From positions 1,426,001 to 1,490,000 of the forward strand of contig OZ025791.1 of assembly GCA_964019425.1 (NCBI GenBank): a stretch of 64,000 bases of DNA, in the 5' to 3' direction. Under the pieces are notes generated by a model. It was given only the letters and a program-made list of their open reading frames with translations, was not told the origin of the DNA and did no database searches. The position numbers and the translations under genes were made by a program. This DNA is from Flectonema sp. DT1601. Lineage: Eukaryota. Every line of letters starts with the position of its first letter. Within the stretch, counting starts at the first letter, position 1. Of the stretch, positions 1 through 64,000 are shown one piece after another.

Positions 1-3000
1 GCGATTTCTGCTGCCGTCTCCAGCACGTCATCGACTCTTCCGTCTCTTTTAGAACAAAACCTCTCGGAATGTATTCGAATTGTTTGGATTCATTATCCAA
101 GGCCTTATACTTTTACTTCAACTAGAGTGAAGATTCACACGACTCTCGTCAGACTGTTACTCGCAATCTATAACTCAACTGATGGATTACAAAGGATATT
201 AAGAAGTGTAATGTTCAGTATTGTGTCGCTTACTATTTCAGGAACAGAATCGATTCCTGTCGAATACAACAAACTTTGGAATAGTATCTGTTCTATCTCA
301 GCTGCTACGGTATGATCTCTTATAGTTTATTAGGATAATATTATGGTAAAGTAAAGTATTAATAATAAACAAAACAAATCAAAACAGGTTTGGGATTACC
401 CTTGGGATAACATCCTCGGTTCTGTAAGTACTGGACACCATCTTCACATGACGAGTATTGTTGTTGATTCTGTTGCGACCACAGTAATGCAACTGGTCTC
501 AAGACTTGATTTATCATTTCATAAAGACTCAACAGATGACGTCCCTTTGGCAAGAAATCCAAAAGACTTCACTCTGTTTCATAACGTTGTGGCGTTTTGG
601 AATAAATTATTTGAAAAAGTACGAGACCCTGGGATCATAAACGATTGGTGTTTATCCTTAGCCGTAAAGTGGATAGAGTTAAGTGAAGTATATCCTCATG
701 TTAGTGGGTTTTATTCTCTCTTGACAATCGTAGTACGCAAGGCAACAACCATCGAAGAAGAAGCTCCTGCGACTCAACCAGCAAACAATACCAACGATCC
801 CGAATTTAATCAAATTATAAGAAAGTTCATTGCTGACACACTTAAGAATGTCGAAAGTAGGTTCAAAGGTGAGATTCTCATAGCCGGATGTAAATTTTTG
901 TTGTCGCTACCAGTGCAGTTGGTTGAACTTCCTAAGATGAAAAGTACGTTAGAGATCTCATTAAACATTGGACTATCACTTCCAACAATAGCAAGGATAA
1001 CAATTGATACTTTAGAAAGATGGATAGAATCGAGTAATGCGGAGGAAGCTGCTAAGCTCGTTGCTCCTTCGATTCCAATTCTCCGCTCATTTGTAGCCAC
1101 TGCCCATGAAAAACTCCACACAGATGGAGGTGAGTCTTCTCACGACAATGAAGTTTCCATCCTTCGCGATCTACAAGTCCGTATAATCATAATCTTGGGA
1201 AAACTAGGACCACTACAACTGACATCTAAATCAGAAGAAAAAAAGCTCGACGACGGAATTGAACCTCCATGGGATGTCGTCAGCCGAGTTGAGATAAAAT
1301 TGCCTTTCGATGCGAACTACACGCTGGCTTTTGATAAATTATTACCCAGAATCTGTACTTTATCATTAACAAGTAATGACAGAAAGGCAAAGACTGCATC
1401 ATGTGAATTACTACATAGCATAATAATATGGATGGTTGGGACCAACGCTCACAGCTTAAAGACAACTTCAGCGACGCAGGATTCTCCGGTAGAGACGGCA
1501 ACACCTTTTCATAAAATATACAGCAAAGTGTTTCCAGTAGTTTGCCAACTGGCTGTTGACTCAGAACCCATCGCAAGTCAGATGTTCACAAAACTACTTC
1601 AACAGTTGGTGCATTGGTTAACAAAGAACGTTCATTTTGAAAGCAAAGAAACTATCGCCTTGTTAGACACGTTGATCGATGGAATATCATCTTCGAATGT
1701 CGGATTAAGAGACATCTGTGCTTCTAATTGTGGTGAGTTCGCAAAGTACAGCATCAAACATGGAAAGGGAACAGGTGCGAGAAACCTTCTAAGTTTAACG
1801 ACTCGTCTTCACAATCTTATGATTCATCCTAATTCTAGTACGAGATATGGTGCTGCTGTTGCTTGGAAATGTGTTCTTCCTGAACTGATGAATGATAAAA
1901 AGTTATCCTCAATCCATCTAATGCATGCAGTGTATACAGCAATGCTTTCATTATCAATGTTTGATGAGGGAGGTGTTGTAATTACTCATGTGATGCTACT
2001 CAGAACTGGAGAGCGATACGTTAAAAGGATTTCAGAAAGTCTTATTGAGAATGATTCATCACGTCATACATTACCACCAGCATGTCATTCTCTCAGTAAT
2101 CTAACTGCGTGGATGTTTGATCAATGTTTTCTTGAAGAAAAGCCAGCTAGACGCATGGCTATGAAGTTATTCATTACATTCTCTTCACTGTTTGGAGTCT
2201 CCTCACGAGTTTGGCTTCGTGAGCAGTACGTTAAGGATCGACAACCTCTTGAAGAGAGTCTTCATATGATTGAACATCGCATGACATCACAACCTCAAGG
2301 GTTATCAACAGTGACTGCTCAAGAGACTACTTGGTATAGGTTTGTACATCTCTTTATTTTACTCAATTAGTAATATTTTTTTTAGTTCTTTGCATTTCTA
2401 GTTCTCAGATTATGTGGTGATGACAGCCTTGTAGCGTCAGGGACTTCTCCAAGACCACTATCGTGACGAACAGAACCTTCGGCACCAATTTATAAAATAT
2501 CTGAAATGAAATCTTTTGAAAGACTTGAGGGAGAATTGTAAACAACAAAAACAGCGTCTGGATTCGAGAAGTTGACACGATAAGCGACACCCTCAACTGG
2601 CTGTTTGAGAATGATTTCGTTGACGGTCCGAGACTCTTAGGTGTTGGGGGATCATCATCTCCTCATAAAAGAAGAAAACAACAGCATGGCGACGATGTTG
2701 GATTCACCGCAAAGTTAAAGTTACCCAAACAGGCAGGACTCTGTATGAACATTATGTCTGACGTACTCGATTCTGGAAAGGGAGAATCAACACTTTCCTG
2801 TACGAGAAGTACCGTTGAGTCGATATTGAGATTGGTAACAACAGTTGCTAACACTTTACCTTCTGCAGTTAATGTATTTGTGAATGAATTACCTCACGCA
2901 ATAAAAGTAGCTGTTGAGCTATTACTACATCCGATGTCACTCGGATATGATGGGCATTCTGTTAAAACTCAAACAGGAGTCCCATCTCTTGCTAAGAAAT

Positions 3001-6000
3001 TCTTACAATCTGTTGTCTTGGCTGATCAAAAGAACACTTTACCAAAACTTGTAGCAGCTTGCAGAGATGTTTATTCAAAATCTGACTTCAATATATTTTC
3101 AGAAAAAGCAATGGAAAGATTCCTTGACGACAAAAGTGAATTATGTCACACTTCTTGGATATACCTGGTTAGAGGTGCGAGGGCTCTTGTTCAACTGGGT
3201 AGTGTAATTAGTGAAGAGAAACTATCGAATCATTTACTTCCAAAGATTGTTAGTTCCATTTCAGGATTCTCTGAGATGAAAACAAATCAAAAGATCGCAA
3301 TTCAGATTGCTGGTGCGTTAGAATCGATGTCTACTAATAAAGTTTCACGACCAAAACATCGAATTGTTATCCGAGAGATTTGGAAGTTATGTTTCGATCT
3401 CGGGATCCCTTCACCTGTAATTGTTAATATGATGTCATCAATTGAGAGAGTCTCGAGAGATTCTCTTTCTGCCAATCGTATTGCGAAGTCGATTAGTAAC
3501 ATGCAGAGTGCCGTTCTGATTCAAACCTCATCATCTATAACAACAAATAAACCAAAGAAGAACGATCCCTTACCTCAAAAAGGTGAAATATTCTACACAA
3601 ACTACCGAACGGAACTTTGTGAATATGTTTTGAAAAATTCTAAATTCATCATTCCATTACTAGCGGACAAGAGACTGACCTCAGTTATCATCGACGTGTT
3701 GTCTTTATCACTGGCAGGTGATAATAATAACGTTGATGTAGTCAAGGCAACTGTTGACAGTGTGCTACCATATATATTTGAGATCTGTACTGAAACTGAT
3801 TCTACAGTCAGCACCACCATTAGCATCATTGAGAAGTTGCTTGAGCTTAAGCTTCTTTCTATGGATTCTCTTTTACATAATTCAAACACACTCTCAGCTA
3901 TTATAAAGTTCCTTCATCATGTTATTAATGTGAAGGGATTACTCAGAGCACCAACTCCAAAATTAAAAGCCTCGTGTAGATGTGTCTCTGTTCTGATTCC
4001 GTTTTTAATTTCAGACGGCTCTGAAGAAATAAAAGAAACCTCAATTAATATGATAAAAGAATTAATATCTAATGAATTACCAATTCACCACGGGGAGATC
4101 TTCTCAAGTGAAACACTAGTTAGCTCATATACGATGGTAGTGGAAGCGTTGTTGGATTGCTTACTCTCTTCTAAGTCTCCTGAGTTGTTATCGGAGTTAC
4201 TTCCTCTTGTAAGAGGAACTGGAACTCATCCTCTTGCGGTGACTATCGGAGGAGTGTTGCAACAGTTTTTCAATCAATTGTCAGAAGTGAAAACATTTCG
4301 ATGTGCTGAAGTTTGTGTTGAAAACTTTCTAAACGAAGAACTGCCAGCTGATGTTCGTTATGCTGCCACCAGTAGAATCTGTTTGTTAGCTCTTCAAAGA
4401 CTTTCTCCTTCAGAATGTGAGAGTTTCTTTGAGAAGTATGTTGTTTCATTGTATAAAATAATATCATCATCATGGCCGACTGATGTTGAGGATTGTTATC
4501 AATCTCTTTTATCGAAAACTTCAGCTTTCACATTACTCGATTTGATGTATCGAATGTGTGATCCTTCGAAGACTCGAACTACAATAAATAAATCATTCAC
4601 ACTTTACTTAAGAGGTGAATCCGCTTCCCCTAATTCACAACAACAATACTCTGGTAAAGAAATGAACGATAAAATTATCAGAGCATCTCACTCCGCTTTA
4701 ACTTCTGTGATGTCATTTCAAAACGACCTCACTCACATTACAAGAAGCGGCATCAGCGGTGATTCCGCTTTGTTAAAATACAGACAAGCAGCCTACAGCT
4801 GTCTGGTATCGTCGTTAATAACAACGCAAACTAACTTAGCGATGATTACAAAAGCTTTATTCATACCTCGTAAAGGTGAATATATTTGGGAACACGTTCT
4901 AGATTTAAATGCGTCGCACTCATTCGCAGTGGAAACGTCATTTCTACTTACAAGAAATGCCGTCCAGGGATTACGAAATGAGTGGGAAAGTGAAGATGGA
5001 ACAAGTAGTAGGCAGGTTGAACAATTGAGATATTTAGCAACTCAATATCTAAGTGATAGTTCTCTTGCTGACTTAGCTGCGCGTCCAGATGCTCCGCTTC
5101 TTGGAGGTGATAAAAAGGAAGTTATTGAAAACGAAAAAACAGAAAAACCCAACACCTCTGAATCAAAGCCTGAACATAAACCTCAAGAAGAAAGTCCTGA
5201 AGGTGTTGGTACCAATAAGTTAGTTCTATCAACAACTCAAGTTGGATCAGATCAAGACGCTGAAATAGATTTATGGAGTCAGCTCCCTCTTCAAATGATA
5301 AAAACAGACGGAGATCTTGAAATGGATTCTCTCAACAGAATTCCAATTACGTCATCAGTTCTTCGTTTGTTAATATTTTTATTTAATTATCAACAACCTG
5401 ATCAGAGAGATCCTCCCACTTGGATGATTGAACTTCACACAAAAATAATAGACCCATCGATAAGCTGTAACATCAGGTTCTTTATTGTGAAAAGTATCAT
5501 AAATGCTGCACACGTGTTTATGCAATTTGCACAAATGTGGGTCGTTCCACTTATTGATGCGGCTGTTGAATCCTTGCAGGTAGAAGGTCAAGTAACGGGA
5601 ATTAATTACTTCGCGAGGGATATTGTGTTGTTGTTGATTTCATGGTCTGGTCAACTACAAGCAACTAACAATGGAATAATGTCATTCGAGTTGGAATCGA
5701 AGTGTAGTACTTTACTGGAAATGTTATTAAAAAACTGCGCACACGAACAAACCAGAGTCTTACGATCAAACCTTGAACTTATTAAAGCTTACATCGAACA
5801 TTTTAAAGATAAATTACAGGTCGGCCCTGCTCACAGAAGAATTATTATGGGTTGGGTGAGTACACCATTTCCAAAGACGGGAACAAAGTCAAAAATTTGG
5901 GTTAAAAAAAGAATAACTGGAATGCAACTATTTGGTGTCTTAGCAGCCAATAAAATAAAACACTACGACCCTGTTGCTGATCTTAGTATTTGTACTGAAG

Positions 6001-9000
6001 ATGAGTTTTATGGAAGAATATGTAACTCTCTACCACCAAGTCAAAGAACAATCCCAAGAGAGTTAATCGAATGTTGTTCTGAATTATGTGGAATGATGAT
6101 TCATCAACTGTCGGTATTATCTCCTGTTGGAGGAAACACTTCTGAAGTACTTTTAAATATCGTCAGCAGAAGATTACGTTCTCTTCAGGCTGACACGTAC
6201 ACAGAACAGTTTGTGTTAGTGTTGAGTGGTGTTGTGAAACATTTCCCATCAGCTGCTGATGCTTTCTTACCAAATGCTTTGATTAGAATAATCCCACATG
6301 CAAAGGGAGTTTATCGGAATATGGTTTTAGAAATTATTCTGTCCAGAGCTGAACACTTTACTGGAATCTATCCCACCATTCATCCATATGTTATTGAGTT
6401 ACTGTTAACTGGTGACTCTACTGGTAGGTCGTTACTACTTCGAATATTACAAAAATCATTACAATGTGCTACTGATGGGGATTTATTACATTTCGTGACT
6501 ACCATTTCGGGAAGTATTAAAAGTAGAGTACTCCCAATGGGATGTTTAAGTATCGAAGGAAGGAGTGAACTTTACCAAACTTGGATTCGGATATATGACA
6601 GCAAGTGGAGTAATTTATCTGAAGAAGGAAAGAAACATCTCGGAGAACACCTCCTAAACGGTTTACGAGATGAATCTCTTTTCATCAGAGAAAAACTAAT
6701 TGCTTTTTGGGATGGTGGTAATCGCTTACCAGAATCAAGTCCTCTTCGAATGCAGAGATTGTTAGTTCCGTCATCACAGGCGTTGACTCTGTTTTCACCA
6801 TATTTGGGAGATCAGTGGTTACAATATTCATCTGTTTTGATGTTGTTTTTATCGAAGTGTAATACTGAATTCGATAATATAAAACACTTCTTTAGTGACC
6901 CTCTTCAGAAGTGTGATTACAATGAAGTTTTATTCGACACTTCGATGGAACATCGTGAAGAGTACAGCACAACTCCACTATTTGCTTCTCAACTTGGTCT
7001 TGATGGATCACTGTCTCAGAGCTCAGCAGCACCAGCTGGGATGATTGCCGCTACTCCACTTCCGATAGGGACGTTAGCTGGCTCGCAAGTATCTCAATCT
7101 CAAACTGCAACAACATTCTCCCACTATGCACCAAAGAAATCTGATGAATCATTGAGTCAAACAGCGATGTTGTTCACACCTTTTGATGATAAAATTAGAA
7201 AAAATGTACCCATCGGGAACCGATCTGGTGCCGAAACAACGATGCCTGCCCCCACTCACACTATGACACAATATTTTAAAAGACGATTCAGACATTCAAA
7301 CGAAGTTCACAGAACTACAAAACACGCAGTCAACGCAACTCAAAAAGTAGCTGCTCGAGAGCGACAAGATATAAAAAGAAGAAAGACTTCGACATCGATA
7401 AAGATGTGGAGGACTTACAGAGATGGTGAGGTTCCTGACATATCCATATCCCCGAGTAGCATCTTAAAACCATTACAAGCTTTGTGTTTGTATGACATCA
7501 ACTGTGCCAGATTAGTAATGTCTGAAGTGTTAGGAAAAGTTTATTTATCTTTATCTCCTATAAAACCAACTGGATCAGGTGCAGTAGGATCAGGACTACC
7601 TGATGGAGGTGAACCTGACAGCACCACATCTGAAAAACTATTCGCTCAATCTCTAATGGGACAGATTGGATCACCTAATCCTCATGAAGTTAATAAATTA
7701 AAAATTCAGCTATCCACATCACTAGTTGATATGTTACATAGTATGCGTCATCATGTAGCAGTTCAGCTATTCGTTCATTCATTTATTATTGATTATTTTA
7801 GTGATGAACAGATTGGTATTATATCTCCTGACGTGTTGTATTTGAGTGGTCTGCATTCTCAGAATCACAAAACAGCTTTACTTCTATTAGAGAAAGGATT
7901 AATGTACAGACAGTCAAGAATTGAAAGTATTCGAAAAGATCTCTGGAGGAGAGGTAAGAGAGAGGAAATTCCTTCTTCTCTCGAGGTGGATGAGGACATC
8001 TCTCTCGAACAATCAGAAAACTCTGCTTTTGGTTCCAGCAATCAATCGGATCTAAAAAGGTGTGTTGTTGTTATTATTGTTTTTTAAATGAAAATAAAAA
8101 AAAGGCTTTTTACAAAAAAAAAAAAACAGGCTGACAGCAATGAACACCACCGCGTGGAAATATATTGCTCGCTCGTACGAAACTCTGAAGAATAGAGATG
8201 CGGCGTCGTTGGTTATTCAAAATAAATTATTATCAGGAGAAGCTGCCGATGCTATCTCTTGTGTAATAAATGAGCAATTCGACACTGCGTTGAATGCGAT
8301 AAAGAAAGCCAAGTCTGCTACTGGTATCACCCAACTAGAGAATGAATTGTTAACGACAGAATATCGAAGTTGTTTACGATCATTGTTAAAGTGGTCGGCT
8401 TTGAACGATACGTGTGATCGTACTACTCGTCTTGATGACCCGGATCTTTGGAATGAAGGAGACGTGTCTAACTTTGTGTTGGATCATTTACAATCTAAAT
8501 TACTATTATCGAGTACTTCATCATTACTGTCATCTTATAATGATTGTTTTGTGACCTCAATATTATCAACTGAGCAACTCCTTCCAATATGTCTCTCACA
8601 TATCATCGAAGGGGACATCACTGCGGCAAAGGAAACTTTAATGACATCACTCGAGACGGTGTTGAACTCTTGGAAGGTAAGCCACAGTAATGAATACGGT
8701 TCTCTTCTTGCAACTCTTCAACCTTTAGTTGAGATATACGAATACATTACCATCGTTAGTACTGGATTAGATCAACCTGTAATGACACAGAAGTGTAATT
8801 CTTTATTAAGGAAGTGGTGGTATCGAGGAAGTCAATTCGATGGAGGTCCAACACAGTGGGATATGTACGTCGCAACAAGAAGGATATTATCGAATAGAAT
8901 AGTTCTTCATCATGGGGTTTCAAATTTAATTAGAAATGATTCTAATTCTGGATCAACTCCTCCTTACCAAGATCCTCCTCATCACAGTGCCGTACTACTA

Positions 9001-11820
9001 CTGAGAGCAGCACAGGCAATGGAAGGTTTGGGTAGTATTGGTCCAGCGAGATCATTTTTACATTCCTATGCTTCAACAAGACAAATAGTTACTTCTGATC
9101 CTAATAATTTAGATATAACATTCGTATCAGTCGCTGTACGAAATTCAATCTCACGCGCTGAAACAGCTGCGACAACTTCTCGTGAACGAGCTAGAAAGAT
9201 GTACATCAAAACACTGCAGTACATATCTACGGAAGATAAGAATCGCAATACGAGTTCAACGTATCCTATTTTACATTCTTTTATTTCCGCTGAGACTAAT
9301 CGAGGATACGCAAAATATGAAGATGACAACACAGAAATAATCAAACAAGCGCTATCCCATTACAAGAAAGCACTTCAGTATGACCGCGATCCTCTTGACT
9401 CAGTGAGTCCTAGTAAGGGAAAAGTAATCACAAGTTTGGTTTTATACGCTGATGAGTTGTTGCAAACGAATAGCGTACCAATTGGTGTAGATACCGAATC
9501 TCTGGCAGTTCTAACTGTAAAGTTATACTTGGAGGGAATCGAACTCTCTGATGAGAGTTCTTTAATGACATGTCGTTCTCACATCCCACGTGTCATAGAA
9601 CTTTGTCAAGTTTATCCAAAAGCAAAAGACGTTTTATATGAACACATCGACACCATCGATAGTTGGATGTTCCTTCCGTGGACGAATCAATTGATTTCTT
9701 ATATTAAAGGACCTGCTGGGGATGTCATCTTAAAGTTGTTGGTGTTGTTGTTGAAAAGGTTTCCTCAACAGGTTTGTAGTAGTCGTATATTTTAATAAAA
9801 AGTAAAAGTGTTAATGTTGCAGCTGTCGTTATTATCTTTGTTCGTGTGAAATGTTTTTGAGATGAAAGAACAAAAAAAAGTAATGAAAACAAAACAGGTG
9901 TTCTATGCGGTGTCTAGTTCGAGTCTTGATCTCGACCGAATTTGCGCTGAGTCGGACATTGCTGCAGTGCGTGTGCAAGAGCTTCGCAGTCAGCTTCAAT
10001 TGCATGTGAGCCCAGCACTGCTCCGACTGGTGAATGAAATGGAGAAGTTGCACAACCCAGACTTGAGATTCAAATATTGGATAGATGAACTACAGAATAC
10101 AATGAGAGAATATAAATTGAGACTTGTCAGCAGCGCGACAACCCAGCATCGACTGACAGCGCAGTGGAAATCCATGGCCACTGACTTGTTCACGGGAGGA
10201 GGAGGTACCTCTTTAAACGCAAAATTCGCAGACCGCTGCTGCTGCAAGAAAAAAACAGGAATAAAGATCACTTCTCCAAGGGGTGAGCAGGTGTCGTTGT
10301 ATGAAGACGTTGAGTCAGCAATGAAGCCACTCATTCGTGACTTAGAGAACTCATTTGACTACGAAGGTTTTCAGAAACGGTGTCGAAGTTGGGCAGCTGC
10401 TATCAAGTCTGGGTGGTCTCATGCGAGAGTAGTTGGAAACAATCCTTTAGCGATGTTCTCACCATTCTTAAGTGAGTACAGAGATAGTGCATTTGATACT
10501 GATGGTGAGTTGGTATTATTGCCACAGCAGTCTTTCTTATCACTTCATTCTAGATTACCAAATAAATTACCTGACATCTGTTCCTTTAATAGTAACGTTC
10601 TGGTCATGAATTCAATTCAAAAACCGAAGAAGTTAATTGTCAACTGTAGTGACGAGTCTGAACATCCTTACTTGGTGAAGGGAGGAGAAGATCTTCGTCA
10701 GGATCAGAGAATTCAACAATTATTTTATCTTTTCAACTACTGTATGAATAGAGATCGTAACTGTAATGAACGTAATCTTAGAATTAGAGGTTACTCAGTA
10801 GTACCGCTTACTCCAAGAGTTGGTTTAGTCGAATGGGTTGACAACTGTACTCCTTTAAAGTCGATGATTGAATCGAGAATGCCAAGTAACATTCACGGAA
10901 TACAATCTCATCCTGCTTCTAGAAAACACATGGAGTTCATTACTGAAATGGGGAAGACTGGTGATTGGGCAACTGGATTCCGAGTACTGTATGGAGAACA
11001 TGGACGTTCAGATCTTACTTCGAAATACCAAGAGTTGGTTGATTCTACTGATAAAGGATTTCTAAAAAGGTCATTGGCAAGTTTGTGTGCGACACACGCA
11101 GCTTTTTATGATGCAAAACAGCGATTCTGCTCCTCCTACTCTGCCGCGAGTATCGGACAATGGCTGCTTGGAATTGGTGACAGACATCTCGACAACTTTC
11201 TAATTGACAGCAACGTCTTGGAAGTAGTTCCGATTGATTTCGGTCACGCGTTTGGAACTGCGACAGAAGTTCTTCACATTCCGGAATTAATGCCTTTCAG
11301 ATTGACACCACAAATTACACATATCTGCGAACCGTTGGGTGCATCAGTTTTAAAAGGAAGTATGACTGCTTGTCTTCAAGCACTTAATAATAATAACAAA
11401 CTGTTGTTGGACGTGTTATCAGTTTTTGTCAGAGAACCGTTGGCAACATGGCAGAGGAATGCAACTCGGAAAGCTCGCAAATCAAATCTTCAGCTTTCTG
11501 AAGACCAAGAGAAACCTCACGATGAGTACTCAGCAGCAAAGATCTCAGCAGTTCAAAAGAAGTTAAATCTGACTAACCCGTGGATCATTTCTGCTGCTGA
11601 TTTGGCAGCAAACTCAACTGCATTGGCGACTACCCTCCGTCATAAGAATGGATTGGTGAACGCGAAGGGAATTCTCAAGGGACGACCTGATAAAAACTAT
11701 CGAGCCACCGTACCTGACACATGTCGCAGTGTATCTGAGCAGGTAGGCTGTCTGATAGATATGGCTTCTGACCCAAATATTTTATGCAGGACATATATGG
11801 GTTGGGCTCCACTGTTTTAA
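1..11820 (+). CDS. PRKDC: DNA-dependent protein kinase catalytic subunit (PIKK family), 5'-truncated by the window edge. Inferred exons <1-309, 388-2339, 2555-8059, 8130-9771, 9898-11820 (~3776 aa in window)
   Basis: Four GT-AG introns (310-387, 2340-2554, 8060-8129, 9772-9897) join the ORFs in frame. PIKK kinase motifs YLVKGGEDLRQDQRIQQLF, GIGDRHLDNFL and IDFGHAFG; FATC end NILCRTYMGWAPLF. DNA-PKcs-like segments DRKAKTASCELLHS, QLVHWLT and RTYRDGEVPDISI; SQ/TQ cluster near 6985-7160. Confidence 0.9.
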
Positions 11821-12233
11821 AAAAAAATATAAACTCAACAGTTAGCAATTAATTATTGTTTTGTGAATTTCGTGGAGGAGGACCTCCTATTCCCTTTTTT
11901 TATTTTAGCTTATCGCCTTATTCCAGCCAGTTGCGAATTTATCCTATTTTTTTTTTTTTTTTGTTAAGAAAAAAAAAGGCAATTAACGCTGTTTTTTTTT
12001 TTTTTCATTCATTCATTCATTCTTTTTTTTTTATTTTTATTGTCTTCTCCTATTTCTGTCCAGAAAAAGACATTTCTTGCCAGAATGCGCTTATCGCAAA
12101 GTGGCACGCGTTTTATTAAACGCGTAATTGCTATTTTATTTATTTTAAAACGAAAATCGATACATTCATTTATCTCAATTCAGACGTTCGATGCGCTACC
12201 CACAAATGTATCACAATAATAATACGTAATTAC

Positions 12234-12268
<35 letters not shown>

Positions 12269-12298
12269 TAACATTTCTTTTTACAGCCCTTCCCATGC

Positions 12299-12958
12299 AT
12301 GTTGTGGGTGGCAATTGGAATAGGAGGAGGGGTAGTAATAGTTTTATTATGTTTGATATTAATATTTTGGAGGTGTCGATGGAACAAATCAAGTATTGAT
12401 GAAGTGCGAGAACAACTACTGCCGTCTGGAGCATTGAAATCTTATGAAGTAGTTGATAAAGGTGATGGTTCATTTAAAATATCAGCGAAGGTGAGTGTTG
12501 ATGGTAACAAACATTTAAAGAAAGTAATTCTTGGATACAAACTAGGACGTTGTTACTTAAGATCGGATGAAGACTCTCAACGAGAAGACTTGTGGCCAGA
12601 CACTCCACGTGATGGTCGGGCATCAGTTAGTGTTGTTTGTTTAATAGAAAATACTTCAGCAATTCAATTCTTCAAAGCACAACTCTTTTTACCGACCTCA
12701 CAAGCAACTCGAGGATATGCTCCTCTGAATTCTGTTTGGCAGCCATACTTGTCTTTACTTAGCGCTTCAAATAAAGTTATCCACCACTGGTCATTTCAAG
12801 ATTTACACACTCTTGGGTTCGTATCTTCGAATGTCATTACTGGTGTGTTTACTGATGATTACTTTGTGAGTCCTCATAAGATGGCAAACTGCGATCAGAG
12901 TCACAGCCTTAACGGACCTGATCCAGATTCTCCAACCTGTAGAGCAATCGATATTTAG
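12299..12958 (+). CDS. Hypothetical protein with N-terminal membrane anchor (219 aa)
   Basis: ATG just after a pyrimidine-rich ...tttttacag (12286); hydrophobic N-terminus followed by basic residues; no family recognised. Confidence 0.6.
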   Translation: MLWVAIGIGGGVVIVLLCLILIFWRCRWNKSSIDEVREQLLPSGALKSYEVVDKGDGSFKISAKVSVDGNKHLKKVILGYKLGRCYLRSDEDSQREDLWPDTPRDGRASVSVVCLIENTSAIQFFKAQLFLPTSQATRGYAPLNSVWQPYLSLLSASNKVIHHWSFQDLHTLGFVSSNVITGVFTDDYFVSPHKMANCDQSHSLNGPDPDSPTCRAIDI

Positions 12959-13219
12959 GTTGTCGTCTTTAGGAAGTTGTGTTCTATTAATTCAGTTTGT
13001 ATATAATGCTATTTTGATATGTTTTTTTTTGTCTTTTTTTTAAAAAAGAAGGAAATAAATCCAATTAATTATTTCTTTTTGTTATCTTTTTTTTGAGTGT
13101 CAGCATCAGTTGTGTACTGCTTACCCCAGCACAGCCTCTTTCTATTCAGATGTTTTGTTTTGAGTTACTCTTTATTTGAATCTGTATCAATTATTTTAGT
13201 AAGTAATAATAATAAAATA

Positions 13220-14280
13220 ATGGCTTCTAAATGGGGAGAACGACTCCATCATCACGACAGCTCAAAAGATATATTTGGAGACAATATTGCTGAGCCTGAA
13301 GACGACGAAGAGCAGGTTGTAACCGTCGTCGATGGGCGATGCTATGGCAGATCTGTATTTGAAGCAAACACCGCGAGCGGTAATACCGATCCACCTGAGA
13401 AGGTTACATCCTTAAAGGGTATTGAACTGACGATACCTCACTTTAAAACTGTAAAAAATGCAAAGGGACATTCTTTTATGGTCTACGTCTTGCAGTGTAT
13501 TGGAACAGAGCAGAGCTGGCAGGTATGCATCGCTAACAAGGATAATAATAGTTTTTTTTTATTAATTCTGTGAAACCATTTCCCAAACAGGTATTTAAAA
13601 GATTCTCAGAACTACACGACCTCCACAGTCATCTATCACATAAAGGTTGTAAAGGATTACCGTCGTTTCCTTCAAAGTTAGGAAGGCCGTTAGAATCTGT
13701 TGAGTCATTAACAGAAAGAAGAATTAAAATGTTGCAGTCATACATGCAAACTGTAATTAAGATCGCTCAGAAGAAGGAATTCAAACAGACAGAGTATCTC
13801 TGTAGTTTTCTTGTTGGTAATACTTCAATCGATACGAGTCAATGTTCAAGTGAAGGCAGTGCAAACTTTGCTGCAAAACTAAGCGCCAGATCAATGATTT
13901 CAACGAGTGGATCAGAAACAGATGATGTAACTTGGACTCCAAGAGTTACAACAGCCCAGACTCATACAAGTTACACAATAGTACTCGAGGTACCTGGTTG
14001 TGAAGATATCATAACTACTGTTCTCGATAACGGTTTGCGTATAACTGGAAATCGTCATTCACCTGTTCCTCCAAAAACAATAATTTTTAACGATCGCCTC
14101 TTCGGTAGATTTATAATGGACTTCAGCGTCCCTTCTCGTTTTGCTCCATATTCAAACTTCTCAGCAGTAACCAATATGGGTTGCTTAAGTATTTCATTTC
14201 CTCCTTTAGATAAAGAGACTAGTGATACCTCGACAACGATTTCACCAAAGTCACCCAGTTACAGAGCTTATGATCGTTGA
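13220..14280 (+). CDS. PX-domain protein with C-terminal HSP20/alpha-crystallin-like domain; exons 13220-13522 and 13591-14280
   Basis: Intron 13523-13590 (gtatgc...aaacag) restores the PX motif WQVFKRFSELHDLH...PSFPSK...ERRIKMLQSYM. The C-terminal YTIVLEVPG...LRITGNR...DRLFGRFIMDFSVP...GCLSISFP resembles an alpha-crystallin domain. Confidence 0.75.
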
Positions 14281-15886
14281 AATCAGTAATTCGATCAAAA
14301 ATAATTTATTGTAGTCCCTCAGCTGTCTATCCTAATCATTTAATCTACAGCCTAGCGATTAGGCTGTAGTCGTTTTCGATCTTTAAGGTCGTTTTTGAGG
14401 ATGAGAGTCCTCGGAATTGTTTCTTCTCAATTAGTGTTTAATAATATAAATAGAACTGTTCACGTAAATGATTTACTTTACATTCGTACCAAGTCAAGTA
14501 AAAGGGATTAAACAGAAAGCGGTATTTATATTGCTGTGTGCTTCGCTTTTCCGCCAGCTTTCCTTTTTTTTTTTTTTTTTAAAAGTTTTGTGAGATTTAT
14601 TTTTTTTATTTTTAAAAAAAATATATAATCTTCTGCTTGTTTATATTGTTAAAAAATGCCGCAAACGTGTGTGCGTTGTTTCATTGGAGTTTCCCTTTTT
14701 ATTTTTCTTCTTCTTTGATAAGGCTTCTCTTATTTGGATTTTTAAAAAAATCCAGTACGCGTTTGTATTCTCTTTGCCATTAGTCTTCTTCTCACTTAGC
14801 GAAAATTTATTTCAATTTTTTTTTTTTCTAATTAGGGTTGGTATTTTCAGATATTTTTTGTCTCCTTTTTATTGCGTGTATGTGTTTCCCTTTTCAAAGA
14901 TTCAAAAAAAAAAAAAAAAAAAAAAAGGGGAAAAGGGAAACTCGTTCTATTACTCATGATCAACGGGCCTACTAGTGGCTGACTGTTGTTCAGAAACACA
15001 ACTTTCAAAAAAAAAAAAAAAAAAAAAAAGAAATATCTAGCCTCACTCTTGTGCGTGGAAAACACTACTCACTGACTACATTAATCCATTCTTTGATATT
15101 AATTATATTGATGGGGTAGCTGAGATCAAGGTTCTTGTTATTTATTAATTTGGTGTCTCTGATACTCTCATCAGTTTTTTAATATTCTCATCAAGTGAAT
15201 CGAGTGAATCGGTAGGTTTGTATTTTTGCGGGTCTTATTTTCTAACTTTCCTTATTTTGGTAAAATTCCCTTTTGTTGTGGGTTTTGTGGATTAATTTTT
15301 AATCATTGTGTAATAAATGTGATGGACTTCTTCCCAAGTATGAAAAGGTAGTTATTTTGAGCTCTTAGTAGGCTTGGTTACATTACCTTGTGTTTCACTT
15401 GCGGGTCCTTTTTTTTTTTTTTTGAGGGTTCTTTTTTTTTTTAAATAAATAATATTATGTTGGTTGGTGCTTGCTGTAGGAAGAAGGGAAATAAAAAAAA
15501 AAAAAATGCTCAAAAATTTCCTCTATTTTTTATTATGAGCTGCGGATCTCTTTATTTTTGTTGAGGCGCTTGTGTATGAAACTATTATTCTAACCTCTTA
15601 CTTTGTGAGTATGATGTGTTGCCTTATCCAAAGAGAATCTTTGTTTCGACAAACTTAAAAAGAATGATTCAATAAAAAACTGACGTTTCCTTTTGATCGA
15701 CTGCTGAGAGGTTTCTTTTTGTGTGTTTTGTGTAGTCAACAATTCCAAGGAATCACTGTGTGTGGAGAGAAGTTTAGTGTGCTTGGTAAAGAAACCTAAT
15801 TCAACCCCTCAGGTCTGGTGTCTTATTCTTCTTTTTTTTTTAATTTTGAAAAAAAAAAAAAAAAAAAGGGGGAATATTATGAACTC

Positions 15887-16585
15887 ATGCCGTCCATTGA
15901 TATAATGAAGAGAGCAATGTCTCCCCCACCAGTTACTGCTATGCAACCAGTGAGTGTGTCGCAATCACCTGCACCTCATACGGGGGGACATGAAGGAATT
16001 CTAACAGTTGTTTGGAGAAGGACAGCAGTGTTGATATTGTTGATGCTTCTTCAGAGTTTGTCGCAGTTTATTCTCGAAACGTATGAGCAGCTTGTGAGTG
16101 AGCATGTCATCGTTCCACTCTTTCTAACGATGTTGATTGGTGCTGGTGGGAATGCAGGAAATCAAGCAGCAGTTCATTCCATTACAGGTCTTGTTACTGG
16201 TGAATACACATTACGGTCATTTAGAATTGTTGTATTCAGAGAAGCCTGTATTGGATTCTTTTGTGCAACAATCTTAACATTTACAGGAATGCTGCGGGTC
16301 TACTTGTTTTACGATGCTCCTGATCGTTATGGTGATTCGTACGCAGCTGCTTCTGCTTTTGCTATTTGTACGTCGTTGTTTTTTATTGTTCTGACTTCGA
16401 TAATTGTTGGATCGTCGCTACCATTCTTACTTGAGAAGTTTGGTTGTAGTAGAGAGCATGCAGCACCTGTAATTCAAGTAGTGATGGATATTATGGGTGT
16501 TTTTATCACTTGTCATATTTGTTATTCTGTTTTACCGACAAGTAAACCTCGTTATCAAATTCCAACTCATAAACAACCAACGTGA
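15887..16585 (+). CDS. MgtE-type divalent cation transporter (membrane domain only)
   Basis: MgtE membrane motifs LIGAGGNAGNQA and APVIQVVMDIMG; about five hydrophobic helices; first in-frame ATG after the A/T tract is at 15887. Confidence 0.85.
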   Translation: MPSIDIMKRAMSPPPVTAMQPVSVSQSPAPHTGGHEGILTVVWRRTAVLILLMLLQSLSQFILETYEQLVSEHVIVPLFLTMLIGAGGNAGNQAAVHSITGLVTGEYTLRSFRIVVFREACIGFFCATILTFTGMLRVYLFYDAPDRYGDSYAAASAFAICTSLFFIVLTSIIVGSSLPFLLEKFGCSREHAAPVIQVVMDIMGVFITCHICYSVLPTSKPRYQIPTHKQPT

Positions 16586-17267
16586 TTGGAGACTCTTTCT
16601 CCGACTGTTGTTATTTACTGACTACTTGTGCTGTGCACATAGAGAACACACTTCGTAATCAACCAGATTGACCAAACAGGAGGATAAGATATCGTCTGCA
16701 CTCAGAGCGATGTTTTAGTATTCCAGTCATTCTTTGGGTTGCATTTGAAATCTAGAAACTTAAGAAAGCAAAATAATTAAATAAATAAAAAAAAACTTTT
16801 TTTTAAACGCATAATTTTATATTAAAACAGATGTTTTCGAGGGATAGGTAAGCCTCCGGGCGGGGGGTACTACGTGCACTGGTTCACGATGTTCTCCTCT
16901 TGTGCATAATTTCTCGCCCCGCGGATTAATTAAGCGGCACACCTACTCTGCCCTCAATCCATTACAATAATCTTGTTTCTCGCGCCTATGCCTCCGTTAA
17001 TTGAAAGATTAGAGGGAAAAAAAAAAAAAAAAATTATAAAAAAAGATTGTGACAATAAAAATATAAAATAAGTGAGAAACACAATTATATGTTTCCTTTG
17101 CTGAGGTTTTGTTCATTAAAATAAATTTAGTTCATTTTTTTTTTTTTTTTTTTTATTATTGTTCCTTTAAAAAAGTGTCACACATCGTTTATTAGATAAT
17201 TACTTCTTTTTTTGCATCTTTTCAAAAAAAAAAAAAACAGTTTTTATTCCCTTTTTAAAAACCAAAA

Positions 17268-17663
17268 ATGGTAGTCTTTGAAGAATGCAAAATGGATTTA
17301 GCCAAAGAGAAGTTAGCAGAGTATTATGGTTGGCAATTACCTTCTCAGAATGGTAGCGTATCGACGACGAGTGAAGAAGACGTGAGTTTAGATTCTGAAA
17401 TTGCTGTAAAAACAGTGAGAGAGAGTGAAGCCGTATTTATAAAATTACTAAAAACAAAAGAAGAAGAAGTCTCATCTCTGAAAAATAAATTAAATTCATT
17501 GCAAGTAAAGTATGAAAATGTTTCTTCGGAGTTAGCGGAGTTAAAGAATCGAGACTTCCAACCCGATGGTGTGATAACGAAACCTACTTCAGAGTCTTCA
17601 GCCCCACAAGGGAATCTTCATGTTAGACTTTGTAAACTAGAACAACAACTTGGTATTATGTAA
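17268..17663 (+). CDS. Small hypothetical coiled-coil protein (131 aa)
   Basis: ATG after ...aaacag at 17240; heptad-like segment LKTKEEEVSSLKNKLNSLQVKYENVSSELAELK. Confidence 0.55.
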   Translation: MVVFEECKMDLAKEKLAEYYGWQLPSQNGSVSTTSEEDVSLDSEIAVKTVRESEAVFIKLLKTKEEEVSSLKNKLNSLQVKYENVSSELAELKNRDFQPDGVITKPTSESSAPQGNLHVRLCKLEQQLGIM

Positions 17664-17948
17664 ACAAACACTATCACTTTCATAGATCACTTCTCCCTTC
17701 TGAAGAAGTCCTCACTTCCATAATTCTACATAGCGATAAGTCTGCAGACTTTCACCATTCCCTTTGTATTGTACTTTACTATTGCTTTTTGTTTATTACT
17801 AAGAACTGCAGAGGAGATTAATAATAATTCTACCCAATACAGTCTTTAAAACAATTATGCTACACTTCTATTTGACGCATATAATTACTGTTCTCTGTTA
17901 AAGTATTATTCTCTAATCAGGTGGGAGAGGGATCGCTGGCAGGGAAAT

Positions 17949-18832
17949 ATGATCCGAAGAAGCCGAATCCTGTTTCAGGATCCCTTCAGCGTGTTGGGAG
18001 TCTCTCGAACAAGTAGTGAGAAGGAGATTAAAGACGCATATCTCAAGCTAGCTAAAAAATATCACCCGGATCTCAATAAGAATGGTGAGGAACGATTTAA
18101 AGCCGTAAAAACGGCATACGAAAAGATCTTATCTGGGGAAGCAAAGTCAAGTCAGGAACAACAAAAACAAAAACAAACATATCAATCTAATCAACAGAGA
18201 GCTTATTATGGGAATTCTAGAGCTGATCGGGTCCGCAGTCCGTTTGGATTCAGTCAGGGAAACAACACGGGAAGAGCTTGGACACAACGTGCAGAGTATC
18301 AAAGAGTTCATGAACAGGAAGTAAACACTCGGTCTCAAGCTCAGAGAGAGATTACTAAATTAGCGAATATTATATTTATTTCTGTTCTAATTCTCTTAAC
18401 ACTTCCCATAGTCGCTCAATTCTATGCTCAAGATGAGGATGAACGTCGTCGTAGACAAGAAGAATATGAACACCTTCGTCGACAACAACTAATGATGAGA
18501 CCTGTCTACGAAGATCCGTATGTTGTTATTATTATGAAGTCTACTCGCAGACATATTCACTCTTAATAACTTAGTGATGTTCATTACAAATTGTAAAATA
18601 ATAAAAAATAAACAGCTCAAGACCACCAATGCCAGTTGGAGGAACTGGTGGCTATGGTTGGGTTTGGGTCCACCCTTATGGATGGCAGTGGCTGCCTCTC
18701 GATAAGTTGAAGAAAGCAGCACCTAGTGTGCCGCCACCACCCAGAATTCCGCACTACGAGGGCGAGTCGAAACCAAACCATCCGAGTGAGTACTCAGCTC
18801 CTCCTCCACCATCGTCACCTGTAGCAAAGTAG
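17949..18832 (+). CDS. DnaJ (J-domain) protein, probably a mitochondrial membrane protein; exons 17949-18517 and 18616-18832
   Basis: J-domain with KYHPD; short MIRRSR presequence typical of euglenozoan mitochondrial proteins; one TM helix; intron 18518-18615 joins the two ORFs in frame. Confidence 0.85.
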
Positions 18833-19435
18833 AATTCGCTTTGAGAATATTGAGCAATCTGTAAGAGTGATCTCACGGTGACGACTCACTGATGTGGGCA
18901 TCCGCTTGAAGCAGCTCGCCAACACAGTCACTCATTCTTGTACCAGAAGTAATGGTCAAAAGGCGAGAGTTATCTCGGTGTTCAATAAATCCTCTTTTAT
19001 TTTACGACCACAACCACGTTAGGTATTAAATAATGTACCTTGAGGAAAACATGTGTTCCTTTTTGCACAAGTGAAACACATGCGGTTGGTTCCGATTTTT
19101 CGTTACAGCTTTCAGAGGAGGCACGTATCTTTGCTTTGAAAAACAACAACAAAGAAAATTTCAAAACTTTAAAAAATAAGAACAGGGCAATGGACTCTGC
19201 AATGGAGAAACAACAAAAAATGTTTGTTTCCGTTGGTATGGTTGATGTACGAAACGTGGATCTGCTCAAAGAATTGTTGGTATCCGTCGTTCTGAGTTTT
19301 TATATTATTTAGTTGAAATGTATTCTCTTTTTTACAGTTCATTAAATCATCATTACGACTGAAGGAAGACTTTGAAACTGTTTGTAGAGTTTCTTATAAT
19401 AAACTTCTCACTTAAAGTATTTATTAATCAACAAA

Positions 19436-20992
19436 ATGACTGGAGCGACTAACGGAGTTGCGCCTCACGAGGCTCCTCCAACCACCACCATAATTGATAA
19501 GGAGTTGGATGAATTCCTTGACAAGTCATGGAACCTTTTAAAGAAACATTGGGAAGAAAACTCTGACAGTGAGAAGAAGGTTTTAGACATCGTAAAACCA
19601 GAAGTAATTCAGAGTGCTGTTAGTGTTGGTTTGGATGGATGTGAAGTTGGATACGATGAAATCTTCACAGCCCTGGAGGGAGTATTGAAGTACAGTGTCC
19701 GCACATCTCACCCAAGATTCATGAACATGCTTTACGGTAATACCGACCTGATGGGAATACTTGGAGAGGTAGTCGCAACCTTTTGCAACACCAATATCCA
19801 CACATACGAAGTATCTCCAGTCTTCACTCTTATGGAACATGAGCTTATGAAAGTTCTTTGTGAATACGTTGGCTACGAGAACGGTGATGGTGTCTTCGCT
19901 CCGGGTGGTTCAATGTGCAACATGTACGGAATGCTCTTAGCAAGAAACAAGGCATGCCCAGATATTAAATTTTATGGGTTTCAAGGTAAGACATTAGTAG
20001 CTTTTACTTCCGCTGAATGTCATTACAGCATTCACAAGGGAGCCAACCTTACAGGAATTGGTATTAAGAATGTCATCCCAGTGAAGTGTAATGAAATTGG
20101 ACAGATGATTCCAGAAGAACTCGAAAAGGAAATCGAAGCAGCGATCGCAGCCGGTAAAACACCATTCTTCTGTAACAGTACTGCTGGAACTACTGTAAAG
20201 GGATCTTTTGATGAGTTTCCGAAGATCGCAGCGATCTGTAAGAAGCACAACATTTGGATGCACGTCGACGCCGCTTGGGGAGGCTCAGTCGTAATGTCTT
20301 CCAAGAGAAAGTACCTAGTGGACGGTATGAACCTCGCTGATTCTATCACATGGGACCCTCACAAGGGAATGGGTGTTCCAATCCAATGCAGTGTCATCCT
20401 CACTAAGAGAAAGGGTGAGCTCGCAGCATGCAATGAATACAAAGCAGAATATCTATTCAAGGACGCTAACTTAGAAAAGATCGTCGCTCGTGGAGCTGGC
20501 AGCAAAGAAGCTGAAAACGCCGCTGCGGAACTGGCTGAAAAGAAATGGGACTTGGGAGACAAATCTCTGCAATGCGGAAGACACGTTGACGCGTTAAAAC
20601 TTTGGATGATGTTGAAGAAACATGGAAAGCAATATTTCAGTGACCGTGTTGAGAATGGTTTCCGTAACAGAGACTACATGATGAAGAAGATGGCTGAACA
20701 ACCAGAAGCCTTTAAATTAGTATCGGATCCGATGTACTTAAACCTTTGCTTTTGGTACATTCCTCCTTCTTGCAGAAAGTTGCCAGAAGGAGTTGAACGC
20801 AAGCAGAAGATCGACACTGCAGTGCAATCCATCCGCCGTTCAATCTGTGAAGAAGGAAAAGTGTACATCAACTACCAGCCTCAGGGGGCGTTACCAAACT
20901 TCTTCCGACCAATTTTCAACTCGTCGAGCACGTCAACGGCCGACATTGACCTCCTCCTCGAGAGGTTGCAGTTCTTTGGAAACGAATTATAA
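19436..20992 (+). CDS. Group II PLP-dependent decarboxylase (glutamate / cysteine-sulfinate decarboxylase-like), intronless
   Basis: HPRFMN, TYEVSPVFTLME, APGGSMCN, CHYSIHK, TAGTTVKGSFD, WMHVDAAWGG, PLP lysine in ADSITWDPHK, QCGRHVDALKLW. Confidence 0.9.
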   Translation: MTGATNGVAPHEAPPTTTIIDKELDEFLDKSWNLLKKHWEENSDSEKKVLDIVKPEVIQSAVSVGLDGCEVGYDEIFTALEGVLKYSVRTSHPRFMNMLYGNTDLMGILGEVVATFCNTNIHTYEVSPVFTLMEHELMKVLCEYVGYENGDGVFAPGGSMCNMYGMLLARNKACPDIKFYGFQGKTLVAFTSAECHYSIHKGANLTGIGIKNVIPVKCNEIGQMIPEELEKEIEAAIAAGKTPFFCNSTAGTTVKGSFDEFPKIAAICKKHNIWMHVDAAWGGSVVMSSKRKYLVDGMNLADSITWDPHKGMGVPIQCSVILTKRKGELAACNEYKAEYLFKDANLEKIVARGAGSKEAENAAAELAEKKWDLGDKSLQCGRHVDALKLWMMLKKHGKQYFSDRVENGFRNRDYMMKKMAEQPEAFKLVSDPMYLNLCFWYIPPSCRKLPEGVERKQKIDTAVQSIRRSICEEGKVYINYQPQGALPNFFRPIFNSSSTSTADIDLLLERLQFFGNEL

Positions 20993-22028
20993 AAATATTA
21001 GTGGGCGATATTGTTTTCTCACTTTCTCTGTAAAACAGTGAAATCGATATTTGGGTGAGTCTATCGACCCCTGTGAAGCTGATAAATGAGATCCCCGTCA
21101 TCTGTCATTCACAAAGTTGTGGATTCTTGGTGGATGATATTTCTTAACCCCACCAGTCTACGCACCTTCAAAGGTTCGAGTGTATTAGGTTACTTATGTT
21201 CGTGATGTTATTTTTATTTTCTCTCCCCTTTCCCAACAAATGAAGTAGCCTGGAGCAGCGTGAGTATCGATTTGTCGGTTGGCCACTGGCCCGTCAAAAC
21301 CTTTTTAGCAGCTTCCAAGCGACTCTTTTCACTTAACGTTTGAAGGAATTTTTTTTTTGTCAGCCATTTGGCTGCGAACAAACACACAATTTTCTTTCTT
21401 TATCTTCCTATTTTATTATGATGTCCTTTCTCCTTTTCTATTTTTGTGTTGTGCCTTTTAGTCGCTCATGTAGCCCACGTATCATTTCAACGAAAGAAGA
21501 TCTGTTCTTTAATTGTATCACGCAGGACTTTGTGGCAGAGACTCTTAAGTTCAAATCCGGCCGAGAATCATTTTCTTGTGTTTTTTTTAGAACTCAGCGG
21601 CCTCTTTTTTTTTTTTTTTTTTTTTGAATTTTCTTATTTAGTGTATCATCTGTTCCTGGAGTTGAATTTTCGTTGCTGGGAGTGCGGAGGCTGCGAAAAA
21701 ACACCGAGAAAGAGGAAAAACAAAAAAATAAAATAAAAACCAAACGGAGAATCATTAGTTCAAATGGTTCTTTTCCCCCTTTTTTTTTTGTGTTGTACCG
21801 ACGTAGTAGAAACCATACAGATTGAAAGCCGTTATTTCTTATGGTCATGATTTATTTTCCCCGTGCGACAGGATTCTGTCTGCGTTCAACGAAATATAAC
21901 TAATAGGCTAATCTGAATGGTTTTGATGAGTTGGCGATTGCGCTAACTCTTGTTGTGGAAATAGTAATCAATAATCATACACAAGGAAAGTAAAAAAACC
22001 TTTTTTTTCCCTCCACAGGTACAACCTA

Positions 22029-23546
22029 ATGAATTCACTACATGATACACCAAAGAAATTATCTCCCAATGGCAGGTCAACAATAGACCAGAAAACACTA
22101 CTAGACGTAGTTGGGAACGATATGTACGCGAGGGGACAACGATTCTTAATAAAAAAATTAGCAAGAGAAAAGAATAAGAAAGATGAACTTGATAAAGAAG
22201 AACAACAAGATGCTCCCGAACTAAATAAGAAATCAATTCATATGATGGGCGGAAGGAAGACACCATCCTGGACCTCAAATAACTCACCGAGGAGTTCATC
22301 GCATGAGTCACCGCGTTTGTATCAACAAAAGAAGGATCCTGTTTATTCAGATGTGATGGCTGCTTGTTTCTCAGCGACTCAGGCAGTTGAGAGAATCCTC
22401 TCTGGCTCACCATCTCAGTCAGATGTGGTTTCTAATTATTGTTTTGAGCCGAGTGTTCAAGAAACACCACCACAAAGTAAATCATCATCACGTTCTCGAT
22501 CTGCATCAGTGAGGACTACGGCATCTGTTGAATCTAAATTACGATCACGTTCGACTAATAGACTTTCTCTGACTTCAGTTCAACCTCTTTCAAAAACCCG
22601 AAAGTCTGCAACTCATCAAAACAAGTCTCAAATCACAGTATCTCCAGCAACTGTTAAAAGTAAGCGAGGATCTCATTCAAGTGTCGTACATCCTCCAACA
22701 CTATCATCAGCTAAGGAACAGTCTGCACTACAATTAACGGTGTCAGCACAGCATAAACAAATATCTGAATTACAAGATCATGTTGCTTACCTCACATTAC
22801 TTCTTGGAATTGATAGTAATTTATTAATTAATTCTGTCGCAGCTGTGAGGAATTCATTTAGAAATAAAGAGAGTCTTGTATGGGCGAGGATCTTGTCTTT
22901 TTTATCATTAAAAGGAGGGATGGCCTTGCGAATGGTTCCTGGAGCACCACAGAAGGCAGCAGACTTGGCGTACTCGAATTGGTTTCATAATAAAGAAATA
23001 TTTAAAGTTAGGTCTCATGGCTGGAGGAGGTTCTACCTCCCCTGCGCTTCGAGTTCAATCATCACTGAAGGAGTTGAGTGTCAATATGCTGACTCTGGTG
23101 TTAAAATATTTAATAAAAGTTTAATAACTTCCGGTCCTTGTCCACTCAATTTAAAAGGAAATGGTTTTGTGAAATTTCAAACCCGAGTTGCGGAAGATAA
23201 GAAAGCAACTCCGACATCAACAACTGGATTAGAGCTTCCGCAGGGGGTTTTAAAAATAATTTCTGTTGATAATAATATTATCAAGGCAGAGTTTACACAC
23301 GATGAGTGGCTTCCATTTCTCGGAGATACGATGGTTTTGGTAAAGTCAGGAAGTAATATTCCTCCTTTGTGTCCAACTCTGTCATCAGAGTATGGAATCG
23401 TAACACACGTTGATAACGTGGATAAGCTGAACCCTTGGTCGTTGTCTTTATCAATTCCTGATAACATCCCTTCTGGTGATTACGAGTTACGGTACTTAGA
23501 AAGCCTTTGTAAACAGCTAGCGTGTAGTTCTTCATTCAGACTTTGA
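22029..23546 (+). CDS. Hypothetical protein (505 aa); Ser-rich N-half and a short coiled coil
   Basis: Long ORF after a pyrimidine-rich acceptor at 22018; no family recognised. Confidence 0.65.
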   Translation: MNSLHDTPKKLSPNGRSTIDQKTLLDVVGNDMYARGQRFLIKKLAREKNKKDELDKEEQQDAPELNKKSIHMMGGRKTPSWTSNNSPRSSSHESPRLYQQKKDPVYSDVMAACFSATQAVERILSGSPSQSDVVSNYCFEPSVQETPPQSKSSSRSRSASVRTTASVESKLRSRSTNRLSLTSVQPLSKTRKSATHQNKSQITVSPATVKSKRGSHSSVVHPPTLSSAKEQSALQLTVSAQHKQISELQDHVAYLTLLLGIDSNLLINSVAAVRNSFRNKESLVWARILSFLSLKGGMALRMVPGAPQKAADLAYSNWFHNKEIFKVRSHGWRRFYLPCASSSIITEGVECQYADSGVKIFNKSLITSGPCPLNLKGNGFVKFQTRVAEDKKATPTSTTGLELPQGVLKIISVDNNIIKAEFTHDEWLPFLGDTMVLVKSGSNIPPLCPTLSSEYGIVTHVDNVDKLNPWSLSLSIPDNIPSGDYELRYLESLCKQLACSSSFRL

Positions 23547-24076
23547 TCTCTGTGTGCGGAGGTGATTGTATTGTTTCCACCGTTTTCGGTGACCCAACCT
23601 TCGTTTTAATACTGTTGGTTACACAATGTATGAGTGGTAAGTGATTATGATTACACCTCTCTATTGGTGTGGTGTGAATTAGTTTTAATGAGAACTATTC
23701 TGTTGTATTTAGCAAGTTGCAAGAGCACATGTAAATCTCCTTCAGCGCTCGTGAAGTCGAGGTGTTCCTCATTCTGTAATGAACAAGAAATAAGAAAAAT
23801 AGAACCAAAGGGGAGGGGTAAAAAAAATAAAAAATAGTAATAATTTGGTAACAACAGGCCACCGATTTTAGTTCGGAAAAAAAAAAAAGAAGATTCTTTT
23901 GTATGTACGTTCGAAGAGGAGGATTCTTTTTTTTACGAAATTTTTTTTCTTATGAAATATATTTCTAAACAGGTTGCGACTTCCAATGTTTGCGGAACCA
24001 ACTTTCGGAATTAAATAAATTTAATTAAAATTTCTATTCTATCAAATCTCTCGCAGTAATAACAAATTCAAATGAC

Positions 24077-25693
24077 ATGTCATCACGCGATGAATTAGGA
24101 AAGAAAGACTTGCTATTAAATGGTGCAGATGAAGTTGCGAAGAGAGTAAAGCAATTCATGTCTGACGGAGGTAAAGGAAAAGATGTTAATGAAGTCTTGG
24201 CTGGAGGGTATGAAGGGAATGCAGATTTGGCAACGCTGATGGGAGTTTGGTTGAAGGGAATCGAAAAAATTGAGTCAAAATTCAACAAACCCACCACACC
24301 TCTCAATGTAGTTATTGAGGATGGACTCCACAGAATGGCTGACGCCTGCCTCACTCCTGAAAATCTCGCAGAACTCGACAAAACAATTTTAACCAAACCT
24401 GAGCTACCTTCTTGGATAACACTTCTTGCAAAAGATGAACAGTGGGCCTCTCAATTAGCTCAAAGTTGGGTTAGTAATCCTGGCTGTGTTGCTCTTTCAC
24501 TGTTCCTTCTGCAACTCAAGAAGTCTAATTTTGATTCACCTATCATGTCAGCTGCGTTCCCTGACGTTCTTTATTCAAAAATACGAAATTACATTCAAAA
24601 ACCGACTCTCACCCACTCTGAACTCCGCTACTATGAGAAATACTTATCCGATGCAATTATAATCGATTACCATGTTGCTCTTGCAGCAGCTCTCATTCTC
24701 GAATTAGCTGCAAAAGATGACGATCCTGAGAAGCGAACCCGTGCATTATATTTGTTAAATAAAATACAACAGGTGGCACTAGAAGAGCTTCCTAGTGCTA
24801 AACAAGTTGAAGTCTTGTATTGCTGCAGGACTCGACTATTTAAACGAGTAGTGTCTGATAGTAGTACGCTGTGGATTCAGGACATTAATAAAATATCTGA
24901 TGATGGTCCTCAACATTATAAACATTCAATAGTGTTACAAAGAATCGTTGAGAGTATGTTAGCGAGTGACAAGTGGTTGGAGCTAACAGTTCAAATCCTT
25001 CACTCTGACCCATCACAACAACAACAATCCAGGGATGATATTACTAGGTGTAAAAACTATATTCAAAAGATTAAAATTAACTACACGACACACAGAAATG
25101 AACAATCAGCTACGATTATAAGTGAGATGTATTCATTAATCAATTCATCAGTGTGTTGTATGATGATGGTGATTGGATTATTTGATCTCGTAAACAGAAA
25201 CAGTTCAAACTGTTGCCTTCAAGAGGGCTATCCAGAAGATCGTTCTCTTTTAGTAAAATTTGTTCTCAGTGTTGTTATAAAAATAAGTTCACGACGACCT
25301 GCTTATTGCAGAAAAATTCAATCACATTTAATTAACCTCTTAGCTGACTCTCAAAATAGTCTTAGCGAAGATTGTATTCATTTGGTGACTGCTGCGTTCT
25401 TTATGGTTTCTGAGGTTCATAAGACGTCAATTCTTGTCATGTTCGAGTCCCACTCTAGTCTTTTTCCTGTTTTAGAAAGGGCATCTCTGCACTTGTTAGT
25501 ATACTTGTTGGTTATTTACAACCCGAATGCAACTCACGCTGAGCTACTACCGTTTTTTGTACATCCAGCAGTCGTTGAGGCTCTTCGGACATCGTTACCT
25601 CCTCAGCAGCAGTTCATTCCAAATGGAGTACGAAAGATTTCGAGTCAGGAATTTCTTCAGACGGTCTCTGCTATTCAAAATAGTTCTTCGTGA
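24077..25693 (+). CDS. Negative elongation factor C/D (TH1)-like protein, divergent
   Basis: KRVKQFMSDGGKGKDVNEVLAGGYEGNADLATLMGVWL and LPSWITLLAKDEQW...NPGCVALSL match the spacing of the conserved NELF-C/D blocks as I recall them (GG...Y...L..WL; P.W......W...P.C..L). Helical protein of similar length (538 aa). Confidence 0.6.
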   Translation: MSSRDELGKKDLLLNGADEVAKRVKQFMSDGGKGKDVNEVLAGGYEGNADLATLMGVWLKGIEKIESKFNKPTTPLNVVIEDGLHRMADACLTPENLAELDKTILTKPELPSWITLLAKDEQWASQLAQSWVSNPGCVALSLFLLQLKKSNFDSPIMSAAFPDVLYSKIRNYIQKPTLTHSELRYYEKYLSDAIIIDYHVALAAALILELAAKDDDPEKRTRALYLLNKIQQVALEELPSAKQVEVLYCCRTRLFKRVVSDSSTLWIQDINKISDDGPQHYKHSIVLQRIVESMLASDKWLELTVQILHSDPSQQQQSRDDITRCKNYIQKIKINYTTHRNEQSATIISEMYSLINSSVCCMMMVIGLFDLVNRNSSNCCLQEGYPEDRSLLVKFVLSVVIKISSRRPAYCRKIQSHLINLLADSQNSLSEDCIHLVTAAFFMVSEVHKTSILVMFESHSSLFPVLERASLHLLVYLLVIYNPNATHAELLPFFVHPAVVEALRTSLPPQQQFIPNGVRKISSQEFLQTVSAIQNSSS

Positions 25694-25831
25694 CTTCGAC
25701 AAGTATCTTTTGGTTAGTAGTTTGTCTCATCGACTACAGCGAATCTGATTCGCGAATTCTTTTTGTTTTTGGATTTCATTTATTATTTTTTAAATAGTTC
25801 TTTCATTTCAGTTTATCTATAAAAAAAAACA

Positions 25832-26917
25832 ATGTTACTTCGACTTCAATACATCGTCGTGTTTATATTCTGGATTGGTGTTTCTTTGGTCTGGAGAGAA
25901 TCCATTCGTACAACAATCAACGTATCGATACCTGCCGTGAGAACACATTTAGAGTGGTGTCGAAATGGTGAAGAAATCTATCCTGGAGAAGTTAACAAGT
26001 CGTCAGAACGATGGGCATGGGAACCAGACATTTGTAATATAAAACACTACACTCCGACAGAGATAGAGGACTGCGTCAGTAAAAAGTCGATTTTAGGTGT
26101 CGGCGACTCTCTCATCGGTAATGCGATGTGGTCGATTCACTACTACGGTGGTGTTCCTACAGTGAGAGTTCCTGAGTGGGATAATATAACTGAGGAGCTG
26201 ACTATTGAAGAGCGTTTGACTTACAAAAAGAATTCATCTTTCTTTAAAAAAAGATTACCTGCGGAGGGAAAGTTCTTTTCAGTATCAGAAGATTCACCAA
26301 CCTCATCAATGTGGTGGGCGCCTACTCAAAACCCGAGACCGAATGACGACATGCGCTTGCATCCCATTTACAAAAGTTATCTTAAAGAAGCGGACATGGT
26401 TCTATACGGCGGAGGTATTTGGGACCTTGGAAGAGCCTCATGTGGTGTCGAAAGGTACTTTGACAGCCTCACAAGAAATTTAAAATCAACAAAGAAGCAA
26501 ATGAAATCCAATTCAGTTATTTTATACATGCCATTCCATTGGTTACAATTAAATGATAAAAACATAATGTGCAACCATCCAGATAGGCTGGCTAGTTACA
26601 GAGAAGCAGGTCAGTTAGCAGCAAGCTGTGCTGGAGTTGGTTATTTAACAACAGCTCCTATTACTCGTTATGAAGTCAGGTCATCTATTGATGGAGTTCA
26701 CTACTCCTTTCAGATGTCAACAATGGAACTCGATCTCGCACTTAATTCTGTTTGCGGTAACATTACATACTCTCCACCAGATATTCCCTGCAACACGGAT
26801 ACGATCAACAAATATAAAAAGCTTTGGGGTACACGTCCAGCAAACAAACAAGATTGCTGTGTTAAGAATACCGTCTGCGGGTGTCCTCTGGATGTCGAGG
26901 GAGTTGACATATTTTAG
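25832..26917 (+). CDS. SGNH-fold PC-esterase / TBL-like acyl-esterase or acyltransferase, type II membrane protein
   Basis: N-terminal TM; WAWEPDIC; GVGDSL nucleophile motif; DGVHY (DxxH); Cys-rich tail. Confidence 0.75.
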   Translation: MLLRLQYIVVFIFWIGVSLVWRESIRTTINVSIPAVRTHLEWCRNGEEIYPGEVNKSSERWAWEPDICNIKHYTPTEIEDCVSKKSILGVGDSLIGNAMWSIHYYGGVPTVRVPEWDNITEELTIEERLTYKKNSSFFKKRLPAEGKFFSVSEDSPTSSMWWAPTQNPRPNDDMRLHPIYKSYLKEADMVLYGGGIWDLGRASCGVERYFDSLTRNLKSTKKQMKSNSVILYMPFHWLQLNDKNIMCNHPDRLASYREAGQLAASCAGVGYLTTAPITRYEVRSSIDGVHYSFQMSTMELDLALNSVCGNITYSPPDIPCNTDTINKYKKLWGTRPANKQDCCVKNTVCGCPLDVEGVDIF

Positions 26918-27425
26918 TATTCATGTTGAAGGTGGTGGTTTCTGATTAGGGACTTCGGTAATCTCGTTTGTTGTAGCGAACGGGTAATTGATTACCTCAT
27001 ACCACGAGAGTGGTAAGGACTACGTAGAGATTGAGAGTGGGGTCTGAATAGACCAATCTTTGACTGTAATCGGATGTCGTTGGATTATTATTTTATTTAT
27101 TTATTTATATCGTAACTTGCAGAGACAACTCAATAGCTTTACTGATAAAATATCGTAAACTATACTTGGCAGTGTGTGCCAGAATGTTGCCTGCAAGTTC
27201 TTCCTCTCCCTTTTATTTTTCCCTCTCTGATTTCTTTTTTTAACTAACGTTTTCGTGCGCCTTTGAAAGTGTGTTTCACTGCCGGACGTGTTATTAAATT
27301 TTGTTATACTTCGTCAGCCTGACGGACTACCAATAGTGGTTGTGCTCTCTTATCTTTGTACTACTAATTGGTTAACTTTAAGAGTATTTCCTCACCAGGT
27401 GTGTACACGTCGTAGATAACATAAA

Positions 27426-29407
27426 ATGAACCGTGGTCCAATTATTTCTGATGTCACAGTTATGGATATTCCAACCCTGCTAACAAAAGTAAACGAGTCG
27501 CCATCAACATCTGGACAGTACCTCCCACAGGCAATGTTGTTAGCAGTTAATGAAAGTGATGTTATAAACGAGAAGATTAGTGAAATTATGATGACTGTTC
27601 TGAGTGTCTGTTCATATGAAGATGTTGTCTCATCCGTTGAGAGGTTTCCTAAAACAGTTCTCGGTGATAAGTTTGGATGGTGTGGTATGATTGAATACGT
27701 TATTAAAACAACTAACCAATCACTCTTACGAACTCTATTAGACAACACTGATTCCCTTACAAGATTTAGTAGCGAGACTCCCCTTGTAACCCTCCACTCA
27801 AGGCTAACGGCTGGTCCTAATGAAGCAGTTTCTGCAAAGAAGTGCACTCTTTTATATTTATTCGCTCGTTGTGGCAATACCAGTTGCTTCGAAGCTGAAT
27901 TAGCAAGAGGAGCCAACATAAACAATCCTCAGGAAGAGAGTGGGTCCACGGCATATCACACCGCTATATACAATCAACAGTTTGTGTTTATTTTCTTAAA
28001 TTACTTTCGGAGGACTTTTTAATCAAAATTAACTAAGCTTTTTGTTTTGATTTATTTTTGCCTTCTATTCTTTATGGTAATCGAATTAAAACAAAGAAGT
28101 AAACACATTAACAAAACCAAAACAGGATGTCAATCGTAGAAATCTGTCGATCCAGTGGAGCTGATCCAAATGTTAAGAACAAGTACGGAGAAAGTGTCCT
28201 CGACAACGCTCTGGGGAAGGGTAGCGTCGATGCCACAATCGCAGTTTTAGGAAGTTCTTTTCCACTATCAGAAACCACAATTGAAGAAACACTAAACAAC
28301 AGTGCGAATAAGAGAAAAACACATGTACTAACCTTCTCAGCAGCTAGAGCAGGAGACATGCGTGTAATTAACATCATTATGAAGCATGCGGGTGACAACA
28401 AGAAGTGTATGGCACCCATTGCAGGCACAAAGGCTAATCCTCTTCATGCAGCAGCTAGGGCAGGACACGATCAAATTCTTGAATTCTTAGCCAACAAGTT
28501 TCCAAGCGCTCTTAACTCGGCTGATCAAAAAGGAGAATATCCGTTGACAGCTGCACTCCAGCACACGAAGGACTTCTCAGTTATTGTCGGGCTGTTTAAA
28601 ATATCTGACATTGCAGGCTTGAAGAAGTCAGTTTTCGCTTTCAGCGGTGCTAAGCTGCCTGGCGGTTGCAGCCTTCTCCACCTCTGCGCTTATGCAGCTC
28701 ATTATGAAGCTGTGAAGTTCATTTTAGAACCTGAGAATATTTCTTTATATGACTTGGAGCAGAAAAATGAGTGCGGAGACTCCCCTATTCTTGCCGCCCG
28801 TCAGGGTGGAGATAATCGTATTGTGGAACTCATTGCTAAAGCTTTGGCAGGAGAGAATAGTACTTCTGTTAACCCTCCAGCAGAGGAGAAAGTCCGTAAA
28901 AACGATCCTCTCGATGGGGAGGGTGATTCAGATTTTCAGGCTCGCACTAGAAACACAGCTGACGATAACTGCCCTAGAGTAGCTGAAAGCCTCGCTGACG
29001 ATGGCTGCCCTAGAGTAGCTGAAAGCCTCGCTGACGATGGCTGCCCTAGAGTAGCTGAGAGCCTCGCTGATGATGGTTGCCCTAGAGTAGCTGAAAGCCT
29101 CGCTGACGATGGCTGCCCTAGAGTAGCTGAAAGCTTCGTTGACGATAACTGCCCTAGAGTAGCTGAAAGCCTCGCTGATGATGGCTGCCCTAGAGTGGCT
29201 GAGAGCCTCGCTGACAACAGCAACCGTAACCGTTTTGCTGTAGATGAGAGCCTCGCTGACGATGGTAACCGTAACCGTTTTGCTGTAGATGAGAGCCTCC
29301 CTAACTGTAGCAGTTCTTTTAGTGCAGATCAATCAACTGAATATGATGAACTCTTAGAAGATCGTTTTGCACGTGTCGGTGAATCCGACCGATTTGCCAG
29401 AGACTAA
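27426..29407 (+). CDS. Ankyrin-repeat protein with tandem-repeat acidic tail; exons 27426-27979 and 28126-29407
   Basis: Ankyrin motifs GANINN..GSTAYHTA, GADPNVKNKYGES, NPLHAAARAGH and GDSPILAA; intron 27980-28125 joins the ORFs in frame. Confidence 0.8.
28958..29299 (+). repeat. Coding minisatellite: 7 x 36 bp (ADDGCPRVAESL) followed by 2 x 45 bp (ADxxNRNRFAVDESL)
   Basis: Unit gctgacgatggctgccctagagtagctgaaagcctc repeated head-to-tail with no spacers. Confidence 0.95.
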
Positions 29408-29974
29408 AATCTGTCTTTAGTTTGCTGCCTCCCTTTTATTTTTTTGTTTCCGTGTAAATTGAACAATCTTTTTGGTAAGGAGAATATCAGCCGTTTTTGA
29501 TCTTTCGCATGCAAACAAAACAAAGTAGTGTTTTCACTACAAAACATGTTGATTCTTGTGAGGCCAATTGTTTTCCTTATTTTCAAGTCCTTCGGGAGTA
29601 TAACGCGGGCAAAAGTATTCTACTCAAAAATTTCCTCCTTTTACTTAAACACCTCCTGCCTCCTCCGAATGAGGAAAGGGTAATAGCAATCCGGGCAATC
29701 TTTTCGTTCAATTCCTCTGTTTTGAGGAGCCATCTGTTTCTATTAAGAGGGTTAGCGTACGAAGGGGACGTAAAGCTCAATTCCTTCAGTACTGCACACT
29801 TCGGCTAATTAGTCGATTGAATCCCGTGAAGTGATAATTATGTATCGCAAAAGTAACTTTTAAATAACTTATCTCCAACAGCAGTTTGATATTATGTGGA
29901 TCAGGTTTAGTCGAAAAGTGTTTCTTGTGTTGTGTTTGTTGGTTTCTTTTATTTATTTAACTTCCAACAGTCAG

Positions 29975-32900
29975 ATGTCGTCGGAACATCCTTTGGATGC
30001 CTCACCTGATGCAGACAATTCGATGTTTCTCGTTCAACGGACTCGATCAGAGTCTCAAGGGATCGCACCAGCATCACCTCTCGCAAGCAGTTTCAGTAAA
30101 CGGCAATTTCCTGGACCGCAATCACCTGTAAAAGGAAAAGTTCTTCAGGTACAGGCAACACCAGTACGAATGCCATCAGGTGAAGAGTTCAGAGGGTTCC
30201 TTGATGATAACAAGAAGCCACGTGGGATTGGTGAAATGTCACTAAACTCGTGTTATGCTTTCAGAGGATATTTCGTAAATGGAATGCGACAAGGGAATGG
30301 ATCAGTTCTTATTCTATGTCATGGAACAGAATTAATGATTCACGCTTCATGGATAGCTAATCGAATTGATGATAAGAGACCTGCTAAAATAGAATACGCT
30401 AACGGTGATCTTTACTATGGAGTCATTACTGCTACCACTGCTCATATTGCTGATGAGAACAGCTTTCCATCTTATTTGAAAACATTAACTGTTCAACGTT
30501 CAGGTATTGGTGAGCTCTGCAGTAGAGACAGAGAAGGTCGTCAAGAAAGATACTTCGGAACTTTTAAGCAGAATCAACGAGCTTGGTTCGGAGTCCAAAT
30601 ATACGGATCGGGTGCGAAGTACTACGGGCAGTGGGAGGGAGGTATTCGATCTGGATTGGGAACACAACTCAACAGCGATGGAAGTATTTTCGAAGGTCTC
30701 TGGAAGAAGGACGAGCCTTGTGGACAAGGATCTCTCCTCCTACCTAATGGCAGCATTGTAAATGGTGTTTGGAAAGGTGATTCTTTACCGAGCAAGGCAA
30801 AGTGTACACCAAATGCGATGGAACCCAGCATGTGGTCAAAGACACAAGTCGCCTGCAGTTGGGGTACAGAACTTCCCAACAGCATGTACTGGACTCGTCA
30901 GGAGAGGATTGGTACTCGTTGGAGAAGTCTAATCGCGTCAGTGGCTTCGGAATTCGCTGCCGAAAAGCAGAAGAATGAGTCTCAAGAATCTATATTCCTC
31001 AGAGTAGTACTTCAATACTTGAAGGGATTGGGAAGGATTTCTATCCACCAGTCGGCATCACTCGAAATCTTACCTTTCCTCAAACCTGCTGACTTGAAGG
31101 ATTTACGACCACAACTTTCATCGGCGTTGTCGAAATATTTACAATCGGCATTTGACTCAAGAAGTAGGCATCCTTTAGCTAGTATGTGTACGTGGTTTCA
31201 GAGGTACTTTATGTTTTTATACGGAACCTGTGCGTCTAATGACGAGATTGGTTCAGGTCCGAATACTGCGATATTCAAAGGCGGGTATTTCAGTGATTCA
31301 GTCTTTGATGAATTAAAAGTTCCTTCCGGAACCAAACCTGAATCACCAATTACGTGTTCACCAGCTAAGAAGAATCGATTGTCGTATTGTTTTACTCGAT
31401 CTCATTTCGGTGGATGCATTCACAGAAGTCGTAATACAAAAATAAGTAAATTACACTTACACAACGCACATGAAGATATTGTTACTTTCTTATATAGATT
31501 TAAAGATTGCGTTAGGAAGTGTCTCGGCAATCCAATAGCTGACATGTTACAGTCAAGTAATATAGATGAGAGTATCTACAGAAGGATTAATGATAAAGTT
31601 GTTCTTTCACGAGCCTATCCAATCCTTAGAAATTTGTATTCGGTAGTGTACCGTAGAGATGATTATAAGTTTAAATGGAAATTACAAACACTGAAGAATG
31701 TTACACTCGATGACATTGGTGTGACTTTTGCAAGAAATAAAGAAGAAGAGAAGTTATTTCATCCATACGATGCTTCGATCACGGAGTTGTCTGGTCTACA
31801 ACAGTTTGGTTCGTTATCTGACAAGTTGAGTTGTTTAAGAAAAGTAGCCACAGAAATAGACTCTCATACTATCGTTAATCAGTTAAAGGAGAAACATCAA
31901 AGTAATATTAAAAAACAAAGGAATGCCTACGAAGACGTAATGGCGACTCACAGAAAACGAGCAGGAAGTCGGATGCCAGAAACAAGCATCTCTCGCACAG
32001 ATAATGAATCCAGGATTTCACTTGACTTACCAAAGTCAGTTGAAGATCGTGAGAATCATGCACTGGGGCAAGCAGAGGAATCACTCTTATTTGCTTCACT
32101 ACCTGCATCACCTCCACATAGACAAGCCAGCATATCAACTAGCGATGACTTAAAGGGTGGATCAAGTCTTGACCCAGCCTGTGTGTTCGAACTTAATATT
32201 AATGATACACTCTCAAACCACACGGACATCGAGGGAGGTTCTGCGGATGAGTTATTTCCGATTAATTTATATATTTTTATTAAGGCGATGCTTCCCAATT
32301 GTGTTTCGGAAGTTCAATTTCTTGTTGACTGGACTGGCAACACTCAGCTATTTGAGTCTACAAGTGATGATAATTACCGACTCGCTACCTTCCAAGCGTG
32401 TACTTCATATTGTCAGGAGCTTGATTGGAGTATTCGTGACGCTCAGAGAGTGCTCATACCTCACTCGGTAATCGAAAACCGACTCGTCACGGCATGCAAC
32501 AACGCCATCGGTACAATGCGTCAACGGTATGTTTCTATTCCATTTCTGTTTTTTTTTAATTTTTATCATAGCTGTCGGACAATAAATAACTACACCACAA
32601 AACAGAGGCAAGATTCGCTACCACCCTGGAGACAGCACACTCGTTGAGTTCTTCCCAGGGTTAGTTTGGGTAAGTAATTTGATGTTATTCATCGGGTCAG
32701 CTGATATGAATATGTACTCGCCATCGAAGAAGGGAAATAATAAAGTTCTACGAGTTGATATTTCATCTGTTGGGAATCTTGATGGAGAGATGGCAGAACT
32801 TCTAAGTAAAGTTGTCAGATCTGTTGAATTAGAATTAGTATTCGGTGATGATGAGTTACTTATCGAAGACTATTCAGTTCAGTCAATGAAGTCTCAACAA

Positions 32901-33146
32901 ATGGAATCTGATATTACTTCTCAACCATCACTCGTAGATGAGGATGATGATGATGAGGAATGGACAGCAGCAAAACCCCGCTGGGGATTCACCCGCTCGG
33001 TGTCATTTGCTCCAAATAGCAATTCTTCAGCAACTGCTTTTGTTCATCCCAACACTCAAATATCAGTTCTGTTTAAAGAGCTTTATCCTTCATCATTATA
33101 TCAGGCGTTAGCTCGAGTGTTTGAAGATCCCGATGTCCTTAACTAA
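29975..33146 (+). CDS. MORN-repeat + VPS9-domain protein (alsin C-terminus-like, putative Rab5 GEF); exons 29975-32526 and 32606-33146
   Basis: MORN repeats (YFGTFKQNQRAWFG, YYGQWEGGIRSGLG, FEGLWKKDEPCGQG); VPS9 motif GSADELFPINLYIFIKA...YRLATFQAC; intron 32527-32605 in frame. Confidence 0.8.
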
Positions 33147-34085
33147 CTTATGTGAGAGGGTGTAGTATCATCTAATTTCAGAGTATGTCGTTCTCACAGA
33201 GGCCTATTTTTATAGGCTTTTCCATTCATCACATCAGTTGACTGTTTGGTGTGATGCTTTGACTAGAAATGTTTGATATCTCTTCCTTGCCTGTATGGTC
33301 GTTTGTGTATTCGTTTCCTGTGTTTGTGTTAGAATGTACTTCGTTGTTTCGACTCACTAACTGTGATTTGTCAGTTTTCTCCCGCCACCCCATCATACTC
33401 ATTCCACGACTCGAATTGTCAGCCAGAAGAGTATCAGTTTTCAGATCTCTTTTTGAAGAGGAATGGTATTTAGATGGCCAATGTGTTTATGTTGGTGAAA
33501 ACTCCACTTGTCTAATAGCAGAGTTCTTATTCAAACAAAGGTTTGTTATCTTGTCGTCTACTCTTGTAGTGTTGGAAGTAGACTGTCTCTGTGAGGTACT
33601 TTATTGACAAGACAACTTCAAAACAACTTGTCACTTAGTCTGAAATAATTATTTTGAACAATTATTTAATTACTATAAATTACTTCACTAACTGATTACT
33701 AGCTGACATAAGCTAGGCTCCCACTGTGGAGTCAGTCACCCTCTTGTGGGTTGATATGTATATGAATGTCAAATTGTTAGTACAGCATAATACTGTGCTA
33801 CACTTACTCTGGTCCTCTTTTGTATTTCCACAATCAAATTATAACCTCACTGTTGATCCTGTGGGTCAACCATGTAGAGGGAGGGAAGAGAACAAAGGGA
33901 AAAAGTAATGACGAGGTGTCCTCTATTTGTCTTGTGCGAGTCACTTTCAGGGTTTTCGAGTGTTACTTTCGGATAATTATTTCATAGTTTACAGGTAGGT
34001 GACTTCAGATGGCAGTGGCGCAGGTAGTAATGCTCTCGACAGACTTGTTGATGTGTTTATATAAGTACTTTCCCCAGGAACGATA

Positions 34086-37000
34086 ATGTCTAAAATGATA
34101 ATTCCAATCTTTGGAATAATTGGAATGTGGGTTTCCGGAGCAAACGCGTTGGGTAGCTGCGGTCTGAGTCCAAACGTTGCAACTTGCTCTGAGGATGAGA
34201 TGTGTGTGACGGTTTCACCAGATGGTCCAAACAGATTTCAGTGTACGAAAGTGTGTTTGGCATCGAAGTGTAATAATCACGTTGACCTCATGACTTTTAG
34301 AAATAGCCCTACAAATTGTGAGCAAGTAGAGCCCTACTCATGTTCTATAACTGCTGCTATAGAATGTGAGTGCACTACTTGTAGTCAGGGCTGGGCTGGA
34401 GTAACATGTGAAAAATGTGCAATTGGCTACTCTGGTGCTACTTGCGCTCCAATTTGTACCATTCCTGCTGACTGCAGTAATCACGCTGATAAAGTAGTCT
34501 ATGTTGAGGGTAGTGGTACGTGTACCTGTACTTGTTCTGACTCATACAGTGGTGCTGATTGCAGTATTTGTGAATCAAAATTCGATCAAAATAATTGCAA
34601 CAAGTGTGCTGAACTATTCATATCGTACCCAACATGTTCACAATGTACTAATGTAGATAGTTGTAATGGTCACGCTGCTTCTGTTTCTACTGACGCCTTA
34701 CAGACACAATGTCTCTGCAGCTGTGTCTCAAAGTTCAAAGGAGATACTTGCGATACCTGCGCGGTCGGTTATATTACCTACCCAACCTGTACTGAATGTA
34801 CAAGTATTGATCATTGTACTAATAGAGCAACTGCTGTTGATAGCAATAGTGCTAATACAAAGTGTGTTTGTACAACTTGTCGGAATTCCTATTCTGGTGA
34901 TCAGTGTGAGACCTGTAAGACAAAGTACGGCGGATCTGATTGTGATGAGTGCGCAGTTAAACACATCAACTACCCGACCTGTACACAGTGCACTGCTGCA
35001 GCTCACTGTTCCAATCACGCGGACAGTGTTACATCAGACGCAATGAAACAAAACTGTGACTGCACCTGCAGAAACCAGTGGAAGGGTGCAACTTGCGATA
35101 CCTGCGATGTGAAATTTGCTGGTGATTGCGACGCATGTGCCGCTGGGTACATTGGACCGTTCCCTAACTGTGTTCAATGTACAGAAGGAACTCACTGTTC
35201 TAACCACGCTTCAGCAGTATCTGATGACGGTACGAGAACTACTTGCAGCTGTACTTGTAATGATGGCTTTGAGGGAGCTGACTGCAGTGGATGTGCTGCT
35301 ACTCACATCAACTATCCAACTTGTACGAAATGTACGTCTGCTGATCACTGCAATGGTAATGCGAAGAGTGTTGCTGACGATATGAGAACCACTTGTGTCT
35401 GCACCTGCAAGGGAAAGTTTGAAGGAAGTACCTGCGACTCTTGCAAGGCAGATCACATCAACTACCCGACCTGTACACAGTGCACTGCTGCAGCTCACTG
35501 TTCCAATCACGCGGACAATGTCACATCAGACGCAATGAAACAAAACTGTGATTGCACCTGCAGAAACCAGTGGAAGGGTGCAACTTGCGATACCTGCGAT
35601 GTGAAGTTCGGTGGTGATTGCGACGCATGTGCCGTTGGGTACATTGGACCGTTCCCTAACTGTGTTCAATGTACAGAAGGAACTCACTGTTCTAACCACG
35701 CTTCAGCAGTATCTGATGACGGTACGAGAACTACTTGCAGTTGTACTTGTAATGATGGCTTTGAGGGAGCTGACTGCAGTGGATGTGCTGCTACTCACAT
35801 CAACTATCCAACTTGTACGAAATGTACGTCTGCTGATCACTGCAATGGTAATGCGAAGAGTGTTGCTGATGATATGAGAACCACTTGTGTCTGCACCTGC
35901 AAGGGAAAGTTTGAAGGAAGTACCTGCGACTCTTGCAAGGCAGATCACATCAACTACCCGACCTGTACACAGTGCACTGTTGGGGCTCACTGTTCCAATC
36001 ACGCGGACAGTGTCACATCAGACGCAATGAAACAAAACTGTGACTGCACCTGCAGAAACCAGTGGAAGGGTGCAACTTGCGATACTTGCGATGTGAAGTT
36101 CGGTGGTGATTGCGACGCATGTGCCGTTGGGTACATTGGACCGTTCCCTAACTGTGTTCAATGTACAGAAGGAACTCACTGTTCTAACCACGCTTCAGCA
36201 GTATCTGATGACGGTACGAGAACTACTTGCAGCTGTACTTGTAATGATGGCTTTGAGGGAGCTGACTGCAGTGGATGTGCTGCTACTCACATCAATTATC
36301 CAACTTGTACGAAATGTACGTCTGCTGATCACTGCAATGGTAATGCGAAGAGTGTTGCTGACGATATGAGAACCACTTGTGTCTGCACCTGCAAGGATGG
36401 TTTTGAGGGAAGTGCCTGCAACAACTGTTTAGCGAATCACATCAACTACCCGACCTGTACACAGTGTACTGTCAAAGCTCACTGTTCCAACCACGCAGAC
36501 AGTGTTGTTGCTGACTCTATGCAGCAAAACTGTGATTGCACCTGCAGAAACCAGTGGAAGGGTGCAACTTGCGATACCTGCGATGTGAAGTTCGGTGGTG
36601 ATTGCGACGCATGTGCCGCTGGGTACATTGGACCGTTCCCTAACTGTGTTCAATGTACAGAAGGAACTCACTGTTCTAACCACGCTTCAGCAGTATCTGA
36701 TGACGGTACGAGAACTACTTGCAGTTGTACTTGTAATGATGGCTTTGAGGGAGCTGACTGCAGTGGATGTGCTGCTACTCACATCAACTATCCAACTTGT
36801 ACGAAATGTACGTCTGCTGATCACTGCAATGGTAATGCGAAGAGTGTTGCTGATGATATGAGAACCACTTGTGTCTGCACCTGCAAGGGAAAGTTTGAAG
36901 GAAGTACCTGCGACTCTTGCAAGGCAGATCACATCAACTACCCGACCTGTACACAGTGCACTGTTGGGGCTCACTGTTCCAATCACGCGGACAATGTCAC

Positions 37001-40000
37001 ATCAGACGCAATGAAACAAAACTGTGATTGCACCTGCAGAAACCAGTGGAAGGGTGCAACTTGCGATACCTGCGATGTGAAGTTCGGTGGTGATTGCGAC
37101 GCATGTGCCGTTGGGTACATTGGACCGTTCCCTAACTGTGTTCAATGTACAGAAGGAACTCACTGTTCTAACCACGCTTCAGCAGTATCTGATGACGGTA
37201 CGAGAACTACTTGCAGTTGTACTTGTAATGATGGCTTTGAGGGAGCTGACTGCAGTGGATGTGCTGCTACTCACATCAACTATCCAACTTGTACGAAATG
37301 TACGTCTGCTGATCACTGCAATGGTAATGCGAAGAGTGTTGCTGATGATATGAGAACCACTTGTGTCTGCACCTGCAAGGGAAAGTTTGAAGGAAGTACC
37401 TGCGACTCTTGCAAGGCAGATCACATCAACTACCCGACCTGTACACAGTGCACTGTTGGGGCTCACTGTTCCAATCACGCGGACAATGTCACATCAGACG
37501 CAATGAAACAAAACTGTGACTGCACCTGCAGAAACCAGTGGAAGGGTGCAACTTGCGATACTTGCGATGTGAAGTTCGGTGGTGATTGCGACGCATGTGC
37601 CGCTGGGTACATTGGACCGTTCCCTAACTGTGTTCAATGTACAGAAGGAACTCACTGTTCTAACCACGCTTCGGCAGTATCTGATGACGGTACGAGAACT
37701 ACTTGCAGCTGTACTTGTGACAGTCCGTGGACAGGTAGCGACTGCAGCGTCTGCCCAGTAAACTTTGGAGGTACAAACTGCGACAAGTGTGCTGATGGTT
37801 TGTTTGGTTACCCAAACTGTCTTCCATGCACGCCATCAGATGCTTGCAACAGTCACGCTGATTCTGCGAAGGTTGAAAGCGATAAATGCGTTTGCGAATG
37901 CAGCAACAAATGGAGCGGTCCGACGTGTGCCATTTGCGACGGACTATTCGGAGGAGTAAACTGCGACATGTGCATCGCCAATCACATTAACTTCCCAACT
38001 TGCACGGAATGTACAGCAGCTGTTCACTGTAATAATAATGCTGCGAGTGTTGTGGATATTAATAGGGCTACTTGCAATTGCACTTGCAAAGCTGGTTTTG
38101 ATGAAGCTGACTGTGGAGTGTGTGCAGCTAATCACACTGGGTACCCTATCTGTTCGGAGTGCACAATTGCAGGTAACTGTTCGGGGAATGCGAACACAGT
38201 AGTTGACGTCAATAAGCTCACCTGTCAGTGTGATTGCAGAAACCAATGGAAGGGTGCAACGTGTGACATCTGCGACGCCAAATTTGACAACGACTGCGGT
38301 GCATGTGCCCCGGGGTACATCAAACCATTCCCTCAATGTGTTCAATGCAATACTACAACTCATTGCAGTAATCACGCTAACACTGTTACAGATAACGGAG
38401 ATAGATCTACTTGTGTATGTGACTGCAGAAACAAATGGACAGGTGACCAGTGTCAAACATGCCCTCCAACCTATGCCGGTGCCGACTGCGATGAATGCGC
38501 AGCTGGAGCAATTGGATATCCCGGCTGCGGTAATTGTGACAACGCAACTGATTGTAACGGACACGCGGCAACTGTTTCCGTCAATAAAACAACTGACTCC
38601 TGTGTTTGTCAATGTCTTACTCAGTTTGAAGGAGCTACTTGCGATAAGTGTTCCTCAAATCACATCAACTATCCAACTTGTACTCCTTGTGATAACACTA
38701 ATCACTGCAACGGAAATGCACAGCTGGTGTCTGACAACGGAATGCGCACCGGGTGTACCTGCGATTGCAGAAATAAATGGACTGGTACGACCTGTGATAC
38801 CTGCCCTTCACAATATGGTGGCAGTGACTGTGATGAGTGTGCAGTAGGTAGGATTGGATATGACACCTGCACGGAGTGTACAGTAAGAAATCATTGCAGT
38901 AATCACGCTACCTCAGTTACTGATGATGGAACTCGTACTACTTGTAAGTGTACTTGTGATAATGGCTGGTCAGGTGATCAATGTCAGACTTGTGAATCAA
39001 AATACGACAACAGCAACAATCTCTGTGACTCTTGTGCTGTGGGTCATATTAACTTCCCGACTTGTACTCAGTGTGACTTCACTCTCTGTGGTGGTAAAGC
39101 TTCATCTATATCCGACAACGGAAACCGCACCAGCTGCCTTTGCCAATGCAACAACCAGTGGACTGGTCCGACATGTACGACCTGTCCATCGAAGTTTGCC
39201 GGATCGAATTGTAATAAGTGTGCTGCTGATAGAGTTAACTATCCGAGTTGTGATGTTTGTGATATAACAACTCATTGTGGTGGTAATGCTGTCTCTGTAT
39301 CACCAGATGCTACTCAAACTACCTGTAACTGTACTTGTAAAGATAGCTGGACTTCGCCAACTACCGGAACCCAGTGCACTGTCTGCCCAACAAAGTTTGA
39401 CCAAACGACATGTAGCAGTTGTGCATCAGGTTACTTCGGCTACCCGGGTTGTACAAAGTGTGATGTTGCTACGGGATGTTCTAATCACGCAACGGCCGCA
39501 ATAGTTCTTGGTGATGTGTGCACCTGTAACTGTACTGACCAGTGGACTGGTGCTACGTGTGATCTGTGTGACGCAAAGTTCGATCAAAACACTTGCGACA
39601 GGTGTGCGAATGGTTTCATTGACTACCCAAACTGTGTCCAGTGTGATAACTCTCTTCATTGTTCTGGAAATGGAGTCGCGAAATCGAATGCACTCAACAC
39701 GGAGTGCACATGCGATTGTTCAAACAGTTGGACACATCAAATGGGAAAGTGTGACTTCTGTGACCCAGCCAAGTACTCGGGTGCTACTTGTAATGCATGT
39801 GCTCAAGGTCTTAAGGATTATCCTCTTTGTGGAGATATTTGTCACATTAGTATGTGTGGTGGTGCTAATAAGGCTTCTGCTGTAGTTTACAACACAGTGA
39901 CTGCTGCTTGTGACTGTACTTGTTCTAATCAATACACAGGTGCTAATTGCAGTGTTTGTGATTCGAAGTTTGCGGGGCTTTGTGACGGGTGTGCTACTGG

Positions 40001-42250
40001 CTACATAAACTACCCAACCTGTGACGTTTGTACTAATGCTATTCACTGTAGTGGTAATGCCGTATCGGTGACATCGAATTTACTGAATACCGGGTGTCAG
40101 TGTCTGTGTAATAATAGTTTTTCTGGCCTCACTTGCGACAGCTGTCCTCCCGGAATGGATCTCGCGACGTGTTCGAAGTGCGCTGACGGATGGATGGGAG
40201 TTGCTCCACAGTGCACGCAGTGCAGCAACGCTATCCACTGCAATGGAAATGCCGCAAACATAACGTCTTCAGCAACTAGTTGCACATGCAGTTGTAAGAA
40301 TCAGTTTACTGGTAGTAATTGTAACCAATGCCCAGATAACTTCTTCGGTTCTCAATGTGACGGGTGTGCTGGGGGTTTTATTAATTATCCTTTTTGTACT
40401 CCAGCTTGTACCCTTCAGGGAAATTGTACTGTCGGCCACGCATCATCAGTCGAATGGATGACTCCAAACGACTGCATTTGTAACTGCACCGATAACTGGG
40501 AAGGTGCAAACTGTTCGACGTGTCCTTTCCTTTTCAGTGGAATCAATTGCGACACTTGTTCTGATGAGAGGATTAACTACCCAACTTGTACTCAATGCTC
40601 TGTTGATCTCCACTGTAGTGGTAACGCTGACTCAGTTGAGAAACTCAATGACTACACTTGTGGATGTAATTGCAGCGCTCAGTGGACGGGACCAGAATGC
40701 GGCGTTTGCCCCGCAAAATACGGAGGAGTGAAATGTGACACCTGTGCTGATGGTCACATTGATTACCCAAATTGTTATGAGTGTTCAATTATCGCTGACT
40801 GCAGTAGTCGTGCAACAGCTGTAAGCACGGACGTCCTAAAAACAAAATGCACATGCGACTGTTTAAATGCCTGGACAGGAGAGACCTGCGACACTTGTCC
40901 TAAACTCTACCGGGGAGCGAACTGCAATGAATGCATTGTCGGATTTGATGGATATCCGACTTGTGGTCAAGGATGTACTATTCCTGGTAACTGTAGTGGA
41001 AATGCTATTGAAGTTGAACACGTTAATGACTTCTGTAATTGCACTTGTACTAACAAATGGACTGCAGACGACTGTTCAGTTTGCCCAGACCCATATGAAG
41101 GAATCTACTGTGATCAATGTCAAGAAGGATATATTGGATACCCAGAGTGTACAATGTGTTCTGTTACTGAACATTGTAATGATCACGCTGTTAACGTAAC
41201 TGATGATGGACTTCGACAAACTTGTGTTTGCAATTGTCAGGATCAGTGGAGTGGAGATTCGTGTGACCAGTGCGATCGAATGCTCTTTGACGAAAGCTGC
41301 TCAAAATGTATTCCATCACTTGTTGACTACCCGACATGTAGAGATTGTTACATCTCAGAAGACTGCAATGACCGCGCAGTTGAAGTAGTTGTAGTTAACG
41401 GTACCTGCCAATGCGGCTGCGTTGCAAAATGGGAGGGTTTCGCTTGCGAAATATGCCCCGAAGTGTTTGAACAAACTACTTGCAGGTGTGTTCCCTTTTA
41501 TGACGACTTTGTTTATTATCGGTAGTACAAAAAAAAATAATTTTATTCTGTGTGTTGTGTTAATATCAATCACATATAATTTAATTCTGATTAATATTCT
41601 GAGCAAACAATTTACTTTAAGGCGCTCTGTTGTGAAACCTTTACCCAGTTTCTAATAATAAAAATATAAAAACAGCTCCTGTGCAGTTGGTACGATGGGC
41701 GTGTACCCGTACTGCTACTTCTCTCGTACAAAAACTCTTACCTTGACTCTCACTGAGGTATGTGTTAATTGGTAATACTGATCGGTAAGAAACAATCACA
41801 TCATAACAACACAAACAGTTCAAAAATGCAACGGAGACTCTCGATGACGGAAGTCTGTTGGGTGCTCACGAATTTGAAGAAGATGATGAGAGTTGTTGGA
41901 AGCCGTTCGTTGGATGGTGCTTCTGGTTAGTAGTCTCACTTGCTACAGCCTGTAGTATTATCATTGCAGGGCTAGCCTACCGTTACAGACGTAGAGGAGA
42001 GCAATCTCCATATGTGGGTGACGATGCCTTTGATAAGTACGCAGAGATGGCTGAAGCAAACCCGGACATGATCTTTGAATCTGAAGCACCTGAAGGTGAC
42101 TACAACTTCCGCGATGAAGCTAAGTTTACCTCATCAGTAGGTGAGGGGGGACTCCTTGAGAATGAACACAGCCTTCCAAGAAGTGACGGACTTGCTGACG
42201 TTCCTCCTGACAACACTCCTCCCTTTGACGTTCAACGTCTAGAGGTATAA
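34086..42250 (+). CDS. Giant Cys-rich laminin-type EGF-repeat type I membrane protein (~2637 aa); exons 34086-41485, 41676-41757, 41819-42250
   Basis: Signal peptide; dozens of C..CSNHA....C.C.C...W.G..C..C modules; introns 41486-41675 and 41758-41818 join in frame to a TM helix (WLVVSLATACSIIIAGLAY-RYRRR) and an acidic cytoplasmic tail. Confidence 0.85.
34962..37718 (+). repeat. Near-identical 492-bp (164-aa) coding tandem repeat, ~5.6 copies
   Basis: cacatcaactacccgacc recurs at 34962, 35454, 35946, 36438, 36930 and 37422. Confidence 0.95.
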
Positions 42251-44846
42251 TGTGTAAAATACCATCCAAGTTTTAAAAAAAAAAAAAAAAACGTTTTCTT
42301 CCGAGGACAGGAGGGATGCTCTCTACTGGAACTAGAATTACTGGACCAACTGACAGTAGTTCGTTTCTGAGGACGATGTTTTCTCTCCTTTCCTCTGTTC
42401 CCATTTAATGGAAACGGGAGCACTTCTCTATCGATTAGCTAGGGTATTCGGAAGAAAAAAAAAGAAAAAAAAAGTACAGATTCTCCTTCTCATGCCTTTA
42501 CATAGGTATGCAGAGAGAATCTTCCCGCTGCACCTAAGAGTCTTGACGAGGTTTGAATTTAAAATAAAAAAAATGAATTTAGTTCTTCAATAAAATGTTT
42601 TAAATCCAGTTGGGACCACCTCAGACTAACGAAGTACGTACATACATGAGAAACATGAAATGAAAATATTTCACTCCCTCTGGTAAGTTGAGTTACGTAA
42701 ATAATCGCCTCGTCCTTGTCACAGCAGCGCCGTTTGCGATCTTCCCTCGCACTTTGTTGTAGCCGATGGTTTTTATTGTGGCATACGTATTGTTTGATTC
42801 GAAAAGAGAAAGAAATGGAAAATAAAAACGTCTTTTGGCGTGTCAGTGCTCTTAAGACAGTGCGTGAGAATTGGAAAAAAAAAAACTAGTGAAATTCTAA
42901 AAAGAACAAAAAAAAAGAATGATTTCTCTTTACCTTTTTTTAATCATCTTTCTGCTGCACCTTCAACAGGTGGGCTAATATCGACTGCCAGCCAAGTCTC
43001 TTTTATTTATTGTGAGTCTCTTGAGAACGTCAACGTGAAGTTGTTAAGTAAACAGCAAACACTACATTTATCAGTCGTTGTGTTGATTATAAATCAATCT
43101 ATCGTTCAACCACCCGTTGTTGTTATGACCGATTCTCGAATCTAATATTCCTCACTTTGGAGGAAGCAATAATCGACAACAAAAAAAAAGATAACAACAT
43201 ATGGGTTTAGTTTCGAGAAATATGATTGTAGTCACTCAGCATACTTTTTTTTGTTTGTTTCCATTTGCTAAAAAAAAAAAAAAATGAAAAGGGGAAAAAA
43301 AAAAAAACTAACAAAAAAACAAAAAAAAATCAATATTCGATTGTAACCCCGACGATTAAATTTGCCGGGCAGCACTTGTGACTGCCGGTTTGGTAAAGAG
43401 CTACTTTCATTGTATTCCTCTCCCTGAAGATTACAAATCTTTTATGAAAAAAATTAAAAAAAAAACAACAACAACAATACGGAAGCTGTTATAAGTTTGA
43501 CTGTTAATATGAAGGTCTCTTCATTATATAAGTTTGGTATTAAACTGAGCTACTTCAACAAAACAAATTGACTTCGTTAAATCCATTTCTTGTACGATGT
43601 AAGCATCTCAAGGAGTTGTGTTTTGTTTGGATTGGAACGGTCAGCCAGAAAGTAAAGCAGGTGAATGAGTCCATTATCATTCTTCTTAGACTATACCCAC
43701 CCGTCGAATTCCCATTCCCTTATCATAGTATCTTTCCTTATTTGTTTCTTGTTCGGAAGAATGTTTGCGACTGTATTGAAGTAGAGAAAAAGAAAGAAAA
43801 GACAAGAAAAGAACGGCGAAAGGTGGTAGAAGTCGAACTTTTTTGTAGAACGATTTTCGCACACAAAATATTGCTGAAGACGTTTCTTACGAAAAAAAAA
43901 AAAAAAAAAAGATTTTAATTGCCCCATTGCCACGAATCCGTATTTAGTTTCCTGACGCCCCCCCCCCCATCCTGAAAAAAATTGTATTTTACGTGCAAGG
44001 TGAAACAGAAAAAAAAAAAAAAAAAAAAGGGCTTCCCCTCAGCAACTCACTATTTTAGTCCGGAGCAGTTAAGATACAATATTATAAAATAAATAAATAT
44101 TGTCTTAAGAGCTTCCTTGATTCTGTTCCTCAGATTTAACTTGTTTGAAAGACGTATCAGACTCCGATAATTAATCACAGAATACTTTCTTCATTCGTTG
44201 TAGAAGTGTGCTCCACCATTTCACAGTGTCAAATGAACAATTAGAACTGTAATAAAATAAAATAAGAAGTGTTTGCCTTCCCCTGGAAAGGTTTAAACCA
44301 ACAATAATTATCTTAGTTAGGTAACGTAGTTCTTTTTTTGTTTTTTAATAAAAGGTTTTTTGAAGATCTCGACGAAATATTGGCTGTCTGTCGCCTGTTT
44401 CTGCCAAGAAGAAGTTATTTTTGGTACTTTGTTGGCTTCTTACCTTCTGGCACAAGAAACAGATGATTTCATTTTGTTCTTTTCTTTTTCTCGTGTTTTC
44501 TTTTTTTGTTTGACAACTGTCAGTGACAACCCTCATTCCCACCACACAATCTGCGATTGTATTTTCTCCAACTTCAACTTTCTTCAATCAGCTACCAATA
44601 AAATGCGACAGCTGTGACAAACACATTATTAACATTTATGTATTGCAGGAGTCAATTGTCAGTTTTCGTTCTTTTCCCCTCCCTTTTTTTGTGTGTGCTC
44701 GTTTTCTCGCGCTTCAATGTGTGAGCTGCATCTTCTTCCGAAAAAAAAGAAACAAAAATAAAATAAATAAATCTAGCTCTAGTTCTTTGTTTCTCGTTCA
44801 GTTTTTTAATTACTATTCACAAACAGGAGCTCCATAAAACAATATA

Positions 44847-45734
44847 ATGACAACCGGTGCAGGATTTGCAGTCTGCAACATGAAGATGAAGATAGGAAGA
44901 GGTGTCACTGAGCAGTGGGCAGGAATAATCAGCGAAGCTGACAAGGTAGCACAGATATTGAAGGGGCAGACACGTGAAATAGCAAAGGGTGGTAAAGACT
45001 TGTACGAGTTCAAGGGCTGTTCTGATGGACTCCCTGAAATACAAAAAGCATTACTAGCATGTTCAGACTTGATTGATGAAGTCAGCACTAAAGCAGTAAA
45101 CGTTGAGAGATTAGCTACCCTGTTGGAGGTTGAGAAGCACAGGTCACAACACTTACAAAGACTAACGGCATTACACAGACAGGTTAAGAAACATGTTTCT
45201 GACAATACAGAGAGCACTACCGCTTTCGAGAATGAGCTCAAAGAAAAATATTTTGAAAATAAAAAAAATGAACGAATGACTGCAATCAGCCGCGTTCGAA
45301 GAAATACACATCCAGCGGGAAGCGGTGATGGCACACCTTCAAGATCAGGTAGCCATCCACCACCAATGAAGGACTCTCCTGTTGTGGTTGCTAATAGTTC
45401 TCTTCTTTCAGATCAGAATACTGATTGCCGTGCAGAGTCTGTTGAAGATTGTTCAGGTAAATGTACTTTCTGCACGTATCCAATTCAAGATTACGAAGCG
45501 ACTTGCTCTATGTGTGGAGAGCCTATCCCTGGCAGACAAGAAGAAGAAGAAGAACAACAACAACAAGATAATGACGATGATGATACTGCTGGTGGGGTCG
45601 AAGATGAAACTCCATCCCAATCATCCTCCCACACAAATACTATCAAATCAATTGCTAACACAACAAACACGACAACAACTGAAGGAGTTCTTGTTGAGGC
45701 TCCAGGAAACCCGTCGCCTGCATCTTCGACGTGA
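44847..45734 (+). CDS. Coiled-coil protein with an NZF/RanBP2-type zinc finger and acidic tail
   Basis: CTFCTYPIQDYEATCSMCG fits a C-x2-C-TY-x8-C-x-M-C NZF-like pattern; helical N-half. Confidence 0.6.
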   Translation: MTTGAGFAVCNMKMKIGRGVTEQWAGIISEADKVAQILKGQTREIAKGGKDLYEFKGCSDGLPEIQKALLACSDLIDEVSTKAVNVERLATLLEVEKHRSQHLQRLTALHRQVKKHVSDNTESTTAFENELKEKYFENKKNERMTAISRVRRNTHPAGSGDGTPSRSGSHPPPMKDSPVVVANSSLLSDQNTDCRAESVEDCSGKCTFCTYPIQDYEATCSMCGEPIPGRQEEEEEQQQQDNDDDDTAGGVEDETPSQSSSHTNTIKSIANTTNTTTTEGVLVEAPGNPSPASST

Positions 45735-46357
45735 CGCTTTAAAACTAATCGTCGTCCTGACCACTGCATTAAATAATAGCTACTAAGCTCAGTAGTCACA
45801 CAGGCTAAGGGTCAATTCAGATTTCCTTTCACCCAACGCTTTACCTGTAATGTTGTTTTTAAAGGTAACCATTCGAGGGTTTCTTAATTATTTGGTTCTG
45901 GTACTCGAAACTGTACAAAATTATTGTGTTGTTTGTGCGGTTTCAATTTTATTATTTAATACAATGCCTATTTAGTCGCTTGACTGGCATAAACTCTTTT
46001 CAAAAAAGGGTGATTTCTGTTACATTGTTTGGTCGGGATCGGGTACGGAGATTTTTAGTTCTGTTAGGGGTCATCTGTTACAAACAATCCGCACCCGAGT
46101 GCCTGTGTTCGTCATGTGTTTGTCTTTCGGCCAATCGTTTTGTTTTGTTAATATTTGACACTCGTTTGTTGTTTCAATGTATTTTCTACTCAGGAAACAA
46201 CACGGTTTGCGACAATCAGTAAGACATCAAAAGGAGACTGAATGACCAATCGTAGATTGTGCGAGGAAATCTTTCTGTTGTTTGCAAGTCACAACAACAC
46301 CGACGGTCGTAATTTATTTTATGTTCCAGGTTTGGGAGCGAAGCAAAAGAGAAACAA

Positions 46358-48973
46358 ATGGAGAGACGGGGTCTGGTCGGCGAACTCTCTCAACTCCGAT
46401 ACCAGTTGGCCGAAGAGAAGAAGGCTAACGAAGTGCTGAGGCAGCAGCGAGGGGTTTGGTTATCTGATATTGAGAAGACGCTGAGGGATAGTCAAGACGC
46501 ATTATTAAGAGCAGGACAGCAGTCTGTTGAGGCTAAGAATCAAAATATTCATTTAGCGTACCCAGAGCACAATGACATTCAGGAATCTCTGAGGCAAAGT
46601 CAGCAGGCGCTGGCGAGAGCTGATCATCACACAGCGTATCAAACAGACTTGCATGAGAGTCAGGAAGTTATACCACAGACGGTGCAGAGAAGGATATCAT
46701 ATCCGCAGGCATCTGAAGTTGAGAGAGCTCTTCGAGACAGCCTCACAGCATTGAAGCATCAAAAGGCAACTCCCCCGACGTTGCCAAGTCACATGGACAT
46801 ACAACATTCCCTCAAAGAAAATCAATCTGCGTTGCAGAGAGCTGGTCAAGTGCTGAATTCGGAGATGGATTTCGTACCATCGTCCGTTGATGTGACGGCG
46901 GCAATCTTTGAAAGTCAAGAGGCATTCAGCAGAGCGGCTTCACCCGCAGAAGTGAAAGAGAGTCAGGAAGCTCTTCTGAGAGCCTGCCAAGCAAATATCG
47001 CAGCGATCTCTGTGAGTGAAGATGACGGCCTTCGTAGAAAACTTCGAAGAACAACTGAACTCGTCTCACCGCCAATGCCTGGGGAGTCGTATCCCTTTGA
47101 AAGTGCTGAACACCCGATTGATGTGTCTCCGGTAACGACTTTCCGTCCAGTCTCGCAGACGGTGGATTCGCCTCCAGTTGTTGCACCGCTTCCTGTTGTT
47201 CCGCAGGCCAACCATAATATCGAACATCAGCACCCTAGTTACGACTTCATTCGTGCGAGTATTGAATTGCCGCTGGTGCCTTCAGCTGAGGTACCGATTC
47301 CCATCGTGAGTCAGGGAAGAATAGTTAACGAATCCCAAGATGTTGTACCGATGAGACCCATTGGCGTACAGGAGGTTCATTCTGTGGCACATTCGCTACC
47401 TCGGCACGACTTCTCAATACCTGTTCCTCAAGTTATTTCAGCTATGTCTTCACGTGAATTACAATACGGTGCTTCTGTAGCAGCTGCACCTCCGATGGAG
47501 CAGCCACCCCCATTTCGTATGAGTCAGTCGCCTCTTCCCTTAAGTCCGACAGGGAATCCGATTCCAGCTCCCAGACCTGCTTCTCCATCTCGTGTAATTA
47601 GCCCAACGAGAGTCATTACGTCGTCAGTTCCACAAGCGTTGTCTCCACCAGCTTTGTACACTCGTCCTTTATCTCCTGTCGGTGCTTTCATACCACGAGC
47701 AAGAAGTCCAATGAACGTCGTTCCTGCACGCATTGAAAGTCCTGTTCCCGACCTCCCTCCTGCTGCTGAAATTAACAACTTCTCGATGATGCCTCCTTCG
47801 CAATTACCGTTGGACTCTACCAATGTCCAACCTTACGAAGAGTCTTTCATTCATCAGCAGCAGCAACTGCGACTCCAGCACCAGGTACTCGAGAGGGACG
47901 CACAGAATGAACTTGCGGTGCAAAGGGAGAAGGAACAGGAGATGCAACAGCAACTGTTGCGACAACAACACCAACGTCAGGAAGAGGAACTTCATATGAT
48001 TCAAGAAAGACAGTCGCAGATAGAGTTGGTGTTGCAAAGAGAGAGAGTGCAGGAAGTTCTCCTACAGGAACAGCAGCAGCAGCAACCATCCGAAGTCGAT
48101 CTCAGTCACGCGTTGTATCGACAATTACCACAGCAAAACGCCGAGGAGTCCGGTGGCGATGTTGGGGTGCAACAAGGAGGCGACGTCGGTCGGCAGCAAC
48201 TTCTCCTGCAGCAAATTCAACAGCAGCAGATCGTCGAGCAGCACCAGTTGAGACAACTTCAGCAGCACCAGCAGCACGAAATACTTCATTCTGACCTACA
48301 GGCTGGTGTTGAGAGATCTGTCACTCCTCGGGGAAGAACTGTGACGCCGGAAGACTGCACATCGCAAGTTGTGTTGCAATCATCTCCTTGTCAAGAATAT
48401 GGAAACGGTGAGTGTCCACAACCTCTTCCGCCACCGACTCCATTCACTCCTCGAGAACCTGCAGAGTATGTTTCTCCTTCTCGTCCAACATCAATCCAGG
48501 ATGAAACGGTATCTCCCCCGACTCGTGTTGGTTCTGTTCCTCCCTGTGAGTATGTACCTCCAGCACAGCCGACTGCCCCTTCAAACGTAGCCAAAGAGTC
48601 GTGGGATCGCTTGGTATCTGCCACCAACGGCGAACTGACATCGGAGGAGCTGGCTCTGATGTCATTAGACACACTGAAGAATCTTCTCAAGCACTATAAC
48701 GTCTCCAATCCGGTTGAGTGTGCGAGGATCGAAGTCTACTGGCAACTTGCTTCTAAGAATCGGAGGCAGAACCAAGGAAGTGAGAAACCTGATGGAAAAA
48801 CCCCCAAACAACAACAACAACCGAAAACCCCTCGCAGTTCTCTCAATCACCCCCCGTGGAGGTCACCTGGTTTCAAGAATCCGAAGAAACCCTCTACGCC
48901 GTCGCGAACTACTCTCATCAACGCACCCCCACCAGGAAGTAGAGCGCACGTACAGTTCCAAAGTAGCAGCTGA
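46358..48973 (+). CDS. Low-complexity Pro/Gln-rich hypothetical protein (871 aa; 5' end uncertain)
   Basis: Long ORF with degenerate (I/V)xxSLRESQxALxRA repeats, Pro-rich and poly-Q segments. Confidence 0.7.
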   Translation: MERRGLVGELSQLRYQLAEEKKANEVLRQQRGVWLSDIEKTLRDSQDALLRAGQQSVEAKNQNIHLAYPEHNDIQESLRQSQQALARADHHTAYQTDLHESQEVIPQTVQRRISYPQASEVERALRDSLTALKHQKATPPTLPSHMDIQHSLKENQSALQRAGQVLNSEMDFVPSSVDVTAAIFESQEAFSRAASPAEVKESQEALLRACQANIAAISVSEDDGLRRKLRRTTELVSPPMPGESYPFESAEHPIDVSPVTTFRPVSQTVDSPPVVAPLPVVPQANHNIEHQHPSYDFIRASIELPLVPSAEVPIPIVSQGRIVNESQDVVPMRPIGVQEVHSVAHSLPRHDFSIPVPQVISAMSSRELQYGASVAAAPPMEQPPPFRMSQSPLPLSPTGNPIPAPRPASPSRVISPTRVITSSVPQALSPPALYTRPLSPVGAFIPRARSPMNVVPARIESPVPDLPPAAEINNFSMMPPSQLPLDSTNVQPYEESFIHQQQQLRLQHQVLERDAQNELAVQREKEQEMQQQLLRQQHQRQEEELHMIQERQSQIELVLQRERVQEVLLQEQQQQQPSEVDLSHALYRQLPQQNAEESGGDVGVQQGGDVGRQQLLLQQIQQQQIVEQHQLRQLQQHQQHEILHSDLQAGVERSVTPRGRTVTPEDCTSQVVLQSSPCQEYGNGECPQPLPPPTPFTPREPAEYVSPSRPTSIQDETVSPPTRVGSVPPCEYVPPAQPTAPSNVAKESWDRLVSATNGELTSEELALMSLDTLKNLLKHYNVSNPVECARIEVYWQLASKNRRQNQGSEKPDGKTPKQQQQPKTPRSSLNHPPWRSPGFKNPKKPSTPSRTTLINAPPPGSRAHVQFQSSS

Positions 48974-49629
48974 TGAGCAGGGGTAATTCTCGTTGTGCAT
49001 ATGACGTCGGATATGGCACAGGCTACATGTCTAACAAGGGGTGCCTTGCTGTCGATATTCTTAATAGTTCAAGCCAACTTACTTTTTTGCTTGTTTTCAA
49101 GGGTGGAGTGGGGTTAACAGAGGAGGGTGTGTTTTTGGAGCTGGACCCTCGTTGTACCTCATTTAGCAATATTAACCTGTAAATCTTTCCTTTTCCTTTT
49201 ATTACATGATTAAATATTAGTGAAGTGAGAGTCGTTATGATTGTGTCAAAGAAACAATAGTTAATGTGGTCGACTTTGGTGATGCCTTTCAGACAAACTT
49301 GCTCACAACTAATGTTTTAAGGACGCAGGACTCTCCTTTTTTTTTTTGTTTTTGTAGAATTTGAGTCGAAGTTACTGACTTGGTAGCTTTATTTTTAACT
49401 TTTTCCATATGAGTGTTCGGTTGTCAATTTAGATGTACCATAGAATTCATTGTAGTTTCGCATTTGCTGCTCAGTACTTTAGGCACCTTCCCCCTTCAGA
49501 ATTAACATTATCACTTCTTGTGACTAAATAACTACTTTTATGTTTTATATTTTTCGTTTTTATTGAAGTTACCTAATTTTTCAATCAGGCTTTTACTTCA
49601 TAAAATTGGAGAGTGAAAGTAGCAGAGAG

Positions 49630-50979
49630 ATGAGGGTTGTGAACGACAGCGAGAGCGATAATGAAAGCTGCAATACTTCTCTCAGCACGGTCTCGCTGAC
49701 CTCGTATGCAACAAGGCCCACAACGGTTAGAGAAAATGGCGTTGGGGTAGTTGGGGGGAGCGTGATTCTGGTAAACACTGTAGTTGGAGGAGGAATATCT
49801 TTAGTAGCAACTCCTTACGCTGTTCGATGCCTGGGTCTGGCAAGTTTTTGTGTCACGGAGGTCGTGTTTGGGATTATGTCAATCATCAGTTTAGTACTTC
49901 TGTCGCATATCTGCTTCAAAACCCAACAATTTAATATGAAAACACTAGCGGATGACATAATTGGAAAGTGGGCTGGATACACTGTTAGCACAGCTATCGC
50001 TCTAAACAACTTCAGTGTGGTGGTTGCATTTATTCAAATATGTGGGGATGTTGTAAATGTTCTTGATGGTGATAAAGCCTATACTCCAATACTGATCGCG
50101 GCAGGTGTTGCTGCAGTCACTCCACTGGCTGCTCTTCCTCATGTGGATCGCATAGAGTCAATAGCTGCTGTCTGTTCTCTTCTGTGGTTTTCGTTTGTTA
50201 TTGTTTTGATAATTAACTTCGCAACAGCAATCCATAAACACGATCTTTCTTCAGATTGGTCTTGGTCTTCATCTCTGACAGATGTACTGATAGGCAAAGG
50301 ACTTCCTGCAGTTAATTTAACCTGGTGTTGTCAGTTCAATGCCGCCCCATTGTTTGGTTCTCTTGTTCCAAAAACCAGGAAAAGCATGTCGACTGTTGGA
50401 GGGATTATGTCATCAAGTGCTATGTCACTTTACATAGTTTTTGGGTTGGCTACTTACCTTTATTATGGGAGTGCTATCAAGGATGACATTACAAAGTCGA
50501 TAAACCCCAACAAAGATGGAAAGGGTTTAGAATATGGCATGTGGTTAGTGTACACAGCTGAGGTTTTGTTGGGAGCATCTTGTATGTTGACAATCCCATT
50601 TTTTATGATTGAGTCGCGAAATATGGTTCATGAAATGATACGTCCTTCAGATGATCGGTCCATCGTGCGTGTTGCAGAGACTGTCATTATGTGTGGTCTC
50701 GCTTTTGGTATAGCATTGGCTGTGAAAGACTTGTCAATAGTGATTGCCTTTATAGGTGTGTTCCCAAGTAATATTATTGCTTGGGTGACTCCAGGCCTTC
50801 TTGCTGTGTACATCTCATCTCACACTGCTGTTGCAGCAGACCAGCAGCACATCGCTGCTGATACAGCTTCCCTGCCCCCTCCCATGGTGCCAAGATATAT
50901 TAAATATCTTGGCTTTGTGCTAATTGCGTTTGCAGGAACATTGGTCCCCCTTGGAATTGCATCAATAATACGAGGGTAG
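49630..50979 (+). CDS. Amino-acid permease (AAAP / SLC38-like)
   Basis: LVNTVVGGGISLVATPYA and WCCQFNA motifs; about 11 hydrophobic helices. Confidence 0.85.
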   Translation: MRVVNDSESDNESCNTSLSTVSLTSYATRPTTVRENGVGVVGGSVILVNTVVGGGISLVATPYAVRCLGLASFCVTEVVFGIMSIISLVLLSHICFKTQQFNMKTLADDIIGKWAGYTVSTAIALNNFSVVVAFIQICGDVVNVLDGDKAYTPILIAAGVAAVTPLAALPHVDRIESIAAVCSLLWFSFVIVLIINFATAIHKHDLSSDWSWSSSLTDVLIGKGLPAVNLTWCCQFNAAPLFGSLVPKTRKSMSTVGGIMSSSAMSLYIVFGLATYLYYGSAIKDDITKSINPNKDGKGLEYGMWLVYTAEVLLGASCMLTIPFFMIESRNMVHEMIRPSDDRSIVRVAETVIMCGLAFGIALAVKDLSIVIAFIGVFPSNIIAWVTPGLLAVYISSHTAVAADQQHIAADTASLPPPMVPRYIKYLGFVLIAFAGTLVPLGIASIIRG

Positions 50980-51307
50980 TCTGAGCCAGGACCTGTGGGA
51001 TTAATCCCTGCTGAAAAAAGTATAGTGTCAACGTAAGGACCAAATACTTTTGTTTCCCTTGCATGTGCAAGTTGTTCTTTCAATTTATTATCATGACTTT
51101 AAGAGTTGTGTCTTTGACCCAATCTTTAGACTATTTATTTATTCTGATGTTTATTCAGTTTATTTTTTTTGTAAAGGTTACAATGATGCTGTATTGTGAT
51201 GATGAAGGTTGGAAATATTTTATAAACCTGCAAAATTGGTTAATGCATTTTCTCCACTGCAATTCCTATTGTTCTTCTCGCATTTCTATTTTATTGAACG
51301 ATAACCT

Positions 51308-51645
51308 TATTACTGAAACTATAAATAACATGGTGTATAAAAAGTCTCCAAATCTCCAAAAAATGGCCAAATCCACCATCTTTATAAAATCCAAAGTTTT
51401 TTTAGTCGAAACATTCACAGAAAACACTTAGCAAAATTCGGATTCGGACTATTGCTCCAGAAACCTTGACCGAGCTGTGCTTGAAACCAGAGAAGGAAGG
51501 CGAAACAAAGTCCAAAGAAGCAGCAGCTGAATCAAACGCGCCATCACAACAGGTTTATCAAACTAATCTCTGCAATGTGGGCAACAATCCTACCTGAGAT
51601 GGAAATAAGTATTACTGTAACTATAAATAACATGGTGTATAAAAA
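51308..51645. repeat. ~36-bp imperfect direct repeat (51308-51343 and 51610-51645) in a degenerate intergenic region
   Basis: tattactg(a/t)aactataaataacatggtgtataaaaa occurs twice, about 300 bp apart. Confidence 0.8.
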
Positions 51646-52746
51646 AATTGGAGTTTTACAACTTGATATAAAAAAGTTGGTGGATTTTTATAAAAAAGTA
51701 TGAAAGTACACACATTTTTGACTGTAAAATGGTAGTTTTGAGTATGAATTTTTTTTCGATATGTACAATTTTTTGAAAAAACGGGATCCTTTTAAAGACG
51801 AAGACATTGGTAAGCCAAGGTGACGCTTTTGATAAAGAAAGAGCTATGAGAAGTGGTCAAGCGAGGAGTTGCTTAACATTGGTGAGATGGCCAGGCGATT
51901 GCATAAAACAAGCCATCATCCCGGTGAACGCACCATCCCCCAACCAAGTCCCAGCGCGGGGCATTCATTTTCTCTATTGTTGAATGCTTTGCGCTGGAGC
52001 TCCCCACAAAGCTAAAGTTGCGTGACCCCCTCTCCCTCCCGTGCCCCAGCAGTCCGCCACGCTGACCCAAGCGAAAGCAGCAGAAAATGCTGCTGCCAGG
52101 AAAGTTGCACAAGAAAAAACTGCTCAGCGAAGAGAGGAGGCAAGAAAGGAGAAGGCGAAGGAGGAAGCAAGGGATGCAAGGAAGAAGGCTGCAGAGACGA
52201 AGAAAAAGAAGACACACATTTTCACACATTTTCACGGGATTTCACTACCAGAAAGCAGCAAAAAATTAAATGAAAAATCGTGAATTTTCGTGTAGCAAAG
52301 TGAAAAATCGTGAACACCTCCACCCTGCCGATCGCCTCAAGTAGTCTGACACGAACTTCATTAATTGTGAGAAAATACTTTTGTATCATCGAGTTCTGTT
52401 TTTACAGGTAAATGCCAAACCAATGTAAAGGAGGAAAACAAAACCAAATAAAATAAAAAGAGGCGGATTGGTTGTTTTTCTTGCTTTTGTTAGTTTTTAT
52501 CCTTGAGAAGTTAAAATCCGTAACTGTTCAAAGGAATTGTTTACAAGCAGAGTAGAGCCGTAATAGTATTTTATAGGAAATTACAACCACAGAATATGTT
52601 GCACTATTCAGGAATGGAAGCTGCTTTTCAGTTTTTCCTTATTACTTTACGATTGTTGCCGCCGTTTGGAACACTTCAGCAAGATTAATAAATCTCTTTT
52701 CCTTTCAGTAGATTACTAAAAAAAAAAGAAGCAAAGAAAACAAACA

Positions 52747-55023
52747 ATGCAAGTTTTCGTGACGTGTCCGGATTTAGGACTCCCAGCGGTGTCAGTCACA
52801 GTTGGTGCTGATTCTGTTGTGAGCGACGTGTTGACGGCAGCGGCTGGTGAGTGGGATGTCGATCCGGATGAAGTTGAACTGTCGTTCGCTGGTGATGCCC
52901 TTTGCGACAGTGATCGGCTAGCAGATCGTGGAGTGGGTGCAGACAGCGAGTTTGAAATGCGGCAGAAGCTGGTTCGGATCTTCGGTAAATGCTGGTTTGT
53001 TGATGATAAAAAAAGGGAGAAGCTGCTTCTTTGGATGAGAGACCACATTACGGAGGACTTATGTCTGGACACTCCCACATTCTCGGTGGATGGTTGCCTC
53101 ACTATTGACGAAGGGTTGCTTCCTTCAGATGCCAAACAGATTTCCTTCCGCCATTCAAATTGCAACAACACAGTCATCTCACAAGTTACTGCTATTGAAG
53201 ATAAGTTCTGTAATAGTTTAGAAATCACCTCTGTTGACCTTTCAGGTCTTGGTAGTGTCACAAGTATTGGAGATCATTTTTTGCGTGTGTGTTCACAACT
53301 CACTTCTGTTGACCTTTCAGGTCTTAGTAGCGTCACAAGTATTGGAGATTCTTTTTTGTATGAGTGTTCACAACTCACTTCTGTTGACCTTGCAGGTCTT
53401 AGTAGTGTCACTAGTATTGGAAGTTATTTTTTGTTACTTTGTTCAGAAATCACTTCTGTTGACCTTTCAGGTCTTAGTAGTGTCACAATTATTGAGGAAG
53501 GGTTTTTGTCTAGTTGTTCACAACTCACTGCTGTTGATCTTTCGGGTCTTAGTAGTGTCACAAGTATTGGAAATTATTTATTGTCTTGTTGTTCAGAAAT
53601 CACTTCTGTTGACCTTTCACTTTCAGGTCTTAGTAGTATCACACGTATTGGAAGTTATTTTTTGTTTCGCTGTTCAGAAATAACTTCTGTTGACCTTTCA
53701 AGTCTTAGTAGTGTCACCAGTATTGGAAATTATGTTTTGTCTGAGTGTTCACAACTCACTTCTGTTGACCTTTCAGGTCTTAATGGTGTCACCAGTATTG
53801 GGTATGAATTTTTGTCTGATTGTTCACAACTCACTTCTGTTGACCTTTCAGGTTTTAATAGTGTCACCAGTATTGGAAATAATTTTTTGTTACGTTGTTC
53901 AGAAATCACTTCTGTTGACCTTTCGGGTCTTAGTAGTGTCACCAGTATTAGGGATGGGCTTTTGTCTAATTGTTCACAACTCACTTCTGTTGACCTTTCG
54001 GGTCTTAGTAGTGTCACCAGTATTAGAAATTATTTATTGTCTAATTGTTCACAACTCACTGCTGTTGACCTTTCAGGTCTTAGTAGTGTCACTAGTATTG
54101 GAAGTTATTTTTTGTTACGTTGTTCAGAAATAACTTCTGTTGACCTTTCAGGACTTAGTAGTGTCACAAGTATTGGAGATTCTTTTTTGTCTGAGTGTTC
54201 ACAACTCACTTCTGTTGACCTTTCAGGTCTTGGTAGTGTCACAAGTATTGGAGATCATTTTTTGCGTGTGTGTTCACAACTCACTTCTGTTGACCTTTCA
54301 GGTCTTGGTAGTGTCACAAGTATTGGAGATCATTTTTTGCGTGTGTGTTCACAACTCACTTCTGTTGACCTTTCAGGTCTTAGTAGTGTCACTAGTATTG
54401 GAAGTTATTTTTTGTTACGTTGTTCAGAAATAACTTCTGTTGACCTTTCAGGACTTAGTAGTGTCACAAGTATTGGAGATTCTTTTTTGTCTGAGTGTTC
54501 ACAACTCACTTCTGTTGACCTTTCAGGTCTTGATAGTGTCACAAGTATTGGAGATCATTTTTTGCGTGTGTGTTCACAACTCACTTCTGTTGACCTTTCA
54601 GGTCTTAGTAGTGTCACAAGTATTGGAGATTCTTTTTTGTCTGAGTGTTCACAACTCACTTCTGTTGACCTTTCAGGTCTTGGTAGTGTCACAAGTATTG
54701 GAGATCATTTTTTGCGTGTGTGTTCACAACTCACTTCTGTTGACCTTTCAGGTCTTAGTAGTGTCACAAGTATTGGAGATTCTTTTTTGTCTGAGTGTTC
54801 ACAACTCACTTCTGTTGACCTTTCAGGTCTTGGTAGTGTCACAAGTATTGGAGATCATTTTTTGCGTGTGTGTTCACAACTCACTTCTGTTGACCTTTCA
54901 GGTCTTAGTAGTGTCACAAGTATTGGAGATTCTTTTTTGTCTGAGTGTTCACAACTCACTTCTGTTGACCTTTCAGGTCTTGGGAAGATCAGCACATCAA
55001 TGTTCTTGAAGCAGATGCTCTAA
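52747..55023 (+). CDS. N-terminal ubiquitin-like domain + BspA/TpLRR-type leucine-rich repeat protein
   Basis: MQVFVT...ELSFAGDAL..DRLADRGV resembles a ubiquitin fold; 23 full 25-aa repeats TSVDLSGLSSVTSIGxxFLxxCSQL; no signal peptide or TM. Confidence 0.85.
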   Translation: MQVFVTCPDLGLPAVSVTVGADSVVSDVLTAAAGEWDVDPDEVELSFAGDALCDSDRLADRGVGADSEFEMRQKLVRIFGKCWFVDDKKREKLLLWMRDHITEDLCLDTPTFSVDGCLTIDEGLLPSDAKQISFRHSNCNNTVISQVTAIEDKFCNSLEITSVDLSGLGSVTSIGDHFLRVCSQLTSVDLSGLSSVTSIGDSFLYECSQLTSVDLAGLSSVTSIGSYFLLLCSEITSVDLSGLSSVTIIEEGFLSSCSQLTAVDLSGLSSVTSIGNYLLSCCSEITSVDLSLSGLSSITRIGSYFLFRCSEITSVDLSSLSSVTSIGNYVLSECSQLTSVDLSGLNGVTSIGYEFLSDCSQLTSVDLSGFNSVTSIGNNFLLRCSEITSVDLSGLSSVTSIRDGLLSNCSQLTSVDLSGLSSVTSIRNYLLSNCSQLTAVDLSGLSSVTSIGSYFLLRCSEITSVDLSGLSSVTSIGDSFLSECSQLTSVDLSGLGSVTSIGDHFLRVCSQLTSVDLSGLGSVTSIGDHFLRVCSQLTSVDLSGLSSVTSIGSYFLLRCSEITSVDLSGLSSVTSIGDSFLSECSQLTSVDLSGLDSVTSIGDHFLRVCSQLTSVDLSGLSSVTSIGDSFLSECSQLTSVDLSGLGSVTSIGDHFLRVCSQLTSVDLSGLSSVTSIGDSFLSECSQLTSVDLSGLGSVTSIGDHFLRVCSQLTSVDLSGLSSVTSIGDSFLSECSQLTSVDLSGLGKISTSMFLKQML
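53227..54982 (+). repeat. 75-bp coding tandem repeat (~23.4 copies); the 3' part has a 150-bp higher-order unit
   Basis: tctgttgacctttcaggtctt recurs every 75 bp (one unit has a 6-bp insertion). Confidence 0.95.
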
Positions 55024-55485
55024 GGCAGATGCTTGAGGAGATTGAGAAGGGCAGCTCATCTCTCCATTTAGGTAGATAATACGACAGTCTCTGTGGTTGT
55101 TTTAGAAAACAGATGTGTGTTCGCTCACACGTTCTTAACAAGTGTTTACTGGTTGCCACTGACCACCTTTTATTTTTGAGATGTTCCTACTCCCTGGCAT
55201 GGGTAAGCACAAAGCTAAACCCTGTTGTTCTTTTATTTTAAATTGTTTTCCATCCTTCATCATCTTCTTTCTTTCATCAGGTGCAAAAGGAATGCGTATC
55301 TAATTCCCGAGTACAAAGTTTTTAGAGATTTTCGCTATTGGTGTGCCTGATAATGTCATTTACGCTATTCACTAAAAGCAGTAACTTTTTTTTCGCTGGT
55401 TTGCACTCTACAAGTTACAAATTTTTTTTCGCTATTCACTACTAGTTACAACTCCACTGCCAAAAAAAAAATTTCCCCCTTTTTT

Positions 55486-56062
55486 GTCAATCGCAGAGTG
55501 TATACCTACACTAACATTACCTTTAGTCACTGTATCTCAGAACTAATGTTAAATTATCGTTATGTTGTCTATGATACAAAACATTTGTATTTTACGTACA
55601 AACTCGAACAGTTAACCCCCCTTTTTTCCCCCTTTTTTTCCCCTTTTTTTTCCCCCTTTTTTGTTCTGCTTGCCCCTTTTTTAATTTTGGAGCGGCATGA
55701 CCGAAGACAATCTTCTTTTCCCTCTTTTATTTCCAATCCCGTCGCCCCCGGGGATTTTAAGCAAGTAAATTGTAGGTGAAACCTACACTCTGCCGTATTA
55801 CATTATACCCTGGTTTTGGTTTCCCAGGGCTCACGATTAATTCAAAATTGAATAACTCGATTCCGTACTGCACTGAATGACAACAGAAAAAGAGATGTGT
55901 ATGCAGCTAAGTTAGAAACATTTATTATAATGTAAAGTATTTACGTCAATCGCAGAGTGTAAACCTACCTTTAGTCACTGTATCTCAGAACTAATGTTAA
56001 ATTATCGTTATGTTGTCTATGATACAAAACATTTGTATTTTACGTACAAACTCGAACAGTTA
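55486..56062. repeat. ~120-bp direct repeat (55486-55614 and 55945-56062) upstream of the Penelope-like ORF
   Basis: gtcaatcgcagagtgta...ctttagtcactgtatctcagaac...aaactcgaacagtta occurs twice; the copies differ mainly by an ~11-bp indel. Confidence 0.9.
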
Positions 56063-56135
56063 GCCCGTGACAGCTGGGGGGAGTGGAGTGTAGCGAGGGA
56101 ATGGCACTTTGCCACTTACCGGCTGTTGACCGTAT

Positions 56136-57942
56136 ATGCGGGTTATCACGTTTTCTTTTTGTTTTAGGTTTTTTGTTAGTAGTGAGATGTGCTACGTTTA
56201 TTTATTTCACAACGTGTTTCGCCATCTTGAACTACTTTTAATACAGTTTTCGTATCATCAAATACCAGCATATACGGCTATTGACAAAGAGCCGCCCCCC
56301 CTTCCTGGTGCGTTATATTGATGACTTCCTTTGCTGGGGGCATGAGCCTCCACCCCCAAGCATCTACAAGATGGACTACAAAGACACTACGATTAGTGAA
56401 GACCACGTAGTCTTTTTGGGAGCAAGAATCAGAATTGAAACAAAGGAAAAGAGAAAGTTTATCAGGTTATCTATAAGCCGAAAGGATTGGTCTTTTCGCC
56501 CTTTGCAATATGTACATAGTAATTCAACTATGCCGGTGTCTATACCGAAAGGAGTGGTTAAAGGTGCTATGTTTAGAGCTGCAATGATTTGTAATAATTT
56601 ACCTGATCTTTTTGTTGAATTTGAATTTATACTTTATAGAATGTGGAAAAGAGGTTTTAAGAAACAAGACGTAGCATTTGCTTTTCGTGAATTCTGCGAT
56701 GAGTTTTATAAAGCCTACGATTCCACATATAAGAGATTATTTTCTTTAGTTCATGTTGTCTTTGGTAAATTAAACAACCCTCACTCTTACCATTTTCCAA
56801 AAGAAAGACAGTTTATTGTTTACCCGCCTAAAGCCGTAGTGTTGATTCCAGAAGAACCAATTGTTCAAGAAGGAAAAGTGGATTACTTTACAATTGACCA
56901 CACGATATGGTATATGGAAGAAGTTGGTCTTTACCCTGAAGACGTGAACCGTTTTGGTAATTGTTTCTTTGAAGCAGTATCGAAACAAATCTTTTACTTC
57001 TTTGATGCAGCGACGCTGCGTGAATTCACCAGTGCTGAGTTAGTAGAGTATAGTGATAAATATAAAAACTTTGTACTCGGTAATTACGACGAATATGCAC
57101 TTGGAATGGGTTTTGATGGTGTGTGGGCAGACCATGCAGCCATACAAGCCTTATCAAATGTATTGGGTGTTAGTTTTTTCTTCCTAAGTATGGACCCTTA
57201 TGAGCAAAAAGACTCCGCTTACTTTGTCGCTCCCGACGCACGGTCTACTTTTTTACTTGTCAGGGGGTTCATCATACTCGGGCACCATGCAAATGTTCCA
57301 TCTGAGCACTTTTTCCCAATACTAGGGCCATACGATTGGTCAGTAATCAATGATTGGTGTATAGAGTATACTGAGGTCATTCTCAATGGCCTGTTTAATT
57401 TGGTTACCTGTTCTGGCTTTACTGATGTGGAGAGTGAAAACTTACCTGACGAAGCCGGGGTACTCTTTGATAAATTGCGTGAAGGAGGTTTAGAAATCAT
57501 ATTACCTTTATTTGTTTTAAACGAAAAGGACATAACGAGTAGATTCTTATCGAAAAGTATCGTCAATGAAACAGATTCTAAATCCTGCAAGGTGCTCTCT
57601 CCAATGAAAGTACATACCGAGTTAGAACAAAAAGGTGTAACCACCACTTGCCCACAAGGTCACGATCTTGAAATAGTTCTCATTAATAAACCAGTTTTTT
57701 GTGATTTATGTGATTCAAATTATTTCTTTGGACAAATATTTGAATGTCGTCTCCCTTGTAAAGGTGAGAGTTTAACATGTGATTGGAATGTTTGCTTGAA
57801 TTGCGTTGGAATATACTTTTGTTGTGGATGTGGCATGCGTACGACGAAAGCAGGCACATGGTTTGCGGGAAGTCGAGGTTTGCAAATCCATCAGTTGACT
57901 TGTGAACCTTTCCTGCTTTTGAGTCAAACCAACCATAACTAA
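56136..57942 (+). mobile_element. 5'-truncated or degenerate Penelope-like retroelement ORF: RT C-terminal half + OTU-like cysteine protease + Cys/His zinc fingers
   Basis: FLVRYIDDFL (RT motif C), VVFLG, and a PLE-type thumb (YVHSNS...KGVVKGAMFRAAMICN...F...LYRMWKRGF). Then OTU-like GNCFFEAVS...LRE...WADHAAIQALS...EHF, followed by CPQGH..CDLC..C..C..CLNC and CCGC...HQLTC. Possible frameshift in the C-run at ~56295-56301. Confidence 0.7.
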
Positions 57943-59097
57943 GTTTATGGGATGGGCTTTGCTGGTAGTGTGCTACGAACCAGCGTATTCTTGTCATGTT
58001 ATTTATCTTTTCTTTTTTTCTCACCCCTGTAACTACCCACCCAGATAATTTTTATTGGTTACCCATTAATGCATTAATGTTTTCAAGCTGTAACGACCTG
58101 CAGGGCATGGGATGCTCAACCTGTAGTGCGTGGTCCCCGGGTCAATTTGACTTGACAGCATTTCTTTCTCTGGTAGTTTATTTAAAGCATGCGATTTTGT
58201 GTGGACAGAATCCAGTTATAATGATTCATGTCTAATTTGTTGCGTGTTAACCTTGATTTATTTATCCAAGTCCCCCCTTCCTGGTGTTCATCTTTTTCTA
58301 TGGTTAATTTTCAAGACAATATAATGTATTAATTAAGTACTCATGAGTTTTATAAAAGCTGTTACGGTAACATAATTGATAATGGATTGATTGAAAGCCA
58401 ATAACACAAACGGTCAAGGATGTGATGACTTGGGAAATGATAAAAGTAATCTTTCTGGAACTTCTGCTCAGTACATGCAAATGCATCTTGACAGGCGGGA
58501 ACCCTTCAGGCAGTACTGCGCTCTTGATAATTCAAAGTAGCCTTAAAAAAGCTCTCATACCTGCATGAGTTAGATACCCTGATAACCCGGTCAGAAACAG
58601 GAGTGTCGCTTGCGACCAGGCTGTCTGTAACTCGCAGGTGTCTTGACTTTGAAATTTGGTTGGAATGACGTGTAAGAGGACAACAGTTCTCTGTAAGGTG
58701 ACTCAGCCCTGCACACATACCGTTCTTTGCATGCACTCAGTAAATTTTTCAGAGGCTGATAACTATCAGGACCTGAAGAACAACCCAACCTTTCCGTGAG
58801 TACTTGTCTTTGCCTAATCTCGTCAAGCCAGATGAACATCATACAAACGTTCCTAATCATAAACGTTTTGCTTTCTCTCTAGGCTTTTACTCTTATTCTC
58901 AATCTCTAAGATGCCCGGAAACATAGTTGAAACTCAACCTGCTGCCACTGAAACTCAGCCTGCCTCAGCTTTGGCTGACAAGACCTAGTATTGAGGGAAC
59001 CTTTCAATCCTTTGATGCACTTCGCGAGGGCAACCCTCGCTTCTTGTTCTTCGGGAAGGGGGTTTAAGACAAGCCACATAGTGGGGAAAAGGGTGAC

Positions 59098-59565
59098 ATG
59101 GATGCTTCTGGGCGAGTTCCCAGTTGCCTTTGCCATCACGGGAAGGCCAAGGGGAAGTGTTCAGCCCACATGGAACGCAACATAAAGGTTGCCTTCAAAA
59201 GTAAGGAAGCCGTGTCGAAGTTTAAGAAACTTCGAATGACATCATCGGAAGAGAGGTACGAGGAAGTGTTCGACACCCTCGATCCTGAATTTCAGGAGTA
59301 CCTGAAGGGGAAAGACCCAACATCATGGGCAACGTGCCAGATAAGAGCACGGAATTATGGACATACAACATCCAACCTGACGGAGAGCTTTAACGCCTCC
59401 TTATCAAAGATAAGGGCGAAAAGTATCCTCGGCCTGTTAAACGGGTTACTAAGCCAGCTTTCTCGTTGGTTCTATGAACGGCACATGGAAGATACAGGCA
59501 ACGACGACGGAGTACTAGAGCACGTGCATCTAAGCCTCACGTTACAGTGTTATTCCTGTAAGTAA
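59098..59565 (+). pseudogene. Mutator-like (MULE) transposase fragment
   Basis: CSAHMERN (CxxH) and YGHTTSNLTESFNASL motifs of the MULE DDE domain; the N-terminal catalytic part and TIRs are not seen. Confidence 0.7.
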
Positions 59566-59742
59566 GTTAGGGGAGGTATATGAAGGTATTCCTTGCAAAA
59601 ACATTCAAACTAATTTTGTATTGTAATCCCCACAGCTTCAGTAATTAAGGGAGGGCTGCAATTCGAAGATGACTAAATATTACTTCCGAAAAGTTTAATC
59701 ATCATTAATCATAAAAGTATATCAGTCATTCCTTCAAAAAAG

Positions 59743-59814
59743 CACCCACCGTGGGGATCGAACCCACGACCATTGGATTAAAGGTCCAACGCTCTACCAC
59801 TGAGCTAGGTGGGC
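59743..59814 (-). tRNA. tRNA-Lys(UUU) with non-canonical C33
   Basis: Minus strand GCCCACC TA GCTC AGTGGTA GAGC G TTGGA CCTTTAA TCCAA TGGTC GTGGG TTCGATC CCCAC GGTGGGT G folds as a full cloverleaf with intact A and B boxes. Confidence 0.9.
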
Positions 59815-59836
59815 CACGAAAACTACAGTTTTCACG

Positions 59837-59878
59837 AAAGCTACAGTTTCTGTACTTTATTGTTTCTGTACTTTATTG
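59837..59878 (+). other. Two nested spliced-leader relics at the 5' end of the LINE
   Basis: aaagctacagtttctgtactttattg (59837-59862) followed immediately by tttctgtactttattg (59863-59878). Matches the conserved 3' end of the euglenozoan SL (ACAGTTTCTGTACT(A/T)TATTG; diplonemid ...AAAGCTACAG..., recalled from memory). Confidence 0.85.
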
Positions 59879-59909
59879 TGTGTGATTTACAAAAAAAAAA
59901 AAACTAAAA

Positions 59910-61274
59910 ATGTCCGGAACACAAGAATCGATGGTCGTGCAGCAACAAGAGCAAGCACAGCAATCAATGATGCAACAGCAGCAAGCACAGCAATTAATGG
60001 CACAGCAACAGCAGGCACAACACTTAATGATGCAACAACAGCAGCCGCAACAGCCAACACAAAGCCAGCCGGTACAACAACAAGCGCAGAACAATTCCAA
60101 CAATTGCTTTTTACATGGCAACTGGACGCTTGAGACTTTAAGTCAGTCGCAAACTCACCTTCCCAACAATGTCCCACCAATCTCCCCCTTTTCGTTTATG
60201 AGCTCACCAATGATAGCGTTTAAACAGTATCTCAGAATAACAAATCTGTATTTTAAAACAATAAACATTTTAAGTTTAAAAGAAATGCACTTCACAGTTT
60301 CAAAAGACAATGTTGTAAACGTTTTTTCTTGTTTATTGGAAATCAAAAAAGAATGTGCAGCTGATTTCTTAGAAATATCCGGCCAACACGGCATTTTCTT
60401 TTCCGAACACAAAAGCACTCAACACCTCTCCTCCTACTACACAATTGTGTGGACCCCTGACACACCTTACACCCAGCTTAAAAAGATAGCAATCGATCTC
60501 AATAAAGACCCAAAAAACAAAGGAGCCCTCGGGCTCACAATGTACCAAGGAAGAAGCCTTGGGATACGAATTAAAAAAGAATCAGAAACAAACTTTCGTT
60601 CAAATTTTGGAGTAAAATGTCCGACTTATTTCGAGATAAGCGGCATAAGCAAAGAGAACGCAACGTCATTTGACGTTGAATTTTTTTTTGATTTAATGAA
60701 AAAAAAAATTAAATACTGTTATAAAAAAAAAAGGGAAGAGTCACATGTTGTGAGCTCGTACGAGAATCTGCAGTCTTGCGGATCAGTAATCGTTAAAAAA
60801 ATAACTCAACCCTCAAAAGATGAAAGAAGAATTGAAAAGAACTCAATAGAAACGAAAACAGACCAAACTGAAAAAAAAGATATTAACGAAAAAGGAAAAG
60901 GAAAAGGAAAAGGGAAAGGGAAAAAAGGAAAGAAAGGAACTAAGGGAGAGAGCGGTAAAGGAAAAAAAACTGTTTTGTCATCACCGTCAACCTCAGTAAC
61001 CCCGTCAATAGAACAAACGGACATTTTAAACCAGCTAAAATTATTGTTAGATGCACAAACAAAGCATCTAACAACAAAGATCATTGGCACTTTTCTAGCC
61101 GATGATCCGAAAAAGCAAGCAGAAGCTTGGGATGCGGAAATAAACCCGCAAGAAAAAGAAGGTTTTCTACAAGGATCGATGGACGATGACATCGATCTTG
61201 TGAAACAGAAGCTGGACAAAGAAAACGATGGTGATGACAACACAAAAAGAAAAAAAGAAGAACCTCCGAATTGA
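59910..61274 (+). CDS. LINE ORF1 (454 aa): poly-Q N-terminus, basic GK-repeat, no evident zinc knuckle
   Basis: ORF directly upstream of and in frame with the APE-RT ORF; GKGKGKGKGKKGKKG basic tract. Confidence 0.8.
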   Translation: MSGTQESMVVQQQEQAQQSMMQQQQAQQLMAQQQQAQHLMMQQQQPQQPTQSQPVQQQAQNNSNNCFLHGNWTLETLSQSQTHLPNNVPPISPFSFMSSPMIAFKQYLRITNLYFKTINILSLKEMHFTVSKDNVVNVFSCLLEIKKECAADFLEISGQHGIFFSEHKSTQHLSSYYTIVWTPDTPYTQLKKIAIDLNKDPKNKGALGLTMYQGRSLGIRIKKESETNFRSNFGVKCPTYFEISGISKENATSFDVEFFFDLMKKKIKYCYKKKREESHVVSSYENLQSCGSVIVKKITQPSKDERRIEKNSIETKTDQTEKKDINEKGKGKGKGKGKKGKKGTKGESGKGKKTVLSSPSTSVTPSIEQTDILNQLKLLLDAQTKHLTTKIIGTFLADDPKKQAEAWDAEINPQEKEGFLQGSMDDDIDLVKQKLDKENDGDDNTKRKKEEPPN

Positions 61275-64000
61275 CTGTTTCCTTATAATTTATATCTTTT
61301 TTATTTCTCGAACCTTCTTTTGTGTGGAGACATCCACCCGAACCCCGGTCCACAAAAAAAGCAAAAAAACAGTGAGCTGAGAATTGTATCTTTTAATGTT
61401 TGTGGTCTCAAGTCGAAATCCGACGAAATAACTTTTTTTTTACAAAATATAAAACCTGACCTATTCATGGTTCAGGAAACATTGTTAAAGGATAACGACG
61501 AAACCATTAATTTTAATGGGTACAAGTGTCTCAGAAGAGACCGGAGAATTCCGGTAAAAAAAAACGCACCCGTCAGAGGTGGTGGATTGGCAATTTTTTA
61601 CAAAAACAGCCTAAGCGTGACAGCATTCGCTGTTGCACAACACAGCCAAGACTGCACTGAAGTCCAGGGCATTTTTGTGTCAAATTCAAAACAAACTGTA
61701 AGGGTATACAACGTGTACAGACCACCGGTAAGCCAATCAACCTCTGATAGGTCCCCCTCTTTTGATATGAATAGTATTTTTCTTTTTAATAAAAATGATA
61801 AAGTAGTTATCGCGGGGGATCTTAACGCAAGGCATCCACTCTGGGACCCGAGAGACGAGTCAAACACAAATGGCCATGAAGTCTCGACTTTTCTAAACAA
61901 TAACCAGTTTGAATGCTGCAACGTTAAGGAAATCCCCACAAGACCAAAATCAAACACTTCTCCTGATGTTGTTCTCCAAAAAAACTGTGATATTGGCAAC
62001 TGGACGACGCTCGAATCTCTATCAAGCGATCATGTACCAATGTATTTTTCTCTTTCTTTTTTTTCGGATTCGATAAACAGAGCGAACGGTGCAACGGTTT
62101 TTTCTTATAATTGGAACAGGGCACTGTGGCCAAACTACAGCTCCCACCTCGAAAGGGTGGCGAAGCGACTTGAAAAGATTCAAGATAACCAGAAATTATC
62201 AATGGAATTCATAAAAGAATTAAAAAATGCGTTACGGATCTTTGTACCAAGGATTTATTTGAAAGGAAAGTCACCAAAGAAGTGGTGGAACACGACGGTT
62301 GCATCTAAGTTTCATGAGTTCAACGAGTCACATTGTGACCAACGGGATGATCTTACAGATCTGTCGCAACAGGGAAAGTCAATTTTTACATCTTTAAAAA
62401 AAGAACTCAAAAAAACAGTCGTTGATGCCAAGAATCAACAGTTTAAAAAAAGCCTTAAAAAAGACAAGTCTATTATTGAAGCTTTTGAAGACATAAGAGG
62501 CCTTGATGGAAGATCAAGACTTAAAGAAATTCGAGAAATCACCTGTGGTGATAAACTTGTTACAGATGATGTGGAAAAAGCATCAATTTTCAATAATCAA
62601 TTTTTACAACGTGTTGGTAACATCAAAGAAAAAACAAAGACAAAGAAAATAGAAACAGACCCTTCTGATTTTACACCATTTACACAACATGAACTTAGAA
62701 TCCAATTGAGAGGAATGGCTCTGGAAAAGAATTCACCAGATGGCGTTCAAGGTATTCTTCTTAACCATTTGGGACCTAGAATGCTAAACATTTTACTTAA
62801 GATTTTTAACAATTCGTGGAAACATTCTGTTGTCCCGAGTGATTGGAAAGACACACACTGGATCCCTGTTTTAAAAAAAGGAAAACCCCCAAACCTCCCC
62901 TCTTCATATAGAATGATCTCTCTCACCCCTTTTATTGCGAAATTGATGGAAAGAATGGTGAAGGAACGTCTTACGTATTTTATGCAATCACCGAATGAAA
63001 AGAAAACTGACGGTATTGGTTTCAACCAAACTTCTTATCGGAAAACGCGTTCTTGCCGGGAAAACATCCTATATGTTACGGACAGACTTAGATTTCTTAA
63101 ACACCAAAAAAAGTCAGCGGCCCTTGTTCTTCTTGATATCGAAAAAGCTTTTGATAGTGTGAACCATGATCTTCTCCTTCAAAGGATGGTAGATCTTGGA
63201 ATACCAAAACATTTTATAGCCTGGATTCAGGCCTTTCTTAAAAAACGAAGAGCAGCGGTTGTTGTTAATAATGAAAAAGGTTCTTACCACAATGTTTATT
63301 CTGGCGTTCCACAAGGAACAGTTTTGTCGGCTCTACTTTTTACTCTGTATATTGAAAAAGTCGCAGAAAGACTAGATATTACGGTTGCTAAGTATGCGGA
63401 TGATATTGCTTTTGTAGTTGATGATGAAGGGAAAGGTTTTACTTATCATTTGGCAAAAACGAAATATTTCTTTAATGAGATTGAAAAGGATCTAAACGAA
63501 TTAAAATTAAAAGTAAGTTATGAGCCTGACAAAACAAAACTTGTGTATTATCCCTACTCCCCAAATTCCCCACTACAAACACCTTTCACTTTTACTTCAA
63601 ATTTAACAAAAAATATTGTTCCATGTGTTGATAGCGCCAAGCTTCTTGGGGTGATCCTTGATAACAAGCTCGATTGGAAACAGCATATCTCGTATATTTG
63701 TAGAAGAGTTAATCTTCGCTTAAGGTATCTGAAGCTTGTCGCATCAAAAGCATGGGGACAGTGTACTGCAACTTTGCGTGAGGTGTATGATTTGTATATT
63801 CGACCTGTCATAACAAACTCGTGTGAAGCTTTTTATCCTGAAGTTAGGTATAAAAAGATTCACATGGACAGGCTTCTCTCTTTACACCTTAGGGGTGCGT
63901 GCTATGTCTTAGGTGCCTTACCACCAACAAGGGAAACAAGAGATAAGATCTTTTTTGAGGCACAACAACAAAGTATCAACACCCATTTGAGACTTGAAAC
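61275..64000 (+). CDS. LINE ORF2: 2A-like peptide + APE endonuclease + reverse transcriptase (3'-truncated by window; absent from the ORF track)
   Basis: APE motifs SFNVCGL, MVQET, RGGGLA, NVYRPP, AGDLNARHPLW, SPDV and SDHVP. RT motifs SYRMISLT, LLDIEKAFDSVNH, GVPQGTVLS, KYADDI and KLLGVILD. All lie in the same frame as ORF1. Confidence 0.9.
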   Translation, partial: MFPYNLYLFYFSNLLLCGDIHPNPGPQKKQKNSELRIVSFNVCGLKSKSDEITFFLQNIKPDLFMVQETLLKDNDETINFNGYKCLRRDRRIPVKKNAPVRGGGLAIFYKNSLSVTAFAVAQHSQDCTEVQGIFVSNSKQTVRVYNVYRPPVSQSTSDRSPSFDMNSIFLFNKNDKVVIAGDLNARHPLWDPRDESNTNGHEVSTFLNNNQFECCNVKEIPTRPKSNTSPDVVLQKNCDIGNWTTLESLSSDHVPMYFSLSFFSDSINRANGATVFSYNWNRALWPNYSSHLERVAKRLEKIQDNQKLSMEFIKELKNALRIFVPRIYLKGKSPKKWWNTTVASKFHEFNESHCDQRDDLTDLSQQGKSIFTSLKKELKKTVVDAKNQQFKKSLKKDKSIIEAFEDIRGLDGRSRLKEIREITCGDKLVTDDVEKASIFNNQFLQRVGNIKEKTKTKKIETDPSDFTPFTQHELRIQLRGMALEKNSPDGVQGILLNHLGPRMLNILLKIFNNSWKHSVVPSDWKDTHWIPVLKKGKPPNLPSSYRMISLTPFIAKLMERMVKERLTYFMQSPNEKKTDGIGFNQTSYRKTRSCRENILYVTDRLRFLKHQKKSAALVLLDIEKAFDSVNHDLLLQRMVDLGIPKHFIAWIQAFLKKRRAAVVVNNEKGSYHNVYSGVPQGTVLSALLFTLYIEKVAERLDITVAKYADDIAFVVDDEGKGFTYHLAKTKYFFNEIEKDLNELKLKVSYEPDKTKLVYYPYSPNSPLQTPFTFTSNLTKNIVPCVDSAKLLGVILDNKLDWKQHISYICRRVNLRLRYLKLVASKAWGQCTATLREVYDLYIRPVITNSCEAFYPEVRYKKIHMDRLLSLHLRGACYVLGALPPTRETRDKIFFEAQQQSINTHLRLE
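61311..61352 (+). other. 2A-like (StopGo) motif NLLLCGDIHPNPG-P
   Basis: aac ctt ctt ttg tgt gga gac atc cac ccg aac ccc ggt cca, against the consensus D(V/I)ExNPG|P (His at the Glu position). Confidence 0.75.

Follow-up and report, generated by a model that had tools for sequence, protein, structure and literature searches.

No LINE can do without a way to restore its 5' end in full. Can the spliced leader (SL) of the host serve as that end? The question is raised by a LINE of the euglenozoan Flectonema sp. DT1601, which lies in the stretch of DNA analysed here (64 kb, called the window throughout) and is preceded by two nested pieces of an SL. The euglenozoan LINEs studied so far, L1Tc and ingi, use an internal promoter and avoid trans-splicing, and unspliced RNA is taken as general for trypanosomatid LINEs by the authors of that work (PMC1874656). 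If true, an SL that serves as the element's 5' end would solve the problem in another way: trans-splicing would take off nothing but flank, and the captured AG would be used again. Nested units would then count rounds of retrotransposition, and SL recycling, described for dinoflagellate genes, would also exist in Euglenozoa, carried there by the retroelements themselves.

A leader repeated in front of ORF1

Two SL units lie directly one behind the other on the + strand. The first, a 26-nt piece at 59837-59862 reading AAAGCTACAGTTTCTGTACTTTATTG, is a 5'-truncated SL that spans nt 14-39. The second, a 16-nt unit at 59863-59878 reading TTTCTGTACTTTATTG, spans SL nt 24-39 and starts at the base that follows the CAG of the SL; it would be the older of the two relics, the 26-nt piece the younger. 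An element-specific, AG-free 5' UTR of 31 nt follows (59879-59909), and the ATG of ORF1 stands at 59910, 31 nt past the end of the second unit. The internal AGs of the younger relic lie at 59839-59840 and 59845-59846, and the bases after the two units are TT and TG, with no GT donor at either. The preliminary description of this locus had placed the units at these coordinates, with the second copy starting after the internal AG, no GT donors and 31 nt to the ATG, and all of this is as it had said.

It had also recognised the 3' end of a euglenozoan SL, and the identity extends to the full 26 nt: the relic is the same, base for base, as nt 14-39 of 'Euglenozoa 14', a 39-nt SL (PMC3795323, whose available part states no species for it), and as these nucleotides of the SL RNA gene at locus L022, which has a GT donor and lies on a contig of a prokaryote genome bin. 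Perfect matches to the 16-mer occur exactly twice in the 64-kb window, both at the relic, and one other match carries three mismatches, which is the level of chance; these counts rule out a chance origin of the repeat.

Could the relic have belonged to the insertion site, for example as the remnant of another retroposed mRNA, with the LINE landing just behind it? The LINE 5' end was read at the DNA level from one copy, that of the window, and mobile-element debris (MULE and RT-OTU fragments) is abundant nearby, as this reading would have it. On the other side, the relic lies 31 nt from an intact ORF1 and in the same orientation, SL pieces longer than 12 nt are found nowhere else in the 64 kb, and the same arrangement stands before other reverse transcriptase (RT) ORFs, as described below. 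We consider this origin highly improbable.

A second concern is the repeat itself. A single trans-splicing event would suffice if the 16-nt unit were a tandem duplication, made at integration or by slippage, whose register with the AG is coincidental. The sequence gives this some room: owing to a 2-nt microhomology the repeat can be written in three equivalent registers (59846-59879), and the one that starts after the AG is just one of them. Yet only 3 of the 1,122 possible tandem duplications of 8-40 nt within the SL piece and UTR yield the observed product. Further evidence on both sides comes from the junction and from other loci, to which we return below.

The element and its family

ORF1 (59910-61274, +) encodes 454 aa without a Pfam family and ends in a single TGA, behind which ORF2 continues in the same frame (61275-63998, +) until it runs off the window. 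ORF2 holds an AP endonuclease and an RT by Pfam, and P0075, a full-length member of its cluster, has an RNase H in addition. Judged by these predicted domains, the element belongs to the APE-type non-LTR retrotransposons that carry an RNase H. Its ORF2 falls into a cluster of 18; of the 15 members listed, 14 could be aligned with the window protein and are 96.6-100% identical to it, which marks the family as young. The ORF1 protein is identical on three contigs and has three near-identical variants; on these sequence counts the family is multicopy yet low-copy.

The closest named relatives of ORF2 come from Flectonema neradi (35%) and Diplonema papillatum (27%). In a PDB sequence search all hits were RTs of the L1, R2 or group II type, and the clade was not placed by them. 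ORF1 matched nothing in the Atlas and only itself in a word-index search, and its single-sequence fold, at a pLDDT of 35.6, is too poor to use. Its relatives are F. neradi transcripts and a second, unnamed family; a profile built from these relatives recognises two LINE proteins of D. papillatum in their N-terminal part (E 4e-14), the only 2 of 69 targets to score so strongly.

The stretch from ORF1's lone TGA to the start of ORF2 (61272-61469) deserves a closer look. ORF2 follows the stop in frame (TGA CTG), and its first ATG, at 61467, already lies inside the endonuclease domain. Between the two, before that domain, sits a 2A-like motif, GDIHPNPGP (61326-61352, +), and similar motifs are found in 20 of 67 homologues. 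The D. papillatum relatives carry an ORF1-like domain and ORF2 in one frame. ORF2 is likely expressed by read-through or from a non-ATG start. 2A variants with an E-to-H exchange have very low activity (PMC3708506). The same stretch is pyrimidine-rich and has a terminal AG, and could act as an alternative trans-splice acceptor.

The long ORFs of the window, host and LINE alike, all lie on the + strand. Among them, a glutamate decarboxylase-like protein (19436-20992) falls into one 90% cluster with a protein of the F. neradi transcriptome. Together with the named ORF2 relatives, this identifies the host as a diplonemid.

A tRNA gene at the junction

Two features next to the relic had escaped the preliminary description: a tRNA gene 22 nt away and a near-duplication of 18 nt at the junction. 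The tRNA-Lys(TTT) gene occupies 59742-59814 on the - strand (ARAGORN; 69.2 bits in Rfam), with its 5' end toward the 5' end of the LINE, and the two stand head-to-head with 22 nt from the gene to the SL relic. A T6 run lies directly behind the gene (A6 at 59736-59741 on the + strand). It is the sole tRNA gene of the window, in which Rfam detects nothing else.

The junction tandem occupies these 22 nt. Its first copy (59815-59832, +) consists of CACG and the SL-like AAAACTACAGTTT, its first base adjoining the tRNA 5' end; the second (59833-59850, +) overlaps the start of the SL relic and is identical to the first at 16 of 18 positions. Outside low-complexity sequence, the window has no near-perfect tandem of period 14-20 apart from this 18-mer and the 16-mer. 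We infer that the 18-mer is a duplication made at integration, which would place the true junction about 4 nt from the tRNA gene, a spacing like the 2-6 bp known for the dictyostelid element Dp_NLTR-A (PMC5006619). As a separate observation, an SL variant of viral origin (L010:4982-5040) reads AAAACTACAG, the same as copy 1 of this tandem, and copy 1 might derive from a variant SL instead of from a copying error.

Is the tRNA gene a chance neighbour? This is unlikely, since the 64 kb hold one tRNA gene and the 280 Mb of D. papillatum contain 211 (PMC10161547). The adjacency is seen in 1 of 1 readable copies of the window LINE, a single copy, and in 0 of the 7 nested loci of other families described next.

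Nested leaders in metagenomic contigs

A scan of metagenome contigs with a pattern that required the nested SL register matched at seven loci (L001-L007), with several variants of the SL. Because the pattern demanded this register, the seven loci do not test it against other duplications, and a single trans-splicing event followed by duplication can draw on that selection. The pattern demanded neither an RT ORF downstream nor a third unit.

In three of the seven, in euglenozoan-type DNA, an RT ORF of another lineage than the window LINE follows within about 100 nt (L002, L004 and L006; RVT_1 E-values 1.5e-15, 2.5e-16 and 1.8e-29). From their motifs we read these as restriction-endonuclease-type elements; of the three, L006 alone could be aligned with the ORF2 of the window, with 26% identity in the RT. 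No RT was recognised downstream of the other four. Two of their contigs end 125 nt (L001) and 487 nt (L007) past the nested SL. The remaining two, L003 and L005, have a common 5' segment followed by long ORFs without a family, which are possibly ORF1 of an unknown retroelement; a homologue search with the L005 ORF returned itself alone. Rfam gave no match over L001-L007, and the nested pattern was found at no locus in viral contigs or prokaryote genome contigs.

Six of the seven loci have two units and one, L007, has three; none has more. The third unit of L007 begins after the upstream AG of the SL, and units thus start after both SL AGs, which is predicted by splicing and not by slippage. 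This argues against a single splicing event with later duplication. The last SL unit is followed by TGTGTGA both in the window and at L007, and by TG at L002 and at L025 and L026, two loci of the scan described next.

Leader tails without nesting

What do genomic SL tails look like when nesting is not required? A scan for single SL tails gave six loci on three viral contigs and 15 loci on nine contigs of prokaryote genome bins; one of the seven overlapping loci L015-L021 was read, as was every other locus. Three of the nine bin contigs carry SL RNA genes with GT donors (L021, L022 and L028), and two are AT-rich with a full or near-full SL before ORFs (L014, L027). The remaining four (L023-L026) hold donor-less relics in GC-rich DNA, and all four lie in a retroelement context. 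The L026 relic is followed by an RT ORF, and that of L025 by an ORF that matches the C-terminal end of an RT protein at 84% identity across 101 aa. The L024 relic lies downstream of an RT ORF whose protein matches the L025 ORF, its own downstream ORF being without a family, and the L023 relic sits after the A-tail of an RT element and before an ORF with a 2A-like motif.

None of these four relics is nested. L024 and L025 have junction duplications of another geometry, which take in downstream UTR. In this small but unbiased sample, SL relics in genomic DNA accompany retroelements and need not be nested, and plain duplication is seen as well. Together with the 18-nt near-duplication that adjoins the window relic, L024 and L025 indicate that duplication without splicing does happen at such ends, and all of them lend weight to a single splicing event with duplication. 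The nested units, on the other hand, contain no UTR sequence. Weighing this with the count of possible duplications and the units of L007, we regard such an origin of the second unit as unlikely.

A degenerate antisense tRNA-Val copy ending in CCA is found at L025 (L025:4827-4902), 84 nt before the duplicated SL relic. By eye, it is joined to an apparent tyrosine-recombinase ORF; the tRNA-like match interrupts what appears to be another element and was left out of the support for tRNA targeting.

How far do the relics reach toward the SL 5' end? Cap 4 blocks reverse transcriptase. This cap covers the first four SL nucleotides (PMC4783070). Ten non-viral relic loci are informative, counting the window and omitting L003 and L005, which begin at contig ends. 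Measured against SL references of other species, the SL match starts at about nt 5-8 in six of them and at nt 11-14 in four. It never starts at nt 1 in these ten, unlike in the three SL RNA gene loci, all of which reach it. Such starts fit reverse transcription of a capped mRNA.

Three of the relics (L001, L002, L023) start at SL nt 11-12, presumably near the CRE cut site, and might, in their first unit, owe this start to CRE-like insertion into SL genes. For the window this would mean that the SL pieces are of DNA origin: an SL RNA gene among clustered tRNA genes would have received the LINE or served as the source of its flank. CRE-clade elements do insert in SL RNA genes (PMC12278014), and at L022 an SL RNA gene whose SL ends in the 26 nt of the window relic lies inside a cluster of 10 tRNA genes. 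What the window shows is of another kind. Neither unit has a GT donor or an SL intron, SL nt 1-13 are absent, the tRNA gene is just 22 nt off and the endonuclease is of the AP type, not the restriction-like type of CRE; nor would a target duplication be expected to make a unit of nt 24-39 alone. We give this origin very little credence.

Full or near-full euglenozoan SLs without GT donors also stand before ORFs in AT-rich, giant-virus-like DNA, at eight loci: L008, L009, L011 and L013 on one 238-kb viral contig, and L010, L012, L014 and L027. A motif AAAA(A/T)TGA lies 26-27 nt before SL nt 1 in five of the eight. Five AT-rich loci have an SL of the L022 type, and a VLTF3-like gene is near L009.

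Two probable rounds of trans-splicing and retrotransposition

We put the probability at roughly 80% that the nested relic stems from two rounds of SL trans-splicing and retrotransposition, with the second leader likely added at the AG of the first. An ancestral RNA would have been given an SL and reverse-transcribed far enough to place the SL's AG in DNA. That copy would have been transcribed from outside, within a polycistronic unit of the host, a mode of transcription suggested by the location of all long ORFs on one strand. The relic AG would then have accepted a new SL, and of the old leader nt 24-39 would have remained. The twice-tagged RNA would have served as the template of the window copy, which would have been truncated to SL nt 14 when it inserted a short way upstream of the tRNA gene. 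In this way the SL would supply the RNA with a cap, allow its translation and define a 5' end at which nothing of the element is lost, and would replace an internal promoter or a ribozyme.

The region between relic and ORF1 is compatible with such a role. No AG occurs in the 63 nt from the relic AG (59845-59846) to the ORF1 ATG, and therefore the relic supplies the nearest acceptors. The host ORFs of the window, inspected by eye, have YAG sites shortly 5' of their ATGs.

The number of units probably does not increase without limit, as truncation past the AG, an acceptor context that is poor at most sites and a switch to the other AG of the SL would each stop it or set it back; splicing at the upstream AG would leave a unit that still holds an AG. 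The recycling proposed in the preliminary description is supported in part, by the SL tail before the LINE, the AG register and the recurrence before RT elements. Its steady growth is not supported: against a gain of 16 nt per cycle stand the two units of six and three units of one of the seven nested loci, and the four unbiased relics, none of them nested. Pyrimidines make up 48% (0.48) of the 25 nt preceding the relic AG, with no pyrimidine tract, and an antisense tRNA gene lies upstream, from which the window copy itself may splice poorly. The idea that the element could obtain its 5' end from any read-through transcript is accordingly doubtful for this copy.

A broader picture can be drawn tentatively, and we would call it possible sooner than probable: several unrelated non-LTR lineages of free-living euglenozoans might do without a 5' promoter or ribozyme and multiply by way of normal SL-capped mRNAs, with the inherited AG of the host SL as sole acceptor, the window family in addition aiming a few bases upstream of tRNA genes.

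Relation to known systems

As judged by the features compared, the window element works like dinoflagellate recycling and is a member of neither Ingi nor CRE. In dinoflagellates, relict SLs of recycled mRNAs have led to a recycling model for genes (PMC3229502, citing Slamovits and Keeling). There as here, tandem SL tails that start after an internal AG lie behind the youngest SL in genomic DNA, and the likeness in geometry that had been noted for this locus is confirmed by the AG register described in the available part of that paper. The present case differs in its carrier, which is an autonomous euglenozoan LINE and no retrogene of the host; in its units, which show no decay and are few in number; and in its SL, the 39-nt euglenozoan leader being unrelated to that of dinoflagellates.

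Ingi and L1Tc of trypanosomatids share with the window element the APE-RT-RNase H architecture and a 2A-like motif before the endonuclease (PMC1874656, PMC12278014, PMC3708506). Their 5' hallmark is Pr77, an internal promoter of 77 nt at which their RNAs start; these RNAs are unspliced (PMC1874656), and an ORF1 is lacking. With its ORF1 of 454 aa, separate where Ingi has a single ORF, its 31-nt UTR and its SL-derived 5' end, the window element represents the opposite solution; judged from that UTR and from Rfam, Pr77 is not among its features. The CRE clade (SLACS, CZAR, CRE1, CRE2) resembles it in having SL sequence next to the 5' end. The endonuclease of these elements, however, is restriction-like, and SL RNA genes are their insertion sites (PMC12278014), whereas the window element is of the APE type and shows no SL gene structure.

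Insertion upstream of tRNA genes is known from dictyostelids, at distances of 2-6 bp for Dp_NLTR-A, about 50 bp for TRE5 and 13-33 bp for the LTR element DGLT-A (PMC5006619). The window LINE is similar in having its 5' end 4-22 bp upstream of a tRNA gene, as known from one copy. Dp_NLTR-A and the window LINE both bear an RNase H, a likeness by description only.

Transposon RNAs use host trans-splicing in other organisms too. In Hydra the SL is found on about 30% of the Iso-Seq reads of transposable elements (PMC12220107), and in C. elegans a subgenomic RNA of Cer1 is SL1-spliced while its full-length RNA is not trans-spliced (PMC3315495). In contrast to the window, the available accounts describe the SL of these elements on RNA only, not in element DNA nor reused as an acceptor. 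The element types described for D. papillatum (PMC10161547) and Bodo saltans, in the portions available, do not include the feature, nor do SL relics at euglenozoan LINE 5' ends appear in the titles and abstract openings of the literature searched; the D. papillatum repeat supplement, outside that scope, may bear on the point.

Other mobile elements in the window

The neighbourhood of the LINE holds remains of further elements. A MULE transposase fragment at 59068-59565 belongs to a 23-member cluster whose longer members match Pfam MULE. Further upstream, a 5'-truncated ORF with an RT and an OTU protease (56242-57942) belongs to a 12-member cluster, in which the longest member among those listed has 1,084 aa and weak matches to RVT_1 and OTU. 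We take the RT motifs of this ORF to be Penelope-like. Upstream of it lies a direct repeat of 101 nt (55518-55618 and 55966-56066).

Follow-up and report, generated by a model that had tools for sequence, protein, structure and literature searches.

We identified one copy of an APE-type non-LTR retrotransposon that is multi-copy in its host, probably a diplonemid protist. In this element, a 454-residue ORF1 ends at a TGA and the same reading frame continues, with no methionine, through a 2A-like peptide into the endonuclease and reverse transcriptase of ORF2. The unusual part is this layout (i.e., in-frame ORF1, stop, Met-less 2A-led ORF2) and not the presence of a 2A before the APE domain; also new here is that the element begins with a euglenozoan spliced leader (SL) and an SL relic. 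Our preferred reading of how the APE-RT protein is produced is readthrough of the UGA followed by 2A StopGo, which is likely rather than demonstrated and to which we assign a probability of roughly 0.4. Both LINE ORF2 translation and the role of N-terminal 2A peptides are called open questions in PMC3894237, and here the stop, a possible CUG start and the 2A fit within 81 nt of the junction. If readthrough holds, the 2A would have an obvious role in parting ORF1p from the enzyme, and with skipping as well a cellular mobile element would combine two serial recoding events.

Element architecture and its spliced-leader 5′ end

All parts of the element lie on the forward strand. ORF1 (59910..61274) opens at the ATG at 59910, the first ATG downstream of the SL. 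Past its stop the frame is uninterrupted over 908 codons, up to the end of the window (the whole 64-kb stretch of DNA that was analysed), which ORF2 leaves at 63998; the ORF2 C-terminus and the 3′ end of the element lie beyond it. Within ORF2, Pfam detected an endonuclease (Exo_endo_phos, 1e-14; PF03372/PF14529, 61386..62042) with intact motifs, including the Asn motif SFN at 61389-61397, and a reverse transcriptase (RVT_1, 7e-35; PF00078, 62874..63650) with YADD at 63393, whose PDB matches were to R2 and LINE-1 ORF2. This order of APE then RT in a single frame, seen in both Pfam hits and motifs, is the one that APE-type non-LTR retrotransposons show.

The 26 nt at 59837..59862 exactly match the 3′ end of the ‘Euglenozoa 14’ SL (PMC3795323), and a second SL copy, the relic (59863..59878), begins directly after the SL-internal AG, so that 16 nt occur twice in direct succession without a mismatch (by chance 0.13 on average, with up to 2 mismatches tolerated). 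Upstream lies a partial SL-like unit of 18 nt (59815..59832) that nearly duplicates the following SL unit (1 mismatch over 18 nt) and at which we place the probable 5′ junction of the element. In dinoflagellate retrogenes, tandem SL relics of this kind arise from repeated trans-splicing and retroposition (PMC5585692); unlike those, the relic described here belongs to an element with an RT gene of its own. An SL and SL relic at the element start imply that the copied RNA was SL-capped and bicistronic (ORF1 and ORF2), and this speaks against ORF2 having an mRNA of its own. Independently of how ORF2 is translated, the relics thus show a LINE copied from a trans-spliced mRNA, the opposite of what has been reported for trypanosome L1Tc/ingi: L1Tc RNA is unspliced and comes from its own Pr77 promoter (PMC1874656).

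Head-to-head with the element stands a host tRNA-Lys(TTT) gene (59742..59814, reverse strand; ARAGORN and Rfam), recognisable as a genomic gene because a T-run terminator lies just beyond its 3′ end. Its 5′ end adjoins the SL-like stretch, so that the distance to the element is 0–22 nt in this one copy. Dictyostelium TRE5 and Dp_NLTR-A likewise insert just upstream of tRNA genes (2–6 bp for Dp_NLTR-A), although the adjacency here, in contrast to theirs, is known from a single copy. An Rfam scan of 55000-64000 returned no ribozyme.

The ORF1 protein consists of a poly-Gln N-terminus, a conserved core (approximately 60363-60647), a basic GK-rich stretch and an acidic tail. The core is homologous to that of ORF1 in a Diplonema papillatum APE-RT family (P0004, P0177-P0190; score 66, reached by 0 of 1000 shuffles). 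ORF1 had no Pfam match, recovered only itself in a single-sequence search, gave nothing as a profile against the six frames of 242 fetched loci and had no usable match in the ESM Atlas, where the D. papillatum core produced leads below 0.9 that pointed to clusters of RRM_1 (18% of members) and of DUF4780. AlphaFold models of the core were of low confidence (pLDDT 31 and 43), and a PDB fold search with them yielded no match at E 0.001.

A stop position shared by copies

The sequence-only reading had ORF1 ending in CCG AAT TGA (61266-61274; stop at 61272..61274), the frame running on as CTG TTT CCT into the APE domain, and the first in-frame ATG lying at 61467, within the endonuclease and past its first Asn motif; all of this was confirmed exactly. 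An out-of-frame ORF of 50 codons, opened by an ATG at 61228, also crosses the junction, with no evidence of relevance.

That reading had further allowed that the TGA might be a private nonsense change in a single-ORF element, and this was not borne out. All four ORF1 variants, found on six contigs as near-identical dispersed copies (one 5′-shortened, and some contigs maybe repeat assemblies), terminate at the same residue as judged from protein ends, which excludes a private nonsense change or an assembly error and indicates that the stop persisted through recent amplification. A frameshifted ORF2 piece (P0032) represents a further copy. We also excluded an alternative code with TGA read as Trp, given that 13 long host frames contain 138 TGG and zero in-frame TGA in 11,250 codons while four of the 13 end in TGA; the host thus uses the standard code and the TGA is a true stop.

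Copies sharing a stop could still belong to a non-autonomous subfamily in which a nonsense change of a single-ORF element became fixed, and which moves in trans without making any ORF2p. The other copies are known by their protein ends only, and the intact ORF2 of the element’s own genome is absent from both protein collections searched, so that fused masters could have been missed likewise. We nevertheless consider this the least probable of the explanations: ORF2 is unbroken over its 908 codons, and the search that recovered ORF1 itself brought up no fused ORF1-ORF2 of the family between 376 and 2000 aa, although this is weak evidence. Moreover, in the D. papillatum family 11 of 16 proteins end at the ORF1 stop, suggesting that two separate ORFs are ancestral. 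In another three of the 16, ORF1 is left 49 residues short of its normal end and fused to APE, and these proteins may be artefacts of gene models; proteins of this family, unlike the element, have no NPGP. Collections of metagenome, viral and prokaryote sequences yielded no confirmed DNA of relatives.

The 2A-like leader and its relatives

Between the stop and the endonuclease lies a 2A-like leader (61275..61352) of 25 codons (61275-61349), beginning with the CTG immediately after the TGA and ending in NPG, followed by the Pro codon at 61350-61352, before which the Gly-Pro bond is the predicted site of skipping. It carries four Leu in positions -19 to -10, i.e., the Leu-rich hydrophobic stretch of class A 2A peptides as defined in bioRxiv 2026.06.17.732966. 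Its core, GDIHPNPGP, departs from the canonical class A GD(V/I)ExNPGP in that His replaces Glu, which by sequence is a known natural 2A variant. Pyrimidines make up 75% of the spacer; as a candidate splice tract it was rejected, the content being explained by Leu/Phe/Tyr codons.

Among the closest relatives found was the Flectonema neradi transcript P0174 (319 of 921 ORF2 columns identical). Conservation of the spacer in related species, which the sequence-only reading had proposed as a check, was seen in Flectonema: the pattern FY..LLL.CGDIHPNPGP is kept in this closest relative, and the core CGDIHPNPGP is identical in F. neradi P0025 and P0174. Homology thus identifies the 2A-like leader as real, and conservation of a peptide lying after the stop indicates that this stretch is probably translated. 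The F. neradi leader, however, is Met-led, its Met 46 residues before the skip, whereas that of the element has no Met; no ORF1 was found for the F. neradi relative. In RT trees built without named Ingi references, the element and Flectonema group with support 99, and together with four other rows with 95; the large 2A/RNase H-motif group does not include them.

A 2A-like NPGP before the APE domain had been expected from other LINEs, and it proved ordinary: of 149 representatives, 73 carry NPGP just upstream of an APE-type domain (out of 74 matches, with a C-terminal one discounted). His occupies the Glu position in 25 of the 74 NPGP matches, pointing to a stable natural class, and amphioxus CR1-36_BF has the same CGDIHPNPGP core as the element. 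By contrast, a long upstream ORF in the same frame, together with a stop and the lack of a Met, was present in none of 27 intact metagenomic 2A-LINE ORF2s; 22 of them had their own Met-led leader, and the leaders of all 27 (36–177 codons) were longer than that of the element. Nor was the layout found in the 102 metagenomic 2A loci that had a stop upstream, only 22 of which extended for at least 1400 nt on that side; 122 viral-collection 2A loci served as a pattern pilot outside the leader counts.

Possible routes to ORF2: readthrough, reinitiation and others

In the preferred reading, the element would be transcribed inside a host polycistronic unit, and SL addition upstream of ORF1 would give an SL-capped bicistronic RNA. 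Most ribosomes would terminate at the UGA while a minor fraction would continue past it; skipping of the Gly-Pro bond by the 2A peptide would then free an APE-RT starting at Pro; the predicted output is abundant ORF1p, little ORF1p-2A and scarce free ORF2p. Given a presumed cis preference, ORF2p must derive from the full-length RNA, and the SL and relic mark a capped, ORF1-ORF2-spanning RNA as the copied template. Readthrough is further favoured by a stop position common to four of four variants in front of an ORF2 that is unbroken in the window copy, by the lack of any ATG upstream of the APE Asn motif and by a leader shorter than in all 27 intact relatives, most of them Met-led. The sequence-only reading had called UGA-C leaky: it terminates weakly according to the available text of PMC9841425, and here it stands in frame with a downstream ORF, but the context (AAT-TGA-CTG-T) is UGA-CUGU and not the stronger UGA-CUAG. 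Folding of the RNA 3′ of the UGA also revealed no stable structure that could act as a stimulator (z 0.30, -0.98, 0.35 and -0.20). UGA-C ends one of the 13 long host frames as well, and it occurs in only 3 of 29 Met-less 2A leaders (i.e., without enrichment). The proposal of rare readthrough with StopGo is thus partly supported, in that the stop is a true one at a position shared by variants, and is weakened by the missing stimulator and by reinitiation at the CUG as a serious competitor.

This competing route, which we place only a little below readthrough in probability, likewise at less than even odds, involves termination at the UGA, restart at the adjacent CUG, synthesis of a 25-residue 2A peptide and skipping to give the same Pro-initiated ORF2p. 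The CUG, which abuts the stop and is the sole near-cognate start lying upstream of the 2A helix, would substitute for the Met start of a leader-2A-APE arrangement that is the norm among intact relatives and is also seen in Flectonema. Since most intact relatives have a Met-led leader of their own, the 2A needs no upstream ORF as its explanation. Retrotransposon precedents also lie on this side, with reinitiation reported for SART1 and LINE-1 and non-AUG starts tolerated in caliciviruses (PMC5972666, in the part available), whereas the literature searched gave none for readthrough; the Asp-rich ORF1 tail resembles, though only loosely, the CASQ2 case in the same text. However, starts after long ORFs are mostly out of frame, as stated in the accessible portion of PMC10275272, while here ORF2 is in frame. 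Within the final 270 nt of ORF1, the sole UGGGA lies 144 nt upstream, outside the 40–90 nt TURBS window given in the PMC5972666 excerpt, and frame, adjacency and AUG loss would all be required together.

RNA processing could also produce ORF2, either by SL trans-splicing near the junction, so that an mRNA carrying ORF2 alone would start at a CUG (61275 or 61377), or by a cis-intron that bypasses the stop and fuses ORF1 to APE. The host trans-splices, as the SL itself attests, the CTG at 61377 lies at the APE start directly after an AG, and the three D. papillatum fusions are what an intron over the stop would yield, unless they are gene-model artefacts in a family whose ORF1 mostly ends at its own stop. 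We regard this route as improbable. The SL relics sit at the ORF1 end of the element, and no ACTAAC, ACTAAT or ACTGAC, which precede many host AGs, occurs near the junction; these two results weaken the separate trans-splice that had been named as an alternative. Furthermore, no AG follows the stop until a GAG 54 nt downstream, and splicing there would remove the 2A helix, whose conservation would stay unexplained.

If readthrough does occur, the His-type 2A might skip poorly and leave mostly an ORF1-ORF2 fusion, or behave as a stalling element and depress output further. An E-to-H 2A of the Crack element (Crack-15_BF) is very weakly active (PMC3708506), and eukaryotic 2A-like sequences with 3–6 Leu, a range that includes the four found here, mostly lower protein abundance in the part of bioRxiv 2026.06.17.732966 at hand. 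Yet in P2A, E14H alone among changes at core positions D, E and N was tolerated, retaining 0.85 activity (bioRxiv 2026.09.24.754024, available portion), and His is frequent at this position among relatives. Published activities of His-type 2A peptides thus disagree, and we judge this scenario of readthrough with poor skipping or stalling highly improbable.

Known systems share parts of the arrangement. L1Tc, Ingi, Tcoingi and Tvingi (Ingi clade, trypanosomatids) are euglenozoan APE-RT elements with a 2A directly before APE (PMC3708506), but the clade is described as without ORF1 in the consulted section of PMC3894237, and here there is an ORF1 of 454 aa ending in an in-frame stop, no ORF2 AUG and neither the single-ORF organisation nor the Pr77/HDV-like ribozyme 5′ end of Ingi/L1Tc. 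CR1-26_BF, CR1-53_BF and CR1-1_LG do combine an ORF1 with an N-terminal 2A in ORF2, although in CR1 elements the 2A lies about 40–80 aa into an ordinary ORF2, and that section describes neither an in-frame stop nor readthrough. In Cordylochernes, a 2A-like peptide lies between ORF1p and ORF2p domains of single predicted proteins, and the available part of bioRxiv 2026.06.17.732966 mentions no intervening stop. The suggestion that the combination is undescribed thus holds for an in-frame stop without an AUG, which we did not find in print, and not for ORF1 with a 2A-ORF2, reported for a few CR1. LINE-1 and SART1 make low-level ORF2 protein from a bicistronic RNA, with no separate mRNA, by termination-reinitiation (PMC5972666, same excerpt), and LINE-1 ORF2 initiation is described as AUG-independent; both have an ORF2 AUG (after a 63-nt spacer, or in a UAAUG overlap) and no 2A is mentioned for them, whereas the element has a 2A and no AUG. 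Tentatively, the lineage may have given up its promoter and ORF2 AUG for an SL-capped bicistronic mRNA, programmed UGA readthrough, a His-type 2A and possibly targeting of the 5′ edge of tRNA genes.

The ORF1–ORF2 junction and its 2A-like peptide

The element is an APE-type non-LTR retrotransposon whose ORF1 (59910-61274, + strand; 454 aa) closes with CCG AAT TGA in the context UGA-CUGU. The frame continues unchanged through 25 codons to the NPG of a 2A-like peptide (with the following Pro at 61350), then through an APE and an RT domain, and stays open for 908 codons as far as the window edge. The sequence-only reading had described this ORF1 end and its same-frame continuation exactly as they occur, and had correctly placed the nearest in-frame ATG after the stop at 61467, downstream of the first APE Asn motif.

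The 2A-like motif that it reported ahead of APE is also upheld, being real by homology: NPGP lies upstream of the APE domain in 73/149 APE relatives, and FY..LLL.CGDIHPNPGP is common to the element and its best match, a Flectonema transcript. In quick RT trees, built without named clade references, these two grouped with support 99, and the three diplonemid rows came together with support of only 54. The element's core (CGDIHPNPGP) has His in place of the canonical Glu, as do 25 of the 74 NPGP matches of APE relatives. Its skipping activity is uncertain: in the accessible portions of the literature, an E-to-H 2A peptide had very low activity (Odon et al., PMC3708506), a 2026 scan of P2A saw E14H as the sole tolerated change among the core D, E and N positions (bioRxiv 2026.09.24.754024), and eukaryotic Leu-rich 2As often depress protein output (bioRxiv 2026.06.17.732966). 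The His core is listed in PMC12338488.

Within the sample examined, the layout is unusual. A metagenomic comparison set gave at least 120 matches to a His-type 2A pattern; among the matches listed, an upstream in-frame stop was visible in 102, APE lay downstream in 69, and 27 were intact loci (i.e., APE, at least 500 open codons and a visible stop), with leaders of 36-177 codons (median 98) that contained Met in 22/27. An in-frame upstream ORF of at least 120 codons was present in 3/102 of those listed, all three with a Met-led leader; because only 22/102 had at least 1400 nt of upstream sequence, long ORF1s could be missed. The matches listed held no counterpart of a 25-codon Met-less leader behind a 454-aa in-frame ORF1, and no excess of UGA-C at Met-less leaders (3/29).

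Among known elements, Ingi/L1Tc likewise place a 2A upstream of APE but differ in lacking an ORF1 and in their unspliced 5' end. A few CR1 elements combine ORF1 with a 2A-ORF2, as here (PMC3894237), and in two pseudoscorpion proteins a 2A lies between ORF1p and ORF2p domains (bioRxiv 2026.06.17.732966). The sequence-only reading knew of no description of a LINE that combines an in-frame stop with a 2A; we likewise found none in the accessible literature (mostly titles and abstracts, with subscription papers and Repbase thinly covered), nor in the accessible part of PMC8310308. Diplonemid transposons were left unclassified in PMC10161547.

The stop in other copies, and ORF1 in relatives

The host is probably a diplonemid, judging by the closest relatives (Flectonema neradi and Diplonema papillatum) and by the SL sequence. 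It uses the standard genetic code (138 TGG among 11,250 codons in 13 long host frames); TGA ends 4/13 of these frames and TGA-C 1/13, some of which may end in introns. The 90% cluster of ORF1 comprises 4 members on 6 contigs, some possibly repeat assemblies. What sets the members apart is a substitution, a substitution together with a 10-residue duplication, or a shorter N-terminus. ORF1 ends at the identical position, with the same terminal Asn, in 4/4 variants at the protein level, the codon itself being known from the window's copy. The stop is thus common to copies, contrary to the alternative of a private nonsense mutation; a non-autonomous nonsense allele is the least probable of the mechanisms considered. 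A profile search of 376-2000 aa proteins retrieved ORF1 itself and three Diplonema papillatum clusters, and no fused ORF1-ORF2 of the element's family. This absence is weak evidence because intact ORF2 was likewise missing from both protein collections searched, where the genome's ORF2 appears as a 92-aa frameshifted piece beginning at the same internal Met.

An APE-RT family of D. papillatum has an ORF1 to which the ORF1 core aligns with a score of 66, a value reached by 0/1000 core shuffles and 1/1000 whole-protein shuffles. In that family a common ORF1 C-terminus closes 11 of the 16 proteins, and 2 diverge before reaching it. The other 3 are fusions: they exit ORF1 49 residues early, re-enter at a Pro that lies 16 residues ahead of the APE Asn, and have neither NPGP nor Met. 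The fusions have the appearance of gene models in which an intron spans the stop, and from these ends and fusions two ORFs seem ancestral for the lineage. Structure prediction with fold and protein-atlas searches gave no fold assignment for ORF1. A Pro-rich tail with Asn as final residue is common to ORF1 (61266-61274) and the D. papillatum proteins P0177-P0189, possibly by chance; a 155-aa in-frame segment is variably present among the family's ORF1 members; and residues about 135-210 of one member (P0004), upstream of the ORF1 core, presumably form a ubiquitin-like stretch with a terminal Gly-Gly run.

Possible routes to ORF2

The junction is real, common to copies and unusual; the mechanism is a proposal, and our weightings of five candidates are judgements rather than computed values. 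For the conserved 2A peptide to act, entry into the ORF2 frame must precede the 2A helix. We tentatively favour (probability roughly 0.4) ribosomes reading through UGA into the leader and then undergoing StopGo (2A-type skipping of the Gly-Pro bond), as the sequence-only reading suggested. Readthrough would give direct entry ahead of the helix and agrees with the frame and with the UGA-C context, which suits it (PMC9841425); against it, CUAG is absent after the stop and folding gave no stable 3' structure. Readthrough with weak skipping is improbable. Somewhat doubtful, though the nearest competitor, is termination followed by reinitiation on the CUG adjacent to UGA, again with StopGo: it has LINE precedent (PMC5972666; PMC5009743) and preserves the usual leader-2A-APE plan, but starts after long ORFs are mostly out of frame (PMC10275272), whereas this CUG is in frame. 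Splicing at the junction is unlikely, since it would remove the 2A helix, and no host-like branch site was found nearby.

Spliced leader, tRNA gene and surroundings

A feature absent from the sequence-only reading is the 5' end, where the 3' 26 nt of a spliced leader (SL; 59837-59862, + strand), exactly matching a euglenozoan SL listed in PMC3795323, are followed by an SL relic (59863-59878, + strand) that repeats the SL from just past its internal AG. The earliest ATG after the relic is that of ORF1, 31 nt downstream. Such relics are known from dinoflagellate retrogenes (PMC5585692); we found no report of them on a diplonemid LINE in the accessible literature, chiefly titles and abstracts. 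We infer that an RNA covering both ORFs may have been trans-spliced to an SL and retrotransposed at least twice. In LINE-1, ORF2p prefers its own RNA; if this held here, ORF2p would therefore be translated from a bicistronic SL mRNA. L1Tc RNA, by contrast, is unspliced (PMC1874656). A tRNA-Lys(TTT) gene (59742-59814, − strand) faces the element head-to-head and adjoins the SL-like stretch with its 5' end. Dp_NLTR-A likewise adjoins a tRNA gene 5' end (PMC5006619); with a single copy known here, tRNA-gene targeting is no more than a possibility.

Full-length diplonemid-type SL copies also occur upstream of ORFs in giant-virus-like contigs (positions 1501-1522), at four loci on one 238-kb viral contig (L243, L244, L246, L247) and at L245, each ~25 nt past an A-rich AAAA(A/T)TGA motif; they may reflect mimicry of the SL by the virus or host mRNAs that were captured.

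Throughout window 1-55023 all long host frames share the + strand with the element, as would fit a polycistronic unit; among the genes of this stretch, one combines ubiquitin-like and BspA-LRR parts and has 75-nt repeats, and another is Cys-rich and has 492-nt repeats. A 566-codon frame (56242-57942) carries an RT-like YIDD close to its beginning as well as an OTU protease domain (Pfam 1.6e-06), and is preceded by a 101-nt direct repeat (55518-55618 and 55966-56066, 448 nt apart); by its motifs we take it to be a candidate Penelope-like element. A short frame (59068-59637), without a Pfam match and by its motifs presumably like a Mutator-type transposase fragment, terminates near an apparent GT-AG intron (about 59522-59637).
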